Notes: generated by a model from the sequence alone, not told the origin. Positions 1 to 24,062 are shown, counted from the stretch's first letter. The stretch: 24,062 nt of DNA from Bacteroidota bacterium (GCA_041478155.1 JBGOVN010000001.1:1-24062), one strand, 5' to 3'. Translations and numbers: made by a program.

Positions 1-603
1 CCTCATCACGTTGAGCCAGTCGGCGGACGTCCCTTTCTTACTGCTGATTTTTTTCTTAACACGATCCGCAAGAATTTCTGCACCGCCGCCGGGAATTGAC
101 CGCAGTCCTGCAGCCCAGAGCCGCTCGAGAACCTCCCGGATTGAAAGACCCGAGACATTTGCCATACCGATAATTTCGGATGTGGAAAAGAAGTGCGGAT
201 ACACCTGCGGAACCTCAGCAACCGTACGCCGCACCATTTCTTCATAGTACTCGAACGGAAGAGCCGGATTGACCCCCCCCTGCAAGAGCACCGTCGTAAC
301 ACCCTTGGCAGCGGCGTCTTTGAAATTTTGAATCATGTGGTCGACCGAGTGTGTATACACCCCCTCGTCGCCCGGATGACGATAAAATGCGCAGAAAATG
401 CAATCAACGTTGCAGACGTTCGTGTAGTTCGGGTTGGTGTCCACGACGTAGGTAACCCTTGGTTCGGGGTTTTTTCGAAAACGGATCTCATTAGCGAGGT
501 CGCCCAGGTCAAGCAACTCGGTGTTTCGAAGGAGGAATACCCCTTCTTCTTGCGTCAGCCGCTCACCGGTACGTGATTTCTTTATGACTGTTTCAACCGT
601 CAT
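1..603 (-). CDS. mqnC: Cyclic dehypoxanthine futalosine synthase MqnC (radical SAM), 5' part only; runs off the left edge
   Basis: Not in the ORF track; translated by hand from the ATG at 603: MTVETVIKKSRTGERLTQEEG...VTYVVDTNPNYTNVCNVDCIFCAFYRHPGD...VLLQGGVNP...SIPGGGAEILADRVKKKIS. It has the CxxxCxxC motif, the NYTNVC..C.FCAFYR and LLQGG motifs of MqnC, and is open to position 1. Confidence 0.9.
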   Translation of the reverse strand, partial: MTVETVIKKSRTGERLTQEEGVFLLRNTELLDLGDLANEIRFRKNPEPRVTYVVDTNPNYTNVCNVDCIFCAFYRHPGDEGVYTHSVDHMIQNFKDAAAKGVTTVLLQGGVNPALPFEYYEEMVRRTVAEVPQVYPHFFSTSEIIGMANVSGLSIREVLERLWAAGLRSIPGGGAEILADRVKKKISSKKGTSADWLNVMR

Positions 604-614
604 CTGTCATGGGC

Positions 615-1457
615 TCAAAAACTAATTTTATATCCCAACGCCTTTAACTCCTTCATGATCCCGAGCGACCCTTCTTCAAGCTTGACGACAATGGGTTTAA
701 CGGTTACGCCCGGAACTGTCTTTGGGAAATTCACATCGGACATGTGGAGGATGCAGACGCGCCCCTTGCCGAGCTTGCCGACGAAATGACCGACTTCGAA
801 CATCGCGTATGTAAGGTCGTCCGCGTTAAGAACAAAAAAAGCAAACCGAACGTCAGAACGTTCCTGGATTTCCTCAAGCGAGAGCATCTGGCCGTGCACT
901 CTATTCAGCACTACCTCTTCGAGCCCTATCTCGCTCAGGAATTGTGACAATTGAGCTCGCAAGGGATCATTCTGTTCACCGATGACATACACCTTGTTGC
1001 TCGCGATGCCATCGGACTTTGTCGGCGCGGGTGCAGGAGCAGGCGCAGCGACTGGCGCGGCTGCGGTAGCCGCTTTTGGCGGCGGCTTCAATACCCGGGC
1101 TCCGCCAGTGTCAGTTGATGTTACCGGCGCCGGAGCCGCGACGGCGGCCGGAGCGGCTGCAGCGGCGAGCTCGGGAGACGCTTTTAATTTTTCATACAAC
1201 TCCTTGATCGAAGTTACGATAAGCTGAGCCGACGATTGAAAGAAATAGCCGCCGTTCTGGTCTCCGACAATCTTGTTCTTATACGGAAACCCAATGGGCC
1301 CGGACTGCTCGAGAGTCTCGAGGCAACTTTTTCGCCATTCAAGATATTTGTTCTGAAGTCTGGCATTGTATCCGGAAAATTCGAAGCCTCCGAGAGGCAC
1401 AAGTTGGGTCCCGGTTGCTAACAGTTCTTCGAATTTTTTTACGATGGCTTCAGACAT
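615..1457 (-). CDS. Divergent TIR-like nucleotide-binding protein (PF10137/Cap12-Pycsar TIR-like type): N-terminal helical domain, Ala/Pro linker, C-terminal TIR-like domain
   Basis: The C-terminal segment KVYVIG...LSQFLSEIGLEEVVL...DVRFAFFVLNADD..MFEVGHFVGKLGKGRVCIL matches the family pattern KVFIVHG...FL..LGLEPIIL...FAIVLLTPDD...FELGYF.GKLGR.RV. ATG at 1457 is preceded by GGAG/AGGTG. Confidence 0.75.
   Translation of the reverse strand: MSEAIVKKFEELLATGTQLVPLGGFEFSGYNARLQNKYLEWRKSCLETLEQSGPIGFPYKNKIVGDQNGGYFFQSSAQLIVTSIKELYEKLKASPELAAAAAPAAVAAPAPVTSTDTGGARVLKPPPKAATAAAPVAAPAPAPAPTKSDGIASNKVYVIGEQNDPLRAQLSQFLSEIGLEEVVLNRVHGQMLSLEEIQERSDVRFAFFVLNADDLTYAMFEVGHFVGKLGKGRVCILHMSDVNFPKTVPGVTVKPIVVKLEEGSLGIMKELKALGYKISF
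1002..1181 (-). repeat. Low-complexity Ala/Pro-rich linker inside the TIR-like protein
   Basis: Residues ~93-152: ASPELAAAAAPAAVAAPAPVTSTDTGGARVLKPPPKAATAAAPVAAPAPAPAPTKS. Confidence 0.8.
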
Positions 1458-1471
1458 ACACCTGGCAACTC

Positions 1472-3337
1472 CTACACACTTTCCACTTCGACGGAGCGAA
1501 GCAGTGATTGAAACGTTTCTATAGCCAACTTTTCACGTTCCCCAACGCGGTAGTTGATTCCCTCGAGATATTCCCCGGCCTCTTGCGGTGTGAGACCGAT
1601 TCGTTTTCCGAGTAAGAGACCCACGGCCTCGAAATCCTCCTCTGCCTTCTCGACGGAGCGCTGGATGAGAAGCGAAAGTTCCTCCGTCTGCTCCTGCGAC
1701 AGAGATGTTCGCACAGCCCACAAGGCGAACACGAATGGGAGCTTTTTCCAGTCATACCACTCAGCTGCCAGGTCGTACACAATTTCAAATCCTTCCAGTC
1801 CGAATTTTCTGTGCCTCAGTGCTTCATCACCAATAAGCAACACCGCTTCAAACGATGAATAATCGTTCACCCCCGAATGCATTCTCTTCATCACTGCCTT
1901 GACACCGTATTTCTTTTCCAACAAGATCTTCAAGAGCGTCACCGAGGTTGCCGTATCATCGGTGATTCCAATCGTTTTACCCTCGAGGTCTCTCCAACCG
2001 TGATTCGAAAAGAGCAGGACACTCTTTACCTGGTCTCGCGTAGCAATGCAGAAGTTCAGAGGCCTCAGGGTTTCCCGCTGGGCCAAGTAATCGACGAGAG
2101 AAAATGGACCCGCGTCAATCTCACCGTGCCTCGAAAGAACACCCATCCGCCGCGGGCTGACGGGCATGACCTTGAATTGGCGTCGTTCAAAATTCCTGTA
2201 GAACGGGACTGAGTTCAGGTACGGGATTTTCCCGACAACGTTCGAGGCGTACAGATGAAGCGGGTTGTAATAGACGTCCCGCTCCACCGGAATCTTTCCG
2301 GCGTCGAGGATGATCTTGATGATCCGGTCCTTCTCCAGCTTCGAAGGGCTCACGGCGCCGGCATCGTGGGCGATTCGCTCACCCCCCACCGTTCCATCCA
2401 TGTCGTCCGCCCCAAAGTTCAGCGCTATGGACGCCACTTCCTCCGTGAGCATCACCCAATACGCCTTGATATGCGGAATATTATCGAGCATCAATCTCGA
2501 TATCGAAATCATTTTCAGATCGTCAATGGCGGAGGTAAAACGGTCGGGCGGCTTGATCCCGGTGTCTCCCGGCTGAAACGCGAGAGGGATGAACGACAAG
2601 AACCCGCCAGTCTCGTCCTGTGCCTCTCGAAGCCTGATCATGTGGTGAACGCGCTCGGCGAATGTCTCGACGTGGCCATAGAGGATCGTGCTATTGGTCG
2701 GAATCCCGAGCCGGTGAGCGGTCTTGTGAACCTCAAACCACGTCTTTGCTCCGATCTTCTGATTGAACAGCAATTTGCGTACCCGTTCCGAGAACACCTC
2801 AGCGCCGCCTCCAGGCATCGTGCGCAGTCCCGCTTCTTTTAGCTGGCGAAGCACATCCTCGATGGGTATTCGGAACTTTTTATGGAAAAAATCGATCTCG
2901 ACCGCCGTAAATGCTTTGATGTCGACAGAGGGAAACTTCTGTTTGATCTGCCGAATCATGTCGAGATAGTATTCCCATTCCCAATCCGGATGGAGGCCAC
3001 CGGTAATATGTACCTCATGGATATCCGGCGTGAGTTTGTGGAGGATTTCATGAATTGTCATCTCGTAGGCATCCGGGCGTCCTGCCTTAGTCGCAAAATC
3101 GCAAAACTTGCAGGAGAGAACACAGATATTCGTCGGCTCGATCTTCTGATTCAGCACAAAATAGACCGCATCGCCACTCAGGTTGCGCTGGACGAAATTA
3201 GCCATCTTGCCGATCGAAATGAGGTCGTTCGAAGTGAACATCGCGACACCATCTTCCAGCGTCAGACGTTCCCCGGCCTGAACCTTCTCCCAGATCGGTG
3301 CAAGTTTCTTATCCCGAAAAAAAATATCCGCACTCAT
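1472..3337 (-). CDS. mqnE: Fusion of aminofutalosine synthase MqnE (radical SAM, N-terminal, ~3337-2264) and chorismate dehydratase MqnA (C-terminal, ~2239-1472)
   Basis: N-terminal half: PTNICVLSCKFC, EVHITGG, KAFTAVEI, TMPGGGAE, HIKAYWVM, GADDMDGT, PVERD (MqnE-type). C-terminal half: GKIPYLNSVPFY, VKSVLLFS, TSVTLLKILL, LLIGDEAL, DLAAEW...LPFVFALW (MqnA). I prefer the ATG at 3337 (MSADIFF) over the GTG/TTG extension to 3403, which overlaps mqnL. Confidence 0.9.
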   Translation of the reverse strand: MSADIFFRDKKLAPIWEKVQAGERLTLEDGVAMFTSNDLISIGKMANFVQRNLSGDAVYFVLNQKIEPTNICVLSCKFCDFATKAGRPDAYEMTIHEILHKLTPDIHEVHITGGLHPDWEWEYYLDMIRQIKQKFPSVDIKAFTAVEIDFFHKKFRIPIEDVLRQLKEAGLRTMPGGGAEVFSERVRKLLFNQKIGAKTWFEVHKTAHRLGIPTNSTILYGHVETFAERVHHMIRLREAQDETGGFLSFIPLAFQPGDTGIKPPDRFTSAIDDLKMISISRLMLDNIPHIKAYWVMLTEEVASIALNFGADDMDGTVGGERIAHDAGAVSPSKLEKDRIIKIILDAGKIPVERDVYYNPLHLYASNVVGKIPYLNSVPFYRNFERRQFKVMPVSPRRMGVLSRHGEIDAGPFSLVDYLAQRETLRPLNFCIATRDQVKSVLLFSNHGWRDLEGKTIGITDDTATSVTLLKILLEKKYGVKAVMKRMHSGVNDYSSFEAVLLIGDEALRHRKFGLEGFEIVYDLAAEWYDWKKLPFVFALWAVRTSLSQEQTEELSLLIQRSVEKAEEDFEAVGLLLGKRIGLTPQEAGEYLEGINYRVGEREKLAIETFQSLLRSVEVESV

Positions 3338-3371
3338 CGTACTCTCATGTACTTTCAATGTGCTCTCATCG

Positions 3372-5147
3372 CTACTTCCAGTATTGATCCCACTTTTCCT
3401 CAACCTTTCTCACTATTTTCTTCTCCATCGTCAGTGTTCCAGGATATCCCTTCTTCCACGTCGCATCGATTCCCATCACACCTTTGTAAATCGGAGATAT
3501 CCCCATGAGCCGTTGCTCCGTAAAAATAACATCCCGCTCACAGTCGAACCGTGTAAAAACTCCCCAGAGATAGTTTTCCCGGTCCATAATATCAACATCC
3601 TCGCTCACGATTGCTATCACACTTACGTCCTTCAGTTCCTTTCTCAGCACGAGCTTCTCAAGAACCGACCGTCCATTTGCACGAACTTTGACCAATAGGA
3701 GACAACTCTCTACCAAGTTGATGTCGACGATTCTGCGGTCGAGCGACCTGAGCCAACGAAGATCCGCCGCCGCCTTGACCGAACCACCCTTGCGTGTCCC
3801 GCGCACCTTGCGGGTCGCGTCGATGACCATCTTGCTCCCCAGTTCCATCGTGAAGCTTGTGAAATCAAGGGTGTCCAACGGTACCTTGGGTATGAGCACG
3901 AAATCATAATGCGGATCAAAATTGTCCCTGATGGATTGGAGTACCGACTTCCAGTCCCGCGCCTGGACATCTTCGGAAACGAGTACCACGCATTTCGTCA
4001 ACGAGAGTTGTCCGGTGCCAAGCAAGCCGAGTGCGGCTTTCATCGCCTCCTTCGCATACCGGTCCTCGACCGAAACGACCAGGAGATTATGGAAGCCGGC
4101 CTCGTAGTATGCCCAAAGATTTCGTACTTCCTTGTGGATCAGTTTCGCGAGTGGGCCTAAAATCTCCTGAGTAGCATCACCCAGGAATTTATCCTCCATC
4201 GGTGGAATTCCGACGACGGTCGCAGGATATATGGCGTCGCGTCGCCGAGTCACAGCGCGAACATGGAACACGGGAAACGGTGCGGCTTCCGAATAGTGGC
4301 CGAAGTGGTCGCCGAACGGACCTTCCTTTCGACGCTGACCAGCCGGAACTGCGCCTTCCAGAATGAACTCGGCTTGAGCAGGAACGAACGTTGAAATCGT
4401 TTTCCCCCTCATCATCGGAATCGGTTTTCCGCGGAGGAATGCTGCGAACTGCACCTCATCGATTCCTTCGGGTAGTGGAGCGATCGTGGCGAAAAGGAGT
4501 GCTGGGTCCGTTCCAAGTGCAACAGCCACTTCCAGTTCCCGTCCAAGACGCTCTGCACGGTAATAATGGAACCCCCCTCCTTTCTGGATCTGCCAATGCA
4601 TGCCCGTCGTCTTGGCATCGTAGACATGGAGTCTGTAGAGGCCTACATTTCGTCTTGCATCGACCGGGTCGTAGGTGAAGACCTGTCCCATCGTGATGAA
4701 CCTTCCTCCATCACGAGGCCAGCATGTTTGAAGGGGAAGTTCGTCAAGATTTGGTTTGCAAACGATTTCCTGGGAGCTCCCGTCGCGAACAATTCGCGCC
4801 CTCGCTTTCAGGAGCTTGGCGACGACCGACCGCTGGTTCCACACCGATGAGATCGTCGGGGGCATCATGCGGTCAAAGAATGTGATAAGCTCGGATCCTA
4901 TCTGTTCGGGATGCCGGCCGAGTGCCAGCTCAATGCGTCGGTCCGACGCAAAGACGTTGATCGCGAGGGGAATCTTCGACCCTCTCACATTTTCAAAGAG
5001 CAGAGCAGGCTTCTTTTCCTTCAGCGCCCGCGTGGCAATTTCTGTAATCTCGAGCCTCGGATCAACTTCGAAGCGAACGCGCTTAAGTTCCCCGATCGAT
5101 TCCAGATAGCGAACGAATTCACCAAAGGCCGGAAATGCATTTACCAT
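3372..5147 (-). CDS. ubiD: UbiD-family prFMN-dependent decarboxylase, menaquinone futalosine type (MqnL), long form
   Basis: EITEIA, PALLFENV, NVGLYR, EGPFGDHFGHY (catalytic Glu motif), PATVVG.PP.ED; located in the mqn operon; GAGG RBS. Confidence 0.92.
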   Translation of the reverse strand: MVNAFPAFGEFVRYLESIGELKRVRFEVDPRLEITEIATRALKEKKPALLFENVRGSKIPLAINVFASDRRIELALGRHPEQIGSELITFFDRMMPPTISSVWNQRSVVAKLLKARARIVRDGSSQEIVCKPNLDELPLQTCWPRDGGRFITMGQVFTYDPVDARRNVGLYRLHVYDAKTTGMHWQIQKGGGFHYYRAERLGRELEVAVALGTDPALLFATIAPLPEGIDEVQFAAFLRGKPIPMMRGKTISTFVPAQAEFILEGAVPAGQRRKEGPFGDHFGHYSEAAPFPVFHVRAVTRRRDAIYPATVVGIPPMEDKFLGDATQEILGPLAKLIHKEVRNLWAYYEAGFHNLLVVSVEDRYAKEAMKAALGLLGTGQLSLTKCVVLVSEDVQARDWKSVLQSIRDNFDPHYDFVLIPKVPLDTLDFTSFTMELGSKMVIDATRKVRGTRKGGSVKAAADLRWLRSLDRRIVDINLVESCLLLVKVRANGRSVLEKLVLRKELKDVSVIAIVSEDVDIMDRENYLWGVFTRFDCERDVIFTEQRLMGISPIYKGVMGIDATWKKGYPGTLTMEKKIVRKVEEKWDQYWK

Positions 5148-5153
5148 CGCGCC

Positions 5154-5705
5154 TCATTCAAGTTCTTGCGACCTCCACCCGTTCGGAACAGGGAAACCAA
5201 GAACACCCAGGACCTTGGTAATAAATGCATTCACATATTCGTCGACAGTTTTTGGGACAAAATACAAAGGCGGAGATATCGGCATGATCACTGCGCCGTC
5301 CCGGGAAAGCCTCGCGCACTGTTCCAACGAGATTGTCGACAACGGTGTTTCACGCACGCAGAGGATCAATTTTGAGTGTTCTTTCAGGGCTACCTGTGCG
5401 GATCGGGTAATCAGTGTGTCGCCGATGCCGGATGCAATCTTACCGAGCGTTGAGGTTGAGCACGGTAGAACGACGACGGCGTCAATGTGATTCGACCCGG
5501 AAGCGAGGGGCGCCGTCAGGTCGTCGTCCGAAAACTGACGCTTGATGTACGGAGCCAGGTCTTTGTCGGTCAGACCGAGCTCGTCCTTCAGTAAGACCTT
5601 CCCCCATTTGCTCACAACAAGAAACTTCTCAGCGCTGCACTGTTTGAGGAATTCCCGCGCGTAGATTGCGCCGGACGCACCTGTAATTCCGACGGCAATC
5701 CTCAC
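5154..5705 (-). CDS. ubiX: Flavin prenyltransferase UbiX (MqnM role)
   Basis: MRIAVGITGASG, APLASGS, PCSTSTLGKIASG, LITRSAQVALKE, RETPLS. Its GTG start overlaps the upstream TGA (GTGA). Confidence 0.95.
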   Translation of the reverse strand: MRIAVGITGASGAIYAREFLKQCSAEKFLVVSKWGKVLLKDELGLTDKDLAPYIKRQFSDDDLTAPLASGSNHIDAVVVLPCSTSTLGKIASGIGDTLITRSAQVALKEHSKLILCVRETPLSTISLEQCARLSRDGAVIMPISPPLYFVPKTVDEYVNAFITKVLGVLGFPVPNGWRSQELE

Positions 5706-6547
5706 CGAAAAAAGACCCCGGCCAGGACCATGCCGAAGACCGAGAATCCCAGCACGGCGTTGATCTTAAAAAATGCAAGCTCGACATCTTCGGACTTGCG
5801 ATGTTCGAGATACAGCAAATAACCGGAGAGCAGAAGAAACGGAACAGCGGTGATTGCCCGAATATACACGGCAAAGAGGATTCCGAGGACGACAAACGAC
5901 GCACCGTGGAGATACCCGGAGATTCTCAGCGCTTGCGTCCTCCCGAGACGCGAAGTTAACGAATAGAGATTTTCTTTTCGGTCGAACAGTTCATCCAAGG
6001 TTGAGTAAATAATGTCGAAGCCTGAAACCCACAGAATCGTAAAGCCCGTTAAGAGGATGGCAGGAAGGATGTTCTCGAACGACCGCTGGACTGCAAACCA
6101 GCCGCCAAGCGGGGCCATCGACACACCGAGTCCGACACCGAAATGCGCAAGGCTCGTGAACCGCTTCAAGTAAGGATAGAGAGTAAACACCAGAAGAGGG
6201 AGTGGTGATAGCATCAAACAAAATGGGGAGAGAAGCGCCGCGCTCAGAAAATATGCCATAAGGCCTGCGAGAAGTACCCCCGAGGCTTCCACGAGACTGA
6301 GCCTGCCACTCGGAAGCTCGCGGCCGCTCGTTCGTGGATTGCGTTTGTCGATCTCGCGATCGATCATGCGATTAAGAGCTAACGCGGCTGTCCGGACCCC
6401 TGTTGCTCCTACAAGAACCAGCAAGAGAAGCGAGACGGACGGAGGTTCTTTCGCGGCGAGGAAGACACCGCTGTAGATCAGGGGGAGTGAAAACAGCGTG
6501 TGCTCGATTTTTATGAAACTGGCAAAACTCTTAACTTTTTGCACCAC
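5702..6547 (-). CDS. ubiA: UbiA-family prenyltransferase (MqnP-type)
   Basis: IKIEHTLFSLP, NRMIDREIDKRNPRTSGRELPSG, YPYLKRFT, WVSGFDIIY...D..FD; multiple hydrophobic helices; first gene of the mqn operon. Confidence 0.92.
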   Translation of the reverse strand: MVQKVKSFASFIKIEHTLFSLPLIYSGVFLAAKEPPSVSLLLLVLVGATGVRTAALALNRMIDREIDKRNPRTSGRELPSGRLSLVEASGVLLAGLMAYFLSAALLSPFCLMLSPLPLLVFTLYPYLKRFTSLAHFGVGLGVSMAPLGGWFAVQRSFENILPAILLTGFTILWVSGFDIIYSTLDELFDRKENLYSLTSRLGRTQALRISGYLHGASFVVLGILFAVYIRAITAVPFLLLSGYLLYLEHRKSEDVELAFFKINAVLGFSVFGMVLAGVFFR

Positions 6548-6582
6548 AATGACTTACTCAATAGGTTTCGAATTGAAGAAGA

Positions 6583-6611
6583 AATATAGCAGAAAATTGA
6601 AAGGATAGCAA
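6583..6611 (-). promoter_or_regulatory. Sigma70-type promoter for the mqn operon
   Basis: TTGCTA-17 nt-TATATT on the minus strand, 35 nt upstream of the mqnP start. Confidence 0.6.
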
Positions 6612-6664
6612 GAATCGTCGGCACGCGCTCTGGGAGAGCGAATGCGACCGGGGGTGACGTTGAG

Positions 6665-8734
6665 CTACTTTACGATGCTGCCGGAAGAGACTTCCTCCTG
6701 CAATGTTACAATCGCAAGTTTGCCGTCTTTATCATTGGCGGCGAGCAACATTCCTTGTGACTCCTGTCCCATGAGTTTCGCCGGTTGAAGATTTGCGACA
6801 ACGACGACAAGTTTTCCGAGCAGGTCTTCGGGACTATACTGTTTCGCAATGCCCGCGATAATCTGACGCTGTTCACTTCCGATCTCCACCTGAAGTTTCA
6901 GAAGTTTTTCAGATTTCGGGACCTTTTCGGCAGCAAGAACTCGCGCAACTCGAAGGTCGATTTTCTTAAACTCATCGAGGGTTACGAAGGGGGCCTGTGG
7001 GGCCTTTATTGATTCGACAGGCAGCGTCCCTTTCTCAAGAAACTCCATGATTTCTCCAACCTGTTTATCGTCAATTTTTTTCACCAGGATCTCCGACTTA
7101 TTCAACGCGTGGCCTTCCGTGAGTCTTAGTTCTCCAGCCGCCTCCCAACCCTCCTCCAAGAGCGCAGTCTGCATGTTCAGCATCGTCCATGCCCTACGAG
7201 AGAGGGCGGGAACGACAGGCTCGAGTAAAATCGAGAGGCATCGCACGATCTGAAGACAAACGTGAATCGTCGTGGCGCACCGAGACTTGTCGGTTTTGAG
7301 CGTTTTCCACGGCTCCGAATCGTTAAAATATTTGTTTGCTGCCCGCGCGACATTCATCGCTTCGAGGACGCCATCCCGGAAACGATAATGCTCGAAAAAC
7401 TCACCAACCTTCCGGGGTGCATCCCGGAGTTTCTCAATGATCTCCCGGTCAATCTTCTCGACCGGGCCGCAGAGAGGAACCTTGCTTTCGAAATTCTTTT
7501 CTGTAAACGCGACTGTTCGGTTAATGAAGTTGCCCAGAATATCAGCCAGTTCGTTGTTCGTGCGTGCCTGGAAGTCTTTGAGATAGAAATCACTATCGCG
7601 AGTCTCGGGCAGATTGACGGCAAGGGCGTAGCGAAGGGCATCTGCCGGAAAGAATTTAAGAAAATCCACCACGTCAATTCCCCAGCCACGACTCTTCGAG
7701 AATTTTTGACCTTCAAAGTTCAAAAACTCATTTGCGGGCACGTTTTCCGGAAGGATGTACTGGTCTTTGCCGCCGTCATTCCACGCCATTAACATCGCGG
7801 GAAACACGATACAATGGAACACGACATTGTCTTTGCCGATAAAAGCCACGTATTTCGTATCCGCGCTCTGCCAATACTGTTTCCACGCATCGGGGGTGCC
7901 GCGAGCCCCTGCCCATTCCTTCCCGGAAGAGATGTATCCCAGGACGGCATCGAACCAGACGTAGATCACCTTCTGCTCGTAACCCACAACCGGCACCGGA
8001 ACTCCCCAGGCCAAGTCACGTGTCACGGCCCTATCTTCGAGACCCACTTTGAACCAGCTTTCACAATACCGAAGGACATTATCCTTCCATCCGTCGCGAT
8101 GGTTTCGTTCTTCGATATACTTCTGAAGCCGCGCCTGGTAGGTCCCCAGGGGAAAGTACCAATGTGTCGTCTCACGAACAACGGGGGCTCGCCCGCAGAG
8201 CTTACACTTCGGCTCTATGAGGTCGATCTGATTGAGCCACGTCCCGCAGTTCTCGCATTGATCACCGCGGGCTTGCAGGTACTTACAGTTTGGACACGTG
8301 CCCTCGACGTACCGGTCGGCAAGGAAGAGCGAGTCAAACTCGCAATAGAGTTGCTGTTCCCGTTTTTCTTTCAAGATCTTTCTGCTGTGAAACTCGGAGA
8401 AGAATGCCTTCGTGGTCTCGAAATGAAGCGGAAGTGACGTTCGAGAATAGTTGTCGAAGCTCATACCAAATTCGTCGAAGGCGGCCCGGTTTGCCGGATG
8501 GTATCGGTCGATGATGGATTTTGGGGTGACCTTCTCTTTCTCGGCGGAAACAGTGATTGCGACACCGTGTTCGTCAGAACCACAGAGAAAGAGGACGTCG
8601 CGCTTCTTCAGTCGTTGGTAGCGAACGTAGATATCAGCCGGCAAGTATGCCCCGGCAAGATGACCCAAATGAATGAATCCGTTCGCGTACGGTAGCGCTG
8701 CGGTGACAAGAATTCGCTTAAAGGGGGGTGTCAT
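6665..8734 (-). CDS. metG: Methionine--tRNA ligase with C-terminal tRNA-binding (Trbp111-like) domain
   Basis: TAALPYANGFIHLGH (HIGH), GSDEHG, Zn knuckles, YVWFDA, FIGKDN, KFSKS, DLRVARV...SQGMLLA. Confidence 0.98.
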   Translation of the reverse strand: MTPPFKRILVTAALPYANGFIHLGHLAGAYLPADIYVRYQRLKKRDVLFLCGSDEHGVAITVSAEKEKVTPKSIIDRYHPANRAAFDEFGMSFDNYSRTSLPLHFETTKAFFSEFHSRKILKEKREQQLYCEFDSLFLADRYVEGTCPNCKYLQARGDQCENCGTWLNQIDLIEPKCKLCGRAPVVRETTHWYFPLGTYQARLQKYIEERNHRDGWKDNVLRYCESWFKVGLEDRAVTRDLAWGVPVPVVGYEQKVIYVWFDAVLGYISSGKEWAGARGTPDAWKQYWQSADTKYVAFIGKDNVVFHCIVFPAMLMAWNDGGKDQYILPENVPANEFLNFEGQKFSKSRGWGIDVVDFLKFFPADALRYALAVNLPETRDSDFYLKDFQARTNNELADILGNFINRTVAFTEKNFESKVPLCGPVEKIDREIIEKLRDAPRKVGEFFEHYRFRDGVLEAMNVARAANKYFNDSEPWKTLKTDKSRCATTIHVCLQIVRCLSILLEPVVPALSRRAWTMLNMQTALLEEGWEAAGELRLTEGHALNKSEILVKKIDDKQVGEIMEFLEKGTLPVESIKAPQAPFVTLDEFKKIDLRVARVLAAEKVPKSEKLLKLQVEIGSEQRQIIAGIAKQYSPEDLLGKLVVVVANLQPAKLMGQESQGMLLAANDKDGKLAIVTLQEEVSSGSIVK

Positions 8735-9857
8735 GCGGTTCTGGTTCTGCGATCCTGTGTCTTAACTCGACGGACATTGCTGTTAGAAGCAGTGGAAGAT
8801 AGACATTTTTGCGTAGATGAGCAATCGCAGCTTCAACGGCGGTCTGTGCTCCGAACAAATCGGCGCGAGGAAATTTACGCACAAAATTGTCTATGCTTAT
8901 CTGTTCGCTGTCCTCGGAGAGACGAATATCTCCTTCCCGCCGTATCAAAGCCTCCCGTAACCAAGCATGGAGAAGTTTTAACCAACGCTCGATGCCAAAC
9001 TTGTCATGTTCGGCAATGAGCTCATCGATAAGCATGCTCAATCGCACGCGCTGACCGCCGACGACCATGCGCAGGTAGTCCACGACAACAGCTCGGTCTT
9101 GAACCATGTCCTTCGAAAGTAAATCGCGCGCCGCCGAAAAGCTTCCTTCCGCCAGTCGTGACACAACTCTGGCTTGCGCAGGATCTGTCCCCTCCCTCTC
9201 GACCAGAGCACTCGCCAATTCATCATCGCTCAACGGATCACACTGTACGAGCTGACACCGAGAAATGATTGTGGGTAGAAGTCGTTCCTTGTCGGTCGTG
9301 GTGAGCAACAGCACGGTGTCCGCCAGCGGCTCCTCAAGTGTCTTGAGAAGGGAGTTGCTCGCTTCAGGGTTCATCTGGTCCGCGCCTGAAATGATAAAGA
9401 CTTTCCTTCCCCCTTCGAACTGTGTGAACGACGATTCTCGTTTGATGTCTCGAATGCTATTGATCTTAATGAATGTCCCTTTTGGAATTTCCACACGGTA
9501 GTACGGGTCGAGCGCTTTTAGTCTGAGTTCCTCCCGAACGGCTTCAATCTGGTCATCCGTCAGGATTGCGACGGGATCGTCCCCCTGCTTCTCCCCCTTC
9601 CCGACGGGAAGCGCAACAACGAATTTAATGTTTGGATGCCGGAAAGTGTCGGCCCTCTTGCAACTTGAACATTGATCGCATGCTTCGAGTTTCCCTGCCG
9701 TACAGTTCAATGTTTTGGCGAATTCCAGTGCGATTGCATCGGTCCCAAAACCTTCGCGACCAAAGAAGAGGTATGCGTGGGCGATCCTCTCGGTTTCGAG
9801 CGAACGGGTGAGAAGCGACTTCACGCGGCGTTGTCCGATGACGCGCGTCCAGCTCAT
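8718..9857 (-). CDS. holB: DNA polymerase III subunit delta'
   Basis: HAYLFFG, CDQCSSC Zn motif, HPN, ASNSLLKTLEEP, LLPTIISRCQ; GGAGG RBS; overlaps the metG start. Confidence 0.92.
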   Translation of the reverse strand: MSWTRVIGQRRVKSLLTRSLETERIAHAYLFFGREGFGTDAIALEFAKTLNCTAGKLEACDQCSSCKRADTFRHPNIKFVVALPVGKGEKQGDDPVAILTDDQIEAVREELRLKALDPYYRVEIPKGTFIKINSIRDIKRESSFTQFEGGRKVFIISGADQMNPEASNSLLKTLEEPLADTVLLLTTTDKERLLPTIISRCQLVQCDPLSDDELASALVEREGTDPAQARVVSRLAEGSFSAARDLLSKDMVQDRAVVVDYLRMVVGGQRVRLSMLIDELIAEHDKFGIERWLKLLHAWLREALIRREGDIRLSEDSEQISIDNFVRKFPRADLFGAQTAVEAAIAHLRKNVYLPLLLTAMSVELRHRIAEPEPHDTPL

Positions 9858-9866
9858 TTGTCCTCC

Positions 9867-11906
9867 CTAGAATGCATGGCCCACACCGAAATGCACAATC
9901 AGGCTCCCTCCTTGCTGCGTTATCCATCGTTGGTCCGGTGGTGCTGACGGGTCGTAGAGCTTTGTTCCAAAGTCGATGCGGATCGGCCCGGCAACGGTGT
10001 CGTATCGCAACCCAAACCCTGCGGCCATGGCAATCTCCGATACGGATATTTGCTTCGGTTCTGTCCAGATGTTCCCAAAATCATAGAATAGAACCACGGA
10101 GAATTTTTCCAAATCCAAGCTCAGGAATCTCCCCGCACCCCGCAGCGCGCTCCAGCGGCCTTCCAGACTCCCTTCTACCAGCGCATTTCCACCGAGGTCT
10201 GGGAATGGCACTGCACCGAGCTCACGGGCTTTCCAACCTCGAATGCTCCCGCTTCCTCCAACGAAGAACTTTTCGGTCAACGGCAGGTCAACCTGCGAAT
10301 CTCCATACAACCATGCGGTACCCCACTTCAATTTCGCCGCCCAAATCCAGTTTCGTCTTCCGGTCGGATCCCAATACCATTGTCCGAGACCGAAGATCTT
10401 TATGTATTGCGAATACGGGATATTCGTGCCGAACAGGCCCCCGAAGGTGCGGGGCAGCGTACCGGCCTCCTGGATCGATAGGGAATGGAAGAATCCGTCC
10501 GAGGGATAGAAGAGATCGTTCCTCTTATCCCGTTGCACTGTGAGCGTGATGATAGAGTTGAATTGCCGAGTATAATTCTCGATACGCTCGAGACTCTGCT
10601 GCGTCGTGACACTCGTCGGATCTTCGCGCCTCAAGTCCCAGTCGAGAAACGCTCTTGTATACGTGCCGGTTTGCGCGGTCACGGTAATCCTCGTATTGAG
10701 GACGGTGGAATAGAATGCAGGTCGCTTATCGAGCGTGTAGGAAAAAGTACCGCCAATGGTGGTTTTGTTATTCACAAAATAGGGTTGAAGGAGCGCCATG
10801 GAAAATTCAAGCTTTGAAACAAGCAGGCTGTCCTGCAATCCCGATTTCGCAAAGATGCTGTTCAGTCTGGCATTTTCAATCGATTGAAGGCTGTAACGTG
10901 TCCGCGTGAGAAAATTTCGGGCCCCTCCAAAAAAGTTTCGGTTGTTGTAACCGATACCCGTCAGTATGTTCAGCGCGTTGTCCTGGTCGTTGATGCCAAT
11001 CTCCGGCGTCAGCTCCTGGAAAGGTCGGGGTCGGACGACGATACGCGTGGGTATTTCCAGATTGTCCGGAGAGGGATTTGATACGACGTTCTCGATTTTT
11101 GATGCTTCAAAAATACCGAGCCGGCTCAGATTTCGCTCACTGTCCGTTTTCTTTAACTCACTGTAGAAGTCTCCTTTTTCATAATCCAGATGACGCAGCA
11201 CGACCGTGGTATCGATCCGCTCTGACACAACGGTATCCTGTCGGACGGAGATGTCGCCGAAGAGATAACGCTTACCGGGCGTGAAGGAAAGTACAATGGA
11301 AAAATTGTTCGTAGATGCGTAACCATTTGCGACCAATGGCGTGTCGACCTTTGCGTTGACGTATCCGTTGTTGGCAAATGTTTTCACGATGCGCGCTACT
11401 TCCGCTTCCACGTTTGCAGGTATAAAGGGTTGGTGCACTTCGACAAGCTTATTCGACTGTAGGTCGTCAAACAAGTCAACGGGCAAATCCTTGAGTCCCC
11501 GGTATTCAATGGTGTCGATGAACGACCGCGGGCCCTCCCGAATATAAAATTTCAGATAGAGTTCCCTGCTGTCGGCTCGTATCTCGACGGTCGTGTCGAT
11601 CTTTGCGTGGTAAAAACCCTGGTCCTTGTAGAACGCAGCGAGGAGGAGGTCATCGGAGGCAAAGACGATCGGATCGAACAACTCAGGTTTGTAACCGAGT
11701 TTCTCGCTGAGATTTCTGTAAATAAATTTCCACAGCCACGACGGCGTCTCGCGGGTCCTCAAGGTGTTCAGGATTTGACTGTCGGTTATTTCCTTGTTTC
11801 CCTGAAGCTCAAGACCTGCAACTTCGTACGTGCGGAGGTCTTCCTGCGCACGCGCCAACCCGGCAAGACTCGCCAGCAACACCATGACTACAGCAATTGT
11901 TCGCAT
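9867..11906 (-). CDS. BamA/TamA (Omp85) family outer-membrane protein with ~3 POTRA domains
   Basis: Signal peptide, POTRA-like repeats, N.FGG, FFVGGSGSIRGW, GFGLRYDT..GPIRIDFG, C-terminal GHAF. ATG at 11906 preferred over TTG at 11918. Confidence 0.88.
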   Translation of the reverse strand: MRTIAVVMVLLASLAGLARAQEDLRTYEVAGLELQGNKEITDSQILNTLRTRETPSWLWKFIYRNLSEKLGYKPELFDPIVFASDDLLLAAFYKDQGFYHAKIDTTVEIRADSRELYLKFYIREGPRSFIDTIEYRGLKDLPVDLFDDLQSNKLVEVHQPFIPANVEAEVARIVKTFANNGYVNAKVDTPLVANGYASTNNFSIVLSFTPGKRYLFGDISVRQDTVVSERIDTTVVLRHLDYEKGDFYSELKKTDSERNLSRLGIFEASKIENVVSNPSPDNLEIPTRIVVRPRPFQELTPEIGINDQDNALNILTGIGYNNRNFFGGARNFLTRTRYSLQSIENARLNSIFAKSGLQDSLLVSKLEFSMALLQPYFVNNKTTIGGTFSYTLDKRPAFYSTVLNTRITVTAQTGTYTRAFLDWDLRREDPTSVTTQQSLERIENYTRQFNSIITLTVQRDKRNDLFYPSDGFFHSLSIQEAGTLPRTFGGLFGTNIPYSQYIKIFGLGQWYWDPTGRRNWIWAAKLKWGTAWLYGDSQVDLPLTEKFFVGGSGSIRGWKARELGAVPFPDLGGNALVEGSLEGRWSALRGAGRFLSLDLEKFSVVLFYDFGNIWTEPKQISVSEIAMAAGFGLRYDTVAGPIRIDFGTKLYDPSAPPDQRWITQQGGSLIVHFGVGHAF

Positions 11907-11920
11907 GAATTCTTTCAACT

Positions 11921-11954
11921 AAAAAAAAACCCAGCAAAACGATGCTGGGCTTTT
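11921..11954 (-). terminator. Intrinsic terminator downstream of DUF2795
   Basis: Minus strand CCCAGCA-tcgttt-TGCTGGG followed by T9. Confidence 0.8.
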
Positions 11955-12018
11955 CAAGGCAGTGTTGGTCACTCTCTGCAAGTCGGGTCGACTTTACCAG
12001 AATAGAAGCAACAATATC

Positions 12019-12243
12019 TCAGTATTCTTTGTCGTCTTCGAAAAAGAAGTCCTCATCCGTCGGATAGTCCGGCCAGATCTCCTCGATACTTTCGTAAGGT
12101 TCGTCCGTATCCTCAAGTTCTTCGAGGTTTTGTATAACCTGTGTACGAGCTCCTGTCCGAACTGCATAGTCAATCAACTCATCCTTCGTCGCAGGCCAGG
12201 GCGCATCATCGAGATACGACGCGAGCTCGATCGTCCAAATCAT
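12019..12243 (-). CDS. DUF2795 domain small acidic protein
   Basis: MIWTIELASYLDDAPWPATKDELIDYAVRTGA...YESIEEIWPDYPTDEDFFF matches my recollection of the Bacteroidota/Chlorobi DUF2795 pattern; AAGGAG RBS. Confidence 0.85.
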   Translation of the reverse strand: MIWTIELASYLDDAPWPATKDELIDYAVRTGARTQVIQNLEELEDTDEPYESIEEIWPDYPTDEDFFFEDDKEY

Positions 12244-12293
12244 CGTTCCCATACTCCTTTGCCAATTCGCCACCTTTTCCTCTTTCCAACAAC

Positions 12294-13241
12294 TTAGTCT
12301 GTCGGTTGGACGTGGTACTTGATCTCTTGATAATTAATATCGTCGAAGAAATAATTCAGAGGTTCTTGTGCAACGCCGTTCAAGCGGACTTCGTAATGCA
12401 AATGCGGACCGGTCGACAGGCCTGTACTTCCACAACGTCCGATCATCTCGCCACGTTTCACTTGTTGACCATCCCGGACGAGTGCCTTTGACAGATGCGC
12501 GTAACGCGTTTTGTATGAATAACCATGGTCGACGAGAATCGACAGCCCAAATCCGGCGTCTCGACCGGAAAACTTCACCACGCCGTCGGCCGATGCGTAA
12601 ATCGGAGTCCCGATATCGTTCGCAATGTCGATACCCTCGTGCGGTGTGTAAATATTCAAAATCGGATGCAGCCGGACGCCGATACCCCTCTTGGAAAAAT
12701 ACCCTTCCATCGGCTTGATTGCAGGCAGATGGGAGTATCGATCTTTATTCTGGGTGTACGTTCTCTCGACCTCTGTATAGCTTGTGTACTGCAGTTGCAG
12801 CTCTTTTTCCGTTTTCGTGACACTCGTTCGCAGACTGTTCAGCAGATCATTCAGGTCTGTCGATGAGGAGAAATCTATTCGATTATCAGATCCTCCGATA
12901 CCCGCCTTCCGCACGTCTTCGTCTATTCTGGGGAGGTCAGCCATCAATCGTAGTTCATTCGCCTTGTCGTTGAGTGCCGTTAATTTCTTCTCCAAGCTCT
13001 GGACCTTCACGGAGGCAAATCGCAATTGTTCCTTCAGGATTCTATTTTCATTGACAACAACATCCGTCTGAACGAAACCAAGGCCAAGGACGTCACCATA
13101 TCGCTGGTTGACCTGAATGACCACCCACAAAAGGCAAGCTCCTATGCAGAGACCCATGGCAAGCAACCGCATTCTGGCCCAGCGAACGACCTTAAGACTG
13201 AGCGAATCGTGGGAGTAGTAATAGAGTAAGGGTCGTTTCAT
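12294..13241 (-). CDS. M23 family metallopeptidase (membrane anchor + coiled coil + LytM domain)
   Basis: HEGIDIA (HxxxD), YAHL, STGPHLHYEV (HxH); N-terminal TM helix and coiled coil; start at MKRPLL preferred. Confidence 0.93.
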   Translation of the reverse strand: MKRPLLYYYSHDSLSLKVVRWARMRLLAMGLCIGACLLWVVIQVNQRYGDVLGLGFVQTDVVVNENRILKEQLRFASVKVQSLEKKLTALNDKANELRLMADLPRIDEDVRKAGIGGSDNRIDFSSSTDLNDLLNSLRTSVTKTEKELQLQYTSYTEVERTYTQNKDRYSHLPAIKPMEGYFSKRGIGVRLHPILNIYTPHEGIDIANDIGTPIYASADGVVKFSGRDAGFGLSILVDHGYSYKTRYAHLSKALVRDGQQVKRGEMIGRCGSTGLSTGPHLHYEVRLNGVAQEPLNYFFDDINYQEIKYHVQPTD

Positions 13242-13283
13242 TGCCTTATTGTGAAAATATTGAAGTGCTAAAAATGTTCCGGG

Positions 13284-13312
13284 AAAATAGGTAATATTTG
13301 AGGTTTTGTCAA
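13284..13312 (-). promoter_or_regulatory. Sigma70-type promoter for the M23 peptidase/DUF2795 unit
   Basis: TTGACA-17 nt-TATTTT. Confidence 0.7.
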
Positions 13313-13325
13313 GAAGGAAGCTCAA

Positions 13326-14333
13326 CTATTCGAAATCGTGTTCGAAGTAGTCTATAACCCTTTTTCCCTTCGATTTTTCTGCGATGGCTGCGTCGAGGCG
13401 CCTCGAGAACTCCCGTGCGGCGTCATAACCATAATGTTTGAGCAGGTAGTCAAGGGCTATGACTTCGACAATAACAGTGATATTCTTTCCCGGGAAGATC
13501 GGTAATTTGATGTGGGGAATTTCGACGCCGAGAATGGAGATATTTTCATGGTCCAGGCCCGTCCGTGTGTATTCGACGTCCTGACGCCATTCCTGCAGTT
13601 CGACGATGATTTCAACGCGTTTTTGGAACCGTATCGAGCGAATGCCGAAGATTGACCGCACGTCGATGAGTCCGAGTCCCCGTATCTCCATGAAATGTTT
13701 GACCATGTCGGAGCCGGCTCCAATCAGGATTCCTTCCCCTTTTCGCGTGACCATAACAACATCGTCCGCAACAAGACGGTGACCCCGTTCTATAAGGTCG
13801 AGTGCGATTTCACTTTTGCCGATTCCGGACCGCCCCGTCATCAACACACCGATACCATAAACGTCGATGAATGAGCCGTGAACGGCAGTCTGCGGAGCGA
13901 ATTGATCGTCGAGAAAATCGCTCAGAAAATACAAGAACTTTGTCGATTCGAACGGCGTTTCGAAGACAGCCACGTTGTGCTCGGTTGCAATCGCAACCAA
14001 CTCTTCATCGAGAGAGTTTCCGTTCGTCACGATGATACACGGGAGGTCGAATTTGAATATTGTTTTAAACGTCTTGACCCGCTCGGCAAGCGTGAGATGA
14101 CTTAAGTAACGGATTTCGGTGTTGCCAAAGACCTGCACGCGGTCGTACGTGAACAATTCGACGTATCCCGCCAGAGCGAGACCGGGTCGGTGGATATTCT
14201 TATCCCGCACTTCTTTCCCGAAACCCACCTCACCGTTCCTTGTCTCCAGCTTCAACCGGTTCTTGTTCGCTTCGAACAAATACCCAACCGTGATGCTCTT
14301 CTTCCGCGTCTCTTTAAAATGGTCAAGACCCAT
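13326..14333 (-). CDS. hprK: HPr kinase/phosphorylase
   Basis: IHRPGLALAG, VHGSFIDVYGIGVLMTGRSGIGKSE (Walker A), LVADDVV, MEIRGLGLID, PGKNI. Confidence 0.97.
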   Translation of the reverse strand: MGLDHFKETRKKSITVGYLFEANKNRLKLETRNGEVGFGKEVRDKNIHRPGLALAGYVELFTYDRVQVFGNTEIRYLSHLTLAERVKTFKTIFKFDLPCIIVTNGNSLDEELVAIATEHNVAVFETPFESTKFLYFLSDFLDDQFAPQTAVHGSFIDVYGIGVLMTGRSGIGKSEIALDLIERGHRLVADDVVMVTRKGEGILIGAGSDMVKHFMEIRGLGLIDVRSIFGIRSIRFQKRVEIIVELQEWRQDVEYTRTGLDHENISILGVEIPHIKLPIFPGKNITVIVEVIALDYLLKHYGYDAAREFSRRLDAAIAEKSKGKRVIDYFEHDFE

Positions 14334-14353
14334 AGGTGTTCATCCTTGCCGCA

Positions 14354-14686
14354 TCAAATTTTTTCGAGAATCTGGCGGACTTTTCTGCGGTCCTTTGCAT
14401 GGAGTTTCTCTTTGTATTTCAGGAGTCGAACAAGAACCTTCGCCGTCGCTGCATCGATGGACTTGAAGAAGTCAGCGCTCTTCGCATTGCTGGTAAGTGT
14501 CGCATTGTACACTCCGATGGTAACCTCTGCAATCTTCACGCTGTCGTGCGCACGTTCATAACTCAGTATGACATTTGCCTTCACAATGCCGTCGTAATAG
14601 CGAGTGAGCGTCTCAACCGAACGTTCCGCGTATTCGCTCAAGGATTTATGGCCTTTGAAATGCCTGCAGGTTACATGGACCGTTAA
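14354..14686 (-). CDS. raiA: Ribosome hibernation promoting factor (HPF/RaiA, short form); start codon uncertain
   Basis: VHVTCRHFKGHKSLSEYAE...AEVTI...DFFKSIDAA..K..VRLLKYKEKL. The conserved N-terminal strand (TxRHF) lies upstream of the TTG at 14641 used by the ORF track. Confidence 0.85.
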   Translation of the reverse strand, partial: LTVHVTCRHFKGHKSLSEYAERSVETLTRYYDGIVKANVILSYERAHDSVKIAEVTIGVYNATLTSNAKSADFFKSIDAATAKVLVRLLKYKEKLHAKDRRKVRQILEKI

Positions 14687-14734
14687 CGTGGCCTTTCCTT
14701 TCTCGTTGTCGGTTGACTTCGTTCCGGGCCCGTG

Positions 14735-15622
14735 TCAGGCTTTCGGATGAGACGCGTCGTATACTTTCTTCATGTGCGCCGTTGATACGTGGGTGTAGAC
14801 TTGCGTCGTCGAGAGGCTCTCATGGCCCAGGAGTTCCTTCACAGCCCTGAGGTCTGCTCCCCTGTTGAGCAAGTGCGTCGCGAATGAATGCCTGATCACA
14901 TGTGGACTCTTTTTCTCCACTTCAGAGACTCTCGCAATGTATTTTCGTACGACTCTGCCGACGGCCTGAGGATAGATTCTTCCTCCCCCTGAAGCCAGGA
15001 ACAGGGGGTCTGAGGCATGGAGGCCTCCCGGATGACGCTCACGCCAACGGAGATAACGTTCGGCAGCCGAGAGCGCCTTACGACCGACTGGTACGACACG
15101 CTCCTTCCGCCCTTTACCCCGAACCTTGAGCGTCCCACCCGGACGGCGAATATCGGCCACGGACAATGAAATGAGCTCGGCGAGCCGTATCCCGGTGGAA
15201 TAGAACAACTCAAGAATAGCGGCATCCCGACAACCGTTCTCAGTCGCGATGTCCGGCTCCTCCAGGATTTTCAGCATTGCGTCTTCATCGAGAAAACTCG
15301 GTAGAGGTTTTTCGGCTTTCGGCGTCACAAGACGCAGGGTCGGGTTTGTCCCGATCACGCGTTGCTTCTTCAGATATTTGAAGAACGAGCGAAGAGAGGC
15401 AATTTTTCTTGCGATCGATCGCTTCTGCAGGCCTGCATCGAACAAGGTCCCGATAAACGCCCGCAGCGTTTCTTTGTCGACGCCGGCGGGCAACGTTATG
15501 CTCTCACGTTGCAAGAACAAGAGAAATTGCTGCAAGTCGGTGCCGTACGACTCGATCGTCATCGGAGCATAGTTCCGTTCGGCGTCCAGGTACTCAAGAT
15601 ATTTTCGAACAAGAAGTTGCAT
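14735..15622 (-). CDS. xerC: Tyrosine recombinase XerC
   Basis: YSTGIRLAEL, VRGKGRKER, SPHVIRHSFATHLL..GADLRAVKELLGH.SLSTTQVY (R-K-H-R-H-Y intact); topA-xerC-hpf context. Confidence 0.9.
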   Translation of the reverse strand: MQLLVRKYLEYLDAERNYAPMTIESYGTDLQQFLLFLQRESITLPAGVDKETLRAFIGTLFDAGLQKRSIARKIASLRSFFKYLKKQRVIGTNPTLRLVTPKAEKPLPSFLDEDAMLKILEEPDIATENGCRDAAILELFYSTGIRLAELISLSVADIRRPGGTLKVRGKGRKERVVPVGRKALSAAERYLRWRERHPGGLHASDPLFLASGGGRIYPQAVGRVVRKYIARVSEVEKKSPHVIRHSFATHLLNRGADLRAVKELLGHESLSTTQVYTHVSTAHMKKVYDASHPKA

Positions 15623-15644
15623 GGGATTGAAGGCGCGGGGCGGC

Positions 15645-17903
15645 TTACGCGGGGATTGCCACTTCTTCTTTGATGACTTCGTTTTTGCACGATGGACAGA
15701 TCAAATACTCCCCTTTCGCCTGAGAGTACTTCATGACGACATAGGGATTGGCGCACGAAGGGCAAACTTGATTGACGGGTTTGTCCCATGATGCAAAATC
15801 GCAAGCCGGATATTTTGAGCACCCGTAAAATGTTCTTTTTCCTTTTTTTGTCTTCCGCGCAATCAAGTCCCCTTCCTTGCACTTTGGACACTTAATTCCC
15901 ATCGAAATAGGCTTCGTGTTCCTGCATGTGGGATAATTGGAACATCCCAGAAACGTCCCGAACCGACCCCCCTTCACAACCATGTCGCCGCCGCACAGTT
16001 CGCATTTCCCGCCAACCACTCGTTGGTGTTTTTCCTGGTCCTCTGCAAGAGGCTTTGTGTTTTTGCACCCGGGGTACCCGGTGCACGCCATGAACCTGCC
16101 ATTTCGTCCCCATTTAATAACCATCGGGCGTCCGCACAGCTCGCAGATTTCCTTCGTCTCCTCCTGGAGCGACTTCTTGATATTCGATGCTATGCTCGAA
16201 GCTTTTTCAACTGCATGATGAAAGGGCTCGTAGAAATCCTTCATCACCTTCAAGTACTCCTGTTTGCCGGACGCTATCGTATCAAGTTCTTCTTCCATTC
16301 GTGCAGTGAACTGGACATTGAAAATTTCAGGGAAGTGCTTTGTCAATAACACGTTAACCTGCAACCCCAATTCTGTCGCATACAACTTCCGTTCCCTTTG
16401 TTCAACGTAATTCCTATCGATGACGGTACTGACGATCAGTGCGTACGTGCTCGGCCGTCCGATCCCGAGTGATTCAAGCTCCTTGACCAGACTGCTTTCC
16501 GAAAATCGGCCGGGAGGTTTTGTGAAATGTTGTCTCGGTATGATATCACTCAGTCTGGTCCTCTGCCCGGCAGCAACACTTTGGGGGATCCGCGAGGTCG
16601 GGTCTGCGTCCTCCTGTTCGACTGAACTCTCTTCCTCTGTATCGTCGTAGACCTGGAGAAATCCGCGGAATGTCGGAATCTGGTCACTTGCGCGGAACAA
16701 ATACTCACCGCCTGTCACTTCGACCGAAATTTGCTCAAACACAGCTGGCACCATTTGGCAGGCGACAAACCGGTTCCAGATCAATTCATACAACGCAAAC
16801 ATGTCCTTCTCGAGATACTTCTTCACAGCCTTTGGCGGCAGCTTAACCGAGGTCGGACGAATCGCCTCGTGAGCATCCTGCGACGACTTCCCTTTCTTGA
16901 AAAGCCGTGCTTCCTTCGGAACGTATTCCTTACCATAGTTATTGTAAATGTACTCCCGTACGTGTGTAACCGCTTCTTCGCTCAAGCGAGTGGAGTCGGT
17001 TCGCATATAGGTGATGAGCCCTGTCGGCCCTTCCTCGCCAATTTCTACGCCTTCATACAGCTTTTGGGCGAGCATCATCGTTCGCTTGGCGGAGAACCGA
17101 AGCCGGCGGGCGGCTTCCTGCTGGAGTGTGCTCGTTATGAACGGCGGGAGAGGGTTGCGTTTAACCGGTTTTCGCTGGACTCCCGAAATTTCATACTGGT
17201 GCTTTTTGATATCGGACACGTACCCGGTCGCTGTCGTTTCATCCGGCACCCGGGGGTCCTCCCCCGCAACCTTTGCGAGCTTCGCAAGGAACTTTTCCTC
17301 CGACGGAGTCTCGAATTCCGCCGTCACCGACCAATATTCCACAGGCTTGAAGCTGCGAATCGCCAGCTCTCGCTCACAAATGATCCGAACCGTGACCGAT
17401 TGTACTCTTCCTGCGGAAAGGCCGTAATACATCGTTTTCCACACAAACGGAGTGACTTTGTACCCCACGATGCGATCCATTGCACGGCGCGCCTGCTGTG
17501 ACATTACGAGGTTCGCATCAATTTTCTTCGGATGCGACATTCCATCCCGTACTCCGTCCGCCGTAATTTCATGAAAGAGGACGCGCTTAATACTCTTGTT
17601 CACGGTCCTGACTTCGTCCGCAATGTGAGCCGCAATCGCCTCCCCCTCACGGTCGGGGTCTGTCGCAATATAGACGGTCTTGGATTTCGATGCCTTGTCC
17701 CTCAGTTTCTCCAACACGCTCTCTTTTCCCTCAATCGTCTCGTACACGACCTCGAACCCGTTGTCCACGTCAACGCTCAGTTTGCTCTTCGGGAGATTTT
17801 TCACGTGTCCGACAGAGGCCTCGACCATGTAGTCTTTTCCCAAGTACTTATTGATCGTCTTGGCTTTCGATGGAGACTCAACGATGACTAAGGATTTTTC
17901 CAT
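15645..17903 (-). CDS. topA: DNA topoisomerase I with C-terminal Zn ribbons
   Basis: LVIVESPSKAKTI, ATDPDREGEAI, SAGRVQS, LITYMRTDS (catalytic Tyr), AHEAIRPT, GIGRPSTYA, four C4 ribbons. Confidence 0.98.
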   Translation of the reverse strand: MEKSLVIVESPSKAKTINKYLGKDYMVEASVGHVKNLPKSKLSVDVDNGFEVVYETIEGKESVLEKLRDKASKSKTVYIATDPDREGEAIAAHIADEVRTVNKSIKRVLFHEITADGVRDGMSHPKKIDANLVMSQQARRAMDRIVGYKVTPFVWKTMYYGLSAGRVQSVTVRIICERELAIRSFKPVEYWSVTAEFETPSEEKFLAKLAKVAGEDPRVPDETTATGYVSDIKKHQYEISGVQRKPVKRNPLPPFITSTLQQEAARRLRFSAKRTMMLAQKLYEGVEIGEEGPTGLITYMRTDSTRLSEEAVTHVREYIYNNYGKEYVPKEARLFKKGKSSQDAHEAIRPTSVKLPPKAVKKYLEKDMFALYELIWNRFVACQMVPAVFEQISVEVTGGEYLFRASDQIPTFRGFLQVYDDTEEESSVEQEDADPTSRIPQSVAAGQRTRLSDIIPRQHFTKPPGRFSESSLVKELESLGIGRPSTYALIVSTVIDRNYVEQRERKLYATELGLQVNVLLTKHFPEIFNVQFTARMEEELDTIASGKQEYLKVMKDFYEPFHHAVEKASSIASNIKKSLQEETKEICELCGRPMVIKWGRNGRFMACTGYPGCKNTKPLAEDQEKHQRVVGGKCELCGGDMVVKGGRFGTFLGCSNYPTCRNTKPISMGIKCPKCKEGDLIARKTKKGKRTFYGCSKYPACDFASWDKPVNQVCPSCANPYVVMKYSQAKGEYLICPSCKNEVIKEEVAIPA

Positions 17904-17920
17904 TCTTCTCAGTTAAAAAC

Positions 17921-18373
17921 CTAATGAATCGAATCGTTGTTTCCCAGGGAGATATGACTGGCCCCGGGGGAGCTTTGTCCATCGAACAAAAGACCTGCAA
18001 CGAATGATTTGACCTCCGGCAAACCGATGCGTGAAAAACCAGCCGCCATGATCCGTTCGATGATCGTTTCGATGTCGTTATTGGTCAGCAAGCTCAACTG
18101 TCGGCACTGAAGCAAGTAGCCGTAGGCTTCGGGGTCGATGACCATTATCTCGGCGTTATTCAGAATTCGATGCGAGTCGTTTCTGCTTTCGGAAGGGGGA
18201 ACCAAAGCCTGACCGGCAGAGATGCGCTCGAACACCCAGGAGAATGCAGTGGAAATCTCAGTTTGCGTGTAACCGTCCCGTGTGAGCGAGGTTACATCAA
18301 CGTCGCTCAACTGCTTGTTCGAGTTGAGCTCGTTGACCAGGTATACTATGATTTCGACGATTCGTTCTTGCAT
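17921..18373 (-). CDS. smg: DUF494 / Smg family protein
   Basis: MQERIVEIIVYL...L...GY...EI..AFSW..E; RIL...E; smg-topA adjacency. Confidence 0.8.
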   Translation of the reverse strand: MQERIVEIIVYLVNELNSNKQLSDVDVTSLTRDGYTQTEISTAFSWVFERISAGQALVPPSESRNDSHRILNNAEIMVIDPEAYGYLLQCRQLSLLTNNDIETIIERIMAAGFSRIGLPEVKSFVAGLLFDGQSSPGASHISLGNNDSIH

Positions 18374-18816
18374 GGGCGTCCTGTCGATGCTTGACCCACC
18401 TTTGAAAGCCTCTTAAGATAGTGGTCTTCACGTTTTGTCATCTCCCCTTTTTGGCGCGATGTCCTGTCGTCATAATCAAGAAGATGGAGAAGGCCATGAA
18501 TTAGAAGGCGGCTTGTCTCCTGCGAAAATTTTATACCAAATTCGGCCGCCTGCAACCTCGCCCTGTCCAAGTTAACATAAATCTCGCCTTCACGTCCGTG
18601 TTCCTCATCAATGGCAATGGGGAACGTGATGACATCGGTTACTGCATCATGTCCCAGAAATTGTCTGTTGACCTGCCGGATATGACGATTATTCGTGAAA
18701 ACGACCGAAAGATGAGAGACGACGGCGCCTTCACCATGAAGAACACATTGGACAACTCTGAAAGTTTCCTTTCTCGAAAACCGCAAGAATGGATGGTCGA
18801 ATGCAACGACAATCAT
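18346..18816 (-). CDS. ybeY: rRNA maturation endoribonuclease YbeY
   Basis: VNRQFLGHDAVTDVITF, GEIYVNLD, IHGLLHLLDYDD. Confidence 0.9.
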   Translation of the reverse strand: MIVVAFDHPFLRFSRKETFRVVQCVLHGEGAVVSHLSVVFTNNRHIRQVNRQFLGHDAVTDVITFPIAIDEEHGREGEIYVNLDRARLQAAEFGIKFSQETSRLLIHGLLHLLDYDDRTSRQKGEMTKREDHYLKRLSKVGQASTGRPCKNESSKS

Positions 18817-19346
18817 CCACGCCGAACCTTTTTGGTGCGGGCAGGCCTGCGCAAACGTCTTCGACTCCTCGAGTCGACGACCTCACTCAGGAACTCGTCT
18901 TCGCTCATGGGGGGCTGCGGTAGAATCGTCTCCGTAAGCGACAATGCGATACCCGAAAGCATGACTTCAGGTCCCAAGGTCGTGAAGTCCCCCGAAAGAA
19001 TATCACGGTCCACATTCGCGTAAAGCGAGCATCCGCCTCCTCGTTCAATAGTTAGGCCCGAAAGTTTCCCATTCGTCTCGCCGACGAACGTGATCTCGCC
19101 CAGCATTTTGCTCACGACGTACCCGGTACAAAAGTGCAGTTGAAGATGCGAGCTCGGCGTGTACACTGAGATGAGACTCCCCATCCTCCTACCGATATCG
19201 ATATTGGGGTAGATCTCGAGCGCGAGCCTCCGTTCCTGCTGTTTATTCTGGACTTCGAAACGGTAGTGGTTTCCAATGCGCTTCGGTTCGATTCCGAGGA
19301 TCTGTGAAAGCTTCCGGATGTCTTTTTCCGCAAATTCAAATGCCAT
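18813..19346 (-). CDS. Hypothetical protein with Arg-rich C-terminal tail
   Basis: 177 aa; GAGGA RBS; stop overlaps the ybeY start (ATGA); I recognise no family. Confidence 0.8.
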   Translation of the reverse strand: MAFEFAEKDIRKLSQILGIEPKRIGNHYRFEVQNKQQERRLALEIYPNIDIGRRMGSLISVYTPSSHLQLHFCTGYVVSKMLGEITFVGETNGKLSGLTIERGGGCSLYANVDRDILSGDFTTLGPEVMLSGIALSLTETILPQPPMSEDEFLSEVVDSRSRRRLRRPARTKKVRRG

Positions 19347-19371
19347 TCAGCGGTTCCTCATCACGTGGCGG

Positions 19372-19556
19372 AGAAAACAAAAACCCCGACAAGCTCACCG
19401 TCAAACGAAGGCGGTGGTAGACTCCGGGGCATCTCGTACAATTGAAAAGGTAATTTGTTTGTTCGATTTTCGTTACGCTATTGTCCTTTGTGCCGTTTTC
19501 CTGCCGATTGAGCCGATTTTGCACAATCTCGTTGGGAGTATTCCTTATCAGGTTCT
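19372..19556 (-). ncRNA. Candidate structured sRNA or attenuating leader (~185 nt)
   Basis: Bounded by a strong promoter and a hairpin plus U-tract; the 5' end is complementary to the 3' end (13 bp); no convincing ORF. Confidence 0.45.
19374..19429 (-). terminator. Long irregular hairpin with U-tract (putative intrinsic terminator)
   Basis: CCCCG...CACCG-ccttcgtttga-CGGTG...CGGGG followed by TTTTTGTTTT. Confidence 0.6.
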
Positions 19557-19561
19557 ACGCA

Positions 19562-19590
19562 AATATAACCACGTCACCGCTGAGAGTCAA
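19562..19590 (-). promoter_or_regulatory. Sigma70-type promoter
   Basis: TTGACT-17 nt-TATATT(TG), just after the MBL gene stop. Confidence 0.7.
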
Positions 19591-19593
19591 GTT

Positions 19594-20493
19594 TCAAATC
19601 GAGATAGTAGTATTTTCGACTGCCGCCTCGCATTCAAACTTGTAACCGCGGCTTCTCACTTCCTTCTGACATTTCTTCAGGATATCGTCGACTTTTTCAT
19701 CGCTATGATTTTGGTCGTGGTGAAAAAGATACAGGCGTCGAACGCCGGCTTCCGCGGCTACCCGGAGTGTGAACAGGTAATGGGAATGTCCCCAGCCGAC
19801 GCGGTCGATGTATTCCTCCGGCGTGTACGTCGCGTCGTGAATCAAGACATCGGCATGGCGGCAAAAATCAAAGACACGCTGGTTCGGGTCTCCTTGCTTG
19901 ACGCTGAACTTCTCCTTCACGATCGCTTCAAAATTTGTCAGCGAGGCGGCTGCGACCTTGTCGAACGGTTCATTGTCGCTTACGTAGACCAGAACCTTTC
20001 CTTTGTACTCGATTCGATACGCGACTGTGAAGCCGGGATGATTAACATAAATCATCTTCACCTTCGCCTCGTGGATTTTCATTTCTCCCTCTTCGCGGAT
20101 CGGGACGAAATTAATCTTTGCTTTCAACTCATGAAGTTGAACTGGAAAGTAAATCCGATTCATTTGCTCGGCAATGATTTCGCTCAGCGATTTCTCCGGC
20201 CGCTCGGTCCCGATGATCGTCAGTTCATTGCCGGATATAAATGCCGGTTTGAAGAAGGGAAAACCCTGAATGTGGTCCCAATGCGGGTGAGTAATCAACA
20301 AATGTGCGTTGACCGATTCTCCGTTATTGATGAGGAAATCACCGAAGTTCCTGATCCCTGTACCTGCATCGAGTACGACAAGCTCGTCGTCGTCAAGGCG
20401 GAGCTCGAGGCAGGGTGTGTTTCCACCGTAGCGAACAGTATGCTTCCCGGGGGTCGGAATCGATCCACGAACTCCCCAAAACGTCAGTTTCAT
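19594..20493 (-). CDS. MBL-fold metallo-hydrolase (RNase Z / phosphodiesterase-like)
   Basis: MKLTFWGVRGSIPTPG...YGGNTPC, LDAGTG, THPHWDHIQG (HxHxDH), VNHPG, SDNE, IHDATY, GWGHS, FHHD; start at ATG 20493. Confidence 0.9.
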   Translation of the reverse strand: MKLTFWGVRGSIPTPGKHTVRYGGNTPCLELRLDDDELVVLDAGTGIRNFGDFLINNGESVNAHLLITHPHWDHIQGFPFFKPAFISGNELTIIGTERPEKSLSEIIAEQMNRIYFPVQLHELKAKINFVPIREEGEMKIHEAKVKMIYVNHPGFTVAYRIEYKGKVLVYVSDNEPFDKVAAASLTNFEAIVKEKFSVKQGDPNQRVFDFCRHADVLIHDATYTPEEYIDRVGWGHSHYLFTLRVAAEAGVRRLYLFHHDQNHSDEKVDDILKKCQKEVRSRGYKFECEAAVENTTISI

Positions 20494-20521
20494 CAGAGTC
20501 CCGCCGTTGTCATGCTCATTG

Positions 20522-21037
20522 TTAAGGGTTTCGATATCCGGCCGCGTACCGGACGTAATTGTCTGCGGACCGCGAGAGCCCATCCCGTTCCGCTGCCGTC
20601 AGCGGGCGTTTGATGACAGCAGGAGATCCCGCCGCCAGCATTCCTTCCGGCACTTCAAAATGCTCAAGGACGAGCGACCCCGCCGCAACGATAGAGTATC
20701 GACAGATTTTGGCGTCGTCGAGGATGACCGACCCCATTCCAATCAGGCAGTTATCCTCAACGGAACATCCATGCAGGACCACACTGTGGCCAACCGTTAC
20801 GTTCGACCCTACCCGCAGAGGATACTTCTCATGGGTGACGTGCAGAACAGAATTGTCCTGAATGTTTGTCCGGGTCCCAATTCTGACGGAATTCACGTCT
20901 CCCCGTATGACCGTATTAAACCAGACGCTGCTCTCCTCACCAATCTCGACGTTTCCGACGATTCGGGCCCCCTGAGCAACAAAGACGGAAGGGCCGAGCT
21001 TGGGGTGGTGCCCCTTGAACGGAATGAGTTGACTCAC
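20522..21037 (-). CDS. Gamma carbonic anhydrase family protein (YrdA/PaaY-like)
   Basis: Hexapeptide repeats; IRGDVN, NIQDNSVLHV, VGHSVVLHGC (three Zn His); GTGA overlap with the upstream gene. Confidence 0.92.
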   Translation of the reverse strand: MSQLIPFKGHHPKLGPSVFVAQGARIVGNVEIGEESSVWFNTVIRGDVNSVRIGTRTNIQDNSVLHVTHEKYPLRVGSNVTVGHSVVLHGCSVEDNCLIGMGSVILDDAKICRYSIVAAGSLVLEHFEVPEGMLAAGSPAVIKRPLTAAERDGLSRSADNYVRYAAGYRNP

Positions 21038-21909
21038 TTTTGTTCAACGTATTTGGGCGGCTGCCAGGTATCATGCTTCCAGCGCCGGAGTTCCACCTTG
21101 ATGCTTCCCAGAATGACCTTCATTCTGGCGACGATCGGAATTCGGGCATCGTCATTGCTGAACCATCCCTCGAATCCACCCGTCAATCCGAAGACACCGA
21201 CGAAATCAGCTCGACCGTCGAAATGAACGACCTCGACCGGGTAATCGACTGCATCGATATCGATCGACGCCCGTTCGTTCTGGAAGTCTATGAACGTCTT
21301 CTGTTCCTTATTCTCGATGAATGTCGGTATCGTCTCTTGTTTCTTTTGGCGAACATGCTCCCTTGCGTAAAAGAAAAGCGTTAAACCGTCCTGACTGCGG
21401 GCGTGAACCGGAATCGTATCTCTCAGTTCCCTCGTTGAACTGCCATTCGGCGAACGCTTTCCCTTTTCGTAATACATCTTCTGGACGTCGTAGTCGAAAT
21501 CCATCGTCCGGTAGATGACGCCGTCCTTCGAACTATCCTCCCCCAGCCAGTGATACGAAAATACATCTTCATCCATCTCACCATAGAACCGGATATGCGT
21601 TTCCGTGAGCCAGTTCATCGACGGGTTTGAATCGATGATCGTCACTGCCCGGTAGGTTGTTCGTCCGTTTCTCTGTTGCTTGTCGACAATCTTAAGCGTA
21701 ATCGTCCCAATGCTGAAGAACGAGTAGCTGACGTGGTATTCGAGTTCTTCCCCGACTTGCAGAACAGGTGGGATGGTGTCACGCGGGATTACTTCAGCCT
21801 CACCTCGGCCCGTTCGCACAGAAGCTGTGCGAAGGCCTGACAACAGGAGAACTCCGGAGCAAAGGATCAACAGCGTGAGCGTACGAGGAAGGAGACAACG
21901 TATGCTCAT
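21034..21909 (-). CDS. DUF3108 domain-containing exported protein
   Basis: Signal peptide; GEELEYHVSYSFFSIG; GWFSNDDARIPIVARMKVILGSIKVEL. Confidence 0.75.
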   Translation of the reverse strand: MSIRCLLPRTLTLLILCSGVLLLSGLRTASVRTGRGEAEVIPRDTIPPVLQVGEELEYHVSYSFFSIGTITLKIVDKQQRNGRTTYRAVTIIDSNPSMNWLTETHIRFYGEMDEDVFSYHWLGEDSSKDGVIYRTMDFDYDVQKMYYEKGKRSPNGSSTRELRDTIPVHARSQDGLTLFFYAREHVRQKKQETIPTFIENKEQKTFIDFQNERASIDIDAVDYPVEVVHFDGRADFVGVFGLTGGFEGWFSNDDARIPIVARMKVILGSIKVELRRWKHDTWQPPKYVEQK

Positions 21910-21917
21910 GGGTACCG

Positions 21918-23546
21918 TTAATTCAATCTCGCGATTTTCTCCGCCTCGGGGAACAGCGTGAGGGCTTTTTGGAACTGATTGTCAACATCCAACATGACGG
22001 CAAAGAAGCCCTCGAAACCAAAGTAGGTCTTCGCAATCTCAGCCTTCAGGCGCGCCTTGACATACACCATATCTTTTTCAAACTCTTTCGCGTCAACCGT
22101 TATGCCTTTGGACTCGATGAATTTCTTGAAATCGTCCACTTGATCGTTCGAGATTTGCATTCCGGTGCGTATGCTCCTGAGACTCTTACCATACTTCGAA
22201 CGAAGTTCCAACCCGGGCCCTTCGAGGTACGCTTTCATATAATCAAAGAATAAGTTCCGTCGTGCGATTGACTGGAAGAGTGCGGTTGTGTTGCCGTACT
22301 TCACAACGTAGTCGGGCGTTATCCCGCCCCCACCGACAACCTGTCGCCCGCCGTTCGTCTTGAACACCTGAGCTGTCGAATCGGCCTTACCTTCCCTCTT
22401 GTGCTCGATATTCTCCCCCTCTTGTTCCTCACGTTCGAACGCCTCGCGCTGGTATTTTTCCCGCTCCTTGCCTTCGTACGGCCTCTGAATAAGCCGACCG
22501 CTCGGCGTATAATAGCGCGCAATGGTGATTCTCAACGCAGAGCCGTCAGCGAGCGACCACTGGCGCTGGACAAGACCTTTACCGAACGTCGTCTCACCGA
22601 CTATGAGTCCGCGATCCCAGTCCTGAATCGCACCGGCGACAATTTCGCTTGCGCTCGCCGAACCGTTGTCGACAAGGACGATCAGTGGGAGTTTCTCATA
22701 GAGGTCTCCGGATTTCGCAAAATATGCTTCGTCAAACTCCGGCCGTCTGGCTTTTGTATACACGATCTTACGAGGATGGTCCTTCGTGCCGCCGTCGAGG
22801 AAGAGGTCCGACATCCGGTAGGCTTCCTCCAGGTACCCCCCTCCGTTCCCGCGCAGATCGAGGATGAGGCGCTTCATGCCTGCGCCCCGGAGTTGGGTTA
22901 ACGCCTTGTCCATCTCTTCGTGCGTCGTCTCTTTAAACTGGTTGACCTTGACGTACGCTGTCTCGTCGTTAACCATCAGCGCCGCATCGATGCTCACGAT
23001 TGGGATTTCATCGCGGACGATCTCAAACTCCATGAGGTCCTTAATTCCCGGACGCACGATCGAAACCTTCACTTTCGTCCCCTTCGGTCCCCTGAGGGCT
23101 TTCATGACCTGGGCATCTTTGAACGCTATCGCGGAGCTGTCGTTAATTCTCACAATGCGGTCGTTCGAAAGAATACCGAGCCGGGATGAGGGTCCTCCGC
23201 CGAGTGATTCCATGACGGTGATTGTATCGCTGATAACGCGGAAAGAGACACCGATGCCTTCGAACTTCCCTTTAAAGTCTTCCTTTACCTTTTCGAATTG
23301 TTTGGGAGGGATGTAGATCGAGTGAGGGTCGAGAGTATTGAGCATGCCGACAATCGCCGCCTCCGTGAGCTTCTGAGTGTCGACGTCTTCGACGTAGTAC
23401 TTTTCGGTGAAACTCAGAACATCCTTAAATTTCGTCAATTGTTCGTAGATGTTGTCCGCTGAGACCAGCCTGTTGATTTCCATGCCGGCGAACAGTCCTA
23501 CGAGAACGAAAGCGGCAAGCGTGACGATCGAAAAGCGTTTCTTCAT
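21918..23546 (-). CDS. S41 family C-terminal processing peptidase (PDZ + S41)
   Basis: LDPHSIY, FEGIGV, LRGPKGTKV, LDLRGNGGG, SASASEIVAGAIQD (Ser), TFGKGLVQ (Lys); start MKKRFS preferred. Confidence 0.95.
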   Translation of the reverse strand: MKKRFSIVTLAAFVLVGLFAGMEINRLVSADNIYEQLTKFKDVLSFTEKYYVEDVDTQKLTEAAIVGMLNTLDPHSIYIPPKQFEKVKEDFKGKFEGIGVSFRVISDTITVMESLGGGPSSRLGILSNDRIVRINDSSAIAFKDAQVMKALRGPKGTKVKVSIVRPGIKDLMEFEIVRDEIPIVSIDAALMVNDETAYVKVNQFKETTHEEMDKALTQLRGAGMKRLILDLRGNGGGYLEEAYRMSDLFLDGGTKDHPRKIVYTKARRPEFDEAYFAKSGDLYEKLPLIVLVDNGSASASEIVAGAIQDWDRGLIVGETTFGKGLVQRQWSLADGSALRITIARYYTPSGRLIQRPYEGKEREKYQREAFEREEQEGENIEHKREGKADSTAQVFKTNGGRQVVGGGGITPDYVVKYGNTTALFQSIARRNLFFDYMKAYLEGPGLELRSKYGKSLRSIRTGMQISNDQVDDFKKFIESKGITVDAKEFEKDMVYVKARLKAEIAKTYFGFEGFFAVMLDVDNQFQKALTLFPEAEKIARLN

Positions 23547-23595
23547 AAAAAAGACCCTTCCCAACTGCATCCTATGAAAGATAGAAATTTTATGA

Positions 23596-23623
23596 AAGTT
23601 AATGGATTTAGCCTGAAAATCAA
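23596..23623 (-). promoter_or_regulatory. Possible promoter for the S41 operon
   Basis: TTGATT-16 nt-TAACTT; weak match. Confidence 0.3.
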
Positions 23624-23643
23624 GTTAGCTGCGACACACGAGA

Positions 23644-24062
23644 TCAAAACTCGACCCGCACTCCCAGTTTGAGGCGTCGGGGCTCGTAGTATGCACCGGG
23701 ATCTCCGAGTTCACCGCCGATTCTTCCGCTCGAGTCGATCCACTTGATGTTGGTTCGGTTGAGAAGATTCCGAATGTCTGCATACACGGTGACAATGTAT
23801 TTGTTCGATTCGCCAATGTCGAATTGCCTGGTGAGCTTGCAATTCACGAACAGCACGTCTTCCATCCGGCCGTTGTTTGGGACAAATACTTTTGAGGTAT
23901 CCTGCGCCGTAAAGCCGTCGCGTGTAGGATAATAGGTGTATGGACGGGGCGAATTGTACATTACGATGAGATTGCCGCGGATATCTCCGATGAGTTTGAA
24001 CTCACCGTCGAGCTTGACCGAGTGCCGCTGGTCCCAGCTCAACGGAAATGCCTGCGCGGGTA
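23644..24062 (-). CDS. TonB-dependent receptor, C-terminal fragment
   Basis: Frame is open to the right edge (PAQAFPLSWDQRH...); beta-strand pattern, DIRNLLNRTN, YYEPRRLKLGVRVEF with terminal Phe. Confidence 0.75.
   Translation of the reverse strand, partial: PAQAFPLSWDQRHSVKLDGEFKLIGDIRGNLIVMYNSPRPYTYYPTRDGFTAQDTSKVFVPNNGRMEDVLFVNCKLTRQFDIGESNKYIVTVYADIRNLLNRTNIKWIDSSGRIGGELGDPGAYYEPRRLKLGVRVEF

Follow-up and report, generated by a model that had tools for sequence, protein, structure and literature searches.

A TIR-like relative of a phage defence candidate is a fixed gene in the menaquinone operon of two Ignavibacteriales-type families

We found that in two Ignavibacteria-type (Ignavibacteriales-type) families, f1 and f7, the operon for menaquinone (vitamin K2) synthesis contains, as a fixed gene, a relative of the immune-type TIR proteins of bacteria. 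The gene, here called X, lies between the fused mqnE-mqnA gene (mqnEA) and mqnC. Its product is probably a domesticated and remodelled derivative of the PDC-S35 type, which would not perform a futalosine step, would probably not be an NADase and would have a binding or regulatory role.

Gene X was identified by ORF calling and translation as an ORF at 615-1457 on the minus strand, coding for a 280-aa protein plus stop codon. The window, which is the whole 24,062-nt stretch of DNA that was analysed (Bacteroidota bacterium, GCA_041478155.1 JBGOVN010000001.1:1-24062), begins at base 1 of contig C304, and mqnC is cut by the contig end. The features around X are as follows.

1-603, minus strand: mqnC, first 201 codons (TIGR03699, 240 bits for the partial protein)
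601-603, minus strand: downstream start codon (mqnC)
604-614, minus strand: 11-nt gap between X and mqnC, read from the sequence
615-617, minus strand: stop codon of X
618-1007, minus strand: C-terminal TIR-like (flavodoxin-like) domain of X, residues 151-280 (PF10137 and fold match)
795-797, minus strand: codon of Glu221 (HMM alignment to 9lmq and 7un8)
1008-1172, minus strand: disordered Ala/Pro-rich linker of X, residues 96-150 (pLDDT and alignments)
1173-1457, minus strand: N-terminal domain of X, residues 1-95, an up-down four-helix bundle in the predicted model
1455-1457, minus strand: start codon of X
1458-1471, minus strand: 14-nt gap between mqnEA and X, read from the sequence
1472-1474, minus strand: stop codon of mqnEA, upstream of X
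1472-3337, minus strand: mqnE-mqnA fusion gene (TIGR03700, 471.9 bits; PF02621, E 1.9e-47)
3372-5147, minus strand: UbiD-like gene (Pfam match)
5154-5705, minus strand: UbiX-like gene (Pfam match)
5702-6547, minus strand: UbiA-family prenyltransferase gene (Pfam match)
6583-6611, minus strand: promoter-like site in the metG-ubiA gap, TTGCTA, 17 nt, TATATT, with TG (consensus scan only)

The ORF coordinates agree with a sequence-only reading of this DNA, which had placed a TIR-like gene 14 nt after mqnEA and 11 nt before mqnC in the same orientation; mqnEA, X and mqnC are all on the minus strand, and an AGGAG that overlaps the mqnEA stop codon was read 12 nt ahead of the start codon of X. The TIGR03700 score of the mqnEA product exceeds the model cut-off, and the MqnE-MqnA fusion was found across the order. 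The start of mqnEA is likely the ATG at 3337; its longest frame opens at a TTG at 3403, and the alignment of its homologues begins only at about residue 20. The UbiA-, UbiX- and UbiD-type genes (3372-6547, minus strand), assigned to late menaquinone steps, form the upstream part of the operon of X, and the order UbiA-UbiX-UbiD-MqnEA-(X)-MqnC is kept in relatives. A consensus scan gave no promoter-like site in the 14-nt or the 11-nt gap flanking X, and the sole terminator-like match near X falls within its coding region, the total number of such matches not being above shuffled expectation; the earlier reading had likewise seen no promoter or terminator here. The site at 6583-6611 is a possible operon promoter judging by its consensus match, in a window whose total of promoter-like sites is not above shuffled expectation. 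Because of the gene spacing, X would be co-transcribed with the menaquinone operon. The remaining genes of the window are all housekeeping genes (UbiD, UbiX, UbiA, MetRS, HolB, an Omp85 protein, an M23 peptidase, HprK, a Xer-type recombinase, TopA, YbeY, an S41 protease and others), and it was found free of defence genes, cyclase, STING and SAVED genes included, as had been noted before.

The most strongly conserved part of X is its N-terminal domain, with 16 invariant residues in 26 diverse orthologues. Conserved within it are a GG-x-E-x-SGYN loop and a Q-x2-YL-x-WR motif; its model has a pLDDT of 90.5 and a pTM of 0.81. A fold search with this domain returned generic helical-bundle matches only, with Z at most 8, and gave no functional clue, which counts against the reading that we prefer. 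The linker that follows has a pLDDT below 50 over residues 100-136 and bears a conserved basic-proline motif, RVLKPPPK, in which P125 is invariant in the alignments; its length is highly variable among orthologues, whose total length ranges from 251 to 478 aa. PF10137 (CAP12/PycTIR TIR) matches residues 155-255 at 37.4 bits against a gathering cut-off of 24.7, and canonical relatives score about 125 bits. The best PDB match of the C-terminal domain is the TIR domain of TIR-STING 9lmq (VIA Z 12.0 over 120 residues), with CheY-like receivers close behind at Z 10-11, so that the evidence for a TIR is at the level of the fold; in AFDB and Atlas the top-ranking neighbours belong to PF10137. The sequence-only reading had pointed to the resemblance of the TIR fold to nucleoside deoxyribosyltransferase/MilB-type hydrolases; the fold of X is closest to Cap12-type TIR domains, and no entry of either hydrolase type is among the PDB/AFDB matches listed for X. 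Profile searches revealed no match of PF01048, TIGR03664 or TIGR01704 in X, a PF15891 value (E 0.088, 13.6 bits) under the cut-off of 30, and no DNA-binding or known regulatory domain.

We then compared the pocket of the TIR-like domain with those of characterized relatives. Glu221 of X, at the helix alpha-C position, falls in the same alignment column as E84, the catalytic Glu of Cap12/SfSTING; it is the residue that the sequence-only reading had numbered E221. The pocket residues named for SfSTING are R78, N80, E84 and D110 of the partner subunit (PMC9402430); in the alignment X retains the Glu only, the Arg being deleted, the Asn replaced by Tyr217 and the Asp by Thr247. An 18-column alignment gap (15-18 residues, according to the canonical protein) takes out the R-x-R-Q-N loop, and among the 35 columns that are invariant or nearly so in canonical relatives, X has kept 18 unchanged. 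Glu221 is kept across family f1 and in most lineages; 11 protein clusters have Ala instead, as does genus g58 (G067 and G101, both 100% complete), where the operon is intact. The Ala-type proteins carry Glu-Glu 3-4 residues upstream in the same predicted helix. These alignments suggest that X is probably no longer an NAD-cleaving enzyme; since the Glu is kept in most lineages and a Glu-Glu lies near the site in the Ala type, X may have an altered catalytic activity.

Gene X is present as a single copy in 31 of 31 genomes of f1 and 30 of 32 of f7; it is inherited vertically and is nearly universal in both families, not patchy. In nearly all of these genomes it lies between mqnEA and mqnC, and in every one it is at the mqn locus. 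Recurrence of this synteny, raised as a check by the sequence-only reading, was confirmed: of 23 related genomes with X, 20 have mqnEA as its immediate upstream neighbour, and all seven metagenome contigs long enough to show it have the order mqnEA-X-mqnC, down to 30% identity, even where the outer flanks differ. This depth of conservation also fits a real tie to menaquinone metabolism and, as an observation, counts against the preferred reading. Between families X diverges faster than its neighbours (37% identity versus 72-74% for MqnEA and MqnC; G030). Seven sister families with the same operon (about 85-87 genomes sampled) have no counterpart of X, and a PF02621 search of 16 genomes outside f1 showed the pathway in 15. 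At 11 loci in these families mqnEA directly adjoins mqnC. At the same operon junctions, sister-family loci harbour a PIN toxin beside a small ORF weakly matching DUF6290, a HEPN-MNT pair, an AbiEii-like gene or a Phd/RelB-like fragment, and such toxin-antitoxin or defence-type inserts fit an origin of X by insertion.

In five genomes of three genera (G011, G017, G024, G078 and G123), mqnEA and mqnC are lost or broken and X is intact. MqnE/C-type and MqnA/D-type genes are both missing from G011, G017 and G024, where X is still next to metG. Genus g18 displays a decay series: G096, G083 and G069 retain an intact operon; mqnEA is replaced and mqnC frameshifted in G078 and in the closed genome G123; and everything of mqn is gone from G017, X being intact in all six. 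The dN/dS of X between G078 and G123 is 0.105; X is under purifying selection in genomes with mqnEA and mqnC deleted or broken. In G123, G078 and G017 a MenA-like prenyltransferase gene immediately next to X has taken the place of the lost mqn block, a neighbourhood that, in these g18 genomes without mqnEA, counts against the preferred reading. About 1 kb separates X from a MenG/UbiE gene in G011, and beside X on the short contig of G024 no quinone gene was identified.

The position of X had led to the proposal that it is a non-orthologous (amino)futalosine nucleosidase filling the MqnB/MTAN step between MqnE and MqnC. Several observations speak for it: X sits exactly between the two genes with gaps of 14 and 11 nt, its synteny is conserved very deeply, it keeps the Glu of a known N-glycosidase fold, and its remodelled pocket could signal a new substrate. 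As the proposal had it, neither MqnB nor MTAN is encoded in the operon; none was found in the rest of the window, in the 77%-complete source genome or in 40 related high-quality genomes, and none of 41 genomes of the order, with or without X, scored over the cut-off, MTAN being detected elsewhere in the class and phylum. However, the expected anticorrelation with mqnB/mtnN failed. The seven sister families (87 genomes) lack X, and the 15 of their genomes that were searched also lack MqnB/MTAN, so the step in this order must be done by another enzyme. Genes of the PNP_UDP_1 superfamily number one to four per genome, typically two, in all 46 genomes searched, with no pattern by X-plus, X-minus or Ala-type status. 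The Glu-to-Ala change of g58 stands in an intact operon, and the structural and PF15891 comparisons gave this function no footing. Because X survives where the menaquinone pathway decays, under a dN/dS of about 0.1, X is very unlikely to be the missing nucleoside-cleaving enzyme, and this part of the earlier proposal is unsupported. Still more improbable, in our estimate, is that X cleaves adenosyl by-products (5'-deoxyadenosine, MTA, SAH) as a general nucleosidase, an MTAN analogue useful after mqn loss. Such an enzyme would suit an order without MTAN and a gene flanked by two radical-SAM genes, and it predicts the retention of X after mqn loss; yet the sister families do without both X and MTAN, the PNP-type phosphorylases of all genomes searched could clear these compounds, the Ala-type sublineage speaks against Glu-dependent catalysis, and nothing positive favours it.

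Two other explanations leave the nucleosidase chemistry aside. An active single-gene anti-phage system, that is a PDC-S35-type NADase or another abortive-infection effector housed in a housekeeping operon, would accord with the fact that each of the two domains has its homologue in a catalogued defence candidate, with the Glu kept in most lineages, with the faster divergence of X and with the attraction of conflict genes to operon junctions. We consider it unlikely: X is single-copy, vertical and nearly universal in two families and does not lie in a defence island, the pocket has lost its Arg, Asn and Asp and in g58 also the Glu, and PDC-S35 is itself only a candidate. Moreover, the presumed sensor N-domain is best conserved and the effector remodelled, the reverse of usual immune proteins. 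A regulator or accessory factor of general menaquinone metabolism (late steps, quinone homeostasis or head-group salvage) and not of the futalosine steps is doubtful, a little less so than an anti-phage system. In its favour, X always lies inside or beside quinone genes, the MenA-like prenyltransferase that takes the place of the mqn block and the MenG/UbiE gene of G011 included, and its operon position suggests co-expression; against it, what surrounds X in genomes without mqn may be left over from the former locus, G024 offers no such neighbour, seven sister families do without X, and X has no recognizable DNA-binding or regulatory domain. X may still be a regulator linked to nucleotide or NAD status, as was suggested before, but the specific tie of such a regulator to menaquinone synthesis is weakened because X is retained where the pathway is lost.

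We therefore favour domestication of a PDC-S35-type protein, and 'domesticated TIR', the term of the sequence-only reading, fairly describes this TIR-like protein, whose gene is a fixed part of the futalosine operon. The ancestor of X would have been a member of a stand-alone two-domain family with a four-helix N-domain and a PF10137 TIR-like domain (the PADLOC PDC-S35 candidate), which inserted at the mqnEA-mqnC junction in the ancestor of the two families and was afterwards fixed as a single-copy, vertically inherited and, from its spacing, presumably co-transcribed gene. The helical N-domain, tethered by the disordered Ala/Pro linker, is its conserved core, and the TIR-like part is a scaffold stripped of most polar pocket residues of the family. 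The most likely mode is binding, in which recognition, the ancestral function, may stay with the N-domain, and the remodelled TIR-like domain may serve as a ligand- or protein-binding output module. We infer that the role of X is regulatory or adaptor-like and independent of aminofutalosine chemistry.

Among known systems, MqnB (futalosine hydrolase) and MTAN (5'-methylthioadenosine/S-adenosylhomocysteine nucleosidase), both of the PNP_UDP_1 superfamily, resemble X in genomic logic only, X lying between the gene for the aminofutalosine maker and that for the user of the deribosylated product. Their fold is unrelated, and X persists without the pathway, is missing from sister families that have it and can dispense with the Glu in one genus. 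Cap12 (TIR-STING; SfSTING 7un8, 9lmq) and PycTIR, the PF10137 TIR NADase effectors of CBASS and Pycsar, share with X the family, the fold and an aligned catalytic Glu. Unlike them, X is not joined to a STING, SAVED or cNMP sensor and has no cyclase in its neighbourhood, lacks equivalents of SfSTING R78, N80 and D110, and is only 14-18% identical in sequence. The closest likeness is to PADLOC PDC-S35, a single-gene 'phage defence candidate' (models PDLC05003-05007), of which the canonical representatives P0143, P0147, P0178 and P0140 were compared; the literature searched yielded no experimental validation or mention of it. The two-domain architecture and length are common to both, the N-domains are homologous (hhalign probability 99.7%, E 1.2e-26, 94 aligned columns), as are the PF10137 C-domains (E 8.5e-22), and Glu-x-Gly-x-Phe and C-terminal E-L-K-x-x-G motifs are shared. 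In contrast, X matches model positions 113-258 of 264 only, the C-terminal half, whereas canonical members match at about 1e-70 across most or all of the model. X departs from the invariant C-domain motif set (F-x2-H-G, T-I-I-E-K, R-x-R-Q-N-V, L-G-R, P-S-D): the R-x-R-Q-N loop is absent and the H-G, T-I-I-E-K and P-S-D motifs are replaced. X further has a long Ala/Pro linker, and it is passed on vertically as a fixed member of a biosynthetic operon, whereas a defence candidate is expected to be patchy and island-associated.

The protein X is encoded at the start of contig C304, which belongs to a metagenome-assembled genome that is 77% complete and falls, by the source names of its closest protein relatives, in the Ignavibacteria/Bacteroidota group; the sequencing runs that hold the window are DNA from sediment metagenomes only. 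Two features define the locus:

615-1457, minus strand: open reading frame of X, encoding 280 aa
1472-3337, same strand: mqnE-mqnA fusion (mqnEA), a single protein for two successive pathway steps

X starts 14 nt past the stop of the MqnE-MqnA fusion (621-643 aa) and ends 11 nt ahead of the start of MqnC, which is truncated by the contig end. Upstream of mqnEA on the same strand lie UbiD-like, UbiX-like and UbiA-family genes, followed by metG and holB, and the remaining genes of the window are housekeeping genes. The fusion (620-650 aa) is kept across the whole order, beyond the window's genome. No promoter-like site was found in either short gap flanking X, and the spacing suggests that X is co-transcribed with the menaquinone operon. 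The PF10137 model (CAP12/PycTIR TIR) matched X over its gathering score at residues 155-255. The sequence-only reading had described this locus correctly in every checkable detail.

We searched an HMM of X against 151 genomes of the order. It was positive in all 31 genomes of the window's family (f1) and in 30 of the 32 of a second X-bearing family (f7), and in none of the 87 genomes of seven other families, save two weak matches to the C-domain only. In two f1 genomes where X had at first seemed to be missing, the contigs break within mqnC, precisely at the expected X site. The mqnEA-X-mqnC arrangement, which had been predicted to recur, did so: mqnEA lies directly upstream of X in 20 of 23 related X-bearing genomes, mqnC follows wherever the fetched stretch extends far enough, and the order was found on each of the seven metagenome contigs of sufficient length and in four more f7 genomes. 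It holds for proteins just 30-42% identical to X and despite differing outer flanks, with isocitrate dehydrogenase in place of metG. X was shown to be a selected, single-copy, vertically inherited gene.

X had been proposed as a stand-in for the missing (amino)futalosine nucleosidase, with a distribution that anticorrelates with MqnB/MTAN. We found neither MqnB (TIGR03664) nor MTAN (TIGR01704) over cut-off in 41 genomes of the order, nor MTAN in further genomes searched with that model alone; the MTAN model gave clear matches elsewhere in the class (another order) and in the phylum. Normal MqnB/MTAN enzymes are therefore absent as supposed, but the anticorrelation fails, since X-bearing and X-less genomes alike are without both. 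Genes of the mqnA/mqnD type (PF02621) were present in 39 of about 40-41 genomes searched. The sister families carry a UbiA-UbiX-UbiD-MqnEA-MqnC operon in which mqnEA adjoins mqnC without X, and PNP_UDP_1 genes were found in all 46 genomes, X-bearing or not (one to four per genome, typically two). The enzyme that cleaves aminofutalosine in this order must therefore be common to lineages with and without X.

The PNP_UDP_1 members of the order are PNP-type phosphorylases only. The high-scoring one in the window's genome is a purine nucleoside phosphorylase; in all four genomes inspected, the other belongs to a nucleoside-salvage cluster, cdd-tdk-nupC. We considered this second gene as the specific missing nucleosidase and rejected it, because of its salvage-cluster context and its presence regardless of X. 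In one mqn-less genome (G017), the salvage-cluster copy (L096:3279-3845) carries an in-frame TAG and is shortened to 188 aa. In G024, the other mqn-less genome that has the whole gene, it is intact, so that no clear tie to the pathway emerges. Small ORFs beside mqnC or mqnD in relatives (241 aa, 213 aa, ABC_membrane_3 and Amidohydro_2) bore no nucleosidase signature. In the surroundings of mqnD and ubiE, relatives repeatedly carry genes for Amidohydro_2 and ABC_membrane_3 proteins (including L080:7954-8877) and, slightly farther away, a Cu-oxidase_4 (YfiH/LACC1-type) gene. A gap separate from the role of X is that no sampled genome of the order has a recognisable N-ribosidic cleavage enzyme for the futalosine pathway. 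We also noted that PF02621 matches, at a weaker score, a third MqnA/MqnD-like paralogue (about 280 aa), located in the window's own genome on contig C30 (L004:1220-2056). It occurs in nearly all genomes of the order, even those that lost mqnA, E, C and D, and therefore probably has another function.

X is retained where the pathway is lost. Three genomes from three genera (G011, G017 and G024; 93-99% complete) carry X directly after metG, and in them we found neither a CofH-family MqnE/MqnC gene nor one of the MqnA/MqnD type. Genus g18 presents a decay series. The operon is whole in G096 (L092), G083 and G069; in the closed genome G123 (L090) and in G078 (L091), the ubiA-to-mqnEA block is replaced by a MenA-like UbiA-family prenyltransferase and mqnC is broken at one shared codon (about 267), with an 88-codon mqnEA remnant kept in G123. 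Of mqnEA and mqnC, G017 (L070) has just a short mqnC remnant. X is intact in all of these genomes with all family-invariant residues kept, and its dN/dS between G078 and G123 is 0.105 at a dS of 0.92. Neither MenD nor MenB was found over cut-off in the mqn-less genomes, which seem to be without any head-group synthesis. For g18, this suggests a switch to scavenging the naphthoquinone head group. The best X tree needs three mqn-loss changes, and since the tree is poorly resolved, one origin is also compatible with it.

The candidate catalytic Glu is also lost in a sublineage. We identified 11 protein clusters with Ala in place of Glu (motif E-L-M-A-L-G-Y), which are also without the K-L-G motif and still have a highly conserved N-domain. 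For four of these 11, a position between mqnEA and mqnC is documented. The genomes G067 and G101 (genus g58, family f7; each 100% complete) have an Ala-type X within an operon with intact mqnEA and mqnC. Both have mqnD nearby, truncated in G067 where the locus ends, G101 also has ubiE nearby, and no extra PNP_UDP_1 gene was found in either. The Ala-type proteins bear a Glu-Glu pair 3-4 residues upstream in the same predicted helix. The Glu of X would appear to be dispensable, although this pair may be a shifted catalytic residue.

Given the missing anticorrelation, the persistence of X without the pathway and the apparent dispensability of the Glu, it is very unlikely that X acts as the pathway nucleosidase. 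We also give very little credence to a reading in which Glu-bearing X proteins are remodelled TIR-fold N-glycosidases of an adenosyl metabolite. The substrate would come from the flanking radical-SAM enzymes (aminofutalosine and/or 5′-deoxyadenosine), X would be an MTAN analogue in an order without MTAN or MqnB, and the catalytic Glu of the Ala-type proteins would have moved one helical turn, to the upstream Glu-Glu.

In the AlphaFold model of X, a four-helix N-domain (aa 1-95), predicted with confidence, is joined by a disordered linker rich in Ala and Pro (about aa 100-150) to a flavodoxin-like C-domain. The C-domain is nearest to the TIR domain of TIR-STING/Cap12 (9lmq, Z 12.0), with CheY-like receivers next (Z 10-11), and its top AFDB and Atlas neighbours are PF10137 proteins; no nucleoside-deoxyribosyltransferase/MilB-type structure was among the listed structural matches. 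The N-domain model matched generic helical bundles only (CheA P1, catenin/vinculin and HEPN-like; Z at most 8, AFDB E at least 0.14), and its function is therefore not assignable from the fold. An Atlas feature search for the N-domain fell under the reliability level. An Atlas cluster of stand-alone 88-aa proteins, with Bacillota commonest among its few members of known phylum, shares the predicted fold over residues 5-91 (TM 0.93, rmsd 0.9), so that the N-domain may be an independent module. This helical domain is the most constrained part of X, with 16 residues invariant in 26 diverse orthologues, 8 of which stay invariant when the comparison also takes in the four canonical relatives. Among orthologues, the linker (window 1008-1172) ranges in length from about 50 to over 200 residues. 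It is low-complexity Ala/Pro apart from a basic-proline motif, R-V-L-K-P-P-P-K, which is conserved within f1 and may be a docking motif; one Pro (P125) is invariant across 30 diverse orthologues.

The best PADLOC match of X is PDC-S35, a single-gene phage-defence candidate, and covers the C-terminal half only. A homologue search of 1.8 billion cluster representatives recovered canonical PDC-S35 proteins (E about 1e-70), and profile-profile comparison showed that the N-domains are homologous as well (99.7% probability, E 1.2e-26). As both domains are homologous, X can be placed as a diverged member of the two-domain PDC-S35-type family, a remodelled protein of PF10137/PDC-S35 type that has become fixed within a biosynthetic operon. 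We compared the X clade with 15 canonical relatives. In the X clade, an 18-column alignment gap (15-18 residues) takes out the R-x-R-Q-N loop, which is invariant in the canonical relatives and closely precedes the catalytic Glu, and the H-G, T-I-I-E-K and P-S-D motifs of the canonical relatives are replaced, whereas 18 of 35 invariant or near-invariant canonical columns are identical. The polar residues of the SfSTING NAD pocket are R78, N80, E84 and, from the partner subunit, D110 (PMC9402430). By HMM alignment, X retains the Glu (E221) alone: the Arg is deleted, Tyr217 takes the place of the Asn and Thr247 that of the Asp, indicating that most polar pocket residues are gone. A literature search on PDC-S35 returned nothing, and a full-text search found no paper naming both futalosine and TIR domains. 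Scanning the genome contigs with P0143, a canonical PDC-S35-type protein, gave no match, and the two contigs with canonical relatives are too short to show gene context.

Sister families without X carry other inserts at the mqn operon junctions:

L063:5044-5693 and 7611-8352 (genome G029): a PIN toxin beside a small ORF weakly matching DUF6290 at the mqnEA-mqnC junction, and a HEPN-nucleotidyltransferase (HEPN-MNT) pair at the ubiD-mqnEA junction
L067:4004-4570 (genome G035): AbiEii-like nucleotidyltransferase
L059:8174-8461 (genome G040): Phd/RelB-like fragment

These toxin-antitoxin and defence-type inserts show that the operon junctions repeatedly acquire conflict-system genes. The simplest history of X is that a PDC-S35-type gene inserted between mqnEA and mqnC before f1 and f7 diverged, with domestication following. 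The X tree is poorly resolved and would fit one gain or several.

Altogether, the sequence-only reading stood as regards synteny, MqnB/MTAN absence and a domesticated TIR; its proposed nucleosidase function did not. X is probably co-expressed with the menaquinone operon but is independent of its early steps. A tie to quinone metabolism in general is possible, as X remains next to the MenA-like gene in g18, and so is a residual defence role; we rate both well below a domesticated protein working outside the pathway. As such a domesticated protein, X would now work through binding: the N-domain would retain its ancestral recognition function, and the TIR-like domain would be a flexibly tethered output module that binds a ligand or a protein, with the basic-proline motif as a possible docking site.

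X is a clear example from nature of core physiology recruiting an immune-type TIR-like protein, and it gives a way into what non-catalytic bacterial TIR-like domains do. It has long been fixed in an essential cofactor operon, its NAD pocket is dismantled, and the former 'sensor' domain is its conserved core. In immune proteins, the effector is usually conserved and the sensor variable; in X this pattern is reversed, with a conserved N-domain and a remodelled TIR-like effector.
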